Assembly: GCA_040876925.1 (NCBI GenBank)
Contig: JBBDOS010000005.1
Span: 40,815 to 104,814, forward strand
Direction: 5' to 3'
DNA from: Candidatus Saccharimonadales bacterium
GTDB taxonomy: Bacteria > Patescibacteriota > Saccharimonadia > QS-5-54-17
DNA length: 64,000 nucleotides
Shown: piece after piece, positions 1 through 64,000 of the stretch
Layout: every line of letters begins with the position of its first letter
Position numbering within the stretch: the first letter of the stretch is position 1
Translations under genes and position numbers: made by a program
Notes under the pieces: model-generated
The model's input: the letters and a program-made list of their open reading frames with translations, nothing else
Told to the model about the DNA's origin: nothing
Database searches by the model: none

Positions 1-1994
1 TTCTGATTCTTAGATATAACTGATTGAGCGGCCGTTAATATGGATTTGGTTGAACGGTAGTTTTGCTCTAGCTTGACAACTTTAGCGTTTGGATAGTCCC
101 GCTCAAAATCGAGGATGTTACGGAAGTTAGCACCTCTCCATGAATATACCGAATTATGAACAACTATGCCTGATGCTGAGTAGTTATGAACATTCTCAAC
201 ATCAAGATCATAGACAGGCCCCATATAGTATTGTCGATTGACTTCTATTACTTTGTCTTCCTTAACCACACCTCTATCAATAATAGGAACATACATATCT
301 GGATGAATGTGACTTGCAGGAGTGAAGATAAACTTATTATTAGTTATGAAAGCATACTTATTTATTATCATTTTATCTGAATCTACGCTCTGCAACCTAT
401 CTACTATGCTTTCGATTTTGCCATAATCTAGATGATGGATCTCTGTTCTGTATGTATCAGCTCTACCCGATCTTACGGTATAACCAGATTCTTCAATAAT
501 ATTTAAGTCAGACTTATCTGCGGTATTTATAGAAATTCTACTAGCTGACCACGGGCTTTGGCTTGTCTGACGTTTATCGCCAAACAAAACTACATTTAAG
601 TTAATTCTTTTTGTTTGATTCCTAGTAGTGGCTTGAGGAATAAAGTGGGGATAGTCGAATTTTATATCTAAATCCCGCATTAAATTATCTGCTCCACTAT
701 GGGTATCTATTTCTTGATATATTGCATCAATATATTCTTGGCTTATACTGGTTGAGCTATAGCTACCTGCACGAAAAACTAGCATAGGAATATTATATTT
801 ATAGGAAAAACGCAACTCATTATAGGCAGCTTCTTCTTTACTACTACATATCTTTAGTACCCACATCCTCTCCGCTCTCTCTTGATTGGCTCTAACTCTT
901 AAACCAATGTCGTTCTTTTTACCATCATACCTAGTCCCCTTAGCTATTCCTATGCGATAGCCTTTTTCTCTAGAAAACATCAAGTAAACAAAGAAGTTAT
1001 CTGTCTTATCCCACCTGGAGAATAGAATATGATTTGGCGTGCAGTAAATTTGCTTACCGGAAGCAGTCTTAATATGGACCAATTCTCCTTTATAATTGAA
1101 TTTCCTTTTCCTCTCAACTTTAAAATATTCTGATTTACCATAACCAGAGGAGGACCTAACTATATCTCCCCTGCCAACATCTTTTATTTTTATAGACCCG
1201 GAATCAGTTTCTACTAAACTATCTGGATGCAAACACTGCCAGTCATCTCCGACTACGCATATATTCTTATGAGTCTTTGCTAATAGCTTAACGAACTGAT
1301 ATTGGGCATGGTTAGTATCTTGGTACTCATCTACTAGTATGTATTTGAATCTATCCCGCCATCTCTGCAATGTCTCAGGATTTGTTTCAAACATCCTGAC
1401 TGTTTTCAATAACAGATCATCAAAATCCAAAGCTTGAGCTTGGGCGAGTAGTCTTTGGTAGGCCGGATAAACTTCAGCTGCCACCTCCTGCAGAGGGCCT
1501 GAAGTTAAAGAGGGATAAGAATCACTATCTATCAACTCATTTTTAGCTGATGATATTAAAGACTTAATAGCGTTAGGGTTAAAACGTTTCTCGTCTATAC
1601 CCATACCTCTCATGACCTGCTTAATGGCTTGTAAGCTATCACTGGAGTCAAAGATAACGAACTGCCTTGATAGCCCTATATTCTCTGCTTCTTGTCGTAA
1701 TATGCGTACACAGATACCGTGAAAGGTTCCTAAGAAAGGCATGAAGGAACGGTTGTTCTGATTTTCACCACAAAGAGCGGCTACTCGCTGGCGCATCTCA
1801 CCAGCTGCTTTATTGGTGAAGGTAACTGCTAATATATCGCCCTCTGTAGCTAAGCCTTGGTCTAATATATAGGCTATGCGGTGGGTCAGTGTCTTAGTCT
1901 TGCCACTACCGGCCCCAGCTAATATTAATAGGGGGCCTTTAGTGTGCTTAACAGCTTCTTTTTGTTTATCGTTTAAGTTTTTGAATAAATCCAC
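1..1994 (-). CDS. UvrD/PcrA/Rep-family DNA helicase, partial: the 3' end runs off the window start. It is interrupted in-frame by an intein (153-1235). A GTG start at 1994 follows an in-frame TAA.
   Basis: Minus-strand translation from GTG at 1994 gives VDLFKNLNDKQKEAVKHTKGPLLILAGAGSGKT (Walker A), TFTNKAAGEMRQR (motif Ia), ILVDEYQDTNHAQY (motif II) and VVGDDWQ / SVYSWRGANF (motif III, split by the intein). The C-terminal part continues with NYRSTKSIL. The N-extein is exactly 253 codons. There are no internal stops in 1-1994. It is absent from the ORF track because no stop codon lies inside the window. Confidence 0.85.
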   Translation of the reverse strand, partial: MDLFKNLNDKQKEAVKHTKGPLLILAGAGSGKTKTLTHRIAYILDQGLATEGDILAVTFTNKAAGEMRQRVAALCGENQNNRSFMPFLGTFHGICVRILRQEAENIGLSRQFVIFDSSDSLQAIKQVMRGMGIDEKRFNPNAIKSLISSAKNELIDSDSYPSLTSGPLQEVAAEVYPAYQRLLAQAQALDFDDLLLKTVRMFETNPETLQRWRDRFKYILVDEYQDTNHAQYQFVKLLAKTHKNICVVGDDWQCLHPDSLVETDSGSIKIKDVGRGDIVRSSSGYGKSEYFKVERKRKFNYKGELVHIKTASGKQIYCTPNHILFSRWDKTDNFFVYLMFSREKGYRIGIAKGTRYDGKKNDIGLRVRANQERAERMWVLKICSSKEEAAYNELRFSYKYNIPMLVFRAGSYSSTSISQEYIDAIYQEIDTHSGADNLMRDLDIKFDYPHFIPQATTRNQTKRINLNVVLFGDKRQTSQSPWSASRISINTADKSDLNIIEESGYTVRSGRADTYRTEIHHLDYGKIESIVDRLQSVDSDKMIINKYAFITNNKFIFTPASHIHPDMYVPIIDRGVVKEDKVIEVNRQYYMGPVYDLDVENVHNYSASGIVVHNSVYSWRGANFRNILDFERDYPNAKVVKLEQNYRSTKSILTAAQSVISKNQ
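153..1235 (-). mobile_element. Intein (361 aa) inserted in UvrD helicase motif III, with a central domain of about 230 aa that is a probable (possibly degenerate) homing-endonuclease region
   Basis: Splice junctions VVGDDWQ|CLHPDSLVETDSGSIKIKDV (Cys1, block A) and ...VYDLDVENVHNYSASGIVVHN|SVYSWRGA (block F/G, terminal His-Asn followed by a +1 Ser). Block B TPNH is at residues 66-69. Length is 1083 nt, an exact multiple of 3, so the extein frame is preserved. Rejoining the exteins gives the canonical motif III GDDWQSVYSWRGA. Confidence 0.8.
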
Positions 1995-2128
1995 GTCTTA
2001 ACTAAGTTTAGCAGGTGATAATAGTAATTTAAACGAGAATTAAGTACAATATCTCTATTCTATCTGTGTGGATGGATGAAACACCTGTTCTTAAGCAGGT
2101 ATTTAACAAGTAGTGAGGAGGAGTTATT

Positions 2129-2275
2129 ATGGATGAGATGCACCCTCTAATCCAGTGGGTTGTTTTGAGTCTGGGTATCTACTTGTCGGTTTTAATGCTG
2201 GGGTTCTTGTACGCAGCGATGGATAAGATCCTAGAGAAGCTAGGCGGCAACGGGGTCAGGAGAGAGCATGCCTAA
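2129..2275 (+). CDS. Small (48 aa) hydrophobic protein, hypothetical. A strong Shine-Dalgarno AGTGAGGAGGAG lies 7 nt upstream of the ATG.
   Basis: ATG at 2129 preceded by gaggaggag (2114-2122). Translation MDEMHPLIQWVVLSLGIYLSVLMLGFLYAAMDKILEKLGGNGVRREHA, one TM helix. Below the length cut-off of the ORF track. Confidence 0.35.
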   Translation: MDEMHPLIQWVVLSLGIYLSVLMLGFLYAAMDKILEKLGGNGVRREHA

Positions 2276-2308
2276 AAGGCGGCACAATTCTCTCGGACGT
2301 CTCGTGAA

Positions 2309-2356
2309 GGCAGCAGCCAAAAATACTTTTTTAAAATTAGTATTCTGGCTGCTGCC
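2309..2356. terminator. Long imperfect hairpin (GGCAGCAGCC ... GGCTGCTGCC, with inner AATAC/GTATT pairing) between convergent genes. Candidate bidirectional terminator.
   Basis: ggcagcagcc (2309-2318) is the exact reverse complement of ggctgctgcc (2347-2356). The inner arms aaaatac/gtattct extend the stem. A T-run sits in the loop. It lies between the 3' ends of the + small ORF and the - gene 2452-3060. Confidence 0.4.
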
Positions 2357-2451
2357 TCGGCACGTATAGGGTTTACCCTATCATCAACCCGACTCTTCAC
2401 TACTTATTCTTAACTTAAGATTAATGCAATTGAAATATGCTAAAAAAGAGG

Positions 2452-3060
2452 TTAAAACCAATCAAATATAATGCCGGCACCTTCCCTAGCCTGCTCTAAT
2501 TGATAAAGCATTATTAGCCCAGCTATTAGTGATGATAAGAAAACAAAGACAACCACCCAGAAACGCCTAGAACTAAATACACTGACCTTGTAGCTAGAAG
2601 GTTTTTTTGTCTTTAGCTGCTGCTTTTGCTTCTTTCGTCTGCTTGATCTAGCTATATCAGAGAAATCGCCAGACTGATCTATATCTTCATCTAAGTCCAT
2701 CCGACTGCTATATATATCCTCTACTGAGAAATCTTCTTCCTCTACTTGCTGCAATTTGGACTGTGTTTCATCATCTTTAACTACACCCCTATTACCATGG
2801 TCGCTATCTATGTTGTCTTTGCCTGATATATCAGCTGTGGCTACACCTGAGCCTGCACCAGATCCTGTTCCATAGCCACCACCGCCATAGCCAGTTGTAC
2901 GAATAACCTTCTCCTGCGAGCGAGCTTGTTGCGGTTGGGACTTATTAGTATCTGATTTGGCGGATAGCCTGCTATCTTGACTGCTTTGCTTAGCTGGTGA
3001 TTTCTTGCTGTCTATTTTGATATCTATTTTCTGAGAATCTTCACTGCTCATCACCATCAT
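2452..3060 (-). CDS. Hypothetical low-complexity, Ser/Gln/Gly-rich protein with a single C-terminal TM anchor
   Basis: ORF track 202 aa. Disordered N-terminal region with a GYGGGGYGTGSGAGSG stretch and a C-terminal hydrophobic helix FWVVVFVFLSSLIAGLIMLY. Overlaps the tpiA stop by 20 nt (MMVM alternative starts). No recognisable family. Confidence 0.4.
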   Translation of the reverse strand: MMVMSSEDSQKIDIKIDSKKSPAKQSSQDSRLSAKSDTNKSQPQQARSQEKVIRTTGYGGGGYGTGSGAGSGVATADISGKDNIDSDHGNRGVVKDDETQSKLQQVEEEDFSVEDIYSSRMDLDEDIDQSGDFSDIARSSRRKKQKQQLKTKKPSSYKVSVFSSRRFWVVVFVFLSSLIAGLIMLYQLEQAREGAGIIFDWF

Positions 3061-3829
3061 CCGTTAATAGGTTGGTTGTTTGGACTATCTTGGTAAATTC
3101 ATGATCATTAAGAGAAGCTCCACCGACCAATAGACCGTTGATAGAGTCAATATTTAGATAGCTACCGGCACTATCACCGTTAACGCTGCCACCATATATA
3201 ACGCGTATGCCACTAGTAGCATCAGCTCCAAACATCTGAGCGGTTGTAGATCTAATGGTTGCTGCAGCTGATATAACATCGTCTTCTTTGGCATTTTCGC
3301 CAGTGCCAATAGCCCAAACCGGCTCATAGGCGATGATAATATCCTTAGCTTCTGAGGCTGTAATCATAGTTAGCCCAGTAGATAGCTGATCGTTGATCAC
3401 TTGAGTAGTCTCACCGTGATGTCGTTCCTGCGCGGTTTCTCCAACACAAACTATTGGCGTAATACCGCTGCGCAAAGCTGCAGCTGTTTTTCTAGCTACC
3501 ATTTCATTAGTCTCACCAAAGTTATGTCGCCTTTCAGAATGACCGATGATAGCATACTGAACTAAATCTTTAACCTGAGAGGCTGATATCTCTCCTGTGT
3601 AGGCTCCTTCATCAGCGAAATATATATTCTGCACACCTATAGATAGACTTGGGGAGGCTGAGGATACATCGTGCAGAGCGATAGCTGATGGGCAGAGCAC
3701 TACTTCAGCTCTCTCAACTAAATCAGCTAATGAGTCTTCTAGTTTTTCCGCTAAGTCACGAGACTGGTTAACGCTTAAATGCATCTTCCAGTTGCCTATT
3801 ACTATTGGTTTTCTTAAGTCGTTTGCCAT
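3041..3829 (-). CDS. tpiA: Triosephosphate isomerase
   Basis: IVIGNWKMH, GHSERR and AYEPVWAIGTG signature motifs; 262 aa. Confidence 0.93.
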   Translation of the reverse strand: MANDLRKPIVIGNWKMHLSVNQSRDLAEKLEDSLADLVERAEVVLCPSAIALHDVSSASPSLSIGVQNIYFADEGAYTGEISASQVKDLVQYAIIGHSERRHNFGETNEMVARKTAAALRSGITPIVCVGETAQERHHGETTQVINDQLSTGLTMITASEAKDIIIAYEPVWAIGTGENAKEDDVISAAATIRSTTAQMFGADATSGIRVIYGGSVNGDSAGSYLNIDSINGLLVGGASLNDHEFTKIVQTTNLLTDDGDEQ

Positions 3830-3904
3830 ATTGTTTTTTGCACCTTAATCTTTATGTTTAAATCATAACATGAAGACACAAGCTTGTGGAACATCTCACC
3901 TTAG

Positions 3905-4144
3905 ATGCTAGCCCGAACATGGTATAATATGAGTATGGGTAATAAAGAAAAAAAATCTAGTATAGTTATGAATAAAACAAAACAGGATCGTGTCGAAGCT
4001 GTTAGTCAAGCGATTGCAAACGAGCGTCTTGAAGGTTTAGAGGTATCAAAAGAATCTCGCAAAATTGCAGGTGACTATATAGCCGGTAAGGCATCGGCGA
4101 AACAAGTTGCTAAAAAAATACGAGCACGTTACGGAGCTTTGTAG
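3905..4144 (+). CDS. Fic antitoxin (VbhA/FicA-like) with inhibitory-helix motif. The true start is probably an internal ATG (3935 or 3968).
   Basis: Contains AIANERLEGLE, closely matching the VbhA inhibitory motif ALASQRLEGLE ((S/T)xxxE(G/N), with N in place of S/T). Small basic protein. The stop TAG overlaps the GTG start of the downstream Fic gene (TAGTG). Confidence 0.65.
   Translation: MLARTWYNMSMGNKEKKSSIVMNKTKQDRVEAVSQAIANERLEGLEVSKESRKIAGDYIAGKASAKQVAKKIRARYGAL
3920..3928 (+). promoter_or_regulatory. Extended -10 promoter element TGGTATAAT upstream of the Fic antitoxin/toxin pair. It implies a very short leader or leaderless transcript starting near the ATG at 3935.
   Basis: TGnTATAAT at 3920-3928. 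No good -35 at 17 bp spacing. ATG codons at 3929 and 3935. Confidence 0.4.
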
Positions 4145-4743
4145 TGTCAGATTTCGTCGATCCATACTTCGACGATAGTATTAACACATTGCACAATCTT
4201 CTTGGCGCAAAATCTCCTGATGAGCTAGATGAGCTTGAAGCACAGATTGTCTTCGCCAATGAACTAGAGTTAAATGAGATTGACTTGCCTCGCACAAACG
4301 ACTTGGCAGAATTATTAGCTATACATAAGCAACTCTTTGGAAATGTCTATGACTGGGCTGGTCAGATTCGCACTGTTGATATTAAGAAGAATGAAGAAGA
4401 CTCTGAGTACTTCCTGATTGTTAGTAAAATTATAGATGCAGCAAACTATGTCTTTAGCGAGCTTGCTCAAGAAGATTATCTACAGAACTTACCTATTGAT
4501 AAATTTATTAAACGACTGGCATACTTCTATGACCAATTAAATTATATCCATCCATTTAGAGAGGGCAATGGTCGTGCTCAGCGCATATTTTGGGCACTAG
4601 TTGCCCGCGACGCTGGTTATGAAGTCTTGTGGGATAAAGTTGTTGGTAGTGAGAATGATGAAGCTTCACGATTAGCCGCAGAAAGTATGGATTTATCAGC
4701 ATTAATAACTATGCTTTCAAAGATAGTTATATCGTTGCGCTAA
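4144..4743 (+). CDS. Fic-domain protein (class I Fic toxin, adenylyltransferase/AMPylase family)
   Basis: Canonical Fic motif HPFREGNGRAQR (HxFx(D/E)GNGRxxR). GTG start overlaps the antitoxin stop by 1 nt. 199 aa. Confidence 0.85.
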   Translation: MSDFVDPYFDDSINTLHNLLGAKSPDELDELEAQIVFANELELNEIDLPRTNDLAELLAIHKQLFGNVYDWAGQIRTVDIKKNEEDSEYFLIVSKIIDAANYVFSELAQEDYLQNLPIDKFIKRLAYFYDQLNYIHPFREGNGRAQRIFWALVARDAGYEVLWDKVVGSENDEASRLAAESMDLSALITMLSKIVISLR

Positions 4744-4792
4744 GAATAATAGGTTCCATAAGCCTCTTCTTGCCCCTTATGTAGGTAGCTCT

Positions 4793-6007
4793 TCAAGTCT
4801 CTAGAGACGTAATACCCGGTAATTCCTCACCTGTCATTAAATCAAGAGCTGCACCACCGCCAGTAGACACCCAAGAAAAGTCATCTATCATACCAAGTTG
4901 TTGAATAAATCCGGCCGTATCACCACCGCCAACTATGGAAGAAGCTTCTGATTCCACAATAGCTTCGGCCAACTTGTGAGAGCTCTTAGCAAATTCTGGT
5001 AGTTCTATCATGCCTAGTGGCCCGTTCCAAATAATAGTTTCAGCTGATTGGACTATCTTAATAGCCCCTTCAAGAGATTCCGGTCCAAAATCAAGCACAA
5101 TATCATCTTCACTAATGACTGAGATGGGTATAACTTTAGCTTTTTCATCCGGAGAAATATCTTTACCAACCGCTATATCATCGCGTGGGAGATAGATAAA
5201 ATCTCTCACCCTACTATCACTATAGTCATCTGGATTATCCTCGGCCTTAACACCGAACTTCTCAGCTATAGTTGCATATATATCAGCAATTTCTCTTGCC
5301 ATATTATCCTCGTGTAAGCTTTTACCAATAGTGGAGACGTCATGCTCGGGAGAATTAATTAGAAAGGTATTGGCCATACCGCCACCAATAATTAAACGAT
5401 CTACTTTAGGTATTAGAGAGTGTAATACTTTCAACTTATCGCTAATCTTAGCCCCACCGACAATAGCTACTAATGGTCGCTTAGGATTTTCTATGGAGTC
5501 GGTTATAGTATTAACTTCTTTCTCCAATAACAACCCTGCCACGGCCGGTAAGAACTTGGTTATAGCTACAGTAGATGCATGGGCTCTATGCACTACACCG
5601 AAACCATCTTGGACAAAAACATCTCCTAAACCAGCTATCTGCTTAGCGAAATTATCATCATTACTTTCCTCACCCGGCCAAAAGCGCAAATTCTCTAGTA
5701 GAGTTATTTGAGACGTACTATCTACATCCTCAAGATCAGCAACAAAAGCTACTGGCTGTTTCACGAGGCTGCTTAAATGCTTGGCTACATTTTGCAGTGA
5801 GTACTGAGGATCTGGTTTACCCTCAGGCCTACCAAGATGACTGATAATAACAACTTGGCAATCTTGTTTGATTAGGTATTCTAAAGTAGGTAGTCCTTGA
5901 ATAATCCTGTAATCATCAGTTATCTCGCCGTTATCAGTTGGCACGTTATAGTCAGCTCGAAGTATTACCTTCTTGCCTTTAACATCTATGTCTTTGATAG
6001 TCTTCAT
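4793..6007 (-). CDS. pgk: Phosphoglycerate kinase
   Basis: N-terminus KKVILRADYNVP and 404 aa PGK-type domains. 4-nt ATGA overlap with the upstream pyk. Confidence 0.92.
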   Translation of the reverse strand: MKTIKDIDVKGKKVILRADYNVPTDNGEITDDYRIIQGLPTLEYLIKQDCQVVIISHLGRPEGKPDPQYSLQNVAKHLSSLVKQPVAFVADLEDVDSTSQITLLENLRFWPGEESNDDNFAKQIAGLGDVFVQDGFGVVHRAHASTVAITKFLPAVAGLLLEKEVNTITDSIENPKRPLVAIVGGAKISDKLKVLHSLIPKVDRLIIGGGMANTFLINSPEHDVSTIGKSLHEDNMAREIADIYATIAEKFGVKAEDNPDDYSDSRVRDFIYLPRDDIAVGKDISPDEKAKVIPISVISEDDIVLDFGPESLEGAIKIVQSAETIIWNGPLGMIELPEFAKSSHKLAEAIVESEASSIVGGGDTAGFIQQLGMIDDFSWVSTGGGAALDLMTGEELPGITSLET

Positions 6008-7416
6008 GATATCTCTCGGACCTTAATAGTATCAGTCCCACCGGCTACTCCTGGATTTTCTCCATAAGTTAGTACCACCATATCCTTAGGTCTTAAGTTG
6101 CCATGCTTCTTCAGATCCTTGATGGCTTTTTCTCCAGCGCCCTTAGGGCTTTTGTAGTAGAAAGACTTACCGCCATAGACTATAGCTAGCTGTTGAGCTA
6201 CTTTTCTGTTAGTTGTAGCCATGATAATGGGCATCTGAGGTCTATGAGAGGCGATATTACGAGCTGTACGACCAGATGCGGTCTCTGCCACTATCATCTT
6301 GGCTTTGAGCTGGTGAGCTAGAGTTATAGCTGCTGAGGCAATAGCACTGCCCTGAGAGTCATCTTCCATATTTATATACAGCGGCTCTACGGGAGAGTTA
6401 GATTCAGTGTAGAGACTAACTCTCTTCATTAGCTGGACTGATTCTACTGGGTACTTACCAGAATTAGTTTCATCAGATAACATCAAACAATCAGCTCCGC
6501 AGATTACAGCTGTAGCAATATCTGATACTTCAGCTCTGGTTGGCTGCGGGGAGTCAGTCATCGAAGCTAGCATTTGAGTAGCCACTATAGCAATCTTGCC
6601 ATATTTTTGGGCTAGACCTATGATCTTCCGCTGCAAGATAGGTACAACCTCCGGACCTACTTCTATGGCTAAATCACCTCTAGCTATCATGACTCCGTCA
6701 CTAACAACTGTAATCTCATCAATGTTATCAGCTCCAGCCTTAGTCTCAATCTTGGCAATTATTTTAATGTCTTCACCACCATGCTCATCTAGATAGCTGC
6801 GTAACTGATTAATATCGGCAGCCTTTTGCACAAAAGACATAGCTATATAGTCGGCTTCACTACTAATAGCGAAGTTAATATCTTCGTAATCTTTGGTTGT
6901 TAAAATATCACCGCCTAGATCGGTATCTGGTAGATTAATACCTTTTCTAGAAGTTAGCTTGCCACCAGTTATGACTTTGGTATTAATTACGCCCTTATCT
7001 ACCCCTATAACCTCTACCTCTAGTTTGCCATCGAAGAGGTATATTGACTCACCCGGCTTGATTTTATCTGCAAAATCATGCTGCAGAGGAATCACGCCAT
7101 CGCTTAAGTAGCTAGCTCCATGAGCAAATCTCACTTGATCACCAACTGGGATCTCTACACCCTCTTTAGGTAGTTCACCTATACGTATTTTGGGTCCTTG
7201 CAGATCAACGATGATAGCAATAGGTTTACCTATCTCTTCTGATGCTGACCGAGCATTATTAATATGTTGCTGATGGCTCTCATGGGTGCCATGAGATAGG
7301 TTCAATCTTACGCCATTTACTCCAGCCTCTATTAGCTGTTTAACAACCTTGGGGTCTTCTGTAGATGGTCCGAAACTGGCAATTATTTTAGTACGTTTGA
7401 ATTTTACTTCTTTCAT
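6004..7416 (-). CDS. pyk: Pyruvate kinase
   Basis: KIIASFGPST, NGVRLNLSHG, DLQGPKIR, MVARGDLAIE motifs. 470 aa. Confidence 0.92.
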   Translation of the reverse strand: MKEVKFKRTKIIASFGPSTEDPKVVKQLIEAGVNGVRLNLSHGTHESHQQHINNARSASEEIGKPIAIIVDLQGPKIRIGELPKEGVEIPVGDQVRFAHGASYLSDGVIPLQHDFADKIKPGESIYLFDGKLEVEVIGVDKGVINTKVITGGKLTSRKGINLPDTDLGGDILTTKDYEDINFAISSEADYIAMSFVQKAADINQLRSYLDEHGGEDIKIIAKIETKAGADNIDEITVVSDGVMIARGDLAIEVGPEVVPILQRKIIGLAQKYGKIAIVATQMLASMTDSPQPTRAEVSDIATAVICGADCLMLSDETNSGKYPVESVQLMKRVSLYTESNSPVEPLYINMEDDSQGSAIASAAITLAHQLKAKMIVAETASGRTARNIASHRPQMPIIMATTNRKVAQQLAIVYGGKSFYYKSPKGAGEKAIKDLKKHGNLRPKDMVVLTYGENPGVAGGTDTIKVREIS

Positions 7417-7479
7417 AGTTGTCTCTTAGTTTAACAGGGAAACTGTTTTAAGGGTAGATAATTAAACATTAAAACCAAT

Positions 7480-7557
7480 TGGTGACCCCGGCGGGATTTG
7501 AACCCGCGTTGCCAGGATGAAAACCTGGTGTCCTGGACCGGGCTAGACGACGGGGCC
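7480..7557 (-). tRNA. tRNA-Glu (anticodon UUC), CCA encoded
   Basis: Reverse complement GGCCCCGTCGTCTAGCCCGGTCCAGGACACCAGGTTTTCATCCTGGCAACGCGGGTTCAAATCCCGCCGGGGTCACCA. Cloverleaf with anticodon loop TTTTCAT. Close to canonical bacterial tRNA-Glu. Confidence 0.85.
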
Positions 7558-7718
7558 GTCAGTTGATTTTAAATATCTACACATTTTATTAATTTAGTGT
7601 TTATTATCTTACTAACTAAAAAACACTATCATATATTGTACTAACTTTCATCTTTTGAGGCCATATTAGACTGGAACTAGATAAGCAATAATCATGGTTT
7701 TTTGTTAAAATATATTTA

Positions 7719-7895
7719 ATGTCAAAGAAACGTCGCAAGAAATCAAAGTCTCAAGCTGCTCAAAAAGCCAATATTTATCGCTATGATGCTGAAGAGGAAG
7801 AAAAGAAGGCTTTCAAGAAGAAGTTAAAGATTAGATTAATCGTTACTGCTGCCTTAGGCGCTATTGTCTTCCTTATCCTGATGTTGATCTTTTGA
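7719..7895 (+). CDS. Possible small (58 aa) protein: basic N-terminus and C-terminal TM helix. Convergently overlaps the 3' end of the histidine kinase gene.
   Basis: ATG 7719 ... TGA 7893-7895. Translation MSKKRRKKSKSQAAQKANIYRYDAEEEEKKAFKKKLKIRLIVTAALGAIVFLILMLIF. No clear Shine-Dalgarno. Confidence 0.2.
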   Translation: MSKKRRKKSKSQAAQKANIYRYDAEEEEKKAFKKKLKIRLIVTAALGAIVFLILMLIF

Positions 7896-10028
7896 TTCTG
7901 ATTCGCTACCTATATTAAACCCAAACCCAAACACCGAACCCTTGCCTTCTTCTGAGGAGAAGATTATCTCCCCACCCTGTATCTCTATAACCTGCTTGGC
8001 CATATATAGCCCTAGGCCAGTGCCATCTGGTCTAACTGTCTTAGCGTTCTCGGCCCTAAAGAATTTCTTAAACAGCTCTTTTTGAGCTGCTTGTGATACA
8101 CCAATACCGTTATCCTCTACCCTAAACTCAACTGCATTATCTTGACTTTCAATATATACATCTACCTTACCTTCTGGAGCATAGTAGATAGCGTTATCAG
8201 TAAAGTTCATGACTACCTGGCGAATTTTAGTTTCATCTAATACTAATTTAGGAATCTTCTCTTTTGGTTTATGTAGAGTTAACTTAACATTCCTGGCCTC
8301 AGCTTGGCGATGTAGCTGATTAACCTCTTCCTCGACTAGCTCAACCATATCAATTTCTTCTTTATCGATAGTTAACTTACCAGTACTAATACGAGAAACA
8401 TTGAGCATATCCGCTATTAGATGAACCATCCTTTTGGAGCTAACAAAAGCTAAGTCTATGAACTCGGACTGCTTTTTAGACAACTTACCGGCATCACCTT
8501 CTAGGAGCATGGACAGATAGCCTTTGACAGTAGTTAATGGTGTGCGCAATTGATGAGAGGCCATCGAGATAAACTCATCCTTAGCCTCATCAAGCTTAAC
8601 TAAGCGCTGATTGGTTTCCCGTAATTTAGCTGTAGCGTCCTCTACTTCTTTCTTCAAAGTTTCCGAGAAGGCTTGTATCTCCTGATAGCTCTTAGCGTTC
8701 TCTATAGCTACTGCTAGCTCTTGGGAGAGTATTTCTAGTAAGTTAATGTCTTGTTTAGTATAGATAGTGCCAGAACGCTTAGTACCAAGTAAGAGATACC
8801 CCACTAACCCTTCATTAGTAGCCAGTTTAACGGCTACATAAGTATTCATATCATTTAGGGTGCTCTCAACTTCCTTGCCACTAACTTCGTCTAGTATAGT
8901 TATTTTATCTTCTAACTTCTCTAGATCAGTAATATCAACCTTTATCTCTTCGCTACTACCGATATGGGTCGCCTTATATATCCCATCATTGCCAAGTACA
9001 ATTAGACGACCAAACTCTACTTTGAGCGTATCGACAATAATATCTAAGCTATCATCTAGTAAATCAAAGCTATTGCTTTTAGCTACAAACACTTTACCTA
9101 GACGGTTTAATACATCCTCTGAATCATAGCTGTCCTGATAAAAAAGTCTATTAGTTAGTTTATCGAAAAACCGTTTCAGTGGCTGGAAGGTAAAGACTAA
9201 GAATACTGCAGAAATAGTATAGAAGGCTTGTTGCAAAGTCGAGGTGCCGGTATCTGGGAAGAACTGGTCGACAAAACCAAAGACAAAGTAGCCATACACC
9301 AAGCCAAGAGTTAGTATGACTAGAGCATAAGCTAAGGAGCGAGCAACGACTAGTCTAATATCAAAGAGTCGATGGCGCACTATTACATAAGCCATAGTAG
9401 CTACAAACAGTATTACGGTAGGCGCACCAAATAATATAGTGTATTGAGTCATGTCTAAAGCTACAAACACAAAATTTGAAAATAGGTTAAGCAGTACGGT
9501 CACTACACTTCCCCATATAATAAGTTTAATTTGGGCGGATGCTCTTAAGGAATGTTTGCGTTTGCGAAACAGAATAATAAAAGAAGATATGAAATATATG
9601 GCAAAGTACAGACCGAGCAATACGTACAAAGCACCAAATTCATCAATCTGAGCCCCTAACCCCTCATAATGAACACTTCTAATCATTTGGGGGCTAAAGG
9701 ATGATAAAGACAGCGCTATTGCTGGTATGGCAAGTAATGCATATTTTAACTTGCTTATCTGAGAGCTGAAAGGAAATATTAGGCTAAAATACAAATAGAA
9801 AAGAGGTATTAAGGAAGCGAATAATATTGCTACCCTAATAGCCAATAAACTATTGGCTATATTACTAGCAGTATCTGCAAACAGTAGACTAGTAGACCAC
9901 CCAAGTATCAATACGACTGTTATAGCAAACAGTCTGTTGTGAGCTACTTTGGGGTTTTGTAGGTAGACAAAAAAAGCCAGCCCCGCAAGTGTTAATATTA
10001 CTGGTATGTATATTAGGAAGTTTATCAA
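7854..10028 (-). CDS. Sensor histidine kinase with a large N-terminal polytopic membrane domain, a central GAF-like region, and HisKA and HATPase_c domains
   Basis: About 330 aa of multi-TM N-terminus. H-box SHQLRTPLTTVKGYLSML. G-box DNGIGV...GTGLGLYMAKQVIEIQGG. Confidence 0.85.
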   Translation of the reverse strand: MINFLIYIPVILTLAGLAFFVYLQNPKVAHNRLFAITVVLILGWSTSLLFADTASNIANSLLAIRVAILFASLIPLFYLYFSLIFPFSSQISKLKYALLAIPAIALSLSSFSPQMIRSVHYEGLGAQIDEFGALYVLLGLYFAIYFISSFIILFRKRKHSLRASAQIKLIIWGSVVTVLLNLFSNFVFVALDMTQYTILFGAPTVILFVATMAYVIVRHRLFDIRLVVARSLAYALVILTLGLVYGYFVFGFVDQFFPDTGTSTLQQAFYTISAVFLVFTFQPLKRFFDKLTNRLFYQDSYDSEDVLNRLGKVFVAKSNSFDLLDDSLDIIVDTLKVEFGRLIVLGNDGIYKATHIGSSEEIKVDITDLEKLEDKITILDEVSGKEVESTLNDMNTYVAVKLATNEGLVGYLLLGTKRSGTIYTKQDINLLEILSQELAVAIENAKSYQEIQAFSETLKKEVEDATAKLRETNQRLVKLDEAKDEFISMASHQLRTPLTTVKGYLSMLLEGDAGKLSKKQSEFIDLAFVSSKRMVHLIADMLNVSRISTGKLTIDKEEIDMVELVEEEVNQLHRQAEARNVKLTLHKPKEKIPKLVLDETKIRQVVMNFTDNAIYYAPEGKVDVYIESQDNAVEFRVEDNGIGVSQAAQKELFKKFFRAENAKTVRPDGTGLGLYMAKQVIEIQGGEIIFSSEEGKGSVFGFGFNIGSESESKDQHQDKEDNSA

Positions 10029-10125
10029 TTATTTAATATAAGCTCATTAAACTACTATATGTAGTAAGTCTATCATAAGCACAGTTTTATCATTATAGAC
10101 AACAACATTTTACTGTATATACAGC

Positions 10126-10731
10126 CTAGAACTCCATCTTGCCTGCATAGTAATGTTGAGAGCCTTGGTGCTCAAGCTCAACACTGCCAACCCCACTATT
10201 ATTTATAGCTCCGGCTACTAATTTTGGCAGAAACTGATTATTGCCTTCACTACAATCAAAAGAAACAACTGTATCTTGGCTATCTCTATCTTTCCAATAC
10301 TTAACCATGTATTTAATTAACTCAGAAGCATAACTACGTTCATAATTACCCTTCTTTGTTAATATTGCCATGAAATAAAGAAAATTATCATTAGCGAAAG
10401 CCTCTGGATATTTAGCCTCATAATATTCCTGGCTGATCCATGGAAAGACTCTCAAGTCAGTGCCAAAAAGACACATAGACACAATTTCCCCCTCTTTTCT
10501 GTAAACAAACTTAAGTACTGTGTCATCTTGCATAGCTTCTGTAAACTCTTCGTAATTGAAGCTTTGCCTGCAAGGATTATTCAAATTTAGCTCCCTAAAT
10601 CTCTCATCATATGCACTCCACCACTCATCTATCTCATAAGGGATAAGAATGGGTTCTAGACCAACGGTTTCTCCAGGCTTTACTTCTTCCTCTAGTCGTT
10701 CTATTGCTGGTAGTATTGGTTTTTCTTCCAT
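10126..10731 (-). CDS. Hypothetical cytoplasmic protein (201 aa)
   Basis: ORF track. No confident family recognition. Confidence 0.4.
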   Translation of the reverse strand: MEEKPILPAIERLEEEVKPGETVGLEPILIPYEIDEWWSAYDERFRELNLNNPCRQSFNYEEFTEAMQDDTVLKFVYRKEGEIVSMCLFGTDLRVFPWISQEYYEAKYPEAFANDNFLYFMAILTKKGNYERSYASELIKYMVKYWKDRDSQDTVVSFDCSEGNNQFLPKLVAGAINNSGVGSVELEHQGSQHYYAGKMEF

Positions 10732-10803
10732 AATTATCTCTCCTTATACGTTAATAAAGTTGCGCGGGTGCATGCTATAGGTATGTTAGAAGCATGCACC
10801 CGC

Positions 10804-11256
10804 TTAGAGGATTAGTCCTGCAATCCCTGCATACTGACCAACGAAGCCAATCGCAAAGATGGTTGAGCTAGCAGCTGCTAGCTTATGCAGGCTATCTCCT
10901 CTGCCAGAATACCGTATTGCAAAGGTGGTTAGTATTCCGCCCGCAAGCCAAGAGGAAAGTACAAAACCTATTACACCCCCTAGGCTTAAGGTCTTTTTAA
11001 GCACCCAGCCATGTGGCCTGTTTTGCTGTTCATCTAACCATAGAGCTAATCTTGACTTTTGGCTCTTGTCCCTCTCATAAATACGCACCAACTTGATAGC
11101 AACAATATAGCTACCTGTTCCGTATAGTAAGAAGAACAATCCAAAAGTAGTTAATGGTCCAATTATTGCAGCCGAAGCTACTATCGGAGCCGCCAACAAT
11201 ACGTCATCCCAAATGTAGACAATAACTATACTGATCACTGCTATGAGTTTACGCAT
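10804..11256 (-). CDS. Hypothetical integral membrane protein (150 aa, about 4 TM)
   Basis: ORF track, hydrophobic segments. Confidence 0.45.
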   Translation of the reverse strand: MRKLIAVISIVIVYIWDDVLLAAPIVASAAIIGPLTTFGLFFLLYGTGSYIVAIKLVRIYERDKSQKSRLALWLDEQQNRPHGWVLKKTLSLGGVIGFVLSSWLAGGILTTFAIRYSGRGDSLHKLAAASSTIFAIGFVGQYAGIAGLIL

Positions 11257-11331
11257 AGTCTACCTCTCTTTGTGCTTGACAGTGTGTCACTAATTATAGT
11301 TATACAATATTAAACAACCGACAGTCAAGTA

Positions 11332-11835
11332 CTAACTCTTTGCTGCAGTGTCGTCCCAGCCGCTAGTCTGATATGCAGCTATAACCAAAGCGGAAACTGG
11401 ATGATCTTCACAAGCTATGCCGCAAATCTCTGTTTTAATGGAGCCAAAATCACAATCTTTTCGATACTTCATCATAGACTCTAGGCTATCATTAATACTA
11501 TCTTTTACTGAATTCTTGCTAAATCCTTCATGTTCTACAAATAAACCTTTGCCCGTATTCTTGTCTTGAACCCAACCCATGCCAGCCCAAGCTTCAGTAT
11601 TTGGAGTAATTGTGCGCAGTTCAGCCATAACAACATAGAGCCTATCCCCCCATCCCCCTGACAAATCTTTAGTTTTAATCTTTCCCTTATTAACAACTAC
11701 TTTAGCGCCTGGCGGGATCACTGAACTAAGACGTATTAGATTGTAGTTATCTAAACCGACCTTATTCAGAGCTTTATCAAAGGCGGCTAGTCCAGTGCTA
11801 GCCTTAGCTGTTGCTGATGCTACGAGAATTTTCAT
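11332..11835 (-). CDS. Pyruvoyl-dependent arginine decarboxylase (PvlArgDC/PdaD)-like protein
   Basis: 167 aa, typical size for the family. NLIRLSSVIPPGA resembles the PdaD self-cleavage site (Ser-Ser, generating the pyruvoyl group). Confidence 0.5.
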   Translation of the reverse strand: MKILVASATAKASTGLAAFDKALNKVGLDNYNLIRLSSVIPPGAKVVVNKGKIKTKDLSGGWGDRLYVVMAELRTITPNTEAWAGMGWVQDKNTGKGLFVEHEGFSKNSVKDSINDSLESMMKYRKDCDFGSIKTEICGIACEDHPVSALVIAAYQTSGWDDTAAKS

Positions 11836-11913
11836 ATTGGCTTTATGTTTGTTTTTACTTTATTATTAATACTGTTACATTATAACAAATAGTAACCTTA
11901 AACAAGTAGTATT

Positions 11914-12288
11914 ATGGCTAAAGCAAAAATAGCTCTCATAGAAGACGACCTAGCAATAGTCCAGATGTATCGGATGAAATTCGAAGCCGAGGGGTTTGAT
12001 GTTGCTTATGCCAGTGACGGACAACAGGGATTAGAAGTTGTTAAAGAATTTAAACCAGATTTAGTACTGCTTGATTTAATGATGCCGATTATGGGTGGAG
12101 CTGAGATGCTAGAGATTATGAGAAAAGAAGATTGGGGCAAGAATATTAAGGTTATCATCCTAACTAATATGGGTGAATCAGAAGCTCCTGCCAATCTCAA
12201 AGATTTAGGTGTAGACTCCTTTATAGTTAAGGCCGATTTAACCCCTAAGCAAGTAGCCGAGAGAGTTACTCAAGCACTTGAATCCTAA
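11914..12288 (+). CDS. Single-domain response regulator (receiver only, CheY-like)
   Basis: IALIEDD, DLVLLDLMMP, KVIILT, K at the conserved position. 124 aa, no output domain. Confidence 0.85.
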   Translation: MAKAKIALIEDDLAIVQMYRMKFEAEGFDVAYASDGQQGLEVVKEFKPDLVLLDLMMPIMGGAEMLEIMRKEDWGKNIKVIILTNMGESEAPANLKDLGVDSFIVKADLTPKQVAERVTQALES

Positions 12289-13090
12289 AAGCTTCAATTA
12301 CATTAGCAAATAAAGCCGTTACTGTTAATGGCCCTACTCCACCAGGAACTGGGGAAATCTTAATGTCTTCCCTGTTATGGGCTTTCTTTTCTACGTCTCC
12401 TATTAAAGAACCGTTATCATCAGCTGTGCCAGCATCTATAAGTACTTGATTTACTTTTACTAATTCGTTGGTGATTAGTCCTGGTTGACCAGTTGCCGTT
12501 ATAACGATATCTGATTGCTCCATTAACTCTTCCAGATTATTACTATCCTCGTCACAAACCATTGGCTGATAGCCTGATTGAGTCAGTATCTTAGTTAGTG
12601 GCTTACCAACTAGCCTACCCTGACCAACAATACCTATTCTCTTGCCTTCTAAATTAATATCATATCCAGCTAGTAACCAAAGTATGGCCGTGGGTGTAGC
12701 CGGATCAAAAATAGAACTAGAGCCTAAACCATCTACGTCTTTTCTAGGGTCGATATTATCTAAAATATTGTTTATATCGTTTGTTTTAATATCTTCTGGT
12801 AGTGGTAGCTGAACTATAATGCCATGACTATCTGTATTGCTATTAAGATCTGAAATTATATCAACTAAATCATCTGTATCTACCTGGTGATGATTAATCA
12901 CCACCCCTATATCTTCTCCGTATTGCTGTTTTAGCTCTACGTACTTATTACTTACTACTTCTGTATTGACGCTGATGATGTCTAGCTGGGGGGTTTTACC
13001 ACTATAGCTGAAACTACGCACCATCTGCGCTTGCTGCGCCTTAATATATCCGGCTAACTCTGATCCCTTTAATAACATGGTTAATATCAT
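12266..13090 (-). CDS. folD: Bifunctional methylenetetrahydrofolate dehydrogenase/cyclohydrolase
   Basis: IIVQLPLPEDI, GIVGQGRLVGKPL, PVPGGVGPLTVTALF. Confidence 0.88.
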   Translation of the reverse strand: MILTMLLKGSELAGYIKAQQAQMVRSFSYSGKTPQLDIISVNTEVVSNKYVELKQQYGEDIGVVINHHQVDTDDLVDIISDLNSNTDSHGIIVQLPLPEDIKTNDINNILDNIDPRKDVDGLGSSSIFDPATPTAILWLLAGYDINLEGKRIGIVGQGRLVGKPLTKILTQSGYQPMVCDEDSNNLEELMEQSDIVITATGQPGLITNELVKVNQVLIDAGTADDNGSLIGDVEKKAHNREDIKISPVPGGVGPLTVTALFANVIEAFRIQVLE

Positions 13091-13130
13091 ACCATCTGCA
13101 GAGACTATGGGCTCTTTGAAGTAATTTGCT

Positions 13131-13207
13131 TGGAGGGCCTGGTGGGATTCGAACCCACGACACGCGGCTTAAGAGGCCGCTGCTCTAACCAACTGAGCTA
13201 CAGGCCC
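13131..13207 (-). tRNA. tRNA-Lys (anticodon CUU)
   Basis: Reverse complement GGGCCTGTAGCTCAGTTGGTTAGAGCAGCGGCCTCTTAAGCCGCGTGTCGTGGGTTCGAATCCCACCAGGCCCTCCA. Anticodon loop CTCTTAA. Confidence 0.85.
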
Positions 13208-13253
13208 ATGAACTCTTAAGGTCATGAACTAAGATATTGTACCAGATTTACTC

Positions 13254-13330
13254 TGGCGCCCCGGGTAGGATTCGAACCTACGACACCTGGTTCCGAAGAC
13301 CAGTGCTCTAATCCACTGAGCTACCGGGGC
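13254..13330 (-). tRNA. tRNA-Arg (anticodon UCG)
   Basis: Reverse complement GCCCCGGTAGCTCAGTGGATTAGAGCACTGGTCTTCGGAACCAGGTGTCGTAGGTTCGAATCCTACCCGGGGCGCCA. Anticodon loop CTTCGGA. Confidence 0.82.
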
Positions 13331-13418
13331 GTATTTAGATATACGCCAAGCATTATAACAGATAGGAAGTACTATCTTTAGTTATATCACTACTCTCTGG
13401 GACTAGTTATTTGCTACA

Positions 13419-14723
13419 ATGATTGATATGCAAACATTGAAAATTACTGGCGGGCAACCATTAAACGGTGAAGTAAGTGTTAGCGGTGCTAAAAATGCTG
13501 CCACTAAAATGATGGTAGCGACACTACTAACTAATGAGCCAGTGGTGCTGTATAACATTCCTAAAATCGGTGATGTAGATATAACTAAAGATATTATCGA
13601 AGCTGTTGGAGCCAAAGTCGAGCAAGACAATCATACTCTACGTATCCATGCTGAAGAGGTTAATAACACTAGTGTTAAACACTTGTCCCGTAAAAACCGT
13701 ATATCGATACTAACTCTTAGTCCTTTGCTCCATCGCTGCGGTAGCGCTGAAGTACCTATAGTAGATGGCGATAAGATAGGACCTAGACCGGTCGACTACC
13801 ATATTAAAGCTCTGCAGCAGATGGGCGCAGAGATAACCTATAATGATAGTGGTTACCACGCCAAAGCCGATAAACTCGTAGGGGCTACTGTTAAACTAGA
13901 TTATCCTAGCGTTGGAGCTACTGAGAATATCCTACTAGCTGCGGTACTGGCGGAGGGTAGAACCAGTATCTACAATGCAGCAACTGAGCCAGAGATATTA
14001 GATCTAATTAAGCTCTTGCAACAAATGGGCGCAATTATAGAGTTCAGGGCTAATAGAGTAATTATTGTTGATGGCGTAGAAAGATTGCACGGAGCTTCGT
14101 ATCACGTCATGCCAGATAGGCTAGAAGCTGCCTCTTATGCAGCCGCAGCTATAGCTACAGGCGGTAAGATTACCATTAAAAATGCTGTTCAGGACCATTT
14201 GAGTACGTTTTTAAATACCGTTAGACGTATTGGTGGTGACTACCGCATAGATGATGATGGTATTACTTTCAAACGCAGTAGCGAAGGCTTATACGGTACA
14301 GAACTAGAAACCGATACTTGGCCTGGATTTTCTACCGACTGGCAGCAACCATTAGTGGTAGTATTAACTCAAGCTAAAGGGCTATCGGTTATACATGAGA
14401 CAGTTTATGAAGATCGTTTTGGATACAGCCAAAGTTTAAACGATATGGGCGCTAATATCGCCATATTCACCAAGTGCTTAGGTGAAATAGACTGTCGCTT
14501 CAAGGGCGAATCACATAAACATAGCGCTATTATTCAAGGACCTACTAAATTAAAACCAGCTAAAATAGATATACCCGATATTAGGGCTGGTATGGCTCAT
14601 GTTGTAGCTGCATTAGTAGCAGATGGCACATCTACCCTAACAGGTGTAGAGCATTTACTTAGAGGTTATGATCAGTTCTTGGATAAATTAGAATCTATCG
14701 GTGCTAATTTCAAAGTTGATTAG
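13419..14723 (+). CDS. murA: UDP-N-acetylglucosamine 1-carboxyvinyltransferase
   Basis: LKITGGQPLNGEVSVSGAKNAA N-terminus, 434 aa, MurA/EPSP-synthase fold motifs. Confidence 0.9.
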   Translation: MIDMQTLKITGGQPLNGEVSVSGAKNAATKMMVATLLTNEPVVLYNIPKIGDVDITKDIIEAVGAKVEQDNHTLRIHAEEVNNTSVKHLSRKNRISILTLSPLLHRCGSAEVPIVDGDKIGPRPVDYHIKALQQMGAEITYNDSGYHAKADKLVGATVKLDYPSVGATENILLAAVLAEGRTSIYNAATEPEILDLIKLLQQMGAIIEFRANRVIIVDGVERLHGASYHVMPDRLEAASYAAAAIATGGKITIKNAVQDHLSTFLNTVRRIGGDYRIDDDGITFKRSSEGLYGTELETDTWPGFSTDWQQPLVVVLTQAKGLSVIHETVYEDRFGYSQSLNDMGANIAIFTKCLGEIDCRFKGESHKHSAIIQGPTKLKPAKIDIPDIRAGMAHVVAALVADGTSTLTGVEHLLRGYDQFLDKLESIGANFKVD

Positions 14724-14754
14724 TCTAAATAGACTATTATTTTGAATTTATAAG

Positions 14755-15114
14755 CTAGTCTTCGAAAGTTAGTTGACTAGGCTCTGATGGCTTATCATCA
14801 CCAGCATCTGTTGTTTTTTGCTCTCTAGGATCTGGAACAGATCTACCCTCTGGTAGTGGATTACCGTCTGGGCCTATAACCGAATTTCCTAATGGTTTAT
14901 CCTTTTGATCTTTATCTAGCATTCTGCGCCAAGCTGCCTTGTTTTCAGCCTGTACTTCTTCTGGAGTTAAGGGTCGTGAGTATGGCCCATCCTCTACTGA
15001 ATCCACTGCAAAACCACCTAGAGATGCTTCTGTTACGCCAGTTTGTTCAGCTCGACGGGCTAGTTTAGCTGCTTCTCGTTCTTGTTCGTGGGATGATTGT
15101 GATCGTTCTGACAT
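14755..15114 (-). CDS. Hypothetical acidic/disordered protein (119 aa), somewhat GC-richer than neighbours
   Basis: ORF track only. Confidence 0.35.
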   Translation of the reverse strand: MSERSQSSHEQEREAAKLARRAEQTGVTEASLGGFAVDSVEDGPYSRPLTPEEVQAENKAAWRRMLDKDQKDKPLGNSVIGPDGNPLPEGRSVPDPREQKTTDAGDDKPSEPSQLTFED

Positions 15115-15175
15115 ATATCATACTATAGCATAATACTTATGCTTTTGCAAGATAGACTACCGATTAAAATCTCGT

Positions 15176-15496
15176 CTAGGTGATGTCTCTTGGCTCGTTA
15201 TTGTTTGAAGTTAGGAGGTCTGATAGCCATATAACTACCATTCCAATAACAGCATAGACCAACATAGCGAAAAGTGTAGAAAACTCTATTTCAAAACCAG
15301 GTTGAACTGCTCGTACTGGAAAGATACTGCGAAATGGTTCTAGTAGCTGATCGGTTACCCCATATAGCCAAGTGACAAATTCACTAGCTGTGTTGGCGTT
15401 AAACAGTCTTAATATAAAGCGTAGCCCTAGGAAAACCTCTACTATGCCTACGAAAAAGTTTGTAAGGCTTTCTACTAATCTAGTGTTTAAATTCAT
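15176..15496 (-). CDS. YggT-family membrane protein (cell-division associated)
   Basis: RFILRLFNAN..FV..LYGVTDQLLEPFR motif and two TM helices; 106 aa. Confidence 0.6.
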   Translation of the reverse strand: MNLNTRLVESLTNFFVGIVEVFLGLRFILRLFNANTASEFVTWLYGVTDQLLEPFRSIFPVRAVQPGFEIEFSTLFAMLVYAVIGMVVIWLSDLLTSNNNEPRDIT

Positions 15497-15605
15497 AAAC
15501 TAACCTCCTAGTTTTACTTATACTCTAATTTTAACACCTACATCAAGCCATAATCAAACAACCCCTGGAATAATCCAGGGGTTGTTTGGGTTGTATCTTA
15601 TTATA

Positions 15606-15680
15606 TGGGGTGCCTGAAGGGAATTGAACCCTCGTCACCGCCGCCACAAGGCGGAGCTTTACCATTAAGCTACAGGCACC
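15606..15680 (-). tRNA. tRNA-His (anticodon GUG) with genome-encoded G-1
   Basis: Reverse complement G-GTGCCTGTAGCTTAATGGTAAAGCTCCGCCTTGTGGCGGCGGTGACGAGGGTTCAATTCCCTTCAGGCACCCCA. Anticodon loop TTGTGGC. The extra 5' G pairs with discriminator C73. Confidence 0.85.
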
Positions 15681-16162
15681 ATAAATCCCTCTGACTCATT
15701 ATTATAGTTATGTACTAGAAAATGGCAATTGTGACATAGCCATATCAGGTTTGATATCTTGTTATTGTCCCTGTTTCTATCTTTGTGGTGCACCGCTAAC
15801 ACCCTACTATCCACACACTCGCACCTTAAACACTCCCTGGGAGTATTGGTTCTAGTTAGAATATTTCTATACGAGGCTTTGCCGCCACTCCAATTAAAGT
15901 GATTCTTTCCGGAATATATAGCCTTGTTCCTCCATAGAGTTTGGCAAGATTTGCTGCAAAAAAAGTTACCGCTTTTAGACCTATTCTGGTCCTTGATACT
16001 TCTATACACAGTTTTATTGCACATATAACAAGTAACGTCTTTACCGGTCCTCTGAGCTCTATATTGACAATTCTTTGAGCAGTACTTACCCCAACCTTTT
16101 TTTATATGGCTTGGCTTAGCATAAAACATTTTATTACAAAACAAATATCCGGTTTTGGGCAT
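15665..16162 (-). CDS. HNH endonuclease with an N-terminal Cys-rich zinc-finger-like region, embedded between tRNA genes
   Basis: HHKDRNRDNNKISNLIWLCHNCH HNH motif. Multiple CxxC pairs. The 3' end overlaps the tRNA-His 5' region by 16 nt. Confidence 0.75.
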   Translation of the reverse strand: MPKTGYLFCNKMFYAKPSHIKKGWGKYCSKNCQYRAQRTGKDVTCYMCNKTVYRSIKDQNRSKSGNFFCSKSCQTLWRNKAIYSGKNHFNWSGGKASYRNILTRTNTPRECLRCECVDSRVLAVHHKDRNRDNNKISNLIWLCHNCHFLVHNYNNESEGFMVPVA

Positions 16163-16194
16163 ATTTAGGCTTCACTTTCTATCATAGTTAACAT

Positions 16195-16271
16195 TGGCAC
16201 CCCGGGCAGGATTCGAACCTGCGACCTGCGGATTAGAAGACCGCTGCTCTATCCAACTGAGCTACCGGGGC
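16195..16271 (-). tRNA. tRNA-Arg (anticodon UCU)
   Basis: Reverse complement GCCCCGGTAGCTCAGTTGGATAGAGCAGCGGTCTTCTAATCCGCAGGTCGCAGGTTCGAATCCTGCCCGGGGTGCCA. Strongly resembles argU-type tRNA. Confidence 0.82.
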
Positions 16272-16306
16272 ATATATAATTTATTGTTTTAGTTTTTGAT
16301 GCTATT

Positions 16307-16381
16307 TGGTGCGGGTGGAGGGAGTCGAACCCTCGTCTTCAGCTTGGAAGGCTGACATAATAGCCATTATACGACACCCGC
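16307..16381 (-). tRNA. tRNA-Gly (anticodon UCC)
   Basis: Reverse complement GCGGGTGTCGTATAATGGCTATTATGTCAGCCTTCCAAGCTGAAGACGAGGGTTCGACTCCCTCCACCCGCACCA. Anticodon loop CTTCCAA. Confidence 0.82.
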
Positions 16382-16470
16382 ATACTGAGGCCATCCATAT
16401 TATAACAGATATAATTTGGATAAAATGTTACAATTACCTCGTAGTTAAGATTAATTAGAAGGAGATATTT

Positions 16471-16929
16471 ATGCAACTTCACTCTCCAGTATTTAACCAC
16501 GGAGAAAGAATGGATAGTCGGTTTACCTGCCAAGGTGATAATATCAGTCCACCTCTAGAGATAGTAGATGTTCCTGAAAAAGCTCAAAGCCTAGTGTTGA
16601 TATGCGATGACCCAGATGCTGCTACCGACCCAAACGGCCCTGGAGATATATTTGATCACTGGGTGCTATTTAATATATCCCCAAAAATTAATAGTATCGC
16701 CGAAAACTCTACCCCCCCATCAGCTACTCAAGGTATTAATAGTAAACATGAATTAGGCTGGGTAGGACCTTGTCCACCTACTGGCGAGCATCGCTACTTC
16801 TTCAGACTCTATGCTCTTGATAGCAAATTAGATTTAGAAGAAGGAGCCGATAAAGAAGAAGTAGAGTCTGCCTTAGCAGGACATGTTTTAGTCCATACTG
16901 AACTAGTAGGTACTTACGAAAAAAATTAA
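16471..16929 (+). CDS. YbhB/YbcL-family phosphatidylethanolamine-binding (PEBP/Raf-kinase-inhibitor-like) protein
   Basis: CDDPDA, HWVLFNI, GPCPPTGEHRYFFRLYALD motifs. GGAG ribosome-binding site upstream. Confidence 0.8.
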   Translation: MQLHSPVFNHGERMDSRFTCQGDNISPPLEIVDVPEKAQSLVLICDDPDAATDPNGPGDIFDHWVLFNISPKINSIAENSTPPSATQGINSKHELGWVGPCPPTGEHRYFFRLYALDSKLDLEEGADKEEVESALAGHVLVHTELVGTYEKN

Positions 16930-17021
16930 ATAAAAGAAAAGGAAACTATTTACCTATTTGACTTATGTTTTCTTAGCTATAGAATAATCACTTAAGGAAT
17001 ATAATAAGGAGGAACTATATA

Positions 17022-17438
17022 ATGGATACTAAAGATTACGGACCAAAACCATACGTAGTAGATATAGAAGAGCTAACTACTTCTAATAATAAATTCAGGG
17101 TAGCTAAATGGACTGGATCTAATATGCAGATGACTGTTATGTCTATACCTGCTGATGGAGAAGTTGGATTAGAAGTACATAATGACCATGATCAATTCTT
17201 ACGTATAGAATCAGGAGAAGCTAAAGTCGTTATGGGACCCAGTGAAGACAATCTAGATCAAGAATGGGATGTTCAAGACGACTTTGCTATATTCGTACCA
17301 GCCGGTACTTGGCACAATATTATCAACTCTGGTGATGACGACTTAAAACTCTACTCTATATATGCTCCACCTGAGCATGCTCACAGTACTATGCATGAGA
17401 CTTTTGAAGAAGCAGAAGCTGACGAGCACCATCAATAG
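17022..17438 (+). CDS. Cupin-domain protein
   Basis: GEVGLEVHNDHDQFLRIESGEA ... VPAGTWHNIINSGDDDLKLY (two cupin motifs). AAGGAGG ribosome-binding site upstream. Confidence 0.7.
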   Translation: MDTKDYGPKPYVVDIEELTTSNNKFRVAKWTGSNMQMTVMSIPADGEVGLEVHNDHDQFLRIESGEAKVVMGPSEDNLDQEWDVQDDFAIFVPAGTWHNIINSGDDDLKLYSIYAPPEHAHSTMHETFEEAEADEHHQ

Positions 17439-17513
17439 TAGTCTATTGACTGAACTATACCATCCATGTCATCATTAATATCAACGATAAGCAATATGGA
17501 TATACAATAAATT

Positions 17514-17975
17514 ATGGCGGATGAAATACAACTACGAGGTGGATCAGAAGCAGAGAATGACTCCTTCACTGGCGCCCAAAGAGAAGTTACTGTCGATACT
17601 ACTAATAAGACTCTTAGAGTACATGATGGTACAACAGCCGGAGGATCTAAATTAGCTACTCAAGACTATGTTGGCGATAATACCGCCTCTTTGACAGTTG
17701 AGAACGAATCGGGTACCAGCTACACAGTGGTGGCTGCCGATTCGGGAAAAGTGAAGCGGTTTACAGACGCTTCACAAGTAACAGTGACGCTACCAGATGG
17801 ACTGGCGGTCGGCACAATTGTGCATTTACTGTCGGCAGGTGCTGGAGGATTATCTATTGAGTCAAATGCTTCTTCGACAGTAGATCCGAATGATCCGGGT
17901 ACGGTAGATGAGGCAGGTGAGGCATCAGCGTTAGTAGTAGCTACTGACACCTGGAACGTACAAGGAACAGCATGA
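17514..17975 (+). CDS. Phage tail-fibre N-terminal-domain protein. The GC content rises along the gene.
   Basis: N-terminus MADEIQLRGGSEAENDSFTGAQREVTVDTTNKTLRVHDGTTAGG matches the widespread conserved N-terminal domain of phage tail fibre / receptor-binding proteins (IQxRRG...GE...DT..L+xxDG pattern). The stop overlaps the next gene's start (ATGA). Confidence 0.6.
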   Translation: MADEIQLRGGSEAENDSFTGAQREVTVDTTNKTLRVHDGTTAGGSKLATQDYVGDNTASLTVENESGTSYTVVAADSGKVKRFTDASQVTVTLPDGLAVGTIVHLLSAGAGGLSIESNASSTVDPNDPGTVDEAGEASALVVATDTWNVQGTA

Positions 17976-19201
17976 GTGTTGCGCTTCTTCGCCGTCGTGG
18001 AGTGTTGGCTGCTGGCGGGGGTGGGGGTGCACAGTTCGCTGTCGGCAGCTTTACGGCAGACACATCTACCGGGACGCAGCAGTTCGCTCACGGTCTTGGG
18101 ACGACTCCGAAGGCGATCTTCTTTTTCGGTTCGGGGTCTGCTGCGGTGTCGGGGACGTGGGATGCGCACGTTCATCAGGTAGTCGGGTTTAGTGATGGCA
18201 CGACTTCTTATGCAGTTTCTGGTGCGTCGGAGGACGCGGTAACGACGTCGAATACAGAGCAGCGTATTGCGGCGAAGTGCATCACGATTATTAGTGATGG
18301 CGAGGTGGTGATCGGTGAGGCGGATTTGGATTCGTGGGATGACACGAACATCACGGTGGATTGGACGGACGCGCCGGTCACATCTGACGAAATTATGTTT
18401 TGGGTTGTCGGTGGGGAGGGTGTTGAGGCGAAAGTTATGAACTGGCAATCACCTACTTCCACAGGGAATAAGGTGATTGACACAGTTGGTTTTCAACCTG
18501 ATTTGGTGCTACACGCCACGGTCTACGCGGCGTCGTCAATCCCGGACTCTTCTGGGTATATGGCTACAGGGTTTGGTGCGATGGATGGTGCTGGTGGACA
18601 GTGGACGAACGCTGTTGCGGCACAGGCTAGTCAGTCCACGAGCAACACGGGCCGATATCAGCGCACCGATAAGTGCATCTCAATTTTACAGGCTAATGGC
18701 ACTAGCCTTCCGGTAAATGAGGAGGCCGAGTTTGTGTCGATGAATTCGGGCGGTTTCACGGTCGATTTTACGACTGCGAGCGCGGGCGAGTGGAACTACA
18801 TCTCTTTGTGTATCAAGGGTGTCAACGCCAAAGTGCTGTCAGTCTCCGAAAGCGGCTCAGACACCCAAACCATCGACACTCTCACCTTTGAGCCATCCGC
18901 GCTTCTGACAGCCAATACTAGGCAAGCGGGGAATAGCGGACTTGTTGCTACGGATGCGTTGTTCGGAATAGGAGCAGCCACCGGAGATGCCCAACGCGCT
19001 ACTGCGCAAAGCGACCGCAATGGGCAGGCAACAACCGACGCGGAGTCGCTGTGGAAAAACAACCGGCACATTATCATGCCCGAATATGGGTCAATCAAGG
19101 CGGAAGCATCACTCACGTCGTTCAACGCAGACGGATGGACCGAAGATTGGGCGACCGACCCTGAAACAAATGTGCGTTACTACATCGCTTTAGGAGCCTA
19201 A
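17972..19201 (+). CDS. Large Gly/Ala/Thr/Ser-rich hypothetical protein, probable tail-fibre/receptor-binding partner, on a GC-rich island
   Basis: 409 aa at about 55-58% GC in an otherwise AT-rich locus. Translationally coupled to the upstream tail-fibre-domain gene. Followed immediately by GC-rich hairpins. Confidence 0.55.
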   Translation: MSVALLRRRGVLAAGGGGGAQFAVGSFTADTSTGTQQFAHGLGTTPKAIFFFGSGSAAVSGTWDAHVHQVVGFSDGTTSYAVSGASEDAVTTSNTEQRIAAKCITIISDGEVVIGEADLDSWDDTNITVDWTDAPVTSDEIMFWVVGGEGVEAKVMNWQSPTSTGNKVIDTVGFQPDLVLHATVYAASSIPDSSGYMATGFGAMDGAGGQWTNAVAAQASQSTSNTGRYQRTDKCISILQANGTSLPVNEEAEFVSMNSGGFTVDFTTASAGEWNYISLCIKGVNAKVLSVSESGSDTQTIDTLTFEPSALLTANTRQAGNSGLVATDALFGIGAATGDAQRATAQSDRNGQATTDAESLWKNNRHIIMPEYGSIKAEASLTSFNADGWTEDWATDPETNVRYYIALGA

Positions 19202-19417
19202 TAATGCCCCTCTCTACCGCCATCATCAACGACGGACAGATTGCTGTCCCTGCCCACCAACTGAAAGCCGCACTCACCTTGTGGGCAGCAGGGAAAGGCA
19301 CCCGCCCCCAAGCGACATCGACACGCTCATCACAGAACACTCGTTCCTAATGAATATAAAGCAATAAAAAAACCCAGGGATGTTTATCTACGATCGGGAG
19401 TATTAATAACATTTTAA

Positions 19418-19494
19418 TGGAGGGCCTGGTGGGAGTCGAACCCACGACACGCGGCTTAAAAGGCCGCTGCTCTAACCAACTGAGCTACAGGCCC
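19418..19494 (-). tRNA. tRNA-Lys (anticodon UUU). Near-duplicate of the tRNA-Lys(CUU) at 13131-13207.
   Basis: Reverse complement GGGCCTGTAGCTCAGTTGGTTAGAGCAGCGGCCTTTTAAGCCGCGTGTCGTGGGTTCGACTCCCACCAGGCCCTCCA. Confidence 0.85.
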
Positions 19495-19569
19495 ACATTT
19501 TTTTGAGTAATTTGTTTAAAATTACAGCAGCCTTTATTCTACCTAAGTTGCTGCCCCTGTGGCAACTAT

Positions 19570-20058
19570 TTACCTTGAATTAGCTGCTTTTTTGCGTTTT
19601 TTAGACTTTTCTACTTGATTACGATGATGGATACTATCTATCAGTATTAGTATGGCGGCTGCAAAAGTAAACCAAACGTAATTATCAAGTACCTGCCAGC
19701 CTATTATCGACCTATCCACAATAGCGTTTTGCCAATCAATTGGCAGCACATGGGCAATACTGGATAGGAAGAACAGGGTGAAAACTAGTACGAATATAGT
19801 CTTCCAGATTATATTACCTTTTTTCTGCTTATCTACGCTGTGATTAATACCCAAGATAAGAGCTGGTACAGCTAGTATAATCACCTTGGCTAAGCTCTCT
19901 GGTATGGCGGTTGTGAAATATTCTTCTAAGGGGGTGATTTGCAAAAGAGCTAGGCCGATAAAGACACCTAGAGCTACAAACTTAACGTGGCTTTTGTAGT
20001 GAAGTACTAGAGCGCTAGCGCCTATGACTGTTGCAGCTATGATAAAATCGACATTCAT
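19570..20058 (-). CDS. Hypothetical integral membrane protein (162 aa)
   Basis: ORF track; 4-5 hydrophobic helices. Confidence 0.45.
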   Translation of the reverse strand: MNVDFIIAATVIGASALVLHYKSHVKFVALGVFIGLALLQITPLEEYFTTAIPESLAKVIILAVPALILGINHSVDKQKKGNIIWKTIFVLVFTLFFLSSIAHVLPIDWQNAIVDRSIIGWQVLDNYVWFTFAAAILILIDSIHHRNQVEKSKKRKKAANSR

Positions 20059-20149
20059 TTTGAAAAAACTTTCTTACTTACTATTTAAGCTAAAGCTATT
20101 ATACAACTTATGTTTAATAAATTCTAAGATTCTGAGTTAAAAAAACTGT

Positions 20150-20614
20150 CTATAGAGTTAGTTTTAGACTATCTCCTACTGATATATCATGCTGATTAGT
20201 AAACCCAGCGTTAACTTCTAAGACATATTTAACAGGTTCTGGTGACGTGATAACTTCAGGATATGATGCTGGTAATAGATTATGGGTGATATCAACAACC
20301 TCTAGATTGCTATCTATCCAGATAATATCTATGGCAAAATTCATATCTAACATATGAAAGCCGTGTATACCTGGCTGATCAAAAACAAACAACATGCCTT
20401 CCTTATCTGACAATGACTCTCTACCAGATAAGCCTTGAGACCTAGACTCAGCAGTATCTGCTATCTCAACTTCAACAGTAACACTATCAAACTCAACCAA
20501 AGATACATCTGAGACGTTATTGGACTGGTTAAGTGGTAATACCCAAGTTAACCAGCCAATAATAGCAGCTAATATGATGGCTGCTATTAAGATGTAGTAC
20601 TTCTTCTCTACCAT
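20150..20614 (-). CDS. DUF192-domain protein with N-terminal signal/anchor
   Basis: GLSGRESL..GMLFVF...GFHMLDM..AIDIIWID..VLEVNAG pattern typical of DUF192 (COG1430). Confidence 0.6.
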   Translation of the reverse strand: MVEKKYYILIAAIILAAIIGWLTWVLPLNQSNNVSDVSLVEFDSVTVEVEIADTAESRSQGLSGRESLSDKEGMLFVFDQPGIHGFHMLDMNFAIDIIWIDSNLEVVDITHNLLPASYPEVITSPEPVKYVLEVNAGFTNQHDISVGDSLKLTL

Positions 20615-20674
20615 TATTTATCCGCCAATTATTTTATACTTAGGGCTTTTAATGTAGAAGATTTGCTTACCTTC

Positions 20675-21580
20675 TTAGGCTCCCACTTTATCCTTTTTGG
20701 GCTTTCTAGTGGCATTAACCTCGATATATTTAACTATTATACTGGCAATATCTTTATTGGTAGTATTTTCTATCCCCTCTAGTCCTGGAGATGAATTAAC
20801 CTCAATTACTAATGGGCCTCTAGAGGATTGCAGGATATCCACTCCGGCAATATCAAGTCCTAGTTTTTTAGCTGCCTTAACAGCTATCTTACGTTCATCA
20901 TCTGAGAGTTTAATTTTCTCTCCAGTACCACCTAAATGTAGGTTAGAACGAAAGTCTTCATCAAGTCCCTGCCTCTTCATAGCTCCTACAACTCTGCCGC
21001 CTACTACAAAAGCACGAATATCAGCACCGCCTGACTCTTCGATAAACTCCTGGATTAGTATCGGCTGATTAATACTGTAGAAAGCTTGCACTATAGACTT
21101 AGCCTCTTTTTTGGTCTGGGCTAGTACTACGCCTTGGCCGTGAGTGCTCTCTACTAACTTAACTATCAAAGGCGCTCCACCAACTAGGTCGATAAGCTCT
21201 GCGATATCCTCTGTTTGAGATGCAAAAGCTGTCTTAGGGATATCAATATCAGAACGAGCCATTAACTGCAGACTGCGCAACTTATCACGAGAACGCACAA
21301 TTGCTATGGACTTAGCAGTAGTAAAAACATTCATCATTTCAAACTGTCTAACTACAGCCGAACCATAGCCAGTATATGAGAAACCTATACGAGGTATAAC
21401 AGCATCTATACCCGTTAACCTTTCACCCTTGTAGTGAATTGTTGGACGGTTATGCTCTATCTCCATATAGCATTTAGCGTAATCTAGCACGATCACTTCA
21501 TGACCAGCTTTTTCAGCAGCATCTATCAATACTCTGGTGGAGTAATTAGCTGTACTACGTGAAAGTATGGCTATGCGCAT
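20675..21580 (-). CDS. rimK: RimK-family ATP-grasp alpha-L-glutamate ligase
   Basis: MRIAILSR, ATP-grasp motifs, 301 aa. Followed upstream by the typical partner COG4067 gene. Confidence 0.8.
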   Translation of the reverse strand: MRIAILSRSTANYSTRVLIDAAEKAGHEVIVLDYAKCYMEIEHNRPTIHYKGERLTGIDAVIPRIGFSYTGYGSAVVRQFEMMNVFTTAKSIAIVRSRDKLRSLQLMARSDIDIPKTAFASQTEDIAELIDLVGGAPLIVKLVESTHGQGVVLAQTKKEAKSIVQAFYSINQPILIQEFIEESGGADIRAFVVGGRVVGAMKRQGLDEDFRSNLHLGGTGEKIKLSDDERKIAVKAAKKLGLDIAGVDILQSSRGPLVIEVNSSPGLEGIENTTNKDIASIIVKYIEVNATRKPKKDKVGA

Positions 21581-21660
21581 AGTCTATCTCCTTTACTTAA
21601 TTAATTGATATTTAGACTGGCAGTAAATTAAAAATGAACGAATTTATTTTTAATAAAAAA

Positions 21661-22110
21661 TTATTCTTCTTCCTCTGAGGGGTCATCTAATGATACATCT
21701 ACTATAAAAAATCCCCTGAGAAACTTCCTACCTAAGAGTATAGGGAATTTCATGTCTTGTCTATTAGTTAATGTAAACTCTGCTGTATGCTCCTCTCCAG
21801 CTATATTGACAGTTAGATCTACTAATGGTCTATTCTGGATATCACCATTGGAGCTTTTTACCTTAACTTCACCTTTACTTTTGAGGGTAGTTGGATGATC
21901 ACCTATAGGGCTACCATCCATATTAGTAGTTTGGATAGCTAGATAAGTATCTCCATCTTCTTCAAACTCTTCTATGAACTCACAGTGCAGAGAAGACCTA
22001 TAAGCACCTGTATCGACTTTGGCCTTAACGTTACTTAAATCTAAATCAGGCAGAGCTATATAAACCCACCTACCTATTGTTGTTTTCGACATCTTACTTA
22101 AAATATACAA
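21661..22110 (-). CDS. RimK-associated putative ATP-dependent zinc protease / retropepsin-like aspartyl protease (COG4067, DUF785)
   Basis: KVDTGAYRSSLH (D-T-G-A). Conserved genomic pairing with rimK. Confidence 0.6.
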   Translation of the reverse strand: MYILSKMSKTTIGRWVYIALPDLDLSNVKAKVDTGAYRSSLHCEFIEEFEEDGDTYLAIQTTNMDGSPIGDHPTTLKSKGEVKVKSSNGDIQNRPLVDLTVNIAGEEHTAEFTLTNRQDMKFPILLGRKFLRGFFIVDVSLDDPSEEEE

Positions 22111-22318
22111 TTCTTTAACAGAAATTGCTATATCACCTCTTAAAATTGGAATTAAACTATAGCAGTAATACTCATATATGTCAATACAGAGTTAATAGAC
22201 TGTTTATGATGTATATTAATCTACGTTTAGGTTATGGACACATTAAGCATGAGTGATATAGAATAGAGAGTGAATATCATTAACCTTCTTTTTATGTGGG
22301 GCTAGGAATTACAACCCA

Positions 22319-24190
22319 GTGGAAGAGCATAGGCAAGTTCAGACACCAGCAAATATTACACAACCACTGGGCGTGTCACAGTTTCATGGAGAAACAGTTC
22401 TAGCTTATCAAACACAAAAACCAGGACATCAAAAACTAACCGTTGCTACTAGTGATAATGGTCTTAACTTTAGCGAGCATCATGATAGCCCAGTTATACT
22501 TTCTCCTGCTGGGCGAGTAGAGGATTTAGATAAATCTAGCAACTTCAGATTAGTAACTATCGCTCAACAAGAACTAGTCTCCTATATCAAACACCCCGAT
22601 GAAAACGGTATTGGTGATTTGACACTAGCTACCCCAGCTGATGAACATTGGGATATAGCTACTTGGATGAATGTAGAGCTCAAGCAACCCATCAAGGCTA
22701 GTAGTGCTAGCTTGATACCAGAGCATAAATCTGATGGCCATTATGTCATGTATTTTGCCGATCAAGATGGTATTAAATTAGCCACCGCTAAGAATATTCA
22801 TAACTGGCAGATTAGAAAACGGCCTGTACTGCCTCTGCGTAGTGGATATTTTGATGAAAAGGATATAGATATCATATCCACCCACTATTATGAACAAGGT
22901 ATTATGATTATTTACTCTAGTAAATCTCGTAAAAGATTTAAGACAGTAAATCAGATAGGTATAGCTTTTCTAGCTAATGACAATCCGGCTCAATTACTTT
23001 GGCGAAGTGATGAACCATTCTGGAAAATAACTAATAGACATCGTGGCGATAAGATAATAGGTGCTAGTGTTGATGGTGATAAGATAGTTCTTTATATCTA
23101 TGAGCTACATAAAGGTATTTACTCGGTTAATATCACTAATCCATTTATGACCCATAAACTAATCCAGCAAAAAATTAGTCTAGATAGATATAGCAATAAC
23201 CCAATCATAGCTCCAGAAAATAGACAATCGTGGGAGGCTATAGGCACCTTTAACCCTGCTGTTATGGTAGGAAAAGATGGACGCATACATATGCTATATC
23301 GAGCCATTGGCGCCGACGGCATATCTAGACTGGGTTACGTGAGTAGTAGTGACGGCTTTAGTTTTGATGATAGCTTGCCATACCCCGTATATACTATGAA
23401 AAAAAGTAGCCGAGACCTAAAAGAGCAAGAATATAACCCTATCACTAACCCATCAGGTGGTAGCTGGAGTGGCACGGAAGATCCTAGAATGGTATCTATA
23501 GAAGGTAGAGTTTATGTGACTTTCAACACCTTTGATGGTTGGAATTTTATCAGAGCTAGTGCTATCACTATCAGTGAAGACGATTTATTGAAAAAGAATT
23601 TTGCCTGGGATGAACCTATGTACCTATCGCCTCTTGGAGAAATTCATAAGAACTGGGTGATATTCCCGGAAAAAATTAATGGTAAATTTGCTATATTACA
23701 CAGCATATCCCCAGAACTTCAGATAGATTATGTTGATAATTTAGAAGATCTACACAACAATAAGAAGCGGATAAAAAGTCGTTTTGGCCAAAAACAACCA
23801 AGAAAAACTTGGGACACCTGGCTAAGAGGTGTGGGGCCGCCCCCAATTAAAACCGATAAGGGTTGGTTAATTCTCTATCACGCAGTTGATAAAAAATACC
23901 CCAATCAATACCGATTAGGGGCAAAATTGCTAGATCTTAAAAACCCTAGGAAGATTATCGCTAGATCAGCCGCACCGGTATTGGTGCCTAGCCAGTGGTA
24001 TGAAAACGAATCAAAGCCAGGGGTAATTTACGCTTGTGGAGCTATTATAAAAAATGGTCAGCTACTAGTATATTACGGTGGAGGTGACAAGCATGTCTGT
24101 ATAGCTTCTGCTTCGATAGATGAGTTCATCAAGGAGTTATTAACTGATCGCAAGCCTCATTTGAATTTTAACCAAGTAACAATTTCATGA
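22319..24190 (+). CDS. Two-domain GH130-family (beta-mannoside phosphorylase-like / DUF377 five-bladed propeller) protein; start codon uncertain
   Basis: C-terminal half: NPIIAPENRQSWEAIGTFNPAVMVGKDGRIHMLYRAIGADGISRLGYVSSSDGFSF...GTEDPRMVSIEGRVYVTFNTFDG matches the GH130 core pattern (NPII.PE..W...FNPA......LYRA....S.LG.A.S.DG..F...EDPR). The N-terminal half is more divergent. The track uses a GTG start with no Shine-Dalgarno. Confidence 0.6.
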   Translation: MEEHRQVQTPANITQPLGVSQFHGETVLAYQTQKPGHQKLTVATSDNGLNFSEHHDSPVILSPAGRVEDLDKSSNFRLVTIAQQELVSYIKHPDENGIGDLTLATPADEHWDIATWMNVELKQPIKASSASLIPEHKSDGHYVMYFADQDGIKLATAKNIHNWQIRKRPVLPLRSGYFDEKDIDIISTHYYEQGIMIIYSSKSRKRFKTVNQIGIAFLANDNPAQLLWRSDEPFWKITNRHRGDKIIGASVDGDKIVLYIYELHKGIYSVNITNPFMTHKLIQQKISLDRYSNNPIIAPENRQSWEAIGTFNPAVMVGKDGRIHMLYRAIGADGISRLGYVSSSDGFSFDDSLPYPVYTMKKSSRDLKEQEYNPITNPSGGSWSGTEDPRMVSIEGRVYVTFNTFDGWNFIRASAITISEDDLLKKNFAWDEPMYLSPLGEIHKNWVIFPEKINGKFAILHSISPELQIDYVDNLEDLHNNKKRIKSRFGQKQPRKTWDTWLRGVGPPPIKTDKGWLILYHAVDKKYPNQYRLGAKLLDLKNPRKIIARSAAPVLVPSQWYENESKPGVIYACGAIIKNGQLLVYYGGGDKHVCIASASIDEFIKELLTDRKPHLNFNQVTIS

Positions 24191-24208
24191 TAGGATTTTT
24201 AACTAAAT

Positions 24209-26113
24209 ATGTTTAGCGTTTTTAGAAACCCATTTAATCCACTAGTAACTCCCAGTACTAGGCAACCTTGGCGTAATCTATCAGCTTTTAACCCATCGCC
24301 TGTGGTTACAGATAATAAGCACTACCTAATCTACCGCGGCATGGCTAAAGAGTCCTACTATCATGGCCATCGACTGGAGATATCAACCATTGGTATATGC
24401 GATAGCCCAGATGGTAATGAGTACGACAATCACCGCCAATTAATAGTGCCTGAGGAGTCCTGGGAAAAATTTGGTATTGAAGACCCTAGAGTAACCAAGA
24501 TAGATGATACTTACTACATCTTCTATACCGCTATATCTGAATTTCCCTTTGGAGCTAGTGGCATTAAAGTAGCCGTAGCTTTAAGTGATGATTTAGAAAC
24601 CATTAAAGAACGGCACCTAGTAACGCCATTTAACGCTAAAGCTATGGCCCTATTTCCAGATAGAGTAAATGGCAAGCTTTGTGCCATACTCACCATCCAT
24701 AGCGATATGCCGCCAGCTAGAATAGCCATTGCCTATTTCGATAAGCCAGAAGACATTTGGGATCCCAAATACTGGGAAAAGTGGTATGCCAACCTTGAAA
24801 GTCACTGCGTAGATCTAATTTATGAGGAAGATGATCATGCTGAAGTAGGTGCACCGCCACTATTAACTGATGAAGGGTGGTTACTAGTTTATTCTCATAT
24901 CCAAAACTACTTTAGCGAGGATAAAATATTTAGTATTAAAGCAGTCTTACTAGATAAAGATGATCCGACTAAATTCATCGCTAGAACTAGGTATCCATTC
25001 ATGATACCTCAAGAAAACTACGAACGATATGGCTATATAGATAATATTATCTTCCCTTCAGGAGCAGCTATAGAGGGAGAAGATTTAAGTATCTACTATG
25101 GTGGTGCCGATACAATCTGTGCTAACGCTAAGATCAATCTTAAAAGACTACTAAAAGAGCTGATCAATCCCGATCATGAACATGTCAAAAGATACGAAGG
25201 CAACCCAATTATGGCTCCAGTGCGAGAGCATCCATGGGAATCCAAGTACGTCCTGAATCCAACAGCTATAGATTTAGATGGTAAAGCGCACATACTCTAT
25301 AGGGCGATTGATCAACATTACACATCAACTATCGGCTACGGCTCTTCTAAGAACGGTCTATCTATCGATGAGAGACTGGATAAACCGATATATGTACCTC
25401 GCATAAGAGCAGAGATAAACCAGTCTGAGTCAGATGGGAACTCAGGCTGTGAAGATGCCCGGATAGTAGAGATTGATAATAGGCTATATATCACCTACAC
25501 CGCCTACAACGGAGTAGATATGCCCCATGTAGCTATTAGCTCCATCGGTAAGGATGAGTTCTTAAATCATCAATGGGATAGGTGGAGCAAGCCACAAATC
25601 ATATCCCCTAAAGAAGTGGATGATAAAGATGCGGCTTTATTTCCGGAAAAGATTAATGATAAATATGTCATTTTACATAGGATTGATAGACATGTCTGTA
25701 TTGATTACGTAGATACTTTGGATTTCTCTAAAGAAAAGTTAGTTAGGTGTATCCAGGTCTTGGGTCCTAGAAGAGGTATGTGGGATAGCCAAAAAGTTGG
25801 TATTAACGGTTCACCAATTAAAACAGATAAGGGCTGGTTGATGTTCTATCATGGTATCAATAAAGACAATGCTTATTGCATGGGTGCTATATTATTAGAC
25901 CTTGAAGATCCAACTATAACGCTGGGGCGTAGCGCTCAGCCAATTATGGAGCCAGTAGCGGACTATGAGAAGAATGGCTGGGTAAATAACGTAGTTTTCT
26001 CCTGTGGACAGATAGTTAGAGACGATACTATCTATATATATTACGGTGGGGCCGATAGTGTAGTTTGTGTAGCTACTATACCATTAGATCTAGTGCTAGA
26101 TGGGTTGAGTTAG
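24209..26113 (+). CDS. Two-domain GH130-family protein, paralog of the upstream gene
   Basis: Two GH130-like repeats: ...EDPRVTKIDDTYYIFYTAIS... and NPIMAPVREHPWESKYVLNPTAIDLDGKAHILYRAID...GYGSSKNGLS...CEDARIVEIDNRLYITYTAYNG. Shared C-terminal YYGGGD/YYGGAD motifs with the upstream protein. Confidence 0.6.
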   Translation: MFSVFRNPFNPLVTPSTRQPWRNLSAFNPSPVVTDNKHYLIYRGMAKESYYHGHRLEISTIGICDSPDGNEYDNHRQLIVPEESWEKFGIEDPRVTKIDDTYYIFYTAISEFPFGASGIKVAVALSDDLETIKERHLVTPFNAKAMALFPDRVNGKLCAILTIHSDMPPARIAIAYFDKPEDIWDPKYWEKWYANLESHCVDLIYEEDDHAEVGAPPLLTDEGWLLVYSHIQNYFSEDKIFSIKAVLLDKDDPTKFIARTRYPFMIPQENYERYGYIDNIIFPSGAAIEGEDLSIYYGGADTICANAKINLKRLLKELINPDHEHVKRYEGNPIMAPVREHPWESKYVLNPTAIDLDGKAHILYRAIDQHYTSTIGYGSSKNGLSIDERLDKPIYVPRIRAEINQSESDGNSGCEDARIVEIDNRLYITYTAYNGVDMPHVAISSIGKDEFLNHQWDRWSKPQIISPKEVDDKDAALFPEKINDKYVILHRIDRHVCIDYVDTLDFSKEKLVRCIQVLGPRRGMWDSQKVGINGSPIKTDKGWLMFYHGINKDNAYCMGAILLDLEDPTITLGRSAQPIMEPVADYEKNGWVNNVVFSCGQIVRDDTIYIYYGGADSVVCVATIPLDLVLDGLS

Positions 26114-26136
26114 TGGTATAAAATACAAACGTTCTA

Positions 26137-27225
26137 TCACAGAGTTTCACCCAAATCTTCTAATAAATTCTTTTGTTTACGAGATAAGCGCTTAGGTACA
26201 GCCACTGTCACATTAACTAAATGATCACCCCTGCTACTGATACTGCCACCGCGCGGTACACCCCTACCACTGAGCTTAAAGACCTGCCCGCTTTGAGTGC
26301 CTGATGGTATCTTCATCTTAGTCTTACCGTCTACGGTATTAACATCTATTTCTGTACCTAGTGCAGCCTCCACTATATTAATAGTGGCATTAGATAAGAT
26401 GTCATGTCCGCGCCGAGAAAATTCACGGCTAGGTCTGACATTAACGTGTACATAAAGATCACCTTTGGGACCCTTAGCTATAGCCTCACCTCTACCTGAG
26501 ACCCTTAATGTAGCTCCATCATTAATCCCAGCTGGTACTTTAATTTTAATATCTTGCTTAGCCCTCTTGGTACCTTTACCACCACAGTTACTACAAGCTT
26601 TTTCTGGAATCTCTCCTAGCCCATGGCACTTACTGCAAATGCTTCTATGTTGGATACTACCGAGTATAGTGTTTTGTACCTGCACCACCTGACCGCTGCC
26701 ATTACAGTTATCGCAAGTCTTCATACTACTGCCAGGTTCTGCCATTTTACCTTCACAAGTAGGACAGATATCTTCTAGGTCTAGATTGATGGTTTTCTCT
26801 ACGCCAAATATAGACTCCTTAAAGTCTATAGCTACACTTGTCTCTACGTCTCTACCTTTCTGTGTTCTAGCCGATCTGCTACGCCTACCTCCACCACCAA
26901 AAAAACTCCCAAATATATCGCCTAAATCATCTAGATCAATATCAAACTGCTGCCCTCCACCGAAACCGCCCTGGAATGGACCATAACCCCCACCACCAGT
27001 GCTTTGAGCTGATTGGTAGGCATTGTGGCCAAACTGATCATATTGTTGACGCTTATCAGGACTTTTCAGTGTCTCATAGGCTTGAGAGATTTCCTTAAAC
27101 TTGACTTCATCCCCGCCCTCTTTATCGGGGTGATACTTAACAGCCAGCTTGCGGTACGCGCGTTTAATCTCCTCACTAGAGGCATTTTTAGAAACTCCTA
27201 GTACTTCATAGTAATCACGTGCCAC
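26137..27225 (-). CDS. dnaJ: Chaperone DnaJ
   Basis: J domain DYYEVLGV...HPDK. Gly-rich linker. Four CxxCxGxG zinc-finger repeats. Confidence 0.92.
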
Positions 27226-27241
27226 AAATTACACCCTTTAA

Positions 27242-29218
27242 CTATTGCTTATCTTCGTTTTTATCTTTGCCCTCACCCTCATCATCAACTACTTCACCTT
27301 CAACAGGCCCATCGCTACCACTCTCTCCGGGTTCAACTTCACTCTTGGTTTTATCAGCTTCTTCGGCCGCTTCTTTAGCGACATCTTCGTGTAGCTTAGT
27401 ACCGATTGGTTGAACTTTTTCCAACAATTCAGTAGCTGTTTTCTCTAATACTTCCTTATCATCGGACTCTACATTCTCTTGAGCTGACTTAATAGCCTCT
27501 TCAACAGTCTGCTTATCTTCATCACTGAGCTTATCTTCATTGTCTTTAACCATCTTTTCAGCTGTATAGATAGCAGTATCTAGCTGGTTCTTAGCTTCAG
27601 CACGTTCACGCTTCTTCTTATCCTCATCAGCATGAACTTCAGCATCTTTTTGCATCTGCTCAACATCTTTCTCATCCAAGTTACCGCTATTTTCAATAGT
27701 GATTGATTGCTCTTTACCGCTAGCTTTATCAACCGCCTTAACGCTCAAGATACCGTTAGCATCAATATTGAAAGTTACCTCTACCTGAGGTACTCCGCGA
27801 GGTGCCGGTGGTATGCCATCTAGTATGAATCTACCTAGAGACTTATTATCAGCTGCCATCTCACGCTCACCTTGCAAGACATTGATCTCTACTGATGGTT
27901 GATTATCAGCCGCAGTCGAAAACACTTGAGTCTTACTAGTAGGTATAGTGGTGTTTCTCTCAATTAGTTTAGTTGATATACCACCCTCTGTTTCCAGTCC
28001 TAGGGACAAAGGAGTAACATCAAGCAATAAGACATCCTTAACATCTCCTGATAGTACTCCGCCTTGAATAGCAGCACCAAGAGCAACTACCTCGTCTGGA
28101 TTAACTCCCTTAAGCGGATCTTTACCAAAGATTTCTTTAACCTTAGCCTGTACTGCTGGCATACGAGTCATACCACCAACCAAGACCACTTCATCTATAT
28201 CTGAAGCTGATAACCCAGCATCTTTAAGGGCTTTTTCGCAAGGACCCTTAGTCTTATCTATCAACTCTGAGGAAAGTTTATCTAACTCAGAACGAGTAAG
28301 CTTGTGTTCGAAGTGTTTAGGTCCATCACTATCTGCTGTAATGAATGGCAAACTAATATCGGTTTCATTGGTAGTAGATAGCTCTATCTTAGCTTTCTCA
28401 GCTGCTTCTTTTAGTCGCTGCAAGGCAGCTTTATCTTTGCTCAAGTCTACGCCCTCTTGTTTCTTGAACTCATCAACTAGGTGGTTCATTAACTTAAGAT
28501 CGAAATCTTCACCACCCAAGTGAGTATCACCGTTAGTAGATTTAACCTCAAAGACTCCATCACCTAACTCTAGTATAGAAACATCAAAAGTTCCTCCACC
28601 TAGGTCGTAAACAGCAATTTTCTCTTCCTTTTTCTCGTCTAGACCATAAGCAAGAGCAGCTGCAGTTGGTTCGTTAATAATTCGCTTAACCTCAAGACCA
28701 GCAATCTTACCGGCATCTTTAGTTGCCTGGCGCTGCGAGTCATCAAAGTAGGCTGGTACAGTAATAACTACTTCAGTTATCTTCTCGCCTGCATACTCTT
28801 CAGCATCAGCCTTTAGCTTTGCTAGGATCATAGCCGATATCTCTTCCGGAGAGTGATCTTTATCGCCCATTTTAACCTTGACACCACCATTGGCCTTCTT
28901 TATCTCATATGGCATTAGGTTAAGATCCTTTTGCACTTCCTTATCTTCGAATTTACGGCCGATTAGACGCTTAACTCCATAGATTGTGTTTTCTGAATTA
29001 ACAACCGCTTGACGTTTGGCTACCTGGCCAGCTAGTCTTTCTTTGTTCTTATTAACAGCTACTACACTAGGTGTAGTTCTATTACCCTCAGAGTTAGCGA
29101 TGATAGCGGCACTGCCGCCCTCCATAATTGCCATGGCTGAGTTAGTTGTTCCTAGATCGATTCCTAAAATTTTACTCATATTATTTACTCCTTTCGTTAT
29201 TATTATGATTTTCTTCAA
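27242..29218 (-). CDS. dnaK: Chaperone DnaK (Hsp70). The true start is probably at [14 protein letters not shown] (about 29179).
   Basis: [26 protein letters not shown] signatures. Confidence 0.93.
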
Positions 29219-29750
29219 TATCTTTACTACCTTGGTTGCTGCTTTTTTCTACTTTACCCACTTTGACCATACTAGGACGCAAAACCTCATCATCTAGTTT
29301 GTATCCAGGTCTTAACTCCTCTATAACAACTTCATGACTGCCGCCACCATCTTCAAAGCCTATAGCTTCATGTAGGTTAGGATTGAATTCAGATCCTAGT
29401 GCTTCTATCCTCTTGATACCCATATCATCCATTTTGCCTTGTAGCTGTTTATATACCTGCACTAAACCTTTAGTCCAGGAGCTGCCTGCTATATCCTTAG
29501 GCATAGAACTAAAAGCTCTTTCTAGATCATCAAATACCGGTAATAGCTCCTGGATAACTTCTGATTTTGCAGCACTCATCAACATAGATCTATCAATTTC
29601 GACTCGACGCTTATAGTTCATAAAGTCAGCCCGCTCACGTCTAACATCTTCTCTCAATTCAGCTACTTGAGCCGTAAGATCAGACACCTTAGACTGCTTA
29701 CTCTTGCTAGTAGATCTTGAGTTGGTTGGCTTTTGTTTTTTATCTGGCAC
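29181..29750 (-). CDS. grpE: Nucleotide exchange factor GrpE
   Basis: 189 aa. Coiled-coil N-terminus and C-terminal beta domain. Position between hrcA and dnaK. Confidence 0.85.
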
Positions 29751-29763
29751 TTACTATTACTCC

Positions 29764-30471
29764 TTATTCTACTTCTTTTAATAATTCTTCTAACGTATTG
29801 GCGGTATGTTCAACTATCCTCATCACCTGTCCATAACTTTGACGAGTTGGACCAATTACTCCTATATAGCTAGCTTTTGAGTAAGGCGAATCGTAACCAG
29901 TCACTATTACTGAACAGCCACTAGATTTACCCACTGTGTTTTCTTCACCTATATAGGTAGCTACGCTATCTTCTATATTGGTTTCACTCAACCACAACTC
30001 TAGGTTGTCTAATAAACCGGCTATTTCTACAGCATTCTCATCAAATTCTGGTTTGGTGAAAAGTTGAGAAAAGCCTTTGGTATATATAGCCTCACCCATA
30101 GTAGCAAAAGCTACGTTATTAGTAGTAGCTACTAATGAATCAGCGGCTATTTTAATAGCTGCCTGAGGCGATCCAGCACTTGATATCCGTTGAGTTATAG
30201 CTTTCCTAATACGGTTAGTGCTATCTAGCTTATGGCCAGGTACTACTTGTGCCTCTACATAATACCTATATCCAGCATCGGTAGGTATTCTACCAGCGCT
30301 AGTATGTGGATGGGTAATTAAACCTTCATCCTCTAATGTAACCATTTCAGCTCTGATAGTGGCTGAGGATACGCCAAATTGACGCGCCAAAGCTAAAGAT
30401 CCGACTGGATTAGCTGTTTGGACATAATATTCCACAATGGTTTTTAGTATCTCTGATTGTCTAGAGGTCAT
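29764..30471 (-). CDS. hrcA: Heat-inducible transcription repressor HrcA (short form)
   Basis: N-terminal winged helix RQSEILKTIVEYYVQTANPVGS. Sits downstream of the CIRCE operators. Heads the grpE-dnaK-dnaJ operon. Confidence 0.8.
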   Translation of the reverse strand: MTSRQSEILKTIVEYYVQTANPVGSLALARQFGVSSATIRAEMVTLEDEGLITHPHTSAGRIPTDAGYRYYVEAQVVPGHKLDSTNRIRKAITQRISSAGSPQAAIKIAADSLVATTNNVAFATMGEAIYTKGFSQLFTKPEFDENAVEIAGLLDNLELWLSETNIEDSVATYIGEENTVGKSSGCSVIVTGYDSPYSKASYIGVIGPTRQSYGQVMRIVEHTANTLEELLKEVE

Positions 30472-30490
30472 AGCTATTACCCTTAAAATA

Positions 30491-30517
30491 TTGGCACTAA
30501 ATATTAAAGAGTGCCAA
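30491..30517. promoter_or_regulatory. CIRCE-like operator variant (TTGGCACTA-N9-GAGTGCCAA)
   Basis: Inverted repeat with 9-bp spacer. 8/9 arm match to its own reverse complement. One substitution versus CIRCE consensus TTAGCACTC-N9-GAGTGCTAA. Confidence 0.6.
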
Positions 30518-30536
30518 CTCTATTTATAATATGGTT

Positions 30537-30563
30537 TTAGCACTCAACAGTCAAGAGTGCTAA
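30537..30563. promoter_or_regulatory. CIRCE operator, perfect consensus TTAGCACTC-N9-GAGTGCTAA (HrcA binding site). The minus-strand promoter likely lies between the two CIRCE copies.
   Basis: ttagcactcaacagtcaagagtgctaa. About 70 bp upstream of the hrcA start on the coding strand. Confidence 0.85.
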
Positions 30564-30570
30564 TTGGTTT

Positions 30571-31149
30571 TTATTGATTAATTGTTTTAGCTATTATCGC
30601 CTCTATGTCGCTAACGGCCTTTTCCGGATGATTATCAGGGTTAATAACCTGATAATCAAACTGATTTTTACCGATATCAACCTCATAATCGACTCTACCT
30701 AACCGCTTAGCTATCTGCTGCTTAGTTTCACTGTGTCTTGAGTTTAGACGACTCTTTAGCGCCTCAACATTTGGTGGCATGATAAATATCAAGACTACTC
30801 TTTCAGAAAAAGCTTGCTTAACCTGCAGCGCACCATCTACTTCCATAACTGTGCAGATACTCTTGTCGCTGCTAATAGCTTCTTCCAGCTGCTTCTTAGA
30901 AGTGCCATAAAACTCACCAGCAAACTCTACATATTCTATCAACTCACCTTCCTCTAGCAGCTTCGGGAAATCATCTTTTGGCGTATTGAAAAAGTAATCT
31001 ACTCCATCAATCTCTCCATCTCTAGGACTACGGGTAGTATAGTTAATCGGCCTTTGAAAATCAGGGTGGTTTTTAAGAATAGTTTTTAAAATAGTATTTT
31101 TACCTACACCACTAGGACCAGCTAAGATGAAAATATTGGGTTTATCCAT
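30571..31149 (-). CDS. gmk: Guanylate kinase
   Basis: P-loop GPSGVGKNT; NYTTRSPRDGEIDGVDYFF. Confidence 0.88.
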   Translation of the reverse strand: MDKPNIFILAGPSGVGKNTILKTILKNHPDFQRPINYTTRSPRDGEIDGVDYFFNTPKDDFPKLLEEGELIEYVEFAGEFYGTSKKQLEEAISSDKSICTVMEVDGALQVKQAFSERVVLIFIMPPNVEALKSRLNSRHSETKQQIAKRLGRVDYEVDIGKNQFDYQVINPDNHPEKAVSDIEAIIAKTINQ

Positions 31150-31173
31150 AGTCTTAACTATAGCAAACTATTA

Positions 31174-32982
31174 TTACTCCCTCTTCAGCATCACCGTAAA
31201 GGCTTCGGCCGGTATCTCTACCTGACCCATCATCTTCATGCGCTTCTTACCTGCTTTTTGTTTCTCTAGAAGTTTACGCTTACGAGTAACATCACCTCCA
31301 TAGAGTTTGGCAGTCACATTTTTACCTAGTGCCTTGACGTCTTCACGAGCTATAATCTTACCGCCTATAGCTGCTTGCAAGCTAACTTCATATAGCTGAC
31401 GAGGTATAACTTCTTTAAGTCTATCAACTATATCTTTGCCGACTCTATGAGACTCACTGCGGTGAACTATTTGAGACAAGGAATCTACTACTTCACCGCC
31501 AACTAGAACGTCTAGACGAACTAATTTCTCCTGTCTATAGCCGGCCGGCTCATAGCTGAATGACCCGTAGCCACTGGTAGTGCTTTTTAACCTATCATAA
31601 AAATCAGTTAGAATATTAGCTAAAGGTGCTTCAAAACGTATCAGGGCGGTATCTGGTTCTGGATAACTTAGGTTCTTCTGCTCACCACGGATATCGTTAA
31701 TAAGCCCGATGACATTACCTAAAAACTCTTTCTTCACCACTACTTCACCGCCTATCCAAGGTTCAGAGACTGATTCTACCTTGGCTGGATCTGGTAGTTG
31801 CGTAGCTGACTTGATATCTACTTCTTCGCCACTAGTAAGTCGGACTTTATAATCCGTAGAAGGATTAGTGATGATTAGATCTAAATCATATTCTCTCTCT
31901 AGTCGCTCTTTAATAATATCCATATGTAATAACCCTAAGAAACCGATACGAAATCCAAAACCTAGTACTTGAGAGTTCTCCGGCTCATAGGTCAAGGCTG
32001 CATCGTTAAGCAGTAGTCTCTCTAGAGCATCTTTAAGCTGTTCGTGTTGATCACCAGAACTAGGGAAAAACCCAGCAAAAACAAATGGCTTGATAGCCTT
32101 ATACCCAGGCAAGGCCTCAACATCGGTCGTTTCCTTAGTGGTCAACGTATCACCCACCCTAGCTTCACGCACCGACTTATATCCTGTTACTACGTAACCA
32201 ATCTCGCCAGTTTCTAGTCTATCGGTAGCGATAGGCTTGGGATTAAATGAGCCTAACTCTATAGCCTCAGAAGCCTTATTGCTACCAAGTAATTTAATAT
32301 CAGCACCTGATTTAAGTTGGCCATCTACCATGCGAACATACAGTATGACGCCCCTATATTCATCATAGATAGAATCAAATATTAAAGCTCTAGTTGGCAT
32401 GTCTCCCTCTCCTTGAGGTGGCGGCACTACCTCTACTAACTTATCTAGAATCTTCTCTACTCCCTCACCAGTCTTAGCAGATACTTGCAAGACATCGCTC
32501 AAATCACAGCCTAGTAAGTTAGCTACTTCAGCAGCTACCTTGTCTGGACGAGCAGCCGGTAAATCAATCTTATTCAGTACCGGGATAATCTCAAGCCCTG
32601 CCTCAATCGCTAAATAGACATTAGCTAGCGTTTGCGCCTCTATGCCTTGAGAGGCATCTACTACCAATATAGCGCCCTCTACAGCAGCTAGACTTCTAGA
32701 TACCTCGTAGCTAAAATCCACATGACCTGGAGTATCTATGAGGTTGAGCTCATAGGATACATCATCCTTAGTATCAATTATCTGCCAGGCCATCTTCACT
32801 GGCTGGAGTTTAATAGTAATACCCTTTTCGCGTTCTAAATCCATTTGATCTAAAATCTGCTCTTTCATAACCCGCTTATCCACCGTACCCGTAATCTCCA
32901 GCATTCTATCAGCTAGAGTGGACTTACCATGATCAATATGGGCAATAATACAAAAATTGCGGATATTCTGCTGTATAGACAT
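31174..32982 (-). CDS. lepA: Elongation factor 4 (LepA)
   Basis: IRNFCIIAHIDHGKSTLADR; NLIDTPGHVDF; 602 aa. Confidence 0.92.
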   Translation of the reverse strand: MSIQQNIRNFCIIAHIDHGKSTLADRMLEITGTVDKRVMKEQILDQMDLEREKGITIKLQPVKMAWQIIDTKDDVSYELNLIDTPGHVDFSYEVSRSLAAVEGAILVVDASQGIEAQTLANVYLAIEAGLEIIPVLNKIDLPAARPDKVAAEVANLLGCDLSDVLQVSAKTGEGVEKILDKLVEVVPPPQGEGDMPTRALIFDSIYDEYRGVILYVRMVDGQLKSGADIKLLGSNKASEAIELGSFNPKPIATDRLETGEIGYVVTGYKSVREARVGDTLTTKETTDVEALPGYKAIKPFVFAGFFPSSGDQHEQLKDALERLLLNDAALTYEPENSQVLGFGFRIGFLGLLHMDIIKERLEREYDLDLIITNPSTDYKVRLTSGEEVDIKSATQLPDPAKVESVSEPWIGGEVVVKKEFLGNVIGLINDIRGEQKNLSYPEPDTALIRFEAPLANILTDFYDRLKSTTSGYGSFSYEPAGYRQEKLVRLDVLVGGEVVDSLSQIVHRSESHRVGKDIVDRLKEVIPRQLYEVSLQAAIGGKIIAREDVKALGKNVTAKLYGGDVTRKRKLLEKQKAGKKRMKMMGQVEIPAEAFTVMLKRE

Positions 32983-32988
32983 ATGTAC

Positions 32989-34572
32989 TTACCCTACCTG
33001 CACTCTCTTGAATATAAGGCCTTTAACCTTATTGGATACAGTTTGGGCTTCTGGTAGTTTAAGTTTAGTGCCTAGATATATGTAGACTGCAAAGCTTAGT
33101 AATATGATAGCTGTAAATTTAGGTATTATAGAGAAGAAACCAGTCTCTCCAGCTAATAGTGGGAATACGTACCTGACAAGCATATAGGTAATTGAGCCCA
33201 TGACTACCGAGGCTAAGCTAGTGCCGGCTACATATTTAACAAATTGCTTAGTGATTAATGATCCAAATCGCTTAGATAAAATGACAGATAACACCACTAC
33301 CTCTACTCCGGCTACGATTGACTGGGCCATGGCTAATCCAACTACGCCAAAAGCTCTAGCTAGGATGATGGCTAGAGTAATATTTAGGACAATAGAAACT
33401 ATAGAGGCATAGAGCGGGGTCTTGGTATCTTGCTGGGCATAGAAAACTCTAGTAATAAGTCTCAAAATAGATTGGAATACTATAGCTAGAGCGAAGAATC
33501 CTAAGATATTAGCAATAGTCGCGTCACCAAAGCCAATTAGTATACGAACTATATAGCCTCTTAATATCATTACTGCTATAGCTGTGGGGATAGCAAACCA
33601 GAGTATAGCTCGCATAACTTCTAGTACTTCTTTTTTAAGTAGATCGGTACGATTACTTAGGGCTCGCTCTGATATCTTAGGGAAAGCTGCCGTCGCTATA
33701 GCAGTACCTATTAAAGTAATCGGATAATTCTTTAAGTTGAAGGCAAATTGATAAGCAGCAATCGATCCGGTAGCTAGGCCTGATGCAATAGCTCGCTCGA
33801 TAACAGCCATTAGATGCTCTAGGCCCTCATCGACTGAGCGAGGTATGATTAAGCGGATAACTTTTCTAAAGCCCTTGTTCTTCCAGAATATTCTTGGCTG
33901 GTAGGTAAAGCCTAGACCAGCTACACCTAACATCTGAATACCTACCTGAGCTAAAGCTCCGATAACTGCACCAGTAGCTACACCGTAGATACCGAAAGAC
34001 CCGGTTAGATACAAAATTCCCGATATGATCCCCAGGTTATACACCACTGGAGCTAGTGCAAAGAAGAAGAACCTGCCATAAGCTTGCTGGATAGTACCAA
34101 AGACCGAAGAAAGTGAGAATAAGAAAGGGTTTAGCGCTAATATACGCATAACATTAACTGATGTTTCATGCCTAATTGGATCAAAGCTAGGAGCTACAAT
34201 GCTCATAAGTTGTGGCGCAAAAATAAATATTAATACGCTAGCAAATAGGGTTAGAATAGCTAGTAGGTTAGTAATACTAGATGATATTTCCCAGGCTGAT
34301 TTTTTGTTGCCACTAGCAAAGCGTTCATTTAAAACAGGTAGTAAAGTAACTGTTAGTGCTCCTGATACTAAGATAAAGAACATTAAATCGGGTATAGCAA
34401 AAGCCGCAAAGTAGGCGTCTAACTCACCTGATACACCAAATTTAGCCGCCAGCAAACGATCTCTTAGTAGCCCGAATAAGCCACTGATAAGATAGCTTCC
34501 AGCTAGTACTGAAGCAGCTGCGCCAATTGTTAGAGATTTATTGGCGCGCGATATAACACTGTTTGTTTTCAT
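32989..34572 (-). CDS. murJ: Lipid II flippase MurJ (MviN)
   Basis: 527 aa polytopic (about 14 TM). N-terminus LFGLLRDRLLAAKFG typical of MurJ. Confidence 0.8.
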   Translation of the reverse strand: MKTNSVISRANKSLTIGAAASVLAGSYLISGLFGLLRDRLLAAKFGVSGELDAYFAAFAIPDLMFFILVSGALTVTLLPVLNERFASGNKKSAWEISSSITNLLAILTLFASVLIFIFAPQLMSIVAPSFDPIRHETSVNVMRILALNPFLFSLSSVFGTIQQAYGRFFFFALAPVVYNLGIISGILYLTGSFGIYGVATGAVIGALAQVGIQMLGVAGLGFTYQPRIFWKNKGFRKVIRLIIPRSVDEGLEHLMAVIERAIASGLATGSIAAYQFAFNLKNYPITLIGTAIATAAFPKISERALSNRTDLLKKEVLEVMRAILWFAIPTAIAVMILRGYIVRILIGFGDATIANILGFFALAIVFQSILRLITRVFYAQQDTKTPLYASIVSIVLNITLAIILARAFGVVGLAMAQSIVAGVEVVVLSVILSKRFGSLITKQFVKYVAGTSLASVVMGSITYMLVRYVFPLLAGETGFFSIIPKFTAIILLSFAVYIYLGTKLKLPEAQTVSNKVKGLIFKRVQVG

Positions 34573-34626
34573 ATTTATAGACTATAACTTATCCCTTTAA
34601 TAGTCTAGGAACCCTAGTTAATTTTA

Positions 34627-36480
34627 TTAACTTGAGTAGGGGTTAGTAGTATTTTTGAGTATCTCTTTCACCTCTTCTTCATCAAGAGTTTCTTTATCTA
34701 GCAATTCCTCAGCTAACTTATCTAGCGCTTTACGGTTCTTCTCTATAACTTCTCTAGCTCTGGTGACTGCATCATTGAGTAAGTCGGCTATCTCACTATC
34801 AATCATTTCGGCGGTAGCATCAGAGTATTCCTTAGTATTAGAAAACTCTCTATCTAGTAATATTGAGCCGCTACTTGATTCGAAATATTGATTAGCTAGT
34901 TTTGAACCCATGCCGTATTTAACGATCATATCTCTAGCAATTGAGGCAGCGTTTTGCAAATCACTACCTGCTCCGGTAGTAATCTTCTCACTGCCAAAAA
35001 TGACATCTTCAGCCACTCTACCAGCCATAGCCATAGCCATGGAATCTTTGAACTCAGCTATAGTCTTATAGTTTCTATCCTCTGTCGGTAAGCTCCAAGT
35101 CACACCGCCAGCAACACCACGTGAGACTATAGTAACTTTATGGATAGGGTCGGCATTTTCTAATATATGACCAACTAAAGCATGGCCACCTTCATGATAG
35201 GCTGTTAGCTTCTTTTCCTCATCATTCATAACCTTACTCTTGCGCTCTGGGCCAATGGCTACCTTTTCAAAAGCGTTATCTAAATCGGCATTACTTATTT
35301 TCTTGCGATTATCTCTAGCTGCCATAATAGCGGCTTCATTAATCACATTGGCCAGATCGGCACCGCTCATGCCGGCTGTTTTACCGGCTAATGATTCTAA
35401 ATCTAGACCAGTTTCGCTTGGTTTATCCTTAATATGGACTTCTAAAATCGCTTTTCTGTCTTTACGATCTGGTAAGTCTAATTTAACTTGTCTATCAAAA
35501 CGGCCTGGGCGAAGCAAAGCTGGGTCTAATACGTCGGGACGGTTAGTAGCTGCTATGACAATAACGTTTGTACCCTGCTCAAAACCGTCCATTTCTACTA
35601 GTATTTGGTTCAAGGTCTGCTCCCTTTCATCATGTCCGCCGCCTAGACCTGAACCACGCCTACGTCCAACTGCATCTATCTCATCAACAAAGATAATACA
35701 CGGTGCGTTCTTCTTAGCTTTCATGAATAAGTCACGAACTCTACTAGCGCCAACTCCGACAAACATCTCTACGAATTCACTTCCGGAAATAGAAAAGAAC
35801 GGCACTCCTGCTTCTCCAGCTACGGCTCTAGCTATCATGGTCTTACCAGTACCAGGTGCGCCAATCATCAATACACCCTTAGGAATTCTGGCACCAACAT
35901 CAGCAAACTTCTTGGGAGTTTTCAAGAACTCTACTACTTCTTGGAGCTCTTCTTTAGATTCTTCTGCTCCAGCAATATCATTAAAGGTTACTTTCTCCTT
36001 CTCATTACCGTAAATACGGGCTTTGCTTTTACCAAATCCCATAGCTTGGTTATTCTGACCTTGAGCTTGCCTCATCATGAAGTAGAAGAAACCAACCAGT
36101 ATCATAATCGGCAAGAAAGAGATTAAGAATATATCAAAGAACCTGTTATCACTAGCAGCTGGATCCTTAACGGTCACTTCTATCTCGGAGGGGTCTATGC
36201 CATACTCGGTAATACTTAAGCTAGGGTCTTCTCTATAGGTCACTAGGTGCATAGCTTCATCATCAGTAGGAACAGCTGTAACCTTAGCTCCTTCTACGAT
36301 AATTTCCTCTATTTGACCGGCTTCTATCTGCCTAGTTACCTCTGAAAAGGACACCTCTTCAGCATTTTCGCCGCTATTGGTTAGGGCGATAACCAGCATG
36401 ACAAATACGGCTATTACCGCTATAAAGCCTAGATTGCGACCTTGGTTTTTGGGACTATTTTTGGATGAACGTGGATTCAT
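34627..36480 (-). CDS. ftsH: ATP-dependent zinc metalloprotease FtsH
   Basis: Walker A GAPGTGKT; SRF; HEGGHA zinc motif; N-terminal TM pair. Confidence 0.93.
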
Positions 36481-36604
36481 GACTCTCCTTACAATGATTT
36501 ACAAATGATACAAATTCAATTGGTATTTGGTATAAATTTCTATCTTAACTTATCTTTACTAGTATACATAATATATACCCACATTTACGAGAGTTTAAAA
36601 TATA

Positions 36605-37513
36605 TTAGCCTAAATTGATAACTGCACCCTTAGCTTGAGATTTAGCTGATATATCCTTACTCAACGGTTTTTGCTTACCGACTTTAGAGGTTTTAATAAA
36701 ATGCTCCAAACTGACTACTAAATCTCTGTTGATATCTAAGTTATTGATATTTTGTAGTAGGTAGAATAGTGCATCTCTAGCCGTCTCAACATCTAGGCTG
36801 ACGAATTTAGACCTATTGATAGTAATTTTATTTAAATCTATACCAACTACATTATCAATAATACTCTTAAGCTCTAGTTCTTTTTGATCACGGATATGAT
36901 CGTTGTTAATCAGCTCCTGATGAAGTCTTTCTTTCAGCTGGAGGTCTTTGGCTAGCTTGTCTCTGATATGGTTCCTGGGCGTATCAAGAGTCTTGTTAGT
37001 ACTATCCTCTCGCCAGTTTAAGTTGTTGTCCTTAGCGTATTTAACTAATTCCCTCTTAAATATATCAAGTAGTGGGCGTTTAATCTCATCGGTTGCTCTT
37101 AAAGGCGCTAGTCCATGCCAGCCGCTACCTCTTTGCCTATTAAGCTCCATAGTCTCTATGCGATCATCTAGATGATGGGCCGTTAAGATAGCTAAAGCGC
37201 CATATTCTGATTTAATATCCCGCAAGAAACGATAGCGGTACTCACGAGCTAAGGCCTCACTGGCGTCTTTGCCTAGATTAGCTGATTCGGCTACAAACCC
37301 TAACCCATATTTACCGGCTAGGTTATGTACCAACTCCATATCAAGATCTGAGTCTGGTCTAATACCATGGTTAAAATGGGCTATGATCAGTTCATAATCA
37401 TCGTGATTACTTAATATATCTAGCAAGCTAGTAGAGTCTACACCGCCAGATACCGCCACGATATATTTACCTGGCTTAGGGAATATTACTTTTTTTATCA
37501 ACTCTTCACGCAT
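36605..37513 (-). CDS. tilS: tRNA(Ile)-lysidine synthetase
   Basis: PP-loop SGGVDS. Position upstream of ftsH as in the common tilS-(hpt)-ftsH arrangement. Confidence 0.8.
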   Translation of the reverse strand: MREELIKKVIFPKPGKYIVAVSGGVDSTSLLDILSNHDDYELIIAHFNHGIRPDSDLDMELVHNLAGKYGLGFVAESANLGKDASEALAREYRYRFLRDIKSEYGALAILTAHHLDDRIETMELNRQRGSGWHGLAPLRATDEIKRPLLDIFKRELVKYAKDNNLNWREDSTNKTLDTPRNHIRDKLAKDLQLKERLHQELINNDHIRDQKELELKSIIDNVVGIDLNKITINRSKFVSLDVETARDALFYLLQNINNLDINRDLVVSLEHFIKTSKVGKQKPLSKDISAKSQAKGAVINLG

Positions 37514-38127
37514 TGCTATATAATTGTACCAACATGGAGCAAGAACCTGATATCAAACCAATTTTAGACCTACAAAGATTCTTGATAGATTTTCGTAATA
37601 TCAAGCGGATGGTCTATTTCCCAGAGAGTGATGAGAGAGAAAATGACGTTGAACACAGCTTCTTCCTAGCTGTAATTGCCTGGCAGCTAGCCGAGAAGGT
37701 TGACCCGTCTTTAGATATGGGTAGAATCATGCAATATGCTCTAGTGCATGATTTGGTAGAAGTTCATGCTGGCGATACTTTTGCTTTTGGAGAAGGTGCT
37801 GATACTAAACACGCTAGAGAACTAGAGTCTTTGGGTAAGATCAAAGATCAATTCAGCCAAGACTTCCCTTCGCTGACAGAAACTATTGAAGTTTATGAAC
37901 AAAGAGACGATAGAGAAAGTAGATTTGTCTATGCAGTTGATAAGATGTTACCGGCAATCATGGAATCGTTTAGTGGCGGTAGGACTTGGCTAGAAGAGGG
38001 CGTAACCTACGCCCAAGTATATGAATATGACAGTAAAAAAACCGCTGAATCAACAGATGTCCAAGGATATTTTAACGCTCTACATGATTATCTGAGTCAG
38101 CATCCAGAATTTTTTGCTAAAGAATAA
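37513..38127 (+). CDS. HD-domain phosphohydrolase (YfbR-like 5'-deoxynucleotidase family)
   Basis: HSFFLAVIAW ... LVHDLVEVHAGD (H..HD...D motif). Confidence 0.65.
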   Translation: MLYNCTNMEQEPDIKPILDLQRFLIDFRNIKRMVYFPESDERENDVEHSFFLAVIAWQLAEKVDPSLDMGRIMQYALVHDLVEVHAGDTFAFGEGADTKHARELESLGKIKDQFSQDFPSLTETIEVYEQRDDRESRFVYAVDKMLPAIMESFSGGRTWLEEGVTYAQVYEYDSKKTAESTDVQGYFNALHDYLSQHPEFFAKE

Positions 38128-38185
38128 TTACTTTAAAAAATATATGATCATTTATGAGTTGTTAAGTAGTTAGTACTTAATAAAG

Positions 38186-38262
38186 TGGTACCAGGGGTGG
38201 GATTTGAACCCACGACCTCAGGCTTATGAGTCCTGTGCTCTAACCAACTGAGCTACCCTGGC
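38186..38262 (-). tRNA. tRNA with CAU anticodon, most likely elongator tRNA-Met
   Basis: Reverse complement GCCAGGGTAGCTCAGTTGGTTAGAGCACAGGACTCATAAGCCTGAGGTCGTGGGTTCAAATCCCACCCCTGGTACCA. Resembles metT-type more than ileX-type. Confidence 0.7.
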
Positions 38263-38311
38263 TTAAAAACCTCAAAAGTAATTATACGAACTAGACAGGC
38301 TTAAACCAAGT

Positions 38312-38638
38312 CTACTCTTCTTTGTTGCTAGTTTCATCCGTTTGATTATTGGATAGATTATATGCTTTAGCATCACGCCAACCATCATAAGCAAAGGCTG
38401 CAGCTACTAATAGAGCAGCAACTAGCATCGATATGAAAGCTGGATCTTGAAGCATGGCCTCTAAAGTAGTTTCAGCGCTCTCAGCTGCCTCTTCATTAGC
38501 TGGTGCAAATAGCACTATTAAAGATGCTGCCACTAGCAATACACCAAAGCGCAAACGATTGCCTACATAGATGTAGCCAGCTCCTGGAATAACCAAGTTT
38601 AGTATAGCTGCTATCCAAGGTGTCTTATATCTACCCAT
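38312..38638 (-). CDS. Small hypothetical membrane protein (108 aa, 2-3 TM)
   Basis: ORF track. Confidence 0.4.
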   Translation of the reverse strand: MGRYKTPWIAAILNLVIPGAGYIYVGNRLRFGVLLVAASLIVLFAPANEEAAESAETTLEAMLQDPAFISMLVAALLVAAAFAYDGWRDAKAYNLSNNQTDETSNKEE

Positions 38639-38739
38639 AGTAGCTATTGTAACAGATATACCTATCTTGACTTATAGCCTGTATGTGGTAGCTTAAGTAG
38701 TGCATCACTAACAAAAGTTGATGGCAGTCTTTAATTTAT

Positions 38740-38814
38740 CGCGGGGTAGAGCAGTGGCAGCTCGTCGGGCTCATAACCCGGAGGTCGCAGGTTCGAATCC
38801 TGCCCCCGCTACCA
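38740..38814 (+). tRNA. Probable initiator tRNA-fMet (CAU)
   Basis: CGCGGGGTAGAGCAGTGGCAGCTCGTCGGGCTCATAACCCGGAGGTCGCAGGTTCGAATCCTGCCCCCGCTACCA. Three consecutive G-C pairs closing the anticodon stem (GGG/CCC) and an unpaired 1:72 (C:U). Confidence 0.75.
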
Positions 38815-38861
38815 AGTTGAACATTTATCACCTAAGACCCGGTTCCTAGACTGGGCTTTTT
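38809..38861 (+). repeat. Copy 1 of an about 50-bp repeat: tRNA-fMet 3' end plus TTATCACCTAAGACCCGGTTCCTAGACTGGGCTTTTT
   Basis: Direct repeat of 40564-40635 (about 80% identity). Contains a degenerate hairpin and a T-run. Confidence 0.6.
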
Positions 38862-38989
38862 GTTTCTCTAGGGTATATTAAACGCAACTGTTCTCTATGC
38901 GAGGATTGGATGCGGAATACTATGGCCGGGTTCCTTGACCGTACTTATCGCTCTATCTGTTAGTAGCTAATGCGTAGTAGAATTAGTAT

Positions 38990-39970
38990 ATGGTAGTCCA
39001 TGAAGCAGAAAATAAAATCCTTAAATATGCAGGCGCGTTTCTGGGCGGGTATAAGGAAGCGGTTAACAAACATTTCGATCAAGAACGATGGGAAGTTGCA
39101 AAACTAGGAAGGCAGAAGGACTACTTCCCATTATTCGACAAAGAGATTGGTGAAACGGTTGCATTGGCTTCTAAATATACTGATTATGATTTTTTCCTAT
39201 TTTTTCTGGATGAGGAGAATGCTACTTGGAGAATAATTGATTCCGATAATGAAGAGGAATTCACAGCAGACTGGACTATGCACACACCACAAGATGAAAA
39301 GCGTCGTCGTATGCACGAATACCTACAAGTGAAACCTGAAGAGATACTAATGGAGGTAAATGTCCCAGCAAGAGGTTTCTTGAATAATGTTGACTACCAA
39401 ATAGAAAAGCAAGGACGTTCACATGGCTATGATCGTGGCAATCAGCATGGCGCCAAAGCGAGAAAAGAAATCCCAGTTCTTAACTCGAAGCTAGCGAGCG
39501 ACATCGAACTCCAAACCATATCGAAGAAATTCGAAGAATTAAAGTCAGGCAGTGATAAACCACATCAAAGAGGGACAGGATTTGAGGAACTATGGAGACG
39601 AACTTTAAGTTTTTATGGTTGGAAACCGAAGAAAATTCAAATTCATGGCGAAGAGAACGACTTCACAGCAATTTATCAAGGTAATCATATTTTGGGTGAA
39701 GTAAGATGGCACAAAACTGCTATGCAGGCTAATAAAATGAGAGACTTTCTTGGTAAGTTAGACCCAAGACCACAAACAATAGGATTCTTTATTTCACAGT
39801 CTGGGTTCACCCAAGGAGCTATAAGCGTTGCTAGAAGATCCATAAACACTAAGACTGTGGTAATGTTTGGTCCTGACGAGATTAGTCAAGTTTTGACTGG
39901 GCGTAAAGACCCAGGAGAATTGTTTAATAATTTGCTGCGCGATATTTACGATAAAGTACTCGAGGAATAG
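38990..39970 (+). CDS. Hypothetical protein with C-terminal restriction-endonuclease-like (Mrr-cat / PD-(D/E)xK-like) domain and an unknown N-terminal domain
   Basis: C-terminal GTGFEELWRRTLSFYGW...GEENDFTAIYQGNHILGEVRWHK pattern (GxxFE ... D ... E/Q.K) resembling the Mrr_cat nuclease core. 326 aa. Confidence 0.35.
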   Translation: MVVHEAENKILKYAGAFLGGYKEAVNKHFDQERWEVAKLGRQKDYFPLFDKEIGETVALASKYTDYDFFLFFLDEENATWRIIDSDNEEEFTADWTMHTPQDEKRRRMHEYLQVKPEEILMEVNVPARGFLNNVDYQIEKQGRSHGYDRGNQHGAKARKEIPVLNSKLASDIELQTISKKFEELKSGSDKPHQRGTGFEELWRRTLSFYGWKPKKIQIHGEENDFTAIYQGNHILGEVRWHKTAMQANKMRDFLGKLDPRPQTIGFFISQSGFTQGAISVARRSINTKTVVMFGPDEISQVLTGRKDPGELFNNLLRDIYDKVLEE

Positions 39971-40081
39971 ATTCTTACAAGACTATTTTCCGATCTTGAA
40001 TCCTAAACTGGGCTTGAATTCCTTTAATTAAATCCGACATTTTTTATACCGACAGGTACGCAGTATGAATTTATTATAAGG

Positions 40082-40552
40082 TCAGTACTGAGCCCTTAGC
40101 CAAATAAAAAGTCCCCACCATAGAATTGGGAAAGTGAGCAATATAGTGACATCGGTCAATGTGTAGATGCCGCCAGTCGGTCTATTGCTCCGCGTTACTT
40201 TTTTACCAGTTTTTATTTCCCATATTAGATCTGGTATGCGATTTAACATTAACAGTACTACGCCAGAAAGCACCCATAGATTGGTATATTGGTAGAGAAG
40301 GTAAAAGACCCCAACACTTACTGCAATGAATACTACCGTGGTGGCATTGTCTGCTTTATTATCTTTAGCTATTTCTTTCTTGATAAATTCGTGTGTATTT
40401 TTATCTTGTTTCATTTCTTCAAGCCTTACATCTCGAAAGAAACCTCTAACCACCATGCCAACAAGATTAGTAGCTAAATACATAGCAACGAGTAACGCTA
40501 GTGACGCTAGTACTATTGACAATACAATCGACATATTTGAATTATACATCAA
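40082..40552 (-). CDS. Hypothetical membrane protein (156 aa, 4 TM)
   Basis: ORF track; hydrophobic helices. Confidence 0.4.
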   Translation of the reverse strand: MMYNSNMSIVLSIVLASLALLVAMYLATNLVGMVVRGFFRDVRLEEMKQDKNTHEFIKKEIAKDNKADNATTVVFIAVSVGVFYLLYQYTNLWVLSGVVLLMLNRIPDLIWEIKTGKKVTRSNRPTGGIYTLTDVTILLTFPILWWGLFIWLRAQY

Positions 40553-40563
40553 TAAATCATTTA

Positions 40564-40635
40564 TGTTTCGGACCTGTCTGCTCTACCAAGCTGGACACTT
40601 ATCACCTAAGACCCGGTTCTTAGACCGGGTCTTTT
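40564..40635 (+). repeat. Copy 2 of the repeat: degenerate tRNA-fMet 3'-end remnant plus TTATCACCTAAGACCCGGTTCTTAGACCGGGTCTTTTT. Contains a perfect 8-bp stem hairpin (40608-40631) followed by a T-run, so it is terminator-like.
   Basis: gtttcggacctgtctgctctaccaagctggaca aligns with the tRNA 3' end ggttcgaatcctgcccccgctaccaagttgaaca. Downstream hairpin AGACCCGG/CCGGGTCT. Confidence 0.6.
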
Positions 40636-40762
40636 TCATGCAAGACCATCTCTTTTATAAAAGTTACAGATACAGGTGTCCGTTTGCTCTGTACGGACTG
40701 GATGTAAAACTTGCCGACCGGATTCCTAAACCGTAGCTAAACTGTTAAAGTTCTAGTAAGTT

Positions 40763-41365
40763 ATGAAATATAAATACGGTTCAAATTTTCAACAGTTAAT
40801 TAGCTCACCAGAAAAATTACAGAATCTTTTAGTAAACTGTTCTTTTTCCGGATCATTTAAGGCATGGGAGCAACGCAAGGCTTTTATAGCTAATTCCATT
40901 CATAAAGATGGTACTTTTTTAGATATCGGCTGTGGCAATGGCTTTTTACTGTGTTGTCTGCAAGAATGGTCAGAATTCCAGATAACTCCTTATGGGATTG
41001 ATATAAACGAAAAATTCATAGAGGAAGCGAAAGAACTTTTTCCGAGTCGAAAAGACAATTTCGCAGCTCTAGATGCTAAAGACATCAAAGACATTTCAGC
41101 CTATCTACCGAAGCAGTACGATTTCATTTTTTTCAGTAGCAACTGGATAAACATAAAGCCGGATTATCATAATAAAAAGCAGTTAGAGAATTTACTTAAC
41201 TATTTAGAACCAGGTGGCCGGTTTATTGTCGGCTTTTATGCCCAAGATAAAGATGTCAATCTAGAAACACTAAAAGAATTCAAATCACTCGGCATAAATT
41301 TTGATAAAACCCTGGAAAACGCTAAAGACACGAACCTAGTAGCATGGATAAATAAAACACCATAA
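40763..41365 (+). CDS. Class I SAM-dependent methyltransferase
   Basis: Motif I FLDIGCGNGFLL. Acidic residue about 20 aa downstream (GIDIN). No DPPY/NPPF DNA-amino-MTase motif seen. Confidence 0.7.
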   Translation: MKYKYGSNFQQLISSPEKLQNLLVNCSFSGSFKAWEQRKAFIANSIHKDGTFLDIGCGNGFLLCCLQEWSEFQITPYGIDINEKFIEEAKELFPSRKDNFAALDAKDIKDISAYLPKQYDFIFFSSNWINIKPDYHNKKQLENLLNYLEPGGRFIVGFYAQDKDVNLETLKEFKSLGINFDKTLENAKDTNLVAWINKTP

Positions 41366-41384
41366 TATCTTCATGAGGGTAAAA

Positions 41385-41421
41385 GCGGTCAAAGTTCGAA
41401 CCCTGCCCCCGCTACCAAGTT
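41385..41421 (+). repeat. Partial direct copy of the tRNA-fMet 3' half (att-like remnant)
   Basis: ggtcaaagttcgaaccctgcccccgctaccaagtt versus tRNA ggtcgcaggttcgaatcctgcccccgctaccaagtt. The last 28 nt match at 27/28, including 4 nt beyond the tRNA 3' end. Confidence 0.7.
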
Positions 41422-41592
41422 ATAAGCTAATTATTAAAAACCCTGCTATAAAAGCTGGGTTTTTTATGTTTTTGGTAAGATTATTTATAATCATCTACCC
41501 CTCTAATCTCACCTCATTAACTTAACAGAGGTATTAAGATGATATGTTAAAATATATACATAAGCTATTAATAATTAATAGGAGGGATAAAA

Positions 41593-42165
41593 ATGATATC
41601 ACGAATTATTGAAGCAACCACGGACGCTGTAGCAACAGCAGTTAAGGGTATTGATAATATCCTAGACGCCGTAACTGGTACCGTTAAGGACCAGGTAGTA
41701 AATGTATTACAAGGTGCAGGAGAGATAGCAGGAACTGGCGTTGAAGCAATTGCGTCTATTGCTAGTGGAGCAGTTAAGGGCACTGGACAAGTTGGTGCCT
41801 CTATAACTGATACTGCAGCTGGCACTATGAGCGGTATCGTAAAGGGCGCAAGCCAAGTAAGCAGTGACGTTATAGTAGCTATTAAGGGTGGTGCTGAAGG
41901 AATCGTAAAAGCTACTGCAGAGACTGGCGGCGACATAGGCGCAGCAGCTGTAGCAGCTGTTGAAGGCGCCATTAAGTCTGCTGGTGATATTGGTGCAGAT
42001 ACAGCAGAAGCAGCCAAGGCTGCCGTAGGTGGCGCTTTAGATGCTGCTACTAGCGTTGGTGGCAGCGCAGTTGGTACAGTTCGCGATGCTCTACTTTCAG
42101 CTGCAGCACTCCCCCGTGATGTAGTAGAATCTGCAATTCAGGGCAGTGAAAAAGATAGCGAATAA
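41593..42165 (+). CDS. Ala/Gly/Val/Lys-rich repeat protein (about 11-residue periodicity, predicted amphipathic helices; LEA / DUF948 / synuclein-like), strong ribosome-binding site
   Basis: TAGGAGGG 6 nt upstream of the ATG. Recurrent A(V/I)KGxxxxxxx units (AVKGIDNILDA, AVKGTGQVGAS, IVKGASQVSSD, AIKGGAEGIVK, AIKSAGDIGAD). Confidence 0.55.
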   Translation: MISRIIEATTDAVATAVKGIDNILDAVTGTVKDQVVNVLQGAGEIAGTGVEAIASIASGAVKGTGQVGASITDTAAGTMSGIVKGASQVSSDVIVAIKGGAEGIVKATAETGGDIGAAAVAAVEGAIKSAGDIGADTAEAAKAAVGGALDAATSVGGSAVGTVRDALLSAAALPRDVVESAIQGSEKDSE

Positions 42166-42403
42166 ATATATAGTTACTGAAGTATTTGGCTGGTACGGAG
42201 CCTCGGCCATAATTTTAGCCTACGCACTCGTTAGTTTCGAGTTAGTAACGGCAGGATCATGGATATATCAACTCCTTAATCTCACCGGCGCCTTAGGGAT
42301 TATCACTACTTCGCTAACTAAAAAGGACTATCAGCCAGCTGTACTTAATATATTCTGGCTAATAATTGCTGCTGCTGCCATTACTCGAATTATCCTACTC
42401 TAG
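42146..42403 (+). CDS. Small hypothetical 2-TM membrane protein (GTG start, weak)
   Basis: ORF track. Overlaps the previous gene by 20 nt. Confidence 0.3.
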   Translation: MKKIANKYIVTEVFGWYGASAIILAYALVSFELVTAGSWIYQLLNLTGALGIITTSLTKKDYQPAVLNIFWLIIAAAAITRIILL

Positions 42404-42427
42404 CAGTATTACTTATATTAAAAGAGT

Positions 42428-43612
42428 TTAGCCAACAAAGGTTAGAGCAGATCCTGGCTTACCAGCTCTACCAGCACGGCCTATTCTATGTACATAATCA
42501 TTATATGTCTGAGGAGTGTCGTAGTTAATTACATGGGTGATATCGGTAATATCAAGACCCCTAGCTGCTACATCAGTAGCTACTAATACAGAGGCCTGAT
42601 TGCTGCGAAACTGGGCTAGAGCTCGTTGTCTTTGCCCTTGGCTCTTATTGCCATGAATAGAGACTGCCGATACACCTTTTTCGTTCAAGGTTCTAGCTAG
42701 ATTCTCTACTCCCCTTTTAGTCTCACCAAAGACTAATACTTTCTCTAGCTCTTCAGTCTCAAGTAATTGATGCAGTTTATCGATTTTGTTACCACCATTA
42801 ACTCTGATGATGTTCTGCTCAATATTATCGGCTGTTTCTCCTGTCTTGACCTTGATAGTTACCGGATCTCTCAAGAAAGAATGCATAATCATCTCTACAC
42901 TACTAGGTACAGTAGCGGTTAGAAACAGTGATTGCCTGTCTTTGGGTAGTTCGGACAGTATAACCTTAAGATCATTAATAAATCCCATATCTACCATGCG
43001 ATCAACTTCATCTAGTACTACACTTTTGGTCTGATGCAGTTTTAATACTCTTCGTTCAATTAAGTCTTTGAGTCTACCGGGCGTACCGATAACTACATGA
43101 GGGTTACGGCGAAGATCATTAATCTGTCTATGTATGGGTGTGCCACCGATACATAGCGTAGAATACAGTCTCATGCCCGGAGTAAACTCTTTGAATTCAT
43201 CCTGAATCTGCAAGGCTAACTCTCTAGTAGGAGCCATAATTAGCACCTGTTGCCGGGGGTCAGCTAATAGCTTGTTGATCAGCGGTAGCAAGAAAGCTGC
43301 TGTTTTGCCTGTACCAGTAGTAGCAATACCAACTATATCTCTGCCCTCTAGGACATAGGGTATAGCCTGGTCTTGGATAGGTGATGGCTGGGTAAAGCCT
43401 TTTTTAGTAATAGCCTGCTGTAAACTAGAGTGCAAATTAAAGTCGCTAAAACTATTAACTGACTTATATTCACCCTCCTCCACAACAGTGGCTGACTTTA
43501 TGAAGCGGTTTATATCTATTTTTTGTTTATAGTTGCCGCCTCTTCCCCCTCTATTAGAACGGCGGTTATTAGGCCGATGCGATCGGCTACTGCGGTAAGC
43601 ATAGTTACTCAT
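42428..43612 (-). CDS. DEAD-box ATP-dependent RNA helicase (motif II variant DEVD) with an N-terminal Arg/Gly-rich tail
   Basis: Q-motif/PSPIQ, GIATTGTGKTAAF, DEVDRMVDMGF, SAT-like, HRIGRAGRAG. Confidence 0.88.
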   Translation of the reverse strand: MSNYAYRSSRSHRPNNRRSNRGGRGGNYKQKIDINRFIKSATVVEEGEYKSVNSFSDFNLHSSLQQAITKKGFTQPSPIQDQAIPYVLEGRDIVGIATTGTGKTAAFLLPLINKLLADPRQQVLIMAPTRELALQIQDEFKEFTPGMRLYSTLCIGGTPIHRQINDLRRNPHVVIGTPGRLKDLIERRVLKLHQTKSVVLDEVDRMVDMGFINDLKVILSELPKDRQSLFLTATVPSSVEMIMHSFLRDPVTIKVKTGETADNIEQNIIRVNGGNKIDKLHQLLETEELEKVLVFGETKRGVENLARTLNEKGVSAVSIHGNKSQGQRQRALAQFRSNQASVLVATDVAARGLDITDITHVINYDTPQTYNDYVHRIGRAGRAGKPGSALTFVG

Positions 43613-43823
43613 ATATTTTAATCCTTTATTTGATTTAATTATTAACTGCTCTTTAATGAACAGTCATAATTCTATAAATAAAGAATTCGCTACTCACTCG
43701 AAACAATTGAGCTTAACTTTAACAGGTTATTTGAATAAAGCAAGGAGATATTTTTAAATTAGCTATGAAGTTAATATGTGTAGTAAGATTTAACTAACAC
43801 ATTTAAAGAGTAGTGGTGGTAGT

Positions 43824-45890
43824 ATGAATAATATGAATCAAGACTATAAATACCCTAAGACTAAGATTAAGACAACTAACTACGCTCTGCATGGAGTTAA
43901 AATAGATGATCCATATATGTGGCTGGAAGAGGAAAGCAACCCAGAGGTAGCAAAGTGGGTAAAAAGTCAAAATCAATTTACCGATAAGTGGTTTGAAGGT
44001 CTTGACGTTTCTAAAATAGCCAAAGAGCTTAAAGAAGATTTAGATGCCCACTCCAAAGGTACACCGTGGCGGTGTAAGAATAAATACTTCTGGTATGAAA
44101 GAAAGCCTGGGCAAGACCATTACGTACTATACACCGGACCGAAACCATACCATAACAAGCAGATACTATTTGATGTTAATCAGCTTAGTGATGATAGTAG
44201 TATAAGTTTAAGTTTTTTCTCAATATCTAAAAATGCTAAGTACGCGGTATATGGAATATCAGACTCTGGCAGCGAACGTGATGAAATATTCATACTAAAT
44301 CTTACAAGCGGTAGAAAGGAAAAGTTCTACTTTGGGAGATTCTTTGATATAAGTTGGTGTGATGATGAAAAAGGTTTTTACTATATGCGCAGCGACTATA
44401 AGAGCTACAGCGAAGATATTGCTGAAGAAACGCATTATCAGCAAATCTATTATCACAAACTAGGAGATGGTCGAGACCAAGATGAGTTAGTCTTTAATGG
44501 TATAGATTACTTACCAAAAGATGCCCATATTTCACCTCATGTATCGGAAGATGGCAAGCATTTATTAGTTAATGCATATATCGGATGGGTAAGATCTAGA
44601 ATCTTCTTAGTAGATACTACTGCCAGTAATACTAAAGAATTACTCAAAGATATTAATACCACTACACTTAACGGGTCATTACTAGATAACTATCTATATC
44701 TAACCACTGACTTTATGGCAAACAACAGAAGAGTATTAAGAATTAAGGTGGAAGATATAGATAAACCAATTGATGCATGGGAAGAGTTCATACCAGAGAA
44801 GCAAGAGAAGAGGTTAGAGTTATGGCTAGTGACTAAAAGTCGGGCTATCCTAGCCTATAGCCATAACGCTACCTCTCTAGCTGAGATACTAGATCGCAAA
44901 AATGGTGAATTCTTAGAGGATTTAAATATAGAAGATTTATCATCCATATTGATGTTGTCTACTAATGAAGACTACGAAGAGTTCTTCTATTCTGTATCAA
45001 CCTTTTTTGAACCAGCTACAAAATATCGTTTTAACCCTAGTAGCAAAAAGGTTGAGACTCTATGGAAAGATGAGAGATCTATAGATACCAATAAATTTAC
45101 GGCCAAGCAAGTGTGGTTTCGTTCTACTGATAAGACTAAAGTACCGATGTTTATCATCGGGCCAAAAACTATAAGCAAAGACGGGTCTAATCCGGTGCTA
45201 CTAACTGGATACGGCGGCTTCGGACTAAGCTTAACACCTGATTTCCTAGGGGACTCTAAGCCCTGGCTGGAAAGAGGGGGTATAGTAGCTATACCTAATT
45301 TAAGAGGCGGTGATGAGTTTGGTGATAAGTGGCATAAAGATGGCATGCTTGATAAAAAACAAAATGTTTTTGATGATATGAATTCTGCTGCTGAGCACTT
45401 AATAGAACAAGGGGTTACTGCTCCTAAAAAGATAGCTATTAACGGCGGCAGTAATGGTGGTTTATTAGTCGGCGCCTGTATCAACCAGCGACCTGACTTG
45501 TATGGAGCTGCTGTTGCTCAAGTACCATTACTAGATATGCTAAGATTTCATAAATTTTTAATGGCTCATCGATGGACTCATGAGTATGGCAATCCTGATG
45601 ATAAAGATGCTTTTGAATGGATTAAAGATTATAGTCCATACCATAATATTGACCCTAACAAAGAATATCCACCGATACTATTCACCGCAGGTATGCACGA
45701 TAGCAGAGTTCACCCTATGAATGCTTGGAAGATGGCTGCGAAGATGCAGGCACTAAGCCAAGAGAATATAGTGTTGATGCGCACAGAAACAAAAGCAGGA
45801 CATGGACAAGGAAAGGGTTTCTACCAAGCAGTTAATGATCAGGCTGAAATACTGGTATTTATGATGAAGAATGTCGGTATCAATATATAA
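43824..45890 (+). CDS. Prolyl oligopeptidase (S9A family serine peptidase)
   Basis: N-terminal DDPYMWLEE, beta-propeller region, catalytic GGSNGGLLVG (GxSxGG), C-terminal D and H residues. Confidence 0.85.
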   Translation: MNNMNQDYKYPKTKIKTTNYALHGVKIDDPYMWLEEESNPEVAKWVKSQNQFTDKWFEGLDVSKIAKELKEDLDAHSKGTPWRCKNKYFWYERKPGQDHYVLYTGPKPYHNKQILFDVNQLSDDSSISLSFFSISKNAKYAVYGISDSGSERDEIFILNLTSGRKEKFYFGRFFDISWCDDEKGFYYMRSDYKSYSEDIAEETHYQQIYYHKLGDGRDQDELVFNGIDYLPKDAHISPHVSEDGKHLLVNAYIGWVRSRIFLVDTTASNTKELLKDINTTTLNGSLLDNYLYLTTDFMANNRRVLRIKVEDIDKPIDAWEEFIPEKQEKRLELWLVTKSRAILAYSHNATSLAEILDRKNGEFLEDLNIEDLSSILMLSTNEDYEEFFYSVSTFFEPATKYRFNPSSKKVETLWKDERSIDTNKFTAKQVWFRSTDKTKVPMFIIGPKTISKDGSNPVLLTGYGGFGLSLTPDFLGDSKPWLERGGIVAIPNLRGGDEFGDKWHKDGMLDKKQNVFDDMNSAAEHLIEQGVTAPKKIAINGGSNGGLLVGACINQRPDLYGAAVAQVPLLDMLRFHKFLMAHRWTHEYGNPDDKDAFEWIKDYSPYHNIDPNKEYPPILFTAGMHDSRVHPMNAWKMAAKMQALSQENIVLMRTETKAGHGQGKGFYQAVNDQAEILVFMMKNVGINI

Positions 45891-45892
45891 GT

Positions 45893-46294
45893 CTATAGAT
45901 CTATCCTGAATAAGAAGTATAGCCATTCTCGTATATTCTCATCGGCAGCCTCTACGAATGTTTGCTCTGGTTCTGGTTCTGGTGGCTCTACTGGACCAGG
46001 AATTAAATCGCTAAAGATCACCGTATGTTCACCTGGAGCTTGTAGATTGAGCTTGGCTCTAGCCTCTTTCTCTACAAAAGAGTCGGTTTGGAAGTAGGCT
46101 ATTTCCAGACGCAACTGTTCATTCTCTAGCTCTAGTATTTCATTTTCAGCTATTAACTCATCCATTTGTTGTTGCAATTGATAGTTTCTAGCTATAACGT
46201 TTAACGTAGCAATAGCTACATAAACAACTACTATTATAATAATGAAGTTGATAATATGGTTTCGTTTCAGGCGGATTTTCGATAATATACTCAT
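45893..46294 (-). CDS. Septum formation initiator (FtsB/DivIC family)
   Basis: N-terminal TM, coiled coil LQQQMDELIAENEILELENEQLRLEI, C-terminal EKEARAKLNLQAPGEHTVIF. Confidence 0.7.
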   Translation of the reverse strand: MSILSKIRLKRNHIINFIIIIVVVYVAIATLNVIARNYQLQQQMDELIAENEILELENEQLRLEIAYFQTDSFVEKEARAKLNLQAPGEHTVIFSDLIPGPVEPPEPEPEQTFVEAADENIREWLYFLFRIDL

Positions 46295-46361
46295 AATCTA
46301 TATAAAGAAGTATATCAGTTTTGTTATACTTTCTAAGGTAGCGATAATCAATATTGCTTAC

Positions 46362-46437
<76 letters not shown>

Positions 46438-46514
46438 GAAAGTTTGTCTTTATTACTCAATATTTCTTGCCGCCTCGCTATGCATCCTAATACTGAAATC
46501 AACATGAAACAAAA

Positions 46515-46543
46515 AGAACCGCTCCTTATTAAGGAGCGGTTCT
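46515..46543. terminator. Perfect 12-bp-stem hairpin AGAACCGCTCCT-TATTA-AGGAGCGGTTCT flanked by A/T runs. Rho-independent terminator for the minus-strand small gene, and possibly bidirectional.
   Basis: Seen directly. T-run on the minus strand (ctttttgtt). Confidence 0.75.
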
Positions 46544-46563
46544 AAAGTTTAAGACTTGGCTTA

Positions 46564-46764
46564 TTAGCCGCGCTTAAGAGTTAGAAAACCGTTTCGTGGG
46601 TTTTCTGTTACTACAAAACCTTCTGGAACTGCGTCCAGAGTTTCGCCTGGCTTAGGAGCCTTAGCGAAGTAGTAGATACGCTGTTCACGTCCACCACGTA
46701 GAACGACGTCTTTTGAGTGTAGGTAGTAAGTTACACCCTTTGAGTTCTGATGTTGATAAGCCAT
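46564..46764 (-). CDS. Small hypothetical protein (66 aa) with strong ribosome-binding site and terminator
   Basis: AGGAGAGG Shine-Dalgarno 6 nt upstream. Terminator hairpin immediately downstream. Confidence 0.55.
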   Translation of the reverse strand: MAYQHQNSKGVTYYLHSKDVVLRGGREQRIYYFAKAPKPGETLDAVPEGFVVTENPRNGFLTLKRG

Positions 46765-46979
46765 GTTGCCTCTCCTCTTTTATTACTTATAACTAATCAT
46801 TAGGATATACCCCTGAAGGTATAGCTGTCAAATGTTTTTTGAAAGTTTTTAAGATAAGTGTAAATATAACAGTTTAGGCAACAGGGGTAGTCTTGCATAA
46901 GTGAGTACTACTGCTTTACAATCTTTATTGATAAGCATAAGTAATTTTAACTATTTAAAGAAAGGATCAAGACAATCAT

Positions 46980-47630
46980 ATGAGCGATTCAGAAAAACCT
47001 CACAAATTAAGTGACTTACCAGCCTACGATCAAGTAGGGGGTAATTCTAACCATGGATTTAACAATGGGCCGATGCATGGCAAACCAACACTAGCCAGTA
47101 AAATAACTGTCATTACAGCTATTTTTGCTGCCATAGTCTTACTAGGAGCTATTATAGCCAGTACTTTTATACAAAAGAATGAACCACAAGACTATGTAAA
47201 AACAGATCAATACCAAGCTGTGTTCTTAAGTAGCGGACAAGTCTACTTTGGTCAGATAGCCCATATAGATAGTGAGTTAGTGATTTTGCGCGATATCTTC
47301 TACCTGAATGCTGACCAAGACTTACAGGATATAGATGGTGAAACTTCTGTTAGCCTGACTAAGCTAGGCTCTGAGCTTCACGGCCCAGAAGATGAGATGT
47401 TCATATCTGCTAGGGATATCTTGTTCTGGGAGAACCTCAAAGACGATAGTACGGTTGTTCAAGCTATAACTCAATACTATTTAGATGAAGCCGATCAAAC
47501 AGATGAAACAGATATTTCTGCAGATGAAGAATCTAGCGATGAAGATGCCACAACAAACGAAGAAGACGGCAGCCAAGACGCTGATGAGCAGACAGATGAA
47601 GAATCTAGCGAAGAAGCAACTAGCGAGTAA
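46980..47630 (+). CDS. Hypothetical membrane-anchored protein with a highly acidic C-terminal tail
   Basis: One TM (ITVITAIFAAIVLLGAIIAS). Tail DEESSDEDATTNEEDGSQDADEQTDEESSEEATSE, encoded by a 19-bp direct repeat. Confidence 0.45.
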   Translation: MSDSEKPHKLSDLPAYDQVGGNSNHGFNNGPMHGKPTLASKITVITAIFAAIVLLGAIIASTFIQKNEPQDYVKTDQYQAVFLSSGQVYFGQIAHIDSELVILRDIFYLNADQDLQDIDGETSVSLTKLGSELHGPEDEMFISARDILFWENLKDDSTVVQAITQYYLDEADQTDETDISADEESSDEDATTNEEDGSQDADEQTDEESSEEATSE

Positions 47631-48168
47631 CTATTAGATTCTTAAAGAAGTATCTAATATATAGAATGAAAGCTATTAGGCCGCTAATGGCGGCTCCTAA
47701 TAGTGAGAGGCCAGCCATATCAGGAGTCCACTTCGGAGAATAATACCTGTAAGTAAAATCAGCTCTTGATATATCTAGCGCTGATAAGTCCATGTTGTCG
47801 TCCATTCTAGCTATCATGTAATCACGTACACATTGGGTGTTTTCGTGTAGGGGGCGTCCTTCTCTATCACATTGATCCATGGCGTCCTGATAGACTTGAG
47901 CCTGACCACTTTGGTTAATATCTTCCTGAGCCTGAGTAACTTTGCGGTTGTAGGCTCCGGCTAGAAATATTTCCACACTAGCGTTCATATGAGAAAAGAC
48001 AAAGTCTTTTAGGTCTGTTTCTACCATATCTCTAACGTCTTCGCCTTGAGTGTCTAGAGCCTCTATCTGCGCCCTGATATTATTAACCTCTATATTGTTA
48101 TTCCTCAGACCCACTATGGCAAGGCCTAGTAAGATAATGCTAATACCGATAAAATGCCATGTCTTCAT
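47620..48168 (-). CDS. Hypothetical membrane protein (N- and C-terminal TM helices)
   Basis: ORF track. Confidence 0.4.
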   Translation of the reverse strand: MKTWHFIGISIILLGLAIVGLRNNNIEVNNIRAQIEALDTQGEDVRDMVETDLKDFVFSHMNASVEIFLAGAYNRKVTQAQEDINQSGQAQVYQDAMDQCDREGRPLHENTQCVRDYMIARMDDNMDLSALDISRADFTYRYYSPKWTPDMAGLSLLGAAISGLIAFILYIRYFFKNLIVTR

Positions 48169-48203
48169 AATGCTTATATTCTAGCATTTTTAAGAAGTAG
48201 TTA

Positions 48204-49388
48204 TTAGCTTTTAATTAATCGGCTGCTAGATTTAGCAGACACCCATAGCATTGCTGGAGCAAATAGAGCAGCTATAACAAACATAGTTTGCAGGGCAGCT
48301 ATTTCATCAAAGAACAAAGTAGCTACTAGCACAAATACCCAGAAGGCGATTTTAGCAAACACGCCAGTAATATTCATTTGCAAGATATATATAAATCTAT
48401 CTTCGGTATCTGCTGATTCATAGAACTTTTCGGTAAATGGCCCAGTTGCAAAATTATCACTTAAATCATTAATCACATTAGCTAATAAAGCTATCGGGAA
48501 GCTGTAGCTAAATACTCTTACTCCGTGCGCTAGCACTTTAAGACTTACACCTATCTCTAGTAATTTATCGTTGTATCCCCGATCTCCTAGCTTGCCAACC
48601 CAGTAAGTTAAACCTATACCTAAGGCTATCGATATAGCTATCACAAAACCTATCTGATCATACTGACCCAAAATGAAGAGTAGCCATAAAGGCCATAAAT
48701 AAACACCGACTAAGTTGGTAAACTGCTGTCCTGCATGAGCTAATTCCTCGCGTCTAAACCTAGGCATTTTAATATCTTTTGGTCTAATGTCTAAGTATTG
48801 ACGGATATCGGGTGTTTTAAGTAACGGATAGCCTGCTATTAATAACAAGGTCGCTGCTATAACTAGGTTATATTCTAGTCCATATTGCATAGCTAATACT
48901 CCACCGACTAGAGGACCTATAGCTGCAAATAGACGCCTTAATATTATAGTTATACCCACCTGAGTAGAGGCTTTATCCTTATTCCTAGATTCAGAAATAT
49001 GTAAATGATAACTAATCCAAAAGAAAGCCATTTCAAAAGCTAGGAAAAGAGCTGATAGCATCCATGCCCAAGAAATAACTGGCATCAAAAAGGTGGTCAT
49101 GAAAAATCCTATTAGACAAACGTAGCTAGTTATTAAAGTATGTTTAACACCAATTCTGGCAATTACGTATGCTGTTAATAATTCAGCTGGTAAACGCATT
49201 GACATAGCAAATAGATAAAACATAGCTATTAATGCTAGGTCATAGCCTATATCGTATAGAAAAAGAGGTACAAATAAACCACCGATACCGATAGCTAGAG
49301 CTCTGAGACTCAAAGATATATATAGCTCATTGACCTCGCTATAGTGAAGACGATGATTGGCGATATGATGGTTTAAAAATAAAGACAT
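48204..49388 (-). CDS. Polytopic membrane transporter, MFS-like
   Basis: About 12 predicted TM helices, 394 aa. Confidence 0.45.
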   Translation of the reverse strand: MSLFLNHHIANHRLHYSEVNELYISLSLRALAIGIGGLFVPLFLYDIGYDLALIAMFYLFAMSMRLPAELLTAYVIARIGVKHTLITSYVCLIGFFMTTFLMPVISWAWMLSALFLAFEMAFFWISYHLHISESRNKDKASTQVGITIILRRLFAAIGPLVGGVLAMQYGLEYNLVIAATLLLIAGYPLLKTPDIRQYLDIRPKDIKMPRFRREELAHAGQQFTNLVGVYLWPLWLLFILGQYDQIGFVIAISIALGIGLTYWVGKLGDRGYNDKLLEIGVSLKVLAHGVRVFSYSFPIALLANVINDLSDNFATGPFTEKFYESADTEDRFIYILQMNITGVFAKIAFWVFVLVATLFFDEIAALQTMFVIAALFAPAMLWVSAKSSSRLIKS

Positions 49389-49487
49389 AGTTAAAGTTTT
49401 TCAAATATTAATTATAGCAAAATAGTCCATCTTAACCACCTTTAATCCTTGCCCAAGCTTAAGAACTTCTATACTATATAAAGAGTA

Positions 49488-50384
49488 ATGAATGTAGATA
49501 TCGAAGAAACTAATGTAGGTGCAGATTTGCTGCCAGCTTGGGTAGTAGAGTACGTCTTGCCTGTAGTAGCTATCATTGTAGTAGCTATGTTAATTAGACG
49601 CTTCGGTATTACTCTAGTTGAGAAGTTCATACGCAGAATTATTAAACCCAGTAGGTATCAGACAGACGAACAACACCACAAACGTGAACAAACTCTTATA
49701 GATATCTTCCACAGCGGCTTATCCATACTAATATGGTTAGTTGCCTCCATTATGATCATCAACAGTCTAGGAATTAGCTTGCAGCCACTATTAGCTGCTG
49801 GTGGTATGACTGCTATAGTAATTGGTTTTGGTGCCCAAAAGATCATGCAAGACATATTTTCTGGTATATATGTAGTCATTGAACACCAGTATCAAGTAGG
49901 CGATGTTGTAGATTTAGACGGAGATGTCGGATTAGTTGAAGATATATCTCTGCGTATGACTCAGATGCGCGATTTAGATGGTACAGTTCACCACGTACCC
50001 CATGGATCAATTAATAGGGTAAAGAACCTATCCAAAGACTATGCCAGAGTCAATCTAGATATAGGGGTTAGCTATGACTCTGATATCGAGCATGTCATAG
50101 ATGTTGTTAATAGAGTTGGTAAAGAGTTAGCCCAAGATGAAGACTGGAAAGAGAATATTAATTCTCCTCCACAGTTCATGCGTATTAATAGCTTTGATGA
50201 TAGCAGTATAGATATTAAGATAATCGGCGAAACTAAAACTCTGCAGCAATGGGATGTTGCTGGAGAATACCGTAAACGACTAAAGAAAGCTTTTGATGAG
50301 GAAGGTATTGAAATACCCTTCCCACAAAGAGTTATCCATCAAGCTGATAAAAATAACTCTACTAAAGACAATCTAAACGAATAG
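49488..50384 (+). CDS. Mechanosensitive ion channel (MscS family)
   Basis: GGMTAIVIGFGAQKIMQDIFSG...QVGDVVDLDGDVGLVEDISLRMTQMRDLDGTVHHVPHG. Confidence 0.85.
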   Translation: MNVDIEETNVGADLLPAWVVEYVLPVVAIIVVAMLIRRFGITLVEKFIRRIIKPSRYQTDEQHHKREQTLIDIFHSGLSILIWLVASIMIINSLGISLQPLLAAGGMTAIVIGFGAQKIMQDIFSGIYVVIEHQYQVGDVVDLDGDVGLVEDISLRMTQMRDLDGTVHHVPHGSINRVKNLSKDYARVNLDIGVSYDSDIEHVIDVVNRVGKELAQDEDWKENINSPPQFMRINSFDDSSIDIKIIGETKTLQQWDVAGEYRKRLKKAFDEEGIEIPFPQRVIHQADKNNSTKDNLNE

Positions 50385-50408
50385 TTAGATAATACAGGAC
50401 TAATTAAC

Positions 50409-50954
50409 TTACTCTTCCCTAGCTCTCTTGAGAGCTTTACCCATCCAGATTAGCTCATCATAGACTGTTTTAATACGCTCAATCTGGTCTTGATTGATTA
50501 ATTTACCATCATCATCAAACATTTCCTGAACTCTAGGAAAGTGAACATCAGCCGATACGGATACTAAACCTAATTCTCTAACTACTCCATTAAGTGCCTG
50601 GATTGCTCTAGCTCCACCTATCATGCCACTAGATACTCCGGCAAAAGCTACTGCTTTATGGTTATATTTGCCTAGCTCTTTATCGATTAGGGACTTTAGA
50701 CTACCCGGAAAACTATGATTATATTCGGGAGTTACAATAAAGAATATGTCAGCATCCTCAACAATTTGAGAGTACTCAGCTATCTTATTCTCATCGTCAT
50801 TACCATCTAGTGATAGGTCATAATCACTAGGATCTACGAAGGTTATATCTAGCTCTTCATAGCTTGACCCCACTTCCTCGATTAGTCTAGCTGCGTGAAT
50901 TGATTGGCGCTTTGGCCTGGTTGTTCCAACGATAATACATAAATTAAGCTTCAT
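50409..50954 (-). CDS. NAD(P)H-dependent FMN reductase (flavodoxin-like fold)
   Basis: LCIIVGTTRP N-terminus; PEYNHSFPGSLK. Confidence 0.7.
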   Translation of the reverse strand: MKLNLCIIVGTTRPKRQSIHAARLIEEVGSSYEELDITFVDPSDYDLSLDGNDDENKIAEYSQIVEDADIFFIVTPEYNHSFPGSLKSLIDKELGKYNHKAVAFAGVSSGMIGGARAIQALNGVVRELGLVSVSADVHFPRVQEMFDDDGKLINQDQIERIKTVYDELIWMGKALKRAREE

Positions 50955-50985
50955 TGCTTATTAGTATAACTGGTATAATGGCTTA

Positions 50986-51654
50986 ATGGCAAAAGACCAG
51001 GAAGAAATCAAAAACATTGAAGATATAGAGAAGAAGACTTTTTTTTTGCGCATAATTACCTGGCCCTCTAGAAGTATCAGGCGAGTTTACGCTTGGATGA
51101 TGAAATGGGGTGATAGTCCGCAAGCAGAGAAAGCTCTTTTTGGGTTCTCTTTTGTAGAAAGCTCCTTCTTCCCTATACCTCCAGACCCACTGCTAATTAC
51201 TATGGTCATAGCTAATGTCAAGAAATGGCTGAGGTTTGCCTTAATTACGACTATCGCTTCTGTAATTGGTGCTGTACTTGGTTACGTGATAGGTTTGCTA
51301 GCCTATGAGACTATCGGTAAATCTATTGTTGATTTTTACAACCTAGAGGAGGAGTTTAGGCTAGTAGGACAGCAGTACGGGCAAAATGCTTTCTGGACTA
51401 TATTGGTAGTTGGATTTACTCCTATACCTTATAAAGTATTTACCATTGCTAGTGGAGTTTTCACTATCAATATCATCACTCTACTAGTTGCTTCTCTAAT
51501 CGGTAGAGGCGGTAGGTTTATCATAGTAGCTTTTCTAGCCAAGACGCTAGGGGCTAGATACAAGGATAAGATAGAGCGCTATATAGATGTTTTGGGGCTC
51601 TTGTTCCTGGGCCTAATAATAGCTGGGTTCGTAGTTATAAAGTATATTATCTAG
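50986..51654 (+). CDS. DedA/YqaA-family (SNARE-associated) membrane protein
   Basis: FVESSFFPIPPDPLLI motif. Confidence 0.7.
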   Translation: MAKDQEEIKNIEDIEKKTFFLRIITWPSRSIRRVYAWMMKWGDSPQAEKALFGFSFVESSFFPIPPDPLLITMVIANVKKWLRFALITTIASVIGAVLGYVIGLLAYETIGKSIVDFYNLEEEFRLVGQQYGQNAFWTILVVGFTPIPYKVFTIASGVFTINIITLLVASLIGRGGRFIIVAFLAKTLGARYKDKIERYIDVLGLLFLGLIIAGFVVIKYII

Positions 51655-51674
51655 ACTTATATAGCTTATAAATC

Positions 51675-52676
51675 CTACTTATTCACTATTTCCTTAAGAT
51701 GTTTAACCTTCCTGAGTATAGGCTTAGTAGCCGGTAATAACCTTTCCCAGATGAAATAAATTGTCTTTGATAATGGTAAATCATATGACCCCACCCAAGT
51801 AACCTCGCGGCTAGCAAATTTCTTCTTATACCCACCAACACCTGCGGTAACATTACCGTTTAGGTCATGCTCTTTAACCCCATCCTGATATAGCCCTCTA
51901 ATAGCCTCCCATTGCAGCAAATAGTTAGCTAAAGTCTTACGAGCTATATCATCAGAACCGGCATATAAGAAGATGCTTCTAGTTTTGATTTTAAACATCC
52001 AGACGAAACCAATAGCCTTATCCTGCTCATCCCTAGCTAGCCAAATACGGCTGTATGGTTTTAGTAATGAGTAAGCTAGGTCGTAGTACTTTAAAGTATG
52101 GATATTGAAATCACTACGTTTGGCAGTTTCCTGATATAGAGACCAGAACTCTTTAGGTAGTTTATCTGCTTGATGTTCTTCAACACTCACCCCTTCTCTA
52201 GTGGCTCTACGCACAGAATAACGTACTTCAGAATTTAGCGAGCTGTATAGTTGATCTTCATTTTCTAGACCTAAGTCTTTGATGATGGTTTCAGGATGCA
52301 AGATAGTATTACTTGATTTACGCCAACCTTTAGGAAAGTCTAGATTCTCTATAGCTGGTTCTATTTTGAGGCTAATAGCTCCTAGTTCCTTGGCTTTTTC
52401 GCCTAGATCATTTAGTAGCTCTACCATCTCCTGATTGCTATTAGCTATCGGACCTCTGGGGATATAGGCTAGTTTACGTTTAATTAGTGGTATGTTAAGT
52501 AATAGTATTTGAGCACCAGCTACTATATTGCCGTTTTGCTTAACACCGTATATAGCAGGCGACCAACTGAAATTACTCTTCAATTCCCCCCATTTGCTCA
52601 GCTGGAATGGATGTCCATTAGGATGAGAGTAAACAAACTCATCCCACTCACCTGCTTCTAATTCAATTAGTTTCAC
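51675..52676 (-). CDS. FemAB-family peptidoglycan branch aminoacyltransferase
   Basis: HPNGHPFQLSKWGELK...AYIPRGP FemX-like N-terminus; 333 aa. Confidence 0.7.
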   Translation of the reverse strand: MKLIELEAGEWDEFVYSHPNGHPFQLSKWGELKSNFSWSPAIYGVKQNGNIVAGAQILLLNIPLIKRKLAYIPRGPIANSNQEMVELLNDLGEKAKELGAISLKIEPAIENLDFPKGWRKSSNTILHPETIIKDLGLENEDQLYSSLNSEVRYSVRRATREGVSVEEHQADKLPKEFWSLYQETAKRSDFNIHTLKYYDLAYSLLKPYSRIWLARDEQDKAIGFVWMFKIKTRSIFLYAGSDDIARKTLANYLLQWEAIRGLYQDGVKEHDLNGNVTAGVGGYKKKFASREVTWVGSYDLPLSKTIYFIWERLLPATKPILRKVKHLKEIVNK

Positions 52677-52774
52677 GCGTTAATACTCTTTAATATTTAT
52701 TAATACATTAGATAGTTTATCAGTATTGGTCGATTTCTGCTGCTTGAGATGTAATTTTTAAATACTTCTTCTTC

Positions 52775-52851
52775 TGGTCGGGGTGGTGAGACTCGAACTC
52801 ACGATCTCCTGCTCCCAAAGCAGGCGCCTTAAGCCGCTAGGCCACACCCCG
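52775..52851 (-). tRNA. tRNA-Pro (anticodon UGG)
   Basis: Reverse complement CGGGGTGTGGCCTAGCGGCTTAAGGCGCCTGCTTTGGGAGCAGGAGATCGTGAGTTCGAGTCTCACCACCCCGACCA. Confidence 0.82.
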
Positions 52852-52889
52852 ATAACCTCACTCATTTTGACAGATTATCTCAAAAATCT

Positions 52890-53165
52890 CTAGTTTCTAA
52901 CTAATTCTTTTAGACGTTTGCCGGCTCTAAATCTTGGCATGCGCAGTTTAGGAATTTGTATTTCCTTACCCGTTCTAGGATCTACCCCTCTACGAGCAGC
53001 TCTAGAACCTAAATCGAACACACCAAAACCAGTAATAGAAACTTTGTTGCCTTTAGCAACTTGGGAAGAAATTATATCTACAAAAGTATCTAGCCACTCT
53101 TCTGCCTGGCGTTTGCTGGTATTTTGCTTGCTTGCTAATTCAGCTATTAATTCTCTTCTAGTCAT
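52890..53165 (-). CDS. hup: DNA-binding protein HU
   Basis: MTRRELIAELA...GFGVF...RNPRTG-type arm (RRGVDPRTGKEIQIP). 91 aa. Confidence 0.85.
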   Translation of the reverse strand: MTRRELIAELASKQNTSKRQAEEWLDTFVDIISSQVAKGNKVSITGFGVFDLGSRAARRGVDPRTGKEIQIPKLRMPRFRAGKRLKELVRN

Positions 53166-53278
53166 AATATCAAAATCCCTTCTTAAATTACTGTCCTTAT
53201 ATTAAATAATTATAGGTGCTTAAAGGCATTGGTTCAATGCCCCATTTAAATCCAAGTATCCTCCTCGCTCTTTCTCCT

Positions 53279-54076
53279 TTAAGAATATAGGCGATAGATC
53301 TGCTCTATAGATCTAGCTATACCTTTAGACTCATCTATATCTACTAAGACCGCGCAGAACTGGAATGGTGGTTCTTCAGATAGAGAATTCCTACTAGGCT
53401 TACTGCTGTGCCAGCGAGTAATGATGGTTTCAAGATCTATACCTAAAGATGAATTGAGCGTACCTACCATACCGACATCACTAATATGAGCTGTGCCCTT
53501 GGGTAAGACTCTAAAATCAGCAGTTGGTACATGCCAGTGATCGCCGATCACTGCTGCTACCTTGCCATCTAGATAGTGCCCTATAACCACTTTTTCACTA
53601 GAGTAATCGCCATGAAAATTGACAATTGTAGCTACTACATCGGATTTATTATCTACAATAATCTTATCAACTTTATGTAGAGGATTATCCATAGGCTTAT
53701 CGGCGTCTTTACCGACTATTTGACCCATCAATGATATTAGCAGCACATCACCAAATGCTGTTTTGAGTATTTTATACTCCTGCCCTGGAGTACCTTTAGG
53801 AAAATTAGCTGGTCTAGTTACTGGTTCGTTAGGATCTTGCAGAGCTTCTACTAAATCCTTCTGAACAAACATATGATTACCACTCATAAACCCATCTACA
53901 TCCAAATCCTTTAACTTACGATAATCAGCTATACTCATACCTTTACCGCCGGTAACGTTCTCTGCCTGTATCAAAATAGTGTCTGGCCTAAACTCTGATT
54001 TAATTTCTGGTAAGTGATTAGCTAGTACCTCACAGCCAATAGGACCCATGACATCACCGATATATAGTAACTTCAT
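53279..54076 (-). CDS. ymdB: YmdB-family metallophosphoesterase (2',3'-cyclic-nucleotide phosphodiesterase-like)
   Basis: MKLLYIGDVMG, GNHMF, VNFHG, GDHWHVPTAD motifs. Immediately downstream of rny as in Firmicutes. Confidence 0.75.
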   Translation of the reverse strand: MKLLYIGDVMGPIGCEVLANHLPEIKSEFRPDTILIQAENVTGGKGMSIADYRKLKDLDVDGFMSGNHMFVQKDLVEALQDPNEPVTRPANFPKGTPGQEYKILKTAFGDVLLISLMGQIVGKDADKPMDNPLHKVDKIIVDNKSDVVATIVNFHGDYSSEKVVIGHYLDGKVAAVIGDHWHVPTADFRVLPKGTAHISDVGMVGTLNSSLGIDLETIITRWHSSKPSRNSLSEEPPFQFCAVLVDIDESKGIARSIEQIYRLYS

Positions 54077-55587
54077 TATTTAGCGTATTCCATACTTCTA
54101 GTCTCGCGGATGACATTAACTTTAATAGTGCCTGGATACTGCAAAGTACTCTCTACTTTATCGGCTATATCCCTAGCTAGACGAATAGATGATAAGTCAT
54201 CAATCTCTTCAGGTTTCACAAATATCCTAATCTCTCTACCTGCAGATATGGCGTAGGCTTTTTCAATACCCTTAAATGAAGTGGCTACGTTCTCTAGCTC
54301 CTGCATTCTTTGGACAAAGTTCTCAGTAGATTGATTACGGGCACCTGGTCTAGCAGCGCTTAAGGCATCGACTACTCTAACCACCATAGCTTCTGGTGTA
54401 GTAGCCTCAACATCATCATGATGAGCTTCAGCAGCATGAGCTATCTCCTCATCAATGCCATATTTTCTAGCCATCTCTCCGGATATATGGTGGTGTTTAC
54501 CTTCCATTTTATGGGTTAATGCTTTACCCATATCATGAATTAGAGCGGCATATTTACAGATTCTAACGTTAGCGCCAATTTCCTCAGCTATCATGCCGGC
54601 CATATGAGCCATCTCCACTGAATGAGCTAATACGTTTTGTCCGTAAGAAGTCCTGAACTTCAACTCACCAACTAGTCTGAGTATCTCTTTGGGTATACCG
54701 ACGATACCAACGTCTCTGGCCGCATCATTAGCTGCTTGGACTATTTCCTTATCAATTCTCTCCTGAGCCTTAGCCACTACTTCTTCAATTCTTCCGGGGT
54801 GAATGCGTCCATCTTTCATTAACATTTCCAGAGCTATCCTAGCCACTTGTCTCCTGACAGGATCAAAGCTAGAAATGACGATAACTCCAGGGGTGTCATC
54901 CACCATAATATCAACACCAGTAGCTCGTTCTAGAGCTTGGATATTACGGCCCTCCTTGCCGATAATACGGCCCTTCATCTCATCGTTGGGTAGGTCTATA
55001 GAAGAAACTGTCTTCTCTGCAGAAACATCACTAGCCAATCTCTCCATAGCTGCGACTATAACGGCCTTGGCGTTATCCTCAGCCTCTTCTTTAGCATCTT
55101 CTTTGAGCTTATCAACTAGACCAACTAGGTCTTCGCGAATATCTTTCTCGGTCATTTTCATCAACCGCTCAGCAGCCTCAGCTTTGCTCAATTTAGCAAT
55201 ACTTTCTAGTTTTTCTTGGCTCTTGGCGCGAATCTCTATCAGCTCTTGTTTGAAGCTATCTATCTCATCTTCAGCCTTGCGGACTTTTTCAGTGCGCTTA
55301 TCCAAATCTTCTAACTTCTTATCGAAACTATCTTCTCGCTTAATCAATCGCTTCTCTATTTCGCTAAGTTCTTGACGACGCTCTTTCTCTTCTTTTTTTG
55401 ATTCATCAATAATTGAAGTAGCTTTTTCTTTAGCTTTTAATATAACGTCTTTGCTTTGATCCTCTGCCTCGCTAAGCTTCTTTTTAATTCTAGCCTCAGC
55501 GTCTCCTAGTGTTTTCTTGGTTTGTAGGGTCTTACCCCCAAAGCCTACTGCTACACCGATAGCAGCAGCTACTATTAATAGTTCCAT
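54076..55587 (-). CDS. rny: Ribonuclease Y
   Basis: N-terminal TM, long coiled coil, KH domain GKEGRNIQALERATG, HD domain LIHDMGKA. 503 aa. Confidence 0.9.
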   Translation of the reverse strand: MELLIVAAAIGVAVGFGGKTLQTKKTLGDAEARIKKKLSEAEDQSKDVILKAKEKATSIIDESKKEEKERRQELSEIEKRLIKREDSFDKKLEDLDKRTEKVRKAEDEIDSFKQELIEIRAKSQEKLESIAKLSKAEAAERLMKMTEKDIREDLVGLVDKLKEDAKEEAEDNAKAVIVAAMERLASDVSAEKTVSSIDLPNDEMKGRIIGKEGRNIQALERATGVDIMVDDTPGVIVISSFDPVRRQVARIALEMLMKDGRIHPGRIEEVVAKAQERIDKEIVQAANDAARDVGIVGIPKEILRLVGELKFRTSYGQNVLAHSVEMAHMAGMIAEEIGANVRICKYAALIHDMGKALTHKMEGKHHHISGEMARKYGIDEEIAHAAEAHHDDVEATTPEAMVVRVVDALSAARPGARNQSTENFVQRMQELENVATSFKGIEKAYAISAGREIRIFVKPEEIDDLSSIRLARDIADKVESTLQYPGTIKVNVIRETRSMEYAK

Positions 55588-55802
55588 AACGATTCCTTCC
55601 TCTTGAAAGCCTACCCACTAAAATATGTATTTAAAAAGTGTCTAAACTAGCTCTTAATAAAATGTTTTAGTCTCTTCGAAGCATAGATTACTAGTGTATT
55701 CACTGTAAGGTTTAATTTATGGGGTATTCAAGTAATATTAATTAACAACTTCTACACTTACTAATATAAAGCGTTGCGATATAAAAGGCAATTATTTATC
55801 TT

Positions 55803-56273
55803 TTAAGCAGATAGAGCTAAACCGCCTATTTCTGATTCTGGAGACCTCGTCTCCTGATCTGAATAGTTAGTAGTTAAATCAGCTGATTTAACTAGTTCAT
55901 GCACTAGATACAAGCTTTTAACATCTTCGGATTCGAAGATAGTTAAATCTCCACTAAACTCATCTAAACCACTGGCAGTCATTTTTTCTACTAGGCTCAA
56001 CCGAAGTTCTTCGATATCAAGACCTAACTGATGTTGATCGAGCTTCTTAGCTTGTTTATACCCAGTAGATATTACTAGTGATAGATGAGCTAAACTTTCC
56101 TCATTAACAGCTAGAAATCCTGCTAGAAAATTATATGGTGAATCTTCATTAGTATGACTAGACTCTACTGGCATAGCTCTAGCTACAAAGTCTTCGATGA
56201 GAGCTTCATCAAGCGACTCAATAGCCCGCTCAAAGCCTCTCACAACTACTGATGTGTAGATATTCTCACTCAC
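55803..56273 (-). CDS. Hypothetical acidic cytoplasmic protein (156 aa)
   Basis: ORF track. Confidence 0.35.
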   Translation of the reverse strand: MSENIYTSVVVRGFERAIESLDEALIEDFVARAMPVESSHTNEDSPYNFLAGFLAVNEESLAHLSLVISTGYKQAKKLDQHQLGLDIEELRLSLVEKMTASGLDEFSGDLTIFESEDVKSLYLVHELVKSADLTTNYSDQETRSPESEIGGLALSA

Positions 56274-56393
56274 CTCTTACGCCTCTCTTCTTATCGTTCT
56301 CTTTTGACCTCACTTATAAAAGGTCAAGATTCTTTAATACACCTTTTTAAACCACTTTGCAAGCATTAGCGCTTTAATGTTTTTTTAAGCTTC

Positions 56394-56786
56394 TTACTTA
56401 CGAGGCTGGGTAATATTGGCTTCTCCACCGTATTCAGGCATCACATATTCACCTACCTTGGCTTGTTTAAGTTTTGCGCTAGCTTGTTTAATCCAACCAT
56501 CTCCAGACCCTGAGGCGATTGGTATATTCAAGGAGTAGGCTATGGCATTAGCCACACTAATACCGATACGAAGCCCGGTAAAAGATCCTGGACCAGCAAA
56601 AACTATAACCCCTGTAATATCTGCTAACTTTAAGTCTTGAGATTTAATTAGCTGATCAATATGTTGGTTGAGCTGCATGCTTAAATCTCTGCCTGCTAGC
56701 CAAATATCAGACTCTATCTCTTCACCTTGGGGTGATAGTAGATACAATTTAGCTTCTGGATTATCGGTTCTAATAGCTAATATCAT
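56394..56786 (-). CDS. tsaB: tRNA t6A biosynthesis protein TsaB (YeaZ), minimal 130-aa form
   Basis: MILAIRTD...VIVFAGPGSFTGLRIGISVA. Adjacent to tsaE. Confidence 0.7.
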   Translation of the reverse strand: MILAIRTDNPEAKLYLLSPQGEEIESDIWLAGRDLSMQLNQHIDQLIKSQDLKLADITGVIVFAGPGSFTGLRIGISVANAIAYSLNIPIASGSGDGWIKQASAKLKQAKVGEYVMPEYGGEANITQPRK

Positions 56787-56793
56787 AATTTTC

Positions 56794-57273
56794 TTACCTT
56801 TCTAGCTCCTTCGATAGTTCTTTAACTAATCTATCATGATACTCACCAAGAGACTTTATGGCTATATCTCGAGAGTTCTCTGCGGTAGCAGATATCTCTA
56901 TACTCAACCTATCATCTGGTAAAACACCCTTAACCACATCGGCCCACTCAATAACTACTGATATATTCTGCTCACTGATAGTTTCTGATAGTTCATCTGC
57001 CATAATGCCAGGATCTTCTAGGCGGTAGAAATCAAAATGATGCAACTCTAAATTCTTGCCTCGATATATTCTAGAAATTGTAAAAGTTGGACTCATGACT
57101 TGGTCGTTTGAGCCTATGCCGCGAGCTATACCTCTAACCAGGGCTGTCTTACCGCCACCCAAATCACTAATTAGCTCTATGACCTCACCGCCACGTAGCA
57201 ACTGACCTATCCTATCACCTAATTGAACTGTCTCTTCTAATGAATTTGATTTAAAACTATAGCTACTTGCCAT
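56794..57273 (-). CDS. tsaE: tRNA t6A biosynthesis ATPase TsaE (YjeE)
   Basis: LISDLGGGKTALVRGIARGIG P-loop variant typical of TsaE. Confidence 0.8.
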   Translation of the reverse strand: MASSYSFKSNSLEETVQLGDRIGQLLRGGEVIELISDLGGGKTALVRGIARGIGSNDQVMSPTFTISRIYRGKNLELHHFDFYRLEDPGIMADELSETISEQNISVVIEWADVVKGVLPDDRLSIEISATAENSRDIAIKSLGEYHDRLVKELSKELER

Positions 57274-57395
57274 ATATAACTTTCCTTACGTGACTCCTTA
57301 ATCTAGCTTCTTTAGTATAAAACCTAGACTGCAAAAACCAAACACTCTTTTAAAAACATCTTTACCCTTAGGCGATTACCCTATACCCTATAAAT

Positions 57396-57905
57396 ATGTT
57401 GATACCGTCTAGACAGTTAACATCTCATAGCTTAACCAGTCTTCATACTGGCAGATCTCTAGGGGCAATTTCTCAAGCTATAATAGACCCGTTCAAGTTA
57501 AAAGTAGTAGGCTTTTACTTGCAAGGTGATTCTAGATTGTTGATGGTTGATGATATACGCGAGATAAGTGGCTCTAAAGTAGCCCTTGATTCAGAGGATA
57601 TATTGGCTGAAGCTGAAGATTTACTCAGACACCAAGAAATACTAGATATTAACTACCAATTAATTGGCAAGAAGGCAGTTACTAGATCTAATGAAAAACT
57701 AGGTAAAGTTGATGAATATGTCATAGACAGCCTATCTTGGGACATAGCTAAGATACACATTAGACAACCTATGTGGCGTAATTTAACCAACGGCATACTA
57801 ATTGTAGATAAGCAACAAATAGTAGAGCTTAAAGAAAACTCAGTAGTAGTTGAGGATACTGTAATTAGATCACCAGAGCTAGCGACACAACAAGTATCAT
57901 CTTAG
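57396..57905 (+). CDS. PRC-barrel domain protein (two repeats)
   Basis: Pattern G..LG.I...IDP..LKVVGFYL ... G..LGKVDEYVID resembling PRC barrels. Confidence 0.5.
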   Translation: MLIPSRQLTSHSLTSLHTGRSLGAISQAIIDPFKLKVVGFYLQGDSRLLMVDDIREISGSKVALDSEDILAEAEDLLRHQEILDINYQLIGKKAVTRSNEKLGKVDEYVIDSLSWDIAKIHIRQPMWRNLTNGILIVDKQQIVELKENSVVVEDTVIRSPELATQQVSS

Positions 57906-57928
57906 AAATAGATTTATTTAAAATCTCT

Positions 57929-58537
57929 TTACGAATCTATTGCTTCGCTGTCATCTAGAGCTGTCTGAATTACACTGTAGTTATAGCCCTTTCTTGACAA
58001 GTAAGCCATTAATTTTTGCTTGGAATCATAGCGATAACCATATTTCTCTATCAGCTTTTTAACTTGCTCTACCTCTTGATTCTCATCTATATCTTCTAGA
58101 ACTCGTTCAATGATTTCACTATCTACACCCTTCTGGATGAGCTCTTGTTTTAGTTTGAGCTTACTGCTTAATTTAGACTGCCTCCACTGCACCCAGAGTC
58201 TAGCAAACTCTAAATCATTTATTAGGTTGAGGTTTTCTAGTTTAGTGATGATTTGATTAGCTATTTCTGTCGAGTATTTTTTGCGTTTTAAATAATCGAC
58301 TATTTCTTTCTTGCTTCTAGACCTGATATTTAGATAGTTTATAGCTTTATCGTAAGCTTTACCTAACTCTGATTCATCTCTATATCGCTCTAACTCTTCG
58401 GTAGTTACTTCTTGGCCAATCTTAATACCTGATTTGAGCAAATCGCCTTGAGAAAATCCAAAAACAAACTGATCATCTATATAGATAGAGTAGCGATCTG
58501 GATTTTTCTTTTGCTGAGATATAGCGGTGATTTTCAT
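57929..58537 (-). CDS. recX: RecA regulator RecX
   Basis: 202 aa helical repeat protein immediately downstream of recA; AYDKAINYLNIRSRSKKEI. Confidence 0.75.
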   Translation of the reverse strand: MKITAISQQKKNPDRYSIYIDDQFVFGFSQGDLLKSGIKIGQEVTTEELERYRDESELGKAYDKAINYLNIRSRSKKEIVDYLKRKKYSTEIANQIITKLENLNLINDLEFARLWVQWRQSKLSSKLKLKQELIQKGVDSEIIERVLEDIDENQEVEQVKKLIEKYGYRYDSKQKLMAYLSRKGYNYSVIQTALDDSEAIDS

Positions 58538-58616
58538 GGTTATTTAAATATATTCCAGATCTTTAAATTTACTAATAAGTTACCGGGCTCTTTCTTGGAA
58601 AGAGTTTTATTTACAG

Positions 58617-59645
58617 CTATTTACCTAGGGTTTCTTTACGTATAGCTTTATCTAGAGTCTTAGCCACTTTGGGGTTGGTTTTTAAGTACTCTTTGGCAGC
58701 CTCACGTCCCTGAGCAATCTTCTCTCCTTGATACTCATACCAAGAACCAGCTTTTTGCACTAAGTCATGCTTAACAGCTAAATCTATTAAATCCCCAGTA
58801 ACAGAAATGCCTTCGTTGTACATAATGTCGAACTCGGCCACCTTAAATGGCGGAGCTACCTTATTCTTAACCACCTTGGCTTTGACATGGTTACCTACTG
58901 CTTCTTCGCCCTGTTTAATAGCCTGGGTACGACGAACTTCTATACGTACCGACGAGTAATATTTCAAAGCCTGACCGCCTGAAGTAGTTTCCGGATTACC
59001 AAACATCACACCTATTTTCATACGTAATTGGTTAACGAATATGACTGTGGTTTTGGATTTAGATATAGCACCGGTCAATTTCCTCAGCGCCTGACTCATT
59101 AAACGGGCTTGCAAGCCCACATGAGCGTCACCCATTTCTCCTTCTATCTCGGCTTTAGGCACTAGAGCTGCCACGGAATCCACCACTACAATATCTACGG
59201 CATTAGATCTAACCAGAGTCTCAGCAATATCCAGTGCTTGTTCGCCGGTATCTGGTTGAGATAATAATATCTGATCTAGTTTAACGCCTATTTTCTTGGA
59301 ATACTCTGGATCTAGGGCATGCTCAGCATCTATGAAAGCAACTGTACCACCAGTTTTCTGAGCTTCAGCTATAGTATGTAAGGCTAGAGTCGTTTTACCG
59401 CTAGCCTCTGGACCATATATCTCTATAACTCTTCCCTTTGGTATACCGCCACCTAAAGCGATATCTAAACTTAAACTGCCTGTAGACATAGTCTCGACAT
59501 CTATATTGTATTTATCACCCAACTTCATAATTGAACCGGCACCAAACTGACTCTCTATCTGTGATAAAGCTAAATCTAGAGCTTGCTTGCGGCCTTTATC
59601 AGCAGTAGATTTATCGTCCTTAGGTTTGTTTGTTTTGGGCGTCAT
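58617..59645 (-). CDS. recA: Recombinase RecA
   Basis: [13 protein letters not shown] Walker [26 protein letters not shown]. Confidence 0.95.
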
Positions 59646-59789
59646 ACTTATCTCCTATTATATTAGCTATTGCTTGGCAGTATAGCGTACAAAAAACGAA
59701 CATGCAAATAAAATTGATACATAAGCACAATAGCAGCTATACTAAAAGCTAATGCATATATTATCAATTAGAAATTATGGTTAAAACAA

Positions 59790-61622
59790 ATGAAGCTTAG
59801 CGATGTTGCTATCCAGGCACTAATCAAAGAATCTATCGACAATGAGGTTTTAGAAGCAGCCAAAGATCAAGCTGCCAAGCAGAAGAAATCTCTTCAAGAT
59901 GTGTTGCTGGATAAAAAAGTAATTAGCGAGAAAGACTTAACTAAACTATACGCCGATAATATCGGTGCTGAGTTCATATCCTTAAGTGATATCAATATTG
60001 AACCCCCTGTCTTAAACCTAATCCCTGAACATATAGCTAGAGAGTATCGAGCAGTGTTGTTTGAAGCTAGCGATAAGGGTGAGCGCAAAGTAGCTATATC
60101 AGATCCTGGTGACCTACCAGCTATCGATGCCTTAGAAAAGTTACTAGGTAAAGATGTCTATTTCTATATAGCTACCGATGCTGATATTAATAAAATACTA
60201 GATCAATACAAAGGCAATTTAGATAGTGAAATAACCAAAGTTATTCCTGACGGTGAAGACGAAGTAACTCCTGAAGAAATTAGTGCTGATGAAGTAGCTG
60301 AAGACTCCCCTATCGCTAAAACCGTTAATTTGTTAATTGAATATGCCATTAAAGAAGGAGCTTCAGACATCCATATTGAGCCTAGAGAGCAAGTAGTACA
60401 GATTCGCTACCGGGTAGATGGAGTCTTGAGAGAAGCCAATACCCTACCGAGAAACTTAATGCTAGCTCTAGTATCACGTATCAAAATTATGGCCAATCTG
60501 AAAATTGATGAGCACCGCAAACCTCAAGATGGTAGATTTAAGATTCAATCATCATCTGGCACAGTAGCCCTGCGTGTATCAACTCTCCCCACTATGGACG
60601 GAGAGAAAGTGGTAATGAGATTATTAGATGAATCATCTAGAGCTTTAACTCTTAAGGAGCTTGGTTTTGGTGCTAGCGCCTATGAACGTATGGAAAGAGC
60701 TATGCACCAACCACACGGCATGATACTAGTTACCGGACCAACCGGTTCTGGTAAATCCACCACTCTTTACAGTGTTTTAACTAGTCTAAATTCACCTAAA
60801 GTTAATATATCTACAGTTGAAGACCCGGTAGAATACCGCATCCAAGGAGTCAATCAAACTCAAGTCAACCCTAAAGCTGGCATGACCTTCGCCTCAGGTC
60901 TTAGAGCGCTACTTAGACAAGATCCCAATATTATTATGGTTGGTGAGATTCGCGATGGTGAAACAGCCGATTTAGCTATCCAGGCAGCTTTAACTGGTCA
61001 CTTAGTATTATCAACCCTGCACACCAACAACGCTGCTACTACACTACCTAGGCTACTTGATATGGAGGCTGAGCCATTTTTGATAGCTTCAACTGTTAGG
61101 GTTGTAGTCGGTCAACGTCTGGTACGTAGAATCTGTCAAGAATGTCGCTTAAGCTACCAGCCTGATGAGAAAGAAATGGCCAAGCTCAACCAAGAATTTC
61201 ATATTGATAAATACCTAGATATGATCAATGAAAATCTAGCAGAAAATAGGCAAGATAGCCTTAATAAAAATAGCGACAAAAATAAAGCTGGTAAAAAGAA
61301 AAAGGATAAAGACAGCCAAGAAAGTACCCCTACAACAGATAAGATCCCTAATAAAATCGATATCAATAATTTGACACTATACAAAGCCGGTGAAGGCTGT
61401 GATAAATGTGACGGACAAGCATACAAAGGTAGGATGGGTATTTATGAAGTTTTGGAGATTAATGAGACTATCAGCAAATTAATAGTTAGTAATGCTACTA
61501 GTGATGATATCCAACACCAAGCCATAGAAGATGGCATGATGACTATGCAGCTAGATGGTTTTATTAAAGCTATTAGTGGCTATACTACTATTGAAGAAAT
61601 ATTAAGAGTAACTAGGGAATAA
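59790..61622 (+). CDS. pilB: Type IV pilus assembly ATPase PilB (GspE family)
   Basis: T2SSE_N domain, Walker A VTGPTGSGKSTTLYS, tetracysteine CxxC...CxxC, and a Lys-rich insertion near the C-terminus. Confidence 0.88.
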   Translation: MKLSDVAIQALIKESIDNEVLEAAKDQAAKQKKSLQDVLLDKKVISEKDLTKLYADNIGAEFISLSDINIEPPVLNLIPEHIAREYRAVLFEASDKGERKVAISDPGDLPAIDALEKLLGKDVYFYIATDADINKILDQYKGNLDSEITKVIPDGEDEVTPEEISADEVAEDSPIAKTVNLLIEYAIKEGASDIHIEPREQVVQIRYRVDGVLREANTLPRNLMLALVSRIKIMANLKIDEHRKPQDGRFKIQSSSGTVALRVSTLPTMDGEKVVMRLLDESSRALTLKELGFGASAYERMERAMHQPHGMILVTGPTGSGKSTTLYSVLTSLNSPKVNISTVEDPVEYRIQGVNQTQVNPKAGMTFASGLRALLRQDPNIIMVGEIRDGETADLAIQAALTGHLVLSTLHTNNAATTLPRLLDMEAEPFLIASTVRVVVGQRLVRRICQECRLSYQPDEKEMAKLNQEFHIDKYLDMINENLAENRQDSLNKNSDKNKAGKKKKDKDSQESTPTTDKIPNKIDINNLTLYKAGEGCDKCDGQAYKGRMGIYEVLEINETISKLIVSNATSDDIQHQAIEDGMMTMQLDGFIKAISGYTTIEEILRVTRE

Positions 61623-61638
61623 GGGAGCTTGATATAAA

Positions 61639-62850
61639 ATGGCTGAATTTCAATATACCGCTATGAACAACAAAGGAGAAATGCAAAAAGGACGCATTGA
61701 AGCTGATAATAAAGAGGCTGCTATATCAGCTATGAAATATAAGGGTCTAAGCCCTCTGAAGATAGAAAAGACTCATAAATCTATTAAGAATATTAATGTT
61801 AGTCTAGGTAGAGCAAATAAGGTTAAGTCCAGGGATATTGTCATCTTTACTAGGCAGATGGCCACCATGGTTGGTGCTGGTGTACCGATAATTAGATCTC
61901 TATCAACCATGAAAGAACAAAGTGACTCCCAGGCTCTTAAGAAAATCTTAGAAGATATAGTTGCTGAAGTAGAAGCAGGCACACAACTATCAGAAGCTAT
62001 GAGTAAATACCCCCGAGTTTTTTCTAGTGTTTACGTTAATATGGTCAAGGCTGGTGAAGAAGGCGGTATTTTAGATGAAATTATGGATAGGTTGGCTAAT
62101 CAAGTAGAAAAAGATGCCGAAATTAAAGGCAAACTACGTAGTGCTATGGTCTATCCCGGAGTTATATTAACAGTAGCTATAGGCGCTGTTATATTCCTAA
62201 TCACTAACATTATTCCTAAATTCACTGTGATATTTGATGATTTTGAGACCGATCTACCTATCCAAACTCAATTGATGTTAAATCTTAGTGACTTCTTAAT
62301 TAGCTATGGCTTAGTTCTAATTGTAGCTATAGTAGTTATTTCTATAGCCGTCATGAGATTTGTGCGTAAGCCGAAGGGTAAATATATGCTAGATACTTTG
62401 CTAATGAAACTACCTGCTTTTGGCACTATTATTCTAAAAATTAACGTAGCTAGATTCGCTAGAACCTTTAGCTCACTGACAGGAGCTGGAATATCGGTAA
62501 TTGAGGCCATGAAAATTACTAGCGGCTCTCTATCCAGCTCCGTCATGCAAAAAGGCATAGAGGTAAGTATTACTAAGATCAAAAACGGACAACCGATAGC
62601 TGCTTCATTAGCAGAATCTAATATATTCCCTGCTATTGTTACCCAAATGGCTGCTATTGGTGAAGAGACTGGACAGATAGATACAGTACTAGAACGAATA
62701 GCTGTATTTTACGAGCAAGAAGTAGATAGAACTATAGCTAGTATCAACTCCATTATCGAACCAGCCCTAATAGTTGGGCTAGGCGGTATAGTGGCTTTAA
62801 TCATCGCTAGTATCTTTGGACCGTTAACTGAAATCACTCAAGGCTTTTAA
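61639..62850 (+). CDS. pilC: Type IV pilus platform protein PilC (GspF family)
   Basis: Two GspF repeats, three TM segments, 403 aa. Confidence 0.88.
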   Translation: MAEFQYTAMNNKGEMQKGRIEADNKEAAISAMKYKGLSPLKIEKTHKSIKNINVSLGRANKVKSRDIVIFTRQMATMVGAGVPIIRSLSTMKEQSDSQALKKILEDIVAEVEAGTQLSEAMSKYPRVFSSVYVNMVKAGEEGGILDEIMDRLANQVEKDAEIKGKLRSAMVYPGVILTVAIGAVIFLITNIIPKFTVIFDDFETDLPIQTQLMLNLSDFLISYGLVLIVAIVVISIAVMRFVRKPKGKYMLDTLLMKLPAFGTIILKINVARFARTFSSLTGAGISVIEAMKITSGSLSSSVMQKGIEVSITKIKNGQPIAASLAESNIFPAIVTQMAAIGEETGQIDTVLERIAVFYEQEVDRTIASINSIIEPALIVGLGGIVALIIASIFGPLTEITQGF

Positions 62851-62893
62851 GGCTAGCTACTTAACTAGTCTAGCTTGATTAGGCTAGCTGCTA

Positions 62894-62921
62894 TTGACAG
62901 TATAAGCTTAACCGTTATAAT
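62894..62921 (+). promoter_or_regulatory. Near-consensus sigma70 promoter TTGACA-N16-TATAAT driving the major pilin gene
   Basis: ttgacagtataagcttaaccgttataat. Followed by strong ribosome-binding site TAAGGAGG before the ATG at 62975. Confidence 0.65.
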
Positions 62922-62974
62922 CTTAAAGATATAAATATAAATTGAAATATCTAAAAACCCTAAGGAGGAAATAG

Positions 62975-63403
62975 ATGCAAAACTTAATCAATAGACAAAA
63001 GGGGTTCACCCTCATAGAGCTATTGGTAGTTATAGTTGTTATTGGTATATTAGTAGCGCTAACACTACCTAACTTATTCTCAGCTCAGGAAAGAGCTAGA
63101 GATACAGAGAAGAAAAACGATACTAGAAGTGTATCCTTGCAACTGGAAAGTTATTGGAACGATAACCAAACTTACCCAGTTGATCTAAGTGCATTAGATA
63201 GTTATGGCTATAACGCTGCGGAAGTTAATGAAGAGCTAACATATGCCCCATTACAAGATGATGAAACAGCGTGTACTGCAGAGCCTTGCGTAGCTTATGA
63301 GCTAATAGTACCTCTAGAGAACGAGAACGATACAGATGTAGATGAGAATGGTAACTACGTTGTTACTAGTATTAATCGTCCATCTGGAGCAGTTGCTCAA
63401 TAG
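62975..63403 (+). CDS. pilA: Type IV pilin (prepilin-type N-terminal cleavage/methylation domain), likely major pilin
   Basis: QKGFTLIELLVVIVVIGILVAL class III signal peptide (G-1, F+1, E+5). Confidence 0.85.
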   Translation: MQNLINRQKGFTLIELLVVIVVIGILVALTLPNLFSAQERARDTEKKNDTRSVSLQLESYWNDNQTYPVDLSALDSYGYNAAEVNEELTYAPLQDDETACTAEPCVAYELIVPLENENDTDVDENGNYVVTSINRPSGAVAQ

Positions 63404-63520
63404 TTTGTTGGCTATATAGCTTCTTTTAACAAACCGGCCTAATAAGGTCGGTTTGTTTTTGTCCATGCGTGGTAGAATATTAGATATATCAAGCATAAGG
63501 ATTAACCTAAGATAAGTAAC

Positions 63521-63931
63521 ATGCAAAAACTAACATCAAGCAATAAATCACAATCAGGGTTTACTCTAGTAGAGCTTTTAGTTGCCATGTCGATATTTAG
63601 CCTGATAACTGTAGGTATCTTTCAATTATTTATAGCTATCGATACTATGCAGCGACGCACTCAAAGGATAGAGATAGCTACTAGAGCAGCTGAAGCCAAG
63701 ATAGAGTCACTCAGAAATAACCACTACAACTCGCTTGAGCCAGACACAACCATCGTTTTTACTGATGAATTACCTGATGAATTACCTGAACCTAGATCGG
63801 CAGAAATTAATATCACGGAAGAAACACCTGGGCTGAAGCAGTTAGAGGTAAATATCACTTATGACCAAAGGCCTCAAGATAAAACTATCGTATTAACCGG
63901 CGTTATAGGATCTATAGGTATATCCCAATGA
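63521..63931 (+). CDS. Pilin-like protein (prepilin N-terminal domain), minor pilin/pseudopilin
   Basis: QSGFTLVELLVAMSIFSLITVGIF. Confidence 0.8.
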   Translation: MQKLTSSNKSQSGFTLVELLVAMSIFSLITVGIFQLFIAIDTMQRRTQRIEIATRAAEAKIESLRNNHYNSLEPDTTIVFTDELPDELPEPRSAEINITEETPGLKQLEVNITYDQRPQDKTIVLTGVIGSIGISQ

Positions 63932-64000
63932 GTAAATATTTACCAACTAAGCTATCTAATTCTGGTATCACTTTGGTAGAAATATTAGTAGTTACAGCTG
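63928..64000 (+). CDS. Third prepilin-type protein, 5' fragment (runs off the window end)
   Basis: MSKYLPTKLSNSGITLVEILVVTA. ATGA overlap with the upstream pilin. Confidence 0.6.
   Translation, partial: MSKYLPTKLSNSGITLVEILVVTA

Follow-up and report, generated by a model that had tools for sequence, protein, structure and literature searches.

An intact Fic toxin and VbhA-type antitoxin cassette between pgk and tpiA on a Saccharimonadales chromosome

A Fic–VbhA gene pair among glycolytic genes

The window analyzed here, a stretch of 64,000 nucleotides from a Saccharimonadales chromosome, contains an intact two-gene cassette encoding a Fic toxin and a VbhA-type antitoxin (Table 1). Saccharimonadales are ultra-small symbionts with reduced genomes. 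The cassette is of a well-known kind and a fairly ordinary member of its family, very probably a chromosomal type II toxin–antitoxin (TA) module of the FicTA (class I Fic) type. In public records the two genes already carry the annotations Fic family protein and VbhA antitoxin, and a literature search for VbhA together with Saccharibacteria or Patescibacteria found no mention. The cassette is encoded on the forward strand between tpiA and pgk, which both lie on the reverse strand, with pyk upstream of pgk.

Table 1 Features of the cassette and its surroundings, with positions in the window
Feature	Position	Strand	Description
tpiA (triose-phosphate isomerase)	3041-3829	-	Intact, downstream of the insertion; Pfam TIM; 60% identity to the tpiA of locus L005
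Candidate tpiA promoter	3862-3890	-	Sigma-70-type, TCCACA-17-TATGAT with TG; consensus scan only
Extended -10 element TGGTATAAT	3920-3928	+	Followed by 6 nt, then ATG 3935
VbhA/FicA-family antitoxin gene	3935-4144	+	Likeliest start ATG 3935, 69 aa; Pfam PF18495
Inhibitory-helix motif N-E-R-L-E-G, in IANERLEGLE	4019-4036	+	Asn variant of [S/T]xxxE[G/N]; regex
Shine–Dalgarno (SD) sequence and stop/start overlap	4133-4146	+	GGAG 4133-4136; TAGTG 4142-4146, in which the TAG stop (4142-4144) shares 1 nt with the toxin GTG start (4144-4146)
Class I Fic (FicT-like) toxin gene	4144-4743	+	199 aa, GTG start; Pfam Fic
DPY motif D6 P7 Y8	4159-4167	+	Invariant in alignments A4 and A8
FIC active-site motif HPFREGNGRAQR	4549-4584	+	Residues 136-147; catalytic His136, R0 = R139, R1 = R144, R2 = R147; regex
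pgk (phosphoglycerate kinase)	4793-6007	-	Pfam PGK; convergent with the toxin gene, 49-nt spacer
pyk (pyruvate kinase)	6004-7416	-	First gene of conserved pyk-pgk-tpiA; Pfam PK; synteny in 12 related loci

Toxin, antitoxin and their expression

Both proteins score above the Pfam cut-offs of the families named in the original prediction. The toxin matches Fic (PF02661) with an E-value of 1.4e-14 and 55.1 bits (cut-off 24), and the antitoxin matches VbhA (PF18495) with 5.3e-10 and 39.6 bits (cut-off 25.9). The toxin, for which 2475 homologues were found, also matches VbhT in the PDB (3shg/3zcb; E = 7e-35, ~40% identity to the FIC domain). Against the NCBIfam VbhT model (NF045983) it gives E = 9.6e-42 and 143.6 bits over profile positions 7-189 of 419, where the equivalog cut-off of 800 bits refers to the full-length protein with FIC and BID domains; against the NCBIfam E. 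coli Fic model (NF007672), the values are 3.9e-38 and 131.2 bits, short of the 181 bits set for an equivalog. GyrB/ParE are candidate targets of AMPylation by homology to VbhT and FicT, but because the toxin falls below both equivalog cut-offs this target is not confidently transferable. Neither gyrB nor parE, sought for a check of the target tyrosine, is present within the window.

The perfect Fic motif originally read in this protein is borne out. HPFREGNGRAQR matches the pattern HxFx(D/E)GNGRxxR, and the active-site residues are invariant or nearly so in 34 homologues. In the alignment of these homologues (A4), R139 and the DPY residues, a feature of Fic proteins described previously (PMC5033356), are invariant. 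An AlphaFold2 model built from the 34-sequence alignment is poor, with a mean pLDDT of 63 and values <50 for residues 30-94.

An inhibitory motif within the toxin itself would have placed it in class II or III. A regex search of the 199 residues found no intramolecular [STN]xxxE[GN] motif; the sole relaxed match, SENDEA at residue 169, ends in Ala, and homologues have Asp at its first position. The toxin is therefore assigned to class I, as proposed at the outset. In keeping with that class, the inhibitory helix resides in a second, small protein whose gene lies immediately upstream.

That protein carries the helix IANERLEGLE, and the Pfam match upholds the proposed VbhA/FicA-like identity. 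Its N-E-R-L-E-G aligns to SQRLEG of VbhA and to THALEG of the BiaA type, and the VbhA counterpart cited in the original prediction, SQRLEGLE, is confirmed as ASQRLEGLE in PDB chains 3shg_B, 3zc7_B and 3zcb_B. The homologue alignments show little or no variation at N18, E22 and G23, and the Glu encoded at 4031-4033 is predicted to be the inhibitory glutamate. The Glu and Gly of the published pattern [S/T]xxxE[G/N] are present, and position 1 is Asn. This substitution had been noted as a departure from the usual Ser/Thr; the Asn is there, but it is a common trait and not an unusual one, being nearly invariant in the Patescibacteria subfamily and present in 52 of 89 representative VbhA-like clusters. 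Measured against these clusters, the published pattern is too narrow, Asn being frequent across the wider family, and its presence does not make the locus an exception. Inhibitory motifs of the form NxxxEG are thus common in nature, and a classification of Fic proteins by motif should admit Asn at position 1. The details of binding may differ here, because the S24A substitution in AntF weakened toxin binding (PMC13327609).

The antitoxin open reading frame was first listed as 3905-4144, and gene callers gave lengths of 58, 69, 71 or 79 aa. Most of the 84 antitoxin homologues found are 58 aa long, a conserved core that begins here at ATG 3968; this antitoxin differs from the family by an N-terminal insert of 11 residues, GNKEKKSSIVM. 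The start is most likely ATG 3935, rather than 3905 or 3929, because it fits a conserved TGnTATAAT-N6-ATG geometry. Alone, TGnTATAAT is not rarer in the window than chance would have it (7 found vs 5.9 expected), so that support for the -10 element comes from comparison with homologues. The full TGnTATAAT-N6-ATG arrangement occurs twice in the window, both times at the start of an open reading frame, where 0.16 occurrences are expected. TGnTATAAT-N6/7-ATG is present in the DNA of homologous loci L085-L092, and the geometry can be read as C/W-Y-N-x-x-M in 15 of 19 homologue calls that were over-extended. This family-wide geometry points to a leaderless cassette mRNA. The extended -10 element with essentially no leader in the original prediction thus stands, but with the start at 3935 and not at 3905 or 3929.

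The overlap of the antitoxin stop and the toxin start had been taken as a sign of translational coupling, and the comparison agrees. The junction reads GGAG or GGGG, then taGTG, in all homologous loci examined. Every homologous locus has the same design, in which the VbhA gene (58 aa) shares 1 base with the Fic gene after it (~199-201 aa), which suggests that translation of the toxin is coupled to that of the antitoxin.

From known family members (PMC5033356, PMC5675462, PMC13327609) we infer that the Fic protein is toxic and how the pair would work. The extended -10 promoter probably gives a leaderless mRNA of both genes that begins at ATG 3935, and the toxin is probably translated by coupling via GGAG and the TAGTG overlap. 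The toxin would act through its AMP-transferase active site, which is complete, with His136, R1 and R2. The antitoxin would bind the toxin and bring the N-E-R-L-E-G glutamate up to the second arginine in the FIC motif, blocking productive ATP binding. In Pseudomonas the Fic-1-AntF complex can reverse the modification (PMC13327609), and by analogy the toxin–antitoxin complex may also undo it here. With a mechanism drawn entirely from known members, the finding refines existing knowledge and opens no new question. A well-conserved FicTA subfamily is hereby documented in Saccharimonadales, in whose reduced genomes each retained accessory gene is informative.

Insertion and maintenance of the cassette

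The order pyk-pgk-tpiA is kept in 12 related Saccharibacteria loci, with a pgk-tpiA gap of 18-61 nt in 9 of them. In the closest relatives (loci L174 and L175) pgk is followed after ~100 nt by tpiA. A Fic gene between pgk and tpiA is absent from all related Saccharibacteria loci compared, and the larger pgk-tpiA gaps of three of them (L009, L010 and L013) hold no recognisable gene or TA module; in one locus (L173) the contig stops too early to decide the arrangement. In a large protein database the best pgk relative is 70% identical and the next 65%, both on very short contigs, and scans of genomes and metagenomes for relatives with an empty site reached pgk identities of <=51%. Since related Saccharibacteria, among them the closest relative with its 70% identical pgk, keep pyk-pgk-tpiA contiguous without the cassette, we conclude that the insertion is lineage-specific and derived. 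The original prediction of a pair lying antisense between pgk and tpiA and breaking a contiguous operon is thereby supported by the coordinates as well as by the 12 related loci and the two closest relatives.

The cassette of ~0.85 kb, comprising the promoter and two genes, entered the short pgk-tpiA spacer in antisense orientation in this lineage only. The spacers of the window and the pgk-tpiA spacers of the relatives are not alignable, and the exact insertion point was not located in this way. Flanking repeats at the cassette are short and at chance level, no att remnants or fragments resembling tRNA 3' ends occur near it, and there is no recombinase among the neighbouring genes. The locus thus lacks the marks of a mobile island or integrative element (repeats, att-like tRNA fragments, an adjoining integrase), features of a type that does occur around homologous cassettes in other genomes. 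The GC and GC3 of the cassette are inside the range of the host genes, and composition is therefore uninformative on foreign origin.

The insertion may have changed how tpiA is transcribed. No terminator-like hairpin was found in the 49-nt spacer between the toxin gene and pgk, so pyk-pgk transcription would run antisense through the cassette to tpiA. Expression of tpiA would now depend on this read-through or on a new promoter. The candidate at 3862-3890 could drive tpiA without dependence on pgk, and it is weakly supported, as the count of promoter-like sites in the region is not above that in shuffled sequences. If the insertion coupled the TA pair to central metabolism, high transcription of the glycolytic operon would silence the TA mRNA and a drop would release it, which would give an episymbiont a gyrase-directed AMPylase tied to carbon flux. 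We regard such coupling, or else a service of the conserved Saccharimonadales Fic family in the symbiont–host relationship, as improbable. The latter is suggested by the unusual conservation of the family and by its nearest plasmid relatives, which are in the host phylum Actinomycetota.

Both genes are under purifying selection, with dN/dS of 0.06-0.19 and saturated synonymous sites. By these measures the cassettes are old and strongly constrained. Identities of 68-82% are seen in more than 100 toxin clusters, whereas pgk in the same database falls to 46-54% after two matches. Recent horizontal spread was considered as the cause of the high protein identity and rejected, as synonymous sites between cassettes are saturated. 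The interruption of the operon had been seen as the kind of placement expected of a selfish addiction module. The placement is as described, but strong purifying selection over a long time fits uneasily with that reading, and such lasting conservation is not typical of a purely selfish module.

The same selection and the excess of toxin over pgk identity speak for a domesticated, reversible regulator instead of a poison: as an AMPylase/deAMPylase switch, the pair would adjust gyrase, topoisomerase IV or another target to the physiological state and be kept for its benefit and not through addiction. Vertical inheritance and a proposed physiological role have likewise been described for EcFicTA (PMC5033356). 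However, the cassette is missing at this site in most related genomes and has variable, island-like contexts elsewhere, which fits an accessory element better, and we consider a domesticated switch a possible but less probable account than a TA cassette.

Elsewhere the cassette usually adjoins tRNA-Asn/smpB. The loci with homologous cassettes, compared for housekeeping genes, have no genes in common with the window. In other genomes restriction-modification genes, Mrr-like genes and a recombinase stand beside the cassette in a tRNA-Asn-linked variable region. These neighbours raise the question of an anti-phage (abortive-infection) module, in which the Fic toxin, freed on infection, would halt the infected cell, as does a full-length match of the toxin to the PADLOC HMM PDC-S04 (E = 8e-62, positions 14-202 of 209). 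PDC-S04 is, however, a phage-defence candidate family defined by genomic association, and the neighbours in the window are housekeeping glycolysis genes and not defence genes. Searches for carriage by phages, which speak neither way, found no relatives in IMG/VR and only distant matches (<=35%) in INPHARED. A defence role is in our judgement unlikely, and we retain the reading of the locus as a chromosomal TA cassette.

Comparison with known systems

The FIC domain of VbhT, from the prototype class I system VbhT/VbhA of Bartonella schoenbuchensis (3SHG, 3ZCB, 3ZC7), is ~40% identical to the window toxin over 169 aligned residues. The two toxins share the HPFREGNGR core and the N-terminal DPY motif, and both antitoxins are small, encoded upstream and matched by Pfam VbhA, with an xxRLEGLE helix. 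In contrast, VbhT has a C-terminal BID (type IV secretion) domain that the 199-aa window toxin lacks, VbhA has Ser20 where the window antitoxin has Asn, and the C-terminal half of the window antitoxin (KIRARYG) bears no relation to its VbhA counterpart (22-23% identity). VbhT/VbhA resides on a conjugative plasmid, the window pair on a Patescibacterium chromosome.

The nearest plasmid relatives, sought among 72,556 plasmids, are VbhA-Fic pairs of Actinomycetota (Cutibacterium modestum NZ_CP017041.1, Cryobacterium NZ_CP021994.1), whose toxins are 48-50% identical over 97% of the toxin, as opposed to <=39% in other phyla. Actinomycetota are the usual hosts of (cultivated) Saccharibacteria. The plasmid pairs have the gene order of the window and are annotated 'antitoxin VbhA family protein | Fic family protein'. 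They differ in the C-terminal tails of their toxins (~65-70 aa, absent in the window toxin), in a gene overlap of 8-14 nt vs 1 nt in the window, and in antitoxins with the canonical Ser (HSGEMEG / HSAAMEG) that are only 25-31% identical to the window antitoxin. These plasmids are a concrete candidate for possible gene exchange between host and episymbiont. Their host phylum also invites the idea of an inter-bacterial effector directed at the actinobacterial host or at competitors, with the small protein as its immunity factor, and transfer between bacteria is known for VbhT, the nearest relative with a solved structure (PMC5675462). Such a role is highly improbable, however: the window toxin is a bare FIC domain in which profile searches and alignment found neither a BID domain nor a signal peptide nor any other domain for delivery, no secretion genes flank the cassette, and gene transfer explains the likeness to genes of the host phylum more simply.

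EcFicT/EcFicA (Fic/YhfG; PDB 5JFF, 5JFZ) likewise belongs to class I and has the DPY motif, and the window toxin matches it with E = 3e-28 (NCBIfam PRK10347, 131 bits). In EcFicT the motif is degenerate, R1 is missing and ATP binding is improbable (PMC5033356), whereas the window toxin retains R1 (R144).

As a chromosomal TA cassette, the window pair has the same build as the classical FicTA pairs (YeFicTA, PaFicTA, BtrFicTA) and Pseudomonas Fic-1-AntF, which likewise consist of a stand-alone FIC toxin of ~200 aa and an upstream antitoxin of ~60 aa. Sequence similarity to this group is only distant, with E = 2e-19 for the match to chain 8wt0_A, a 'Cell filamentation protein Fic' of 205 aa. AMPylation of GyrB/ParE by these toxins was established by experiment (PMC13327609, PMC5675462). 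Ser24 of AntF is important for binding (PMC13327609), where the window antitoxin has Asn. The canonical AMP-transferase motif with R1 and R2 is common to all of them, and their antitoxin glutamate likewise lies four residues past the first position of the inhibitory motif.

Toxin, antitoxin and inhibitory motif

The two co-oriented plus-strand ORFs that lie between two minus-strand glycolysis genes form a FicTA-type toxin–antitoxin cassette, and the original prediction of a class I Fic module inserted antisense in the conserved pyk-pgk-tpiA cluster is essentially right. The downstream ORF matches Pfam Fic at 55.1 bits (cut-off 24) and carries the complete active-site motif that had been predicted. 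It also matches the NCBIfam VbhT model (E 1e-41) and the E. coli Fic model (4e-38), each below the equivalog cut-off. Similarity to VbhT, whose FIC domain has been solved, is at E 7e-35, with ~40% of 169 aligned residues identical. We infer the mechanism and the GyrB/ParE target by analogy with these characterised relatives, which share about 40% identity. The identical toxin protein is found on JBBDUB010000018.1 of GCA_040904145.1 (a Candidatus Saccharimonadales MAG according to NCBI), and three Logan contigs (SRR27977661-63) carry it too.

Coordinates of cassette features in the window and, where indicated, in a related locus
Feature	Position	Strand	Comment
Extended -10 TGGTATAAT	3920-3928	+	followed by ATGAGT, then ATG 3935
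Stop/start overlap TAGTG	4142-4146	+	antitoxin TAG and toxin GTG share one base
Fic toxin ORF	4144-4743	+	GTG start, 199 aa
FIC active-site motif HPFREGNGRAQR	toxin residues 136-147	+	regex
Candidate tpiA promoter TCCACA-17-TATGAT, TG upstream	3890-3862	-	consensus match only
tRNA-linked cassette features	L091 5690-5716, 6717-6770, 6850-6924		tRNA-Asn(GTT) and degenerate tRNA 3'-end copies; also in L087, L088, L092

The upstream ORF scores 39.6 bits against Pfam VbhA (PF18495; cut-off 25.9), as expected of the proposed VbhA/FicA-like antitoxin. Its NERLEG aligns onto THALEG and THAIEG of the antitoxin chains 5eu0_B ('antitoxin 1') and 5nh2_B ('Uncharacterized protein'); the VbhA comparison sequence was verified against PDB 3shg_B. 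The predicted overlap of antitoxin stop and toxin start is present, with GGAG 7 nt upstream. No [S/T/N]xxxE[G/N] inhibitory motif was found by regex within the 199-aa toxin. The sole relaxed match, SENDEA, ends in Ala, and homologues have Asp at its first position. Because the toxin has no inhibitory motif of its own and the upstream ORF matches the VbhA profile, the class I assignment stands.

In the published motif, [S/T]xxxE[G/N], the Glu forms a salt bridge with R2, the second arginine of the FIC motif (PMC5033356). The first position is Asn in the window antitoxin, as had been noted, but this is not unusual. Asn is nearly invariant in antitoxin alignments of the Patescibacteria subfamily, and when 1.84 billion representative proteins were searched with a profile, 89 VbhA-like clusters were retrieved, with Asn in 52, Ser in 30, Thr in 1 and other residues in 4, a share biased by a profile made from Asn-bearing sequences, although Asn still recurs in the most distant matches. 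The motif Glu is retained in 81 and the Gly in 84 of the 89 clusters. Asn is thus a common natural variant (NxxxEG), and no oddity of this locus. Asn shares with Ser and Thr the ability to cap a helix N-terminus and to donate hydrogen bonds, and we therefore regard the change as probably conservative. In AntF the equivalent residue, Ser24, takes part in binding the toxin, and Glu28 has a part in inhibition and deAMPylation (PMC13327609).

Antitoxin start and promoter geometry

Gene callers differ on the length of the antitoxin (58, 69, 71 or 79 aa). In the homologue alignment conservation starts at MNK.. (ATG 3968). Homologue DNA has TATAAT-N6/7-ATG directly 5' of the antitoxin start, and 15 of 19 over-extended homologue ORFs have (C/W/L/M/Y)-Y-(N/T)-x-x-M ahead of the true Met, which is the in-frame translation of TGnTATAAT-N6-ATG. 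This geometry would place the transcription start at or beside the A of the ATG, and the cassette mRNA is therefore predicted to be leaderless from the antitoxin ATG. Following the family rule, the most likely start in the window is ATG 3935, in frame with the conserved 58-aa core and 33 nt 5' of ATG 3968; the NCBI annotation calls the same 69-aa protein. The predicted extended -10 with essentially no leader thus agrees with a family-wide arrangement, but the start is most likely at 3935 and not at 3905 as first listed.

The 69-aa antitoxin has an 11-residue N-terminal insert, GNKEKKSSIVM, absent from other aligned family members. Across 3920-3985 the DNA reads TGGTATAATATGAGTATGGGTAATAAAGAA.. 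and, 33 nt on, TCTAGTATAGTTATGAATAAAACA.., resulting in the in-frame extension. Only a degraded -10 (TCTAGT / TAGTAT) is left ahead of ATG 3968, and the promoter-start region may have been partly duplicated.

Within the 64-kb window TGnTATAAT alone is not enriched (7 found, 5.9 expected); TGnTATAAT-N6-ATG occurs twice, with 0.16 expected. The second exact TGGTATAAT-N6-ATG lies at 50971-50988 (+), and its ATG opens an ORF of 222 aa (50986-51654) encoding a hydrophobic, probably membrane, protein. Since this site falls exactly on an ORF start, it suggests that leaderless mRNAs from extended -10 elements are used more widely in this genome.

Insertion between pgk and tpiA

In 12 related Saccharibacteria loci pyk, pgk and tpiA occur on one strand in the same order, with no Fic or VbhA gene between pgk and tpiA, as anticipated for an interrupted operon. 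The pgk-tpiA gap is 18-61 nt in nine of these loci and ~300-480 nt, with no recognisable gene, in the other three (L009, L010, L013). The closest pgk relative in a 5.8-billion-protein collection (L174, 70% identical) has tpiA (MVKTLIAGNWKMN) starting ~100 nt past the pgk stop, and in L175 (pgk 54% identical) the gap is 94 nt. In the window this gap measures 963 nt, and the cassette lies within it in antisense. We therefore take the insertion to be a derived state, seen so far in this lineage alone. The normally tight linkage of the two genes is underlined by pgk homologues of 644 and 657 aa (P0301, P0304) with both PGK and TIM Pfam domains, which are pgk-tpiA fusions. In L013 the 5' end of tpiA is present twice: the enlarged spacer (5048-5400) encodes MDKKLLIVGNWK ~140 nt before the true start, a sign of a small local duplication.

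Similarity to other cassettes extends from the promoter (~3918) to a few tens of bases beyond the toxin stop, so that the inserted unit is ~0.85 kb, comprising the promoter and two genes. No flanking repeats, tRNA-like att remnants or recombinase were found around the cassette, and in base composition it cannot be told apart from the host genes. None of these features shows how it arrived.

The cassettes of other Saccharimonadales genomes have a distinct setting. In L087, L088, L091 and L092 the cassette is ~250 nt from an intact tRNA-Asn(GTT), near smpB, with tRNA-3'-end-like fragments 5' of the antitoxin and between toxin and tRNA. One toxin protein (P0008) occurs with three different left flanks, one of which includes a restriction-modification pair and a large serine recombinase. 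Across loci, the left flank of L092 has large serine recombinase and HinfI-type restriction-modification genes, and that of L090 an Mrr-like gene. Such a setting resembles an integration hotspot linked to the tRNA, with serial insertions. The window has 11 tRNA genes, with no tRNA-Asn among them; tRNA-Glu(TTC) (7480-7557, -) lies directly upstream of pyk on the same strand, giving the local order tRNA-Glu, pyk, pgk, cassette, tpiA.

The tpiA gene is intact. On neither strand is there a terminator-like hairpin in the 49 nt that separate the toxin gene from the convergent pgk. Expression of tpiA could now depend on read-through from pgk, which would produce RNA antisense to the whole cassette, or alternatively on a new promoter, for which there is a candidate (Table). 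A 202-aa low-complexity protein (2452-3060, -; Ser/Gln/Lys/Asp-rich, C-terminal hydrophobic segment), with no significant Pfam match, is encoded by an ORF that shares 20 nt with the end of tpiA; in relatives, too, the tpiA stop is overlapped by an ORF lacking annotation (L175 3565-4428). Downstream of tpiA, a gene for a UvrD-type helicase of 1051 aa that contains an intein (Pfam Intein_splicing) occupies 1-1994 (-) and extends past the window start (4696-7851 in locus L001). The L175 UvrD gene at the matching position is truncated by the locus end, with no intein match listed.

Selection and relationship to known systems

Searches retrieved 84 antitoxin homologues, the majority of 58 aa, and 2475 toxin homologues (E <= 1e-10). 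In all fetched homologous loci the last base of a 58-aa VbhA gene doubles as the first base of a Fic gene for 199-201 aa, at a common ..GG(A/G)G..taGTG junction. The best 120 toxin clusters are 68-82% identical to the window protein, and the named ones are mostly from Saccharimonadales or Patescibacteria. A homologue at 73% identity (P0075) is labelled Candidatus Dormibacteraeota by NCBI, which may reflect either mis-binning of the contig or transfer beyond the Patescibacteria.

For pgk, identity in this database is 46-54% after two matches, against 68-82% for >100 toxin clusters, an indirect comparison in which the underlying genomes are not matched. Recent spread within Saccharimonadales is rejected as the cause of the high toxin identity, as synonymous sites between the window cassette and L085, L087 and L090 are saturated (pS 0.60-0.86; pN 0.12-0.20). 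With dN/dS of 0.06-0.19 for both genes, where estimable, we attribute the high protein identity to old divergence under strong constraint, which argues that both proteins are functional. Such constraint agrees poorly with the proposed selfish addiction module and would also allow the pair a physiological function besides addiction, for example the reversible AMPylation/deAMPylation demonstrated for Fic-1-AntF (PMC13327609). Anti-phage defence is another possibility, consistent with a match of the toxin to the PADLOC candidate family PDC-S04 (E 8e-62).

Viral contigs of IMG/VR yielded no relatives. A search of 72,556 plasmids placed all of the best matches (48-50% identity, 179-201 bits) in Actinomycetota, on plasmids from Cutibacterium, Microbacterium, Cryobacterium, Leifsonia, Kocuria and Curtobacterium; among the remaining matches listed, none from another phylum exceeds about 39% over most of the protein or 130 bits. 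The hosts of cultivated Saccharibacteria are also Actinomycetota (PMC10633639), making gene exchange between host and symbiont an attractive possibility.

The source record already annotates the toxin as 'Fic family protein', and relatives are named 'Antitoxin VbhA'. Added here are the predicted leaderless promoter geometry shared across the family, which puts the antitoxin start at 3935, the recognition of NxxxEG as a frequent form of the motif, an insertion specific to this lineage and without mobility scars, strong purifying selection, and the affinity to actinobacterial plasmid genes. The fetched plasmid pairs differ from the window cassette in having the canonical Ser in the antitoxin, where the window has Asn, and in toxins with a C-terminal tail.

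Follow-up and report, generated by a model that had tools for sequence, protein, structure and literature searches.

To our knowledge, pili and a few adhesins are so far the only candidates for host recognition by ultrasmall episymbionts.

Cultivated Saccharibacteria, which live on Actinobacteria, depend on several adhesins, and Saccharibacteria are naturally competent (PMC10633639). A host prophage is also reported to bind a Saccharibacterium and to express genes in it (PMC13578794). The described systems with which the present locus can be compared come from phages and from genomic islands. In the Gordonia phages Jabberwocky, Madeline and StorminNorm, the same C-terminal module (here called the C-module) ends the minor tail proteins gp38, gp28 and gp39, respectively. 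Each of these genes is followed by a gene whose product has an arginine-rich N-terminal tail, and in Jabberwocky and StorminNorm this second gene lies directly before the lysis genes. The Mtd protein (major tropism determinant) of Bordetella phage BPP-1 combines an Mtd_N domain with a C-type-lectin variable domain, and C1q/TNF-like jelly-roll heads of receptor-binding proteins are trimeric. tRNA-adjacent genomic islands and prophage remnants lie on the 3' side of a tRNA gene, have a foreign composition and are present in some relatives and absent from others.

The locus described here was found in a 64-kb window (the whole stretch of DNA that was analysed) of contig JBBDOS010000005.1, assembly GCA_040876925.1, from a Candidatus Saccharimonadales bacterium, a tiny episymbiont. 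It is a small islet with two overlapping genes, p1 and p2, and a third, truncated reading frame, ORF3. The explanation favoured here, which we regard as moderately probable, is that this horizontally acquired islet is an orphan fragment of a phage distal tail, in which p2 and ORF3 have been joined behind a resident p1 that carries an Mtd_N head.

A variable slot beside tRNA-Lys(TTT)

The islet fills a slot of about 2 kb (17439-19416) that is bounded by a cupin gene on the left and by tRNA-Lys(TTT), with its 3' end, on the right. The native cupin gene on the left (17022..17438, plus strand; PF07883; GC3 0.27) encodes a product with 86% amino acid identity to P0160 of the sister genome GCA_050486185.1. 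Homology with this genome stops at the cupin stop codon (the blastn alignment ends at 17437) and restarts at 19417. Neither edge of the slot has a counterpart in the sister genome by sequence comparison: the left edge is AT-rich intergenic DNA upstream of p1 (17439..17513), and on the right AT-rich spacer DNA separates ORF3 from the tRNA (19351..19417). The tRNA-Lys(TTT) itself (19418..19494, minus strand; called by ARAGORN) is native and syntenic, and its 3' end faces the islet. It is followed by a native 162-aa gene (19570..20058, minus strand), recognised by synteny and by about 70-75% nucleotide identity with L096, and then by genes for DUF192, RimK, a RimB-like protein, two GH130 proteins, DnaJ and DnaK, an order that the sister genome shares. 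On the other side, the cupin gene is accompanied by a PBP gene.

In the sister genome, both flanks and tRNA-Lys(TTT) are kept at the same relative position while the slot holds a different cargo, UPF0259 and DUF1905 genes of native GC. A reading made from the sequence alone had proposed that the tRNA marks an integration hotspot and had called for a presence/absence check in relatives; in the one sister genome that was compared, the islet is absent and other genes take its place, as expected of a variable slot. The same sequence-only reading was right in describing this tRNA as a near-duplicate of the tRNA-Lys(CTT) at 13131-13207 (75 of 77 positions are identical). It had also seen no integrase, other phage genes or att repeat, and this stands. 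No integrase or further phage gene was found beside the islet, there is no integrase-sized ORF between the syntenic flanks, and the repeats that involve tRNA-Lys are similarities to other tRNA genes, none of them att-like. The flanks are housekeeping genes; a tail operon around p1 and p2, with tape measure and Dit or baseplate genes upstream and lysis genes downstream, is not present. The islet thus lies on the 3' side of a tRNA and differs between relatives, with a foreign composition in p2 and ORF3 only. Within the left edge there is a single, weak promoter-like match (17446-17475; TTGACT-18-CATCAT with TG, 9/12), but the count of such sites in this region is not clearly above that in shuffled sequences, and no Shine-Dalgarno sequence is obvious before the p1 ATG.

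Base composition and codon usage

Between about 17.7 and 19.35 kb, the GC content climbs to 0.52-0.58 from a level of 0.39-0.40, much as the sequence-only reading had reported, and this islet holds the sole 1-kb bin above 0.46 GC in 64 kb. The segment 17972-19350 has a GC content of 0.555; background windows of equal size have 0.398 +/- 0.019 and reach at most 0.446, which gives a z-score of 8.3.

How much of this excess is foreign? Amino acid content alone lifts the expected GC of p1, p2 and ORF3 to 0.47-0.48. For p1, this accounts for the whole of the observed composition: its GC of 0.48 and GC3 of 0.33 compare with 0.48 and 0.32 expected from its amino acids with native codons. By contrast, p2 and ORF3 reach a GC of 0.55-0.60 and a GC3 of about 0.58-0.62, where native codons would give a GC3 of 0.34; the third-position excess is 0.24-0.28. 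Of all ORFs in the window that are 150 aa or longer, p2 alone is a GC3 outlier. In codon usage, p2 and ORF3 are foreign and p1 is native, and the lasting switch sits at the p1/p2 boundary. The claim of a foreign island therefore holds for p2 and ORF3 but not for p1. Nor does the AT-to-GC gradient inside p1 mark a recombination junction, as had been suggested; it follows the amino acid content, and since p1 matches the native-codon expectation, the gradient is no signal of foreign DNA.

With a value of 0.58, the GC3 of p2 falls well short of the 0.71-0.90 of its closest relatives, which suggests either a donor of intermediate GC or a gene that has been resident for some time. In the low-GC viral contig L095, p2-like genes are GC3 outliers too. 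The anomaly of p2 may therefore have come by way of a mosaic low-GC phage, and direct capture is not required.

p1, a fibre-head mosaic

The first gene, p1 (17514-17975, plus strand), encodes a putative fibre adaptor of 153 aa, with matches to PF18454 and to the tail family phrog_9648. The Mtd_N head occupies residues 1-50 (17514-17663) and is joined by a disordered linker (residues 52-57) to a beta-sandwich C-module (residues 60-153, 17691-17972), for which residues 60-150 have an AF2 pLDDT above 90. Residues 5-41 match all 37 positions of the Mtd_N model (1-37/37) with 55 bits, where the cut-off is 26.3 (E 7.8e-15), so that the phage tail-fibre N-terminal domain recognised by the sequence-only reading is confirmed, as are the two ORFs of 153 and 409 aa and their ATGA overlap. 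The protein starts with MADEIQLRGG and, judged by eye, has no hydrophobic N-terminal stretch. A look-up of the exact p1 sequence returned no record.

The two ends of p1 have different relatives. The head is 76-81% identical to chromosomal paralogues in Saccharimonadales, and similar heads (60-74% identity) are borne by low-GC viral contigs. The C-module is 62-67% identical to that of P0041-44, which come from siphovirus-type contigs of 69% GC, where these genes lie within TTP-TMP-...-fibre modules (P0043 being the one looked up). It is 41.5% identical (E 2e-20) to the product of the 266-aa gene upstream of P0002 on contig L001 and 35-36% identical to the Gordonia phage minor tail proteins named above; apart from p1-type genes, it is found on headless phage proteins. 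These matches support the view that p1 is a domain mosaic of an Mtd_N head from a low-GC lineage and a phage C-module.

Could p1 be a target of a diversity-generating retroelement, as in the Mtd system of BPP-1? p1 does not show the C-terminal region or the repeats of such a target: the C-terminus is the minor-tail C-module, no CLec domain was matched in p1 by Pfam, and 15000-20200 contains no direct repeat of about 100 nt that could form a template/variable pair.

Mtd_N genes are also found elsewhere on these chromosomes. The sister genome carries at least seven on one 264.5-kb contig, single or paired among core genes and with native GC3, and there is a second copy in the MAG studied here; no phage genes lie near these chromosomal Mtd_N genes. 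Literature searches for Mtd or tail fibres in Saccharibacteria turned up nothing on this family. The sister genome also has a GC-rich islet of its own at another place, again made up of a native head, a foreign C-module and a partner gene. In this islet, the head of P0040 has a GC3 of 0.34 and its C-module a GC3 of 0.77, the coupled partner has a GC of 0.67, and the surroundings are housekeeping DNA of 0.33-0.40 GC and not a tRNA. A true composition junction between head and C-module inside one gene is seen only in P0040. A metagenome scan with P0040 for further grafts returned Mtd_N heads only, which leaves the number of grafts at two so far, and a protein search with the P0040 C-module gave nothing at 1e-5.

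p2 and the remnant ORF3

The second gene, p2 (17972-19201, plus strand), overlaps p1 by ATGA and encodes a predicted tail-tip protein of the receptor-binding type with 409 aa. A disordered, arginine-rich N-terminal tail, MSVALLRRRGVLA (residues 1-16), precedes the predicted jelly-roll repeats 1 (residues 20-149, 18029-18418), 2 (residues 150-283, 18419-18820) and 3 (residues 284-409, 18821-19198). The structure model (pLDDT 92.5) has three repeats of about 130 aa behind the disordered tail, and the internal repeats are also seen as HSPs when the sequence is compared with itself. The protein is thus confidently predicted to fold as three jelly-roll repeats in a single-chain pseudo-trimer.

The relatives P0002-P0007 share 43-52% identity with p2 over 91-99% of its length, the best of them 52%; the invariant columns are kept and p2 is of full length. 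An initial impression that the family is rare (38 matches) reflected the word index that was used, and an exhaustive profile search yielded 11,654 representatives. Among cultured phages, no tblastn match to p2 was found in 50,697 phage records, and neither p2 nor ORF3 was matched in Pfam, PHROGs, NCBIfam, PADLOC or a PDB sequence profile search. In named genomes, a scan with a seven-sequence alignment found relatives of p2 at only three loci, in MAGs of Acidobacteriota and Binatia, which are not a known host group of Saccharibacteria.

Where do proteins of this kind sit in phages? Two tail contexts of p2 relatives were looked at in detail. The order of genes is TMP-Dit-348-266-[410]-98-...-amidase in L001, in which [410] is P0002, and Baseplate_J-Tail_P2_I-213-[453] in L002. 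Both P0002 and P0006 are preceded by TMP-Dit or Baseplate_J-Tail_P2_I, and small ORFs and lysis genes follow them. L001 is colinear with the islet, its genes of 266, 410 and 98 aa corresponding to the p1 C-module, p2 and ORF3. A phage tail origin, which had been proposed from the sequence, is thus borne out by the place of p2 relatives at the distal end of tail modules and by the match of the C-module to minor tail proteins. An arginine-rich motif is present in four of four partners that follow a C-module gene (in the window, L001, L005 and L006) and is absent in L002, where the upstream gene lacks a C-module. With the Gordonia phages, this co-occurrence extends to seven loci and suggests that the N-terminal tail of p2 docks on the C-module.

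ORF3 (19204-19350, plus strand; 48 aa; GC3 0.61) follows p2. Its residues 10-37 share 43% identity with residues 11-38 encoded by the 98-aa gene directly downstream of P0002 in L001, and nothing convincing was found in any frame for the missing C-terminal half of this homologue. By this homology, ORF3 is the decayed stump of a small gene that comes after p2-type genes in phages. The sequence-only reading had missed ORF3, which contains both of the GC-rich hairpins described there, GGACAG/CTGTCC and CTGCCCAC/GTGGGCAG (19233..19287, plus strand). Both hairpins form in the MFE structure predicted for 19200-19360, a region that is only modestly more stable than shuffled sequences (z = -2.17; 5 of 200 shuffles were as stable). 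Their interpretation as terminators finds no support: the stems lack a T-run and lie in the remnant, and a terminator scan called none at 19233-19287.

From which phages did p2 and ORF3 come? The speculation that the module was captured from an actinophage agrees with the closest relatives, which are on phage contigs of 68-69% GC with actinophage-like tail genes, but not with the named-genome relatives of p2 in Acidobacteriota and Binatia. The few DNA matches of these contigs are to Gordonia, Mycobacterium and Streptomyces phages; they are weak evidence, as they are short tape-measure and minor-tail matches and the high-GC phages in the collection are mostly actinophages. An actinophage donor is therefore suggestive only.

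Origin of the islet

The composition, homology, colinearity, synteny and fold model described above are the observed part of the favoured explanation, that a phage distal-tail fragment was joined behind a resident p1. The mechanism would be as follows. p1 would be a small adaptor, its Mtd_N head being the part that anchors phage fibres to a base structure and its C-module the platform that precedes the last tail gene in actinophage-type siphoviruses. p2 would be this last tail gene, with an N-terminal tail that docks on the C-module and a pseudo-trimer of the kind that binds a cell-surface ligand. p1 would stem from a resident, multi-copy and codon-adapted family of Mtd_N-headed proteins of Saccharimonadales. 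Later, a phage of some high-GC organism would have supplied p2 and ORF3, which would have taken the place of the earlier DNA downstream of p1. The recombination would have occurred close to or at the p1/p2 boundary, whether on the chromosome itself or within a mosaic element that was inserted afterwards. Natural competence may have brought the DNA in, or its injection by a phage able to adsorb to the episymbiont as well. Both p1 and p2 are intact and can probably be expressed as a predicted two-part fibre.

Is the islet an artefact, a foreign fragment threaded by assembly or binning between the repeats of the Mtd_N motif and the tRNA? Independent unitigs do break exactly in conserved sequence, inside the tRNA and at the Mtd_N motif. 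At this motif, L098 ends at 17602 with a 30-nt overlap to L003, and a repeat-like node of 30 nt connects the cupin/p1-head unitig with the p1-C/p2 unitig; further unitigs have their end at 17513 or their start at 17971. However, L003 on its own spans 17573-19465, unbranched, and in it codons 20-153 of the native-codon p1 are continuous with p2, with ORF3, with the AT-rich spacer beyond it and with 48 nt of the syntenic tRNA. Moreover, unitigs from two other assemblies are 100% identical to the islet region and a third further run has 3 differences in 1221 bases, the ATGA overlap and the pairing of C-module and arginine-rich tail are biologically coherent, and an independent MAG has the same kind of islet; a chimera is very improbable. 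It is extremely improbable that no transfer took place and that the GC excess is intrinsic to a native gene rich in Gly, Ala and Thr. Amino acid content does explain the GC of p1, and for this gene the idea holds, but for p2 and ORF3 it is refuted by the third-position excess, and the sister genome lacks the segment in its syntenic slot. It is quite unlikely that a Saccharimonadales phage once integrated at tRNA-Lys(TTT) and that its prophage decayed to these three tail genes. The islet adjoins the 3' end of the tRNA, ORF3 is truncated, p1 has low-GC codon usage and low-GC viral contigs carry similar heads; yet a segment of just 2 kb, with no partial tRNA duplication, att repeat or integrase, has p2 and ORF3 codon usage unlike that of a phage adapted to a 40%-GC host, the sister-genome slot holds ordinary native genes and no phage remains, and the analogous islet there is not beside a tRNA.

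Might the cell itself use these genes? It is unlikely that they form a domesticated fibre in which receptor-binding modules of host phages have been grafted onto Mtd_N heads, so that p1-p2 serves in host recognition or attachment. This would fit the need of cultivated Saccharibacteria on Actinobacteria for several adhesins (PMC10633639), the intact and coupled state of p1 and p2, and a multi-copy, codon-adapted family whose members are scattered through the core genes of a reduced genome, away from any phage genes. The pattern is seen in two genomes, at different loci and with different distal partners, and the grafted modules have their nearest relatives on the high-GC contigs with actinophage-like tail genes. 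Against it, no hydrophobic N-terminus or other export feature is apparent by eye in p1 or p2, no base structure was identified on which an Mtd_N head could dock, ORF3 is in decay, the named-genome relatives of p2 are not actinobacterial, and there are two instances only, as the metagenome scan gave heads alone. The wider idea that Saccharimonadales keep the Mtd_N family and repeatedly graft host-phage receptor-binding modules onto it to find or hold their host is rather unlikely; if it were true, p1-p2 and P0040 with its partner would be two snapshots at different ages. Alternatively, an expressed tip protein might act as a decoy that masks a receptor or poisons the tail assembly of adsorbing phages. 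Host-derived phages bind Saccharibacteria (PMC13578794) and the receptor-binding-type genes are intact without the rest of a phage, but this purely conceptual idea is highly improbable, given that no PADLOC defence model was matched and no defence genes are evident in the neighbourhood.

The favoured reading, acquisition of phage-tail DNA behind a resident fibre head, would mean that tail DNA from phages of high-GC bacteria enters Saccharimonadales chromosomes and persists there intact, and that it lands behind a multi-copy fibre-head family that is not known to have been described. Such entry is consistent with the reported binding of a host prophage to a Saccharibacterium, in which it expresses genes (PMC13578794). 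Should the cell use the grafted tips, they would be a new route by which a symbiont gains host specificity; otherwise, the locus would still be a clean marker for genes that phages carry from a host to its episymbiont. The locus also points to a large family (the 11,654 representatives) of predicted single-chain pseudo-trimeric tail-tip proteins that has no Pfam match.

Comparison with known systems

Like tRNA-adjacent genomic islands and prophage remnants, the islet lies on the 3' side of a tRNA, has a foreign composition and is polymorphic in presence between relatives. It differs from them in being only 2 kb long, without an integrase or a duplicated tRNA 3' end, and in that its left third, p1, is compositionally native. 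With BPP-1 Mtd and other tail fibre proteins with such a head, p1 has the Mtd_N domain in common (residues 1-53 are 54.7% identical to BPP-1 mtd), but p1 is a protein of 153 aa whose C-terminus is the C-module and not a C-type-lectin variable domain. In contrast to the trimeric C1q/TNF-like jelly-roll heads of receptor-binding proteins, p2 is predicted to hold all three units in one polypeptide.

The closest counterpart is the distal tail pair of the actinophage type, represented by gp38/gp39 of Jabberwocky, gp28/gp29 of Madeline, gp39/gp40 of StorminNorm, and L001 and L006. The islet differs from these pairs in lying in a bacterial chromosome without tape measure, baseplate or lysis genes nearby, and in p1 a 50-aa Mtd_N head replaces the long N-terminal part of the phage protein. 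The Gordonia partners have about 200 aa, whereas p2 has 409 aa and three repeats. What the islet shares with such pairs is an upstream gene that ends in a C-module of about 95 aa and a start/stop-coupled downstream gene with a short arginine-rich N-terminal tail, the coupling here being ATGA. With L001, it shares the exact order of C-module gene, p2 homologue and ORF3 homologue.

Composition and gene content of the islet

In this Candidatus Saccharimonadales MAG, the two open reading frames of the sequence-only reading stand as described there: p1 (17514-17975, plus strand, 153 aa) and p2 (17972-19201, plus strand, 409 aa; NCBI locus tag WD061_01965) overlap by ATGA. A third, ORF3 (19204-19350, plus strand, 48 aa), was overlooked and lies directly 3' of p2. 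The reported jump in composition is real: GC is 0.555 over 17972-19350 (z = 8.3 against background windows of 1379 nt, which average 0.398 +/- 0.019 with a maximum of 0.446), and no other 1-kb bin of the 64 kb exceeds 0.46. Raw GC is nevertheless misleading here, because p1, p2 and ORF3 are all rich in Gly, Ala and Thr. When each protein was recoded using the window's own codon preferences, the GC and GC3 of p1 (0.48 and 0.33) matched expectation (0.48 and 0.32); p1 is therefore compositionally native, apart from a local rise in GC3 at codons 51-85. The proposed foreign composition holds for part of the segment, namely p2 (0.55 and 0.58 against 0.47 and 0.34 expected) and ORF3 (0.60 and 0.62 against 0.48 and 0.34), but not for p1. 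No window ORF of 150 aa or more other than p2 is a GC3 outlier, real genes lying at 0.25-0.42. The lasting switch in codon usage is at the p1/p2 boundary, and not within p1, where a junction had been placed. A 242-aa TTG-start ORF antisense to p1 and p2 (17720-18448, minus strand) most likely represents a shadow ORF, such as GC-rich DNA yields; the sense-strand genes have homologues.

A variable slot beside tRNA-Lys(TTT)

How much of this DNA is replaceable? The neighbouring tRNA-Lys(TTT) (19418-19494, minus strand) is as previously described and is identical to tRNA-Lys(CTT) at 13131-13207 in 75 of 77 positions. The flanking cupin has its nearest relative (86% amino acid identity) in GCA_050486185.1, a sister genome that shares the order tRNA-Arg, tRNA-Gly, PBP and cupin to the left of the slot, and tRNA-Lys(TTT), a 160-aa gene (in the sister), DUF192, RimK, RimB-like, two GH130, DnaJ and DnaK to the right, the flanks having approximately 75% nucleotide identity. 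Homology ends at 17437, the cupin stop codon, and restarts at 19417, the 3' end of the tRNA; the replaceable unit is therefore 17439-19416, with the whole of p1 included. In the same slot the sister carries genes for UPF0259 and DUF1905 whose composition is native (GC 0.36), which bears out the suggested tRNA-adjacent hotspot. Neither an integrase nor a duplicated tRNA end was found at the slot. The 6.5 kb upstream of the islet contain five minus-strand tRNA genes, clustered as Lys(CTT) with Arg(TCG) at 13131-13330 and as His, Arg(TCT) and Gly(TCC) at 15606-16381; synteny with the sister genome extends to the pair Arg(TCT) and Gly.

Origin in a phage distal tail

Residues 5-41 of p1 match Mtd_N (PF18454; 55 bits, cut-off 26.3), which bears out the phage tail-fibre N-terminal domain, and residues 1-53 are 54.7% identical to mtd of Bordetella phage BPP-1. 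In the predicted structure, a disordered linker (52-57) separates the head (1-50) from a confidently modelled beta-sandwich (60-153), here called the C-module. These C-terminal ~100 residues share 41.5% identity (E 2e-20) with the C-terminus of a 266-aa protein of the phage contig L001, whose gene is immediately upstream of the p2 homologue P0002. Four further relatives of the C-module (P0041-44; 62-67% identity) are without the Mtd_N head, and the contigs bearing P0043 are siphovirus-type with 69% GC.

Profile and sequence searches with p2 gave no match in Pfam, PHROG, NCBIfam, PADLOC or PDB sequences, nor did 50,697 deposited phages contain a relative. An exhaustive profile search found 11,654 cluster representatives; p2 thus belongs to a large family without a Pfam match. 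Some representatives consist of two or three tandem units, or form part of giant proteins; in the large-scale search, many members have 2-3 units per protein or lie inside proteins of up to 5,429 aa. One viral contig, L094, has tandem p2-like genes of 407 and 405 aa (9596-10819 and 10820-12037). The closest relatives of p2 (43-52% identity over the full length, invariant residues retained) come from contigs of 68.5% GC, where their genes occupy the distal end of phage tail modules. The order in L001 is tape measure, Dit, 348 aa, 266 aa, the 410-aa p2 homologue, 98 aa, further genes and an amidase; in L002 it is Baseplate_J, Tail_P2_I, 213 aa and the 453-aa p2 homologue. The model of p2 is all-beta (pLDDT 92.5, pTM 0.92), with disorder at residues 1-16 only and with three repeats of ~130 aa that internal BLAST HSPs show as well. 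Foldseek matches were to single-chain pseudo-threefold prisms and uncharacterised phage or tail proteins, all with TM below 0.4. The modelled p2 looks like a trimer-type receptor-binding head made from one chain, a resemblance of architecture, with homology not established.

Over residues 10-37, ORF3 shows 43% identity to residues 11-38 of the 98-aa L001 protein, whose gene directly follows the closest relative of p2. The remainder of this homologue was not recoverable in any frame, and ORF3 is therefore a truncated remnant. The two hairpins previously read as terminators both lie within ORF3. They fold, but the region shows only a modest gain in stability over shuffles (z = -2.17) and has no T-tract; a terminator scan returned nothing there, and the terminator reading is not upheld. 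The p1 C-module, p2 and ORF3 are thus colinear with a phage distal-tail module. Together with the distal position of the p2 relatives, this upholds the proposed phage-tail origin.

Resident fibre heads and a second probable graft

The p1 head is nearest to chromosomal Saccharimonadales proteins (76-81% identity), followed by low-GC viral contigs (60-74%; contig GC 0.35-0.44). On a single 264.5-kb contig of the sister genome, Mtd_N-headed genes number at least seven; they stand singly or in pairs between core genes (e.g., L33, SecE-NusG-L11-L1, HisRS-Tig-ClpP-RpoBC), have native GC3 and carry unrelated C-terminal domains. A second Mtd_N copy of the present MAG, in assembly GCA_040904145.1 with the same WD061 locus-tag prefix as p2, lies between sortase and other envelope genes. 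Members of this Saccharimonadales family have ~180-255 aa, a near-identical head and neck (…YDEWGRLQVADPxNDTDVANKGYVDG…) and native codon usage; examples are L005 1421-2101 (minus strand), 3034-3738 and 10001-10549 (plus strand), L100 9118-9882 and 10001-10720 (plus strand), and L012 8001-8669 (plus strand). No description of the family was found in the literature searched. A free-standing 165-aa ORF of the window with an HNH motif (15665-16162, minus strand) is situated 1.3 kb upstream of the islet, where it runs into the end of tRNA-His (15606-15679), and an HNH gene lies between two Mtd_N genes of the sister genome (L005 2380-2790, minus strand); it is conceivable that such ORFs are linked to the mobility of the cassettes. 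In two low-GC podovirus-like contigs (L014 1973-3782, L015 512-2327), a T7-type tail-fibre N-terminal protein is followed by two successive Mtd_N-headed short proteins, which shows tandem use of these heads in real phage tail modules.

Among full-length relatives of p1, the closest is P0040 of the sister genome. It combines this head and a neck with the C-module of p1, and start/stop coupling ties it to a Gly-rich partner of 286 aa. The GC3 of P0040 is 0.34 in the head and 0.77 in the C-module; the partner has a GC content of 0.67 and the surrounding DNA 0.33-0.40. P0040 thus holds a true intragenic junction of the kind once proposed for p1. With its partner it forms a second GC-rich mini-island (L005 10001-11409), just upstream of SecE-NusG and not beside a tRNA. 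The p1 of the window looks like an older, codon-adapted version, its partner having been replaced more recently.

Assembly, donor and route of entry

Could the islet be an assembly chimera? The region is present in Logan assemblies of three other runs, in which L003 (17573-19465), L004 (17971-19271) and L098 (16210-17602) are 100% identical to the window and L099 (16293-17513) has 3 mismatches. L098 and L003, from one run, have exactly 30 nt in common, located in the most conserved Mtd_N motif, where the k-mers are common to Mtd_N paralogues; we take this overlap to be a graph branch, as in k = 31 de Bruijn assemblies. L003 is a single piece that runs from native-codon p1 sequence through p2, ORF3 and the AT-rich spacer and includes 48 nt of the syntenic tRNA, the gene pair is coherent, and an independent MAG carries a parallel islet, all of which makes a chimera very improbable. 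Of these contigs, two that are independent of each other break off no more than one base from a start codon, L099 with its end at that of p1 (17513/17514) and L004 with its beginning at that of p2 (17971/17972); co-occurring variants or a donor element may share sequence exactly to the gene boundaries, or these ends may be a low-coverage accident. The most likely account, and one that is reasonably probable, is that an orphan phage tail-tip fragment was grafted behind a member of the resident fibre-head family. The earlier suggestion that the islet proteins act as an adhesin is unlikely.

At the DNA level the high-GC phage contigs matched other phages only over short stretches, in every case phages of Gordonia, Mycobacterium, Streptomyces or Microbacterium, which make up the bulk of the high-GC phages in the collection. 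The donor may have been an actinophage, as first suggested. Named genomes with p2 relatives were limited to MAGs of Binatia and Acidobacteriota. On a 44%-GC IMG/VR viral contig, a p2-like gene (L095 8195-9427) has a GC3 of 0.68 against 0.23-0.37 in its neighbours; p2-type tips therefore pass between phages of different GC, and the window's p2 could have arrived via a mosaic intermediate. Xhp1, a prophage of Schaalia, attaches to Nanosynbacter lyticus TM7x, within which a structural protein of the phage is produced (PMC13578794); natural transformability is a property of Saccharibacteria (PMC10633639).

Comparison with Gordonia phage tails

At all inspected C-module loci, the gene after the C-module gene encodes a short Arg-rich N-terminal tail: MSVALLRRRGVLA in p2, MVARLLRRGVIA in P0002, MRLLRRGIIA in the L005 partner and VTRPLLLRRRGLL in a 471-aa protein of L006. 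P0006, the p2 relative of L002, has no such motif, and the gene upstream of it is without a C-module. In the p2 model the Arg-rich tail takes up residues 1-16, the one disordered stretch. The pairing suggests that this tail may dock on the C-module. The minor tail proteins gp38 of Jabberwocky, gp28 of Madeline and gp39 of StorminNorm, all Gordonia phages, end in the same C-module as p1. In each, a short gene comes next, with the N-termini ...RHRATRRRGG (Jabberwocky gp39), ...RFRAQRKWK (Madeline gp29) and ...RFRASRRRGG (StorminNorm gp40); in Jabberwocky and StorminNorm, it sits immediately ahead of the lysis genes.

Follow-up and report, generated by a model that had tools for sequence, protein, structure and literature searches.

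A conserved pair of GH130-type genes in Candidatus Saccharimonadales, with one complete phosphorylase site among four domains, as a probable beta-1,2-mannoside processing module

Proteins of enzyme family GH130 are more than 99% mono-modular. GH130-GH130 proteins accounted for 4 of 1592 sequences in CAZy in 2018, all of them uncharacterised and with both modules in the same similarity-network meta-node (PMC7660257). The enzymes usually act as dimers or higher oligomers, in which the catalytic sites meet at an interface that contains loop L2 (PMC12814180). A Glu/Lys pair denotes beta-1,2-mannoside specificity (PMC7660257, PMC4599007), while enzymes for beta-1,4 linkages or the N-glycan core carry a Tyr/Arg pair and phosphorylases an Arg/His pair (PMC7660257). 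GH130 hydrolases have carboxylates instead of the basic residues (PMC4599007). The phosphate-binding Arg is a determinant of phosphorylase activity (PMC7660257, PMC12814180), and its replacement in the R202A variant of Uhgb_MS, a bifunctional GH130_4 mannoside synthase/phosphorylase, caused a 16-fold drop (PMC12814180). In the related family GT108, active-site residues alone do not settle whether an enzyme is a phosphorylase or a transferase (PMC10913872), so mechanism calls based on residues are weak.

Several described systems serve as the closest comparisons. Teth514_1788 and Teth514_1789 of Thermoanaerobacter sp. X-514 are a 1,2-beta-oligomannan phosphorylase and a beta-1,2-mannobiose phosphorylase (PDB 9FJ8 and 7FIP), both single-domain and both with a full phosphate site; the other genes of their cluster encode an ABC transporter, a GH5, a mannose-1-phosphate guanylyltransferase and a GT4. 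The Bacteroides GH130_3 beta-1,2-mannosidases BT3780 and BACOVA_03624 have the Glu/Lys pair and the proton donor, lack basic phosphate-binding residues, are associated with signal peptides and use Glu227 and Glu268 together as base (PMC7660257, PMC4599007). The GT108 proteins MTP1-7 of the Leishmania mannogen cycle have the same propeller fold and act on beta-1,2-mannan; they form a paralog array with complete and incomplete phosphate sites, in which synthesis is split from phosphorolysis (PMC12814180, PMC10913872), but they are eukaryotic, single-domain and members of another CAZy family.

The window analysed here, a stretch of 64,000 nucleotides from a Candidatus Saccharimonadales bacterium, contains two adjoining genes 18 nt apart on the same strand (Table 1), with the protein lengths that an earlier note on this DNA had reported. 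The pair is probably this bacterium's version of a module conserved in Patescibacteria, one that consists of G1-C, G2-N and G2-C and serves cytoplasmic beta-1,2-mannoside processing. The module is a new variant of the known enzyme family.

Table 1. Positions of the two genes, their domains and the diagnostic codons within the window
Feature	Position	Strand	Description
Gene G1	22319..24190	+	ORF, GTG start, 623 aa: pseudo-GH130 domain, then a GH130 domain without phosphate-binding Arg
Gene G2	24209..26113	+	ORF, ATG start, 634 aa: single chain with two intact GH130 propellers
G1-N	22319..23170	+	aa 1-284; degenerate, GH130-derived all-beta domain, catalytically dead
G1-C	23171..24187	+	aa 285-623; GH130 propeller, Ser462 at the phosphate-Arg position
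G2-N	24209..25177	+	aa 1-323; divergent GH130 domain
G2-C	25178..26110	+	aa 324-634; canonical beta-1,2-mannoside phosphorylase-type domain
Ser462 codon of G1	23702..23704	+	phosphate-binding Arg position (UhgbMP R168, Uhgb_MS R202)
Arg491 codon of G2	25679..25681	+	sole phosphate-binding Arg kept among the four domains

Family membership was assessed on whole proteins and on the separate halves. PF04041 (Glyco_hydro_130) in Pfam matched G1 (E 5.5e-41) and G2 (E 1.4e-94, in two stretches), and three halves matched clearly (G1-C, 127 bits, E 9e-37; G2-N, 154 bits, E 5e-45; G2-C, 167.5 bits, E 4.5e-49); G1-N, at 17.9 bits, stayed under the cut-off of 26. PDB and Foldseek matches were likewise GH130, and the profile searches gave neither an assignment to GH43 or GH32 nor an empty result, which bears out the GH130 assignment of the earlier note. 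Its description of two core-pattern copies per protein applies to G2; in G1 a single copy is genuine and the other is a relic. Its remark that known GH130 enzymes are single-domain agrees with the mono-modular share of the family but passes over the GH130-GH130 proteins already in CAZy. The start codons, which it considered unclear and without a Shine-Dalgarno sequence, can be placed: with the GTG start G1 has exactly the length, 623 aa, of its ortholog P0121 (73% identity, 100% coverage), and AGGA lies about 12-13 nt 5' of both starts. Full-length orthologs of G1 span 600-650 aa, and those of G2 number more than 100, at 50-60% identity.

The residues that define specificity are shared by the three intact domains. 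The equivalents of R59 and D304, together with the Glu, the proton-donor Asp, the Lys and a Tyr, are invariant across all three types. The proton donor (UhgbMP D104) corresponds to D388 in G1 and to D92 and D416 in G2, invariant in 61, 112 and 112 orthologs, respectively, and the Glu/Lys pair (E387/K444 in G1-C, E91/K144 in G2-N, E415/K473 in G2-C; E136/D137 and K184 are the reference residues in Uhgb_MS) is invariant in all orthologs. The Tyr/Arg pair of GH130_1 and GH130_2 was found in none of the three. N-glycan (beta-1,4) scavenging, as suggested earlier, is therefore unsupported, because the specificity pair is Glu/Lys. The phosphorylase pair (UhgbMP R168 and H231) is complete in G2-C only. 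A check of the catalytic residues across the four domains accordingly gave a mixed outcome: the Asp is kept in three and lost in G1-N, while the phosphate-binding residues are both present in G2-C, the Arg is lost in G1-C and both are lost in G2-N.

G2-C has the full set of residues (R365, E415, D416, K473, H490-R491, K529, H548 and D616), with the phosphate Arg (R491) and His (H548) each present in 112/112 orthologs. Its PDB matches were 9fj8, the 1,2-beta-oligomannan phosphorylase (E 3e-60), and 7fip, the beta-1,2-mannobiose phosphorylase (E 1e-58). Against NF052550, the NCBIfam equivalog model for beta-1,2-mannobiose phosphorylase (cut-off 450 bits), whole G2 scored 423 and whole G1 228 bits, and the single domains 262 (G2-C), 192, 169 and 41 bits. 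Judged by these scores NF052550 is the closest model, yet G1 and G2 are not its equivalogs. Every domain scored higher with the phosphorylase model than with the NCBIfam model of the BT3780 mannosidase.

G1-C retains R328, E387, D388, K444, H521 and D590, that is, the sugar subsites and the proton donor. The phosphate-Arg position is occupied in 61 orthologs by Ser (34), Gly (22), Ala (2), Asn (2) or Asp (1) and never by Arg, and the same Arg is present in 0/52 single-domain partners. There is no carboxylate at this position in G1-C, which differs in this from GH130_3 by having Ser or Gly, and from the strict GT108 transferases, which have His at the switch position. A rewired phosphate site is possible in G1-C, because His521, an arginine (R503) one position off the Uhgb_MS R242 site and a family-specific invariant Lys566 are present.

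G2-N, like G2-C, aligns end to end in sequence with 9fj8 and 7fip; it retains R43, E91, D92, K144 and D301. In place of the phosphate Arg it has L161-T162 plus a 3-residue insertion, and in 112 orthologs the position holds Thr (96), Ser (11), Ala (4) or Met (1) and no Arg. The His position is Ser in 97, Ala in 14 and Cys in one of the same orthologs (S229 here, adjoined by H230); H210 is present as well. Conserved acidic residues, D166, D209 and E212, lie near the two basic positions, and D166/E212 can be paired with the Glu pair of BT3780 by spacing only, not by structure alignment. Lack of the basic residues is a feature shared with GH130_3 by G2-N, and in part by G1-C. From these alignments, the label of canonical phosphorylase does not suit G1-C or G2-N.

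G1-N is of a different kind. None of the eight key positions has kept its residue (they read Q31, S74, N75, S128, F146, A147, S200 and H264), and these positions, including N75 at the proton-donor site, drift among orthologs. One NCBIfam GH130 model gave 40.7 bits, and hhalign against the G2-C and G1-C profiles gave a probability of 98.9% (E 1.6e-17, 251 columns). On this comparison G1-N is a GH130 derivative that is reliably detected only by profile-profile methods. The domain is confidently all-beta in the AF2 model, and is a non-catalytic relic, probably a structural partner that gives G1 the two-propeller build of G2.

The predicted structures agree with the assignments. The AF2 model of G1 (mean pLDDT 87.5, pTM 0.60) had Teth514_1788 (9fj8) as its best Foldseek match, with a TM-score of 0.82 on target; against the five-bladed beta-propellers of the solved GH130 structures 9fj8, 7fip and 9gph the TM-scores were 0.80-0.84 on target, with the C-terminal domain covered, and MTP2 of Leishmania (6q4x) gave 0.60 on target. 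The G2 model (pLDDT 94.6, pTM 0.91) is confidently all-beta, has a helical insertion at about residues 180-199 of G2-N, and predicts a rigid two-propeller unit.

The module proved to be widespread. The count of species-representative genomes with a G2 relative is at least 591; nearly all of them carry Patescibacteria names, which range over Saccharimonadia, many Parcubacteria/Paceibacteria lineages and Levybacteria. In 82 of 84 loci the gene directly upstream of the G2-type gene, on the same strand, is of the G1-C type; the other two loci begin at a contig edge. Three distant loci have the pair in common, and their neighbours differ. G1-C-type domains are also found on their own, in single-domain proteins tethered to the membrane, other lineages having an N-terminal TM helix in place of the G1-N region, and G2-N is matched by a few proteins of some 325 aa that stand alone. 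Natural fusions were found in four proteins, joining G1-C, G2-N and G2-C in gene order, and we count them as support for a functional coupling of the three domains. In the tree each domain type formed a pure clade of its own, in agreement with the profile-profile scores, and identity was about 60% among domains of one type and 31-40% across types. Such divergence indicates that the domain types are old clades and that there was no recent local duplication; the unusual local duplication proposed in the earlier note gives way to an old module found across Patescibacteria.

A search for a signal peptide or hydrophobic N-terminus in the G1 and G2 sequences found none. In the TM-anchored partners the more positive flank of the helix is the C-terminal one (27/27 cases), so that a cytoplasmic catalytic domain is predicted for all 27. 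On this prediction about one-third of the sampled loci have a G1-C anchored to the cytoplasmic face of the membrane. Direct action on host cell-wall glycans, another earlier suggestion, is unlikely because of the missing signal peptide and this orientation; imported or endogenous beta-1,2-mannosides are possible substrates. A PF01050 cupin of the mannose-6-phosphate-isomerase (PMI) type (70.5 bits) was present in 48/83 loci, and 40/83 had a HAD-IIB protein that matches PF03332, phosphomannomutase (PMM), at 39.4 bits; most of these genes lie beside the pair and share its strand. Both are less common in the 33 loci with a two-domain G1 (13 and 7, respectively), and neither gene occurs within the 64-kb window. 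Among the neighbours in the sampled loci there was no recurring transporter, secreted glycosidase or GDP-mannose pyrophosphorylase, and a search for a transporter or a source of beta-1,2-mannosides did not find one.

Among the described systems, the Teth514 pair provided the best sequence or structure matches of G2-C, G1-C and G2-N. Adjacent paralogous genes, absence of signal peptides, the Glu/Lys pair, a short L2 loop and absence of a GH130_4-type lid are common to this pair and the locus here. Identity to the Teth514 enzymes is only about 40%, however, the module here has four domains on two chains with one full site, and its neighbours differ from those of the Teth514 cluster. The lid of Uhgb_MS, a 48-residue loop that limits products to DP 3 (PMC12814180), is absent from all domains here. 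G2 also differs from the bimodular CAZy proteins in that its modules are only about 32% identical and their phosphate-site residues differ.

In the proposed function, G2-C would be a beta-1,2-(oligo)mannoside phosphorylase releasing alpha-mannose-1-phosphate (Man1P). In many relatives the Man1P could then pass through the operon-encoded PMM-like HAD-IIB protein and the PMI-type cupin to fructose-6-phosphate, and since phosphorolysis is reversible this route could also run in reverse. G1-C and G2-N would have kept their binding of beta-1,2-mannosides, and probably some catalysis too, given that neither the proton donor nor any sugar-contact residue varies. They are unlikely to be ordinary phosphorylases, as the Arg is lost and, in G2-N, the His is lost as well and conserved carboxylates are gained. 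Our estimate from the residues is that G2-N may be more hydrolase-like, basic residues having been replaced by acidic ones, and that G1-C may be a transferase or transglycosylase with a weak phosphate site, or may act on another chain length. Points that weigh against the proposal are the basic residues still found in G1-C (H521, R503, Lys566) and G2-N (H230, H210), the higher scores of every domain with the phosphorylase model than with the mannosidase model, and the absence of the PMI-type cupin and the HAD-IIB gene from this window.

Other readings were weighed against cytoplasmic beta-1,2-mannoside processing. It is conceivable, though rather unlikely, that the module serves both to make and to break down a reserve of endogenous beta-1,2-mannan in the cytoplasm, like the mannogen of Leishmania. 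The Arg-less domains, or phosphorolysis in reverse, would then account for synthesis and G2-C for breakdown, and the PMM-like and PMI-like neighbours would connect the cycle to glycolysis. The predicted cytoplasmic location of all domains and the lack of a recurring transporter or secreted glycosidase fit such a cycle, as do the reversible Man1P-Man6P-Fru6P enzymes nearby, the retention of the module in hundreds of reduced genomes, the short L2 loop that G1-C and G2-C have in common with the bifunctional Teth514 enzymes, and an active-site variety that parallels the strict transferases and phosphorylases among the Leishmania MTPs (PMC12814180, PMC10913872). The PMI and HAD genes, however, fit catabolism equally well, no GDP-mannose pyrophosphorylase recurs in the loci, the literature searched held no beta-1,2-mannan from CPR bacteria, and in Uhgb_MS the R202A change abolished transferase activity instead of promoting it (PMC12814180).

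We also consider it unlikely that G2-C is the single active site, with G1-C and G2-N as sugar-binding pseudo-enzymes that mimic GH130 homo-oligomers and hold or present long substrates. The missing phosphate-binding Arg of both domains would be explained, G1-N illustrates that the lineage tolerates fully dead GH130 domains, the family is normally oligomeric with L2 between the sites (PMC12814180), and G2 is predicted to be a rigid pseudo-dimer. Against this, the Asp and the sugar contacts are 100% invariant in G1-C and G2-N (61 to 112 orthologs) and drift in G1-N, and both domain types exist as stand-alone proteins. A reading along the lines of the earlier note, with four active phosphorylase domains from recent duplications that scavenge N-glycans or host cell-wall mannan, has very little probability left. 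GH130 membership agrees with it, and so does the host, since cultivated members of the Saccharimonadales live as epibionts on other bacteria; one domain is dead, however, two lack the phosphate Arg, the duplications are old, the specificity pair is Glu/Lys and not Tyr/Arg, and the proteins have no signal peptide and a predicted cytoplasmic orientation.

CPR/Patescibacteria have very small genomes and a sugar metabolism of which little is known. The retention of a module of about 3.8 kb in at least 591 species-representative genomes suggests an important role. The module brings to light two natural classes of GH130 active site in which the proton donor and all sugar contacts are kept and the phosphate-binding arginine is gone, a residue state absent from the published classification (PMC7660257). 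If these domains are hydrolases, transferases or rewired phosphorylases, the rules for function prediction in GH130 would need revision. An endogenous substrate would be a sign of a storage glycan in CPR bacteria. More speculatively, and with considerable doubt, there may be a Patescibacteria-wide, mannogen-like reserve or buffer of cytoplasmic beta-1,2-mannan, served by a phosphorylase and two Arg-less variants, one of them often tethered, and connected to glycolysis by the PMM/PMI-like enzymes. Such a system, if true, would give ultra-small episymbiotic bacteria a pathway of carbon storage or energy saving that had gone unrecognised, and would include a GH130 mechanistic class that is neither canonical phosphorylase nor canonical hydrolase.

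The two adjacent GH130 genes of the window, G1 and G2, are separated by 18 nt and both matched the GH130 profile PF04041. GH43 was the sole rival family and was rejected in favour of GH130, its match being sub-threshold (20 bits versus a cut-off of 32.2) and confined to G2 residues 25-108. The start codons, which an earlier note had called unclear, are credible, with an AGGA 12-13 nt upstream of both and an ortholog (P0121, 73% identity) of the same 623 aa. The same note proposed two GH130 copies in each protein. Three real copies of the motif were recovered across the two proteins, but the N-terminal half of G1 (G1-N) is a relic. Over the whole domain it aligned with the G1-C and G2-C profiles (hhalign probability 98.9%, E ~1e-17, 61 orthologs in the profile), the NCBIfam GH130 model scored it at 40.7 bits and its AF2 model was confidently all-beta; by these comparisons it is GH130-derived. 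Judged from its residues it is also dead, since all eight site-defining positions are replaced (Q31, S74, N75, S128, F146, A147, S200 and H264) and these vary from ortholog to ortholog. The AF2 model of G2 (pLDDT 94.6, pTM 0.91) predicts a rigid two-propeller unit, and that of G1 is less rigid (pTM 0.60). A fold search with the G1 model returned no PDB chain spanning both propellers, the best query-normalised TM-score being ~0.42.

Features of the window, with nucleotide positions for genes and residue ranges for the halves of G1 and G2
Feature	Position	Strand	Description
Sensor histidine kinase	7854-10028	-	723 aa; 7TM N-terminal region and GAF domain
Cupin_2 protein	17022-17438		generic cupin, the only one matched by tblastn in the window
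Orphan ORF	17972-19201	+	409 aa; rich in Gly, Ala, Thr and Ser
G1	22319-24190	+	GTG start, 623 aa ORF; PF04041 (GH130) E 5.5e-41
G1-N	residues 1-284 of G1		PF04041 half-scan 17.9 bits, under the cut-off of 26
G1-C	residues 285-623 of G1		PF04041 half-scan E 9e-37
G2	24209-26113	+	ATG start, 634 aa ORF; PF04041 (GH130) E 1.4e-94
G2-N	residues 1-323 of G2		PF04041 half-scan E 5e-45
G2-C	residues 324-634 of G2		PF04041 half-scan E 4.5e-49
Type IV pilus/T2SS genes	59790-62850	+	right end; assembly ATPase (T2SSE and MshEN domain, 610 aa), then platform protein (T2SSF, 403 aa)

The closest database proteins were partial entries from Candidatus Saccharimonadales (93% and 99% identity), and the window, whose GC content is ~40%, has small genes and encodes 11 tRNAs. 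Both here and in the closest relative, locus L001, the pair is flanked by a rimK/Zn-protease pair and a dnaJ-dnaK-grpE-hrcA operon, a neighbourhood that gives no functional clue. Other genes of the window deserve mention in their own right. The orphan ORF lies in a stretch of ~50% GC against ~40% for the genome, has neither a Pfam match nor tandem repeats, and no gene of its size is listed in the syntenic region of L001; it may be a foreign or a surface/structural gene. The histidine kinase is a fairly elaborate sensor given the reduced genome. Type IV pilus/T2SS genes close the window, and pseudopilin-like ORFs were found near the GH130 genes in 13 of the related loci.

The pair recurs in Patescibacteria (CPR) as a module in which a gene of the G1-C type precedes the two-domain G2. 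More than 100 full-length orthologs of G2 were found at 50-60% identity; full-length orthologs of G1 share 37-47%, and single-domain proteins of 360-380 aa match only its C-terminal half (53-60%). When one genome per GTDB species was scanned, relatives of G2 were present in at least 591 genomes, belonging by record name to Saccharimonadia, many candidate phyla of Parcubacteria/Paceibacteria, and Levybacteria. A few module-bearing MAGs are recorded as Omnitrophota, Planctomycetia or Bdellovibrionales (L014, L031, L043, L048 and L052), which could reflect mis-binning or mislabelling, or real transfer outside the CPR. Of 84 loci, 82 have the G1-C-type gene immediately before G2 and in the same orientation, and the other two start at a contig edge. 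This upstream partner has two domains, as in the window, in 34 loci, a single domain with an N-terminal TM helix in 27 and a single domain with no clear helix in 14; it is cut off by the contig in five and of intermediate length in two. The TM-tethered form occurs in many Paceibacteria-type loci among L015-L082 (for example L016, 4960-5952, as well as L036 and L051), and a membrane-tethered, Arg-less GH130 protein is unusual within the family. Because Lys and Arg are more abundant on the flank after the helix in all 27 anchored partners, the positive-inside rule predicts that their GH130 domain faces the cytoplasm. Action on host cell-wall glycans, which the earlier note thought possible, is thus unlikely, and secreted or cell-surface action was rejected on the absence of a signal peptide together with the positive-inside analysis.

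Four natural fusions of 971-1110 aa carry the domains in the order G1-C, G2-N, G2-C, matching the gene order, an argument for joint action of the three domains. Neighbour-joining placed each domain type in a pure clade (G1-C with the single-domain partners, G2-N, and G2-C); identities were ~60% within a type, 31-40% between types and ~40% to the Thermoanaerobacter enzymes. Since the clades are pure and the between-type identities are of this order, the duplications took place before the sampled CPR lineages diverged, and a recent tandem duplication was rejected. Further variants were seen in individual loci. Directly downstream of G2, L005 carries a third GH130-like gene (7936-8919, plus strand) with 32% identity to G2-N, and L002 an unannotated 348-aa gene in the same position (10011-11057, plus strand); some Saccharimonadia may have an extra paralog of the module. 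In two two-domain relatives, P0248 and P0269, the best G2-N-type match falls in the C-terminal half (residues ~316-641), and domain order may vary across the wider family.

Active-site residues were assigned by aligning all ortholog domains with Teth514_1788, Teth514_1789 and Uhgb_MS, whose sequences were transcribed from PDB alignments. In UhgbMP numbering the proton donor is D104, phosphate is bound by R168 and H231, and the +1 subsite comprises R59, Y/E103, R/K150 and D304 (PMC7660257); the Uhgb_MS equivalents include E136/D137, K184, R202 and R242 (PMC12814180). The equivalents of R59 and D304 and the Glu, Asp, Lys and Tyr show no variation within G1-C, G2-N or G2-C, nor among the single-domain partners. 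By alignment, the -1/+1 sugar subsites are retained in all of these, as are the proton donor and the Glu/Lys signature of beta-1,2 specificity; the Tyr/Arg pair typical of beta-1,4 enzymes occurs in none. On the Glu/Lys pair, N-glycan or beta-1,4 specificity was rejected, and the N-glycan scavenging proposed from the initial reading is not supported. The catalytic Asp and phosphate-binding Arg/His, checked domain by domain, form a full set in G2-C only, and the Arg is absent from G1-C and G2-N. In G2-C, H490-R491 and H548 are present in all 112 orthologs and the R242 position is occupied by Lys or Arg, which completes the phosphorylase set. At the Arg position G1-C has Ser (34 sequences), Gly (22), Ala (2), Asn (2) or Asp (1) and the single-domain partners Ser (50) or Asn (2), never Arg. 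G1-C keeps His521, places R503 one position off the R242 equivalent, and has a family-specific invariant Lys566 and a conserved NPSGG insertion immediately before Glu-Asp. G2-N has L-T-x-x-x-D-x-P-P in place of the reference H-R, with D166 invariant in a 50-sequence alignment; S229-H230 replaces Y-H, D209-H210-x-E212 replaces the R242 region, and there is a helical insertion of ~20 residues. In G1-C and G2-C the L2 loop, which follows the HR motif, has the short length seen in the Teth514 enzymes, and the GH130_4 lid was absent from all domains in the alignment with the reference enzymes.

[quoted passage not shown] Because the Asp and the sugar contacts are invariant in these two domains, and drift in the dead G1-N, both have almost certainly kept the ability to bind beta-1,2-mannosides, and probably still catalyse some reaction. 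In a 2020 survey, each GH130 group bearing the proton donor had either an Arg/His pair or a carboxylate base (PMC7660257), and the states listed there include neither that of G1-C nor that of G2-N. GH130 hydrolases arose through swaps of a basic residue for a carboxylate (PMC4599007), which the G2-N pattern resembles; the likeness to hydrolase base residues is inferential, and among the matches listed the PDB alignments of G2-N and G2-C were to phosphorylases throughout. G1-C resembles instead a branch of a published decision tree in which a short L2 loop combined with just three phosphate contacts leads to a prediction of weak or absent phosphorylase activity and possible transferase activity (PMC12814180). 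Several caveats apply: GT108 activity is not set by active-site residues alone (PMC10913872), the R202A substitution in Uhgb_MS abolished transferase activity (PMC12814180), and the NCBIfam phosphorylase model scored above the mannosidase model in all four domains.

The closest characterised system, Teth514_1788/1789, resembles G1/G2 in being encoded by adjacent genes but differs in its single-domain proteins, full phosphate sites and other gene cluster. GH130-GH130 proteins have already been noted in CAZy, though not studied (PMC7660257). The literature searched contained no paper describing the module in CPR, and the sole CPR mention found was a passing one, of a Microgenomates genome encoding two GH130 enzymes that lack signal peptides (PMC7143001). 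That CPR bacteria run a mannogen-like cycle of beta-1,2-mannan appears to us rather unlikely.

When the neighbouring ORFs in 83 loci were clustered, two families recurred. The first is a cupin of ~117 aa matching PF01050, the mannose-6-phosphate isomerase (PMI) C-terminal domain (70.5 bits versus a cut-off of 23.6), present in 48 loci and upstream on the same strand in 45 of them. The second, a HAD-IIB hydrolase of ~254 aa (TIGR01484, 82 bits; eukaryotic phosphomannomutase PF03332, 39.4 bits versus 22.4), was found in 40 loci; in 26 it follows G2 in the same orientation, usually within tens of bases. Their association is near-constant where the partner is TM-anchored (cupin in 26 of 27, HAD in 22 of 27) and weaker where it has two domains (13 of 33 and 7 of 33). 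No recurrent transporter, secreted glycosidase or GDP-mannose pyrophosphorylase was found among these clusters. Neither partner gene was found in the window by tblastn, where the only cupin matched is the generic Cupin_2 protein (28% identity, E 1.6e-5), and the link to mannose phosphates therefore rests on the relatives. G2-C would phosphorolyse beta-1,2-mannosides to alpha-Man1P, which, where the neighbours are present, the PMM-like and PMI-like enzymes would link to fructose-6-phosphate, the standard ATP-saving route after GH130 phosphorylases (PMC4264767).

Follow-up and report, generated by a model that had tools for sequence, protein, structure and literature searches.

In Bacillus subtilis the hrcA-grpE-dnaK-dnaJ operon has one CIRCE, positioned downstream of the -10 element and the transcription start. 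In actinomycetes dnaK is under the control of HspR/HAIR. The CIRCE consensus and its role have been described (PMC545781, PMC13435591). Arrangements with two CIRCEs are also on record. [quoted passage not shown] A literature search on HrcA and CIRCE in Saccharibacteria or Patescibacteria found no relevant paper, and almost none of the transcriptional regulation of Saccharibacteria has been characterised. The locus described here is a compact version of the known dual-CIRCE design, in a phylum for which no report of such a layout was found.

The window, the whole 64,000-nucleotide stretch of Candidatus Saccharimonadales DNA that was analysed, has a GC content of approximately 40%. It contains an hrcA-grpE-dnaK-dnaJ operon with intergenic gaps of 13 nt (hrcA/grpE), 1 nt (from the grpE stop to dnaK) and 16 nt (dnaK/dnaJ). 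The genes of this region, in the order of the coding strand, are:

gmk, 30571-31149, minus strand: 5' neighbour of the operon
hrcA, 29764..30471, minus strand: short form of 235 aa, with Pfam PF03444 and PF01628 above the Pfam cut-offs
grpE, 29181..29750, minus strand: Pfam PF01025, E = 2.9e-38
dnaK, 27242..29179, minus strand: start taken at the ATG at 29179
dnaJ, 26137..27225, minus strand: Pfam PF00226, PF00684 and PF01556

The dnaJ gene is the last of the operon and the next gene is convergent. A motif search of the window for groES/EL, clpP, hsp20 and lon found none of these, leaving the dnaK operon alone. The first-pass annotation had called it the only chaperone operon visible, and this was borne out, as the window holds no other chaperone gene or CIRCE. 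No CIRCE was found inside the operon, so that dnaK has none of its own.

The gene convergent with dnaJ (24209-26113, plus strand) encodes a 634-aa protein with two stretches matching glycoside hydrolase family 130 (mannoside phosphorylase), and it resembles a tandem-domain GH130. An Rfam scan of the whole window predicted 11 tRNA genes, located between 7483 and 52851 and including clusters at 13134-13330 and 15609-16381. The same scan placed no family in the intergenic region upstream of hrcA.

The gmk-hrcA gap is 99 bp. It was searched, with the rest of the window, using the CIRCE consensus TTAGCACTC-N9-GAGTGCTAA with 18 scored positions. Two elements were found by this consensus search:

O1, 30537..30563, minus strand: perfect CIRCE, 0/18 mismatches, 9-bp spacer
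O2, 30491..30517, minus strand: variant CIRCE, 3/18 mismatches, 9-bp spacer

On the plus strand O1 reads TTAGCACTC-aacagtcaa-GAGTGCTAA (30537-30563) and O2 reads TTGGCACTA-aatattaaa-GAGTGCCAA (30491-30517). On the coding strand O1 is TTAGCACTC-ttgactgtt-GAGTGCTAA (30563-30537), with the spacer TTGACTGTT, and O2 is TTGGCACTC-tttaatatt-TAGTGCCAA (30517-30491), with the spacer TTTAATATT. O1 starts 7 nt past the gmk stop codon and 92 nt 5' of the hrcA ATG. O2 is located 46 nt 5' of the ATG and falls at the 5' end of the transcript as predicted below. The two are separated by a gap of 19 bp (30518-30536). The order along the coding strand is therefore the gmk stop, 7 nt, O1, AACCATATTATAAATAGAG, O2, TATTTTAAGGGTAATAGCT and the hrcA ATG. 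The first-pass annotation had reported two tandem CIRCEs upstream of hrcA-grpE-dnaK-dnaJ, and its coordinates, its distinction of a perfect from a variant copy and its 19-bp gap were all confirmed.

With up to 3 mismatches allowed, O1 and O2 were the only two matches in the 64-kb window compared to 0.04 expected. Two matches were seen in 0/100 dinucleotide-preserving shuffles of the window. In a scan of the window extended to 6 mismatches the next-best CIRCE-like sites had 5-6, and the core GCACTC-N9-GAGTGC with fewer than 2 mismatches was found nowhere else in it. It is scarcely credible that these repeats arose as palindromes by chance or serve gmk as its intrinsic terminator. O1 does begin 7 nt after the gmk stop and could form a 9-bp hairpin, but two matches 19 bp apart stand against the chance expectation of 0.04, no T-run follows either stem (O1 is followed by AACCAT) and a terminator scan gave no site in 30472-30570. 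The exact CIRCE consensus is also kept before hrcA or dnaK across hundreds of genomes. Both readings are effectively refuted by the match statistics, the terminator scan and this conservation.

A promoter scan of the gmk-hrcA gap returned one strong match, TTGACT-N17-TATTAT, agreeing at 10/12 positions. The predicted signals are:

Predicted -35 TTGACT, 30549..30554, minus strand: occupies bases 1-6 of the 9-bp O1 spacer
Predicted -10 TATTAT, 30526..30531, minus strand: in the 19-bp gap between O1 and O2
Predicted transcription start, 30519..30521, minus strand: purines 5-7 nt after the -10
Shine-Dalgarno-like AAGGG, 30480..30484, minus strand: 8 nt before the hrcA ATG, a plausible ribosome-binding site

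Both operators thus lie before hrcA-grpE-dnaK-dnaJ, over the predicted -35 and +1. O2 begins approximately 2 nt past the predicted start and spans about +2 to +28. The location of the -35 within O1 had been overlooked by the first-pass annotation. Its proposal of a TATAAA/TATAAT -10 between the operators on the coding strand was right as to place, since TATTAT lies there. It did not hold for the hexamers named, as TATAAT belongs to the non-coding plus strand and TATAAA is 20 bp from the -35. Two other promoters were considered and rejected. For TATAAT at 30525-30530 as a plus-strand -10 there is no acceptable -35, and the promoter scan reported no such promoter. If TTGGCA of O2 is taken as a -35, it lacks a -10.

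The reading preferred here, and considered likely, is that O1 and O2 are HrcA operators sandwiching the sigma-70-type promoter of an autoregulated hrcA-grpE-dnaK-dnaJ operon. The cognate repressor is encoded by the first gene of that operon. As the spacer of O1 encloses the -35, an HrcA dimer bound to O1 would mask this hexamer and should block its contact with sigma region 4. HrcA on O2 would occupy about +2 to +28, DNA that RNA polymerase needs for open-complex formation and promoter escape. Either operator alone would be expected to repress, and both together would lower basal expression and sharpen induction. On accumulation of unfolded proteins HrcA activity would be lost and both sites would clear. 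The operon, hrcA included, would then be transcribed, closing a negative feedback loop. In Bacillus the loss of HrcA activity occurs through titration of GroEL. The Bacillus HrcA/CIRCE work on which this mechanism is partly modelled is reportedly that of Zuber and Schumann in 1994. Binding by HrcA, the position of the start and the stress signal are proposed by analogy with the HrcA/CIRCE systems of Bacillus, Lactococcus and Mycobacterium (PMC13435591, PMC4585701, PMC545781). O2, with its 3 mismatches, is probably the weaker site, since in the groESL CIRCE of L. lactis one substitution in an arm is enough for derepression exceeding 2-fold (PMC4585701). The result is a concrete promoter model (-35, -10, start and two operators) for the main chaperone operon of a Saccharibacteria genome.

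The window shares with the B. subtilis hrcA-grpE-dnaK-dnaJ operon the operator consensus, the hrcA-first gene order (autoregulation) and the vegetative sigma-70/sigma-A promoter type. It differs in having two CIRCEs, the first of which encloses the -35, and in its repressor of 235 aa, which is approximately 100 aa shorter. It is closer to the L. lactis / Streptococcus type, in which two CIRCEs are likewise found at the hrcA-grpE-dnaK promoter, the first towards the -35 and the second immediately past the -10 or start. A Streptococcus-like contig (L208) encodes a full-length HrcA of 344 aa and has two near-perfect CIRCEs 83 bp apart. These flank a separate TTGACA-N17-TATAAT promoter, and the first CIRCE also has TTGACA in its spacer. 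In the window, by comparison, the operators lie at a distance of 46 bp, and the only good promoter match is the one with its -35 in the O1 spacer. With Streptomyces groES1 and groEL2 the window has in common two GCACTC-N9-GAGTGC repeats in one promoter region. The Streptomyces pair controls groE genes, whereas the dual arrangement in the survey described below tracks dnaK and was found at none of the groES/groEL promoters surveyed. The mechanism follows the textbook HrcA/CIRCE circuit, so that the gain in concept is modest. What modest interest there is comes from regularities at the level of the clade and from the shortened repressor, the circuit itself being ordinary.

Conservation was first assessed in close relatives with HrcA identities of 67-96%, whose gmk-hrcA spacers were aligned (alignment A2). 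The gene order gmk-hrcA-grpE-dnaK-dnaJ was common to eight loci in this identity range. O1, the -35 and the -10 were kept in 9/9 relatives and O2 in 7/9. The block GCACTC-TTGAC-N4-GAGTGC was invariant in 9/9. A -10-like hexamer was present at the matching distance as TATTAT, TATGAT, TAAGAT or TACCAT. Variants of O2 in the relatives included CTAGCACTC...TAGTGCTAG and TTGGCACTG...CAGTGCCAA. O2 was degenerate or absent in L086 and L087, both of which keep the operon. In the closest relative, L084 (HrcA 96% identical), O2 has a spacer of 8 nt, TTGGCACTC-tttaatgt-TAGTGCCAA (L084:2437-2462), and a 14-nt insertion lies between O2 and the ribosome-binding site. These two features are due either to genuine microevolution of O2 or to an error in the assembly. 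The suggestion of the first-pass annotation that the variant copy is under selection is supported by the retention of O2 in seven of the nine relatives and by its recurrence, with an unchanged offset, at dnaK promoters of many Saccharibacteria.

Two of the relatives carry an additional gene within the operon. A 134-aa ORF with no Pfam match is inserted between grpE and dnaK in one (L081:4273-4677), and a NUDIX hydrolase gene is inserted between dnaK and dnaJ in the other (L083:6207-6599).

The wider occurrence of the design was examined in 39 Saccharibacteria loci picked by HrcA protein similarity alone. The hrcA-proximal CIRCE had a -35-like TTG(A/C)N in its spacer in 33/39 of these compared to 4/19 loci from other phyla. 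The motif occupied register 1, 2 or 4 of the Saccharibacteria spacers. A dnaK located apart from hrcA, under a promoter of its own with the O1/O2 design, is found in many Saccharibacteria. To this was added a metagenome scan with TAGCACTCTTGACNNNNGAGTGCTA, which, pooled with other loci, gave 140 non-redundant O1-type sites, mostly from CPR bacteria. An O1-type site was defined as a CIRCE with TTGAC in its spacer, and a second CIRCE was scored if it had no more than 4 mismatches and lay 30-90 bp downstream of O1. In this convenience sample, which is biased by the choice of loci by HrcA similarity or by the exact O1 pattern, a second CIRCE was found downstream at the following promoters:

dnaK promoters: 28/36
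hrcA promoters: 13/54
clpP promoters: 0/8
groES promoters: 0/4
hsp20 promoters: 0/4
Zn-ribbon ORF promoters: 0/4
clpB promoters: 0/3

In the mirror-image control, 30-90 bp upstream, a second CIRCE was found at 0/140 sites (approximately 0.04 expected by chance). At the dnaK promoters the second CIRCE lay 45-50 bp downstream. Over all dual promoters the O1-O2 offset clustered at 45 bp (8 sites), 46 (15), 47 (11) and 48 (5), the window having 46. With the start set 7 nt after the -10, O2 began 1-5 nt past it in the 41 dual promoters, and 1-3 nt past it in 38 of them. All dual hrcA promoters with enough flanking sequence (11/11) were followed on the same strand by a dnaK without its own CIRCE. 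Among 26 single-operator hrcA promoters, 14 had dnaK in the operon, 6 had a dnaK with its own CIRCE and 6 had no dnaK nearby. The difference in dnaK co-transcription (11/11 compared to 14/26) was significant (Fisher p = 0.0066). Dual hrcA promoters occurred only with dnaK in the operon, indicating that the second operator goes together with transcription of dnaK. In Saccharibacteria it is attached specifically to dnaK-driving promoters, and here dnaK sits in the hrcA operon with the dual promoter in front of hrcA. At groESL promoters in the loci examined, from mixed or unassigned phyla, a single CIRCE was present in 8/8. The clade pattern would mean that these reduced genomes keep dnaK under HrcA control that is tighter than, or tuned differently from, that of their other CIRCE genes. 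The sequence rule of an O1 with TTGAC in its spacer and an O2 at +45 to +48 could serve to annotate promoters in CPR metagenomes.

O1-type CIRCEs were also observed on metagenome contigs (L089-L208) before clpP, clpB, hsp20, groES and a small FmdB-like zinc-ribbon ORF (PTYEYxCxxC...). These positions suggest that the HrcA regulon of CPR and related bacteria may be broader than the classical dnaK/groE pair. The hrcA genes of Saccharibacteria loci L003-L035 mostly had a single CIRCE 45-50 nt before the ATG, with the -35 in the spacer. The start predicted from this layout falls only a few nt from the ATG, which implies leaderless or very short-leader hrcA mRNAs. In three Peribacteria / Peregrinibacteria dnaK promoters (L033, L037 and L040) it was a TATAAT-like -10, not a -35, that lay inside the CIRCE spacer, with CTTGAC approximately 9 nt upstream of the operator. 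The single-CIRCE CPR promoters of Saccharibacteria hrcA and Peregrinibacteria dnaK thus share with the window a core promoter hexamer in the operator spacer. They have one operator, while the window and the separate Saccharibacteria dnaK promoters add a second at the start.

The survey also bears on whether O2 has a present function. O2 could be a decaying duplicate with little or no role here, regulation being left to O1 alone. It has 3 mismatches where O1 has 0, and mean mismatches across the survey were 2.6 for second operators and 0.5 for first operators, the latter value being biased by site selection. The loss or degeneration of O2 in L086 and L087 despite the same operon, and its 8-nt spacer in L084, would also fit decay. 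Set against this are the fixed offset of 45-48 bp, held even in lineages with HrcA only approximately 50% identical, and the occurrence of O2 at 28 of the 36 dnaK promoters, with no instance in the mirror-image control upstream. Its core bases are invariant and its tie to dnaK-driving promoters is non-random (p = 0.0066). Decay is on balance improbable.

The 41 second operators were compared position by position. G4, C5, A6, T22, G23, C24 and A26 were invariant or nearly so. Pair 7/21 was non-Watson-Crick in 20/41 copies and pair 9/19 in 14/41. Positions 3 and 25 varied independently (G/T 20, A/T 10, G/C 7, A/C 4). Base identity is kept and pairing is often broken, which points to O2 as a DNA site read by a protein. 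In the window O2 has the G3:C25 pair, is asymmetric at 9/19 and has T at position 19. This T, rare among second operators (3/41), is its one departure from their clade profile. The first-pass annotation had read the G/C change as compensatory. This wording fits the window copy as a description alone, and even there O2 is asymmetric at 9/19. The claim was not upheld, since positions 3 and 25 show no co-variation in the 41 copies and G3 and C25 are common tolerated CIRCE variants. Elsewhere, TTgGCACTC...GAGTGCcAA occurs commonly and is accepted as a CIRCE variant (PMC545781, Table 8).

The same data bear on the reading that O1 is the sole real operator and O2 a 5'-terminal mRNA stem-loop that sets stability or translation without binding HrcA. 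The predicted 5' UTR folds into a 9-bp O2 hairpin with an MFE of -14.5 kcal/mol, and in 38 of the 41 dual promoters the predicted 5' end is 1-3 nt away from the beginning of O2. The 8-nt spacer in L084 shifts the half-site spacing and keeps the stem. Stem-loops at the 5' end of an mRNA protect against 5'-end-dependent RNases, and an effect of CIRCE on mRNA stability in B. subtilis was reportedly described by Yuan and Wong in 1995. The fold was, however, not significantly better than that of shuffled sequences (z = -1.37), 19/200 of which folded as well. The 41 copies lack a compensatory pattern and have an invariant GCA...TGC identity, and nearly all keep the exact CIRCE half-site and the 9-bp spacer. 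A purely RNA-level O2 is therefore judged very unlikely. O2 may have an additional RNA-level role, as the extreme 5' position of the hairpin and the 8-nt spacer in L084 suggest.

For O1 and O2 as a pair of HrcA operators, the spacing was also considered. The centres of O1 and O2 are 46 bp (4.38 helical turns) apart, and the range in relatives is 45-48 bp (4.29-4.57 turns). Spacing near an integral number of turns was thus found neither in the window nor in the relatives. Cooperative binding, which the first-pass annotation had proposed, is unsupported, as the operators are not helically phased. That two sites give tighter repression is a reasonable inference. The spacing of 45-48 bp would be set by landmarks of the promoter, O1 being anchored to the -35 and O2 to the +1, and not by helical phase.

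The HrcA of the window comprises a winged-helix domain and the C-terminal part of the HrcA domain. Residues 2-77 align to residues 16-101 of Thermotoga maritima HrcA (1STZ), with E = 4.9e-12 in the protein search and 1.7e-24 in the profile search. In a MAFFT alignment with eight long HrcAs one contiguous block was missing, corresponding to long-form residues 125-227 (approximately 100 aa), with the gap placed after residue 124. An HMM built from the eight long HrcAs gave the same division. Residues 1-124 matched profile positions 1-124 and the C-terminal part matched positions from about 228 to 339. We take the missing block to be the inserted dimerizing domain, the main dimer interface of T. 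maritima HrcA. This name was reportedly given by Liu and colleagues in 2005, with the 1STZ structure, to a domain inserted within the C-terminal GAF-like domain. An AlphaFold2 model based on a 22-sequence alignment had a mean pLDDT of 55, with values below 50 over most of the C-terminal domain. The loss of the block was counted against the dual-operator reading, as it bears on the stoichiometry of HrcA binding.

Homologues 51-96% identical to this HrcA were all approximately 230-245 aa, the named ones belonging to Candidatus Saccharimonadales / Saccharibacteria, which places the window in a TM7/CPR genome. The hrcA ORFs in the CPR survey encoded 217-245 aa. Saccharibacteria and other CPR bacteria with an HrcA of 217-245 aa might use a minimal HrcA without the dimer interface, with the two-operator design at dnaK promoters compensating for weak dimerization or single-site affinity, for example if four winged-helix domains assembled on one promoter with the DNA as template. 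This is considered unlikely, and a tie between the loss of the block and the two-operator design is speculation. If true, it would amount to a distinct mode of HrcA repression and not a duplicated site. The window protein scored 189.3 bits against TIGR00331, below the whole-protein cut-off of 197.2 bits, and matched in two stretches, the first covering profile positions 1-125. Some close homologues are named at NCBI just as "HTH domain-containing protein", which is consistent with a TIGR00331 score below the cut-off.
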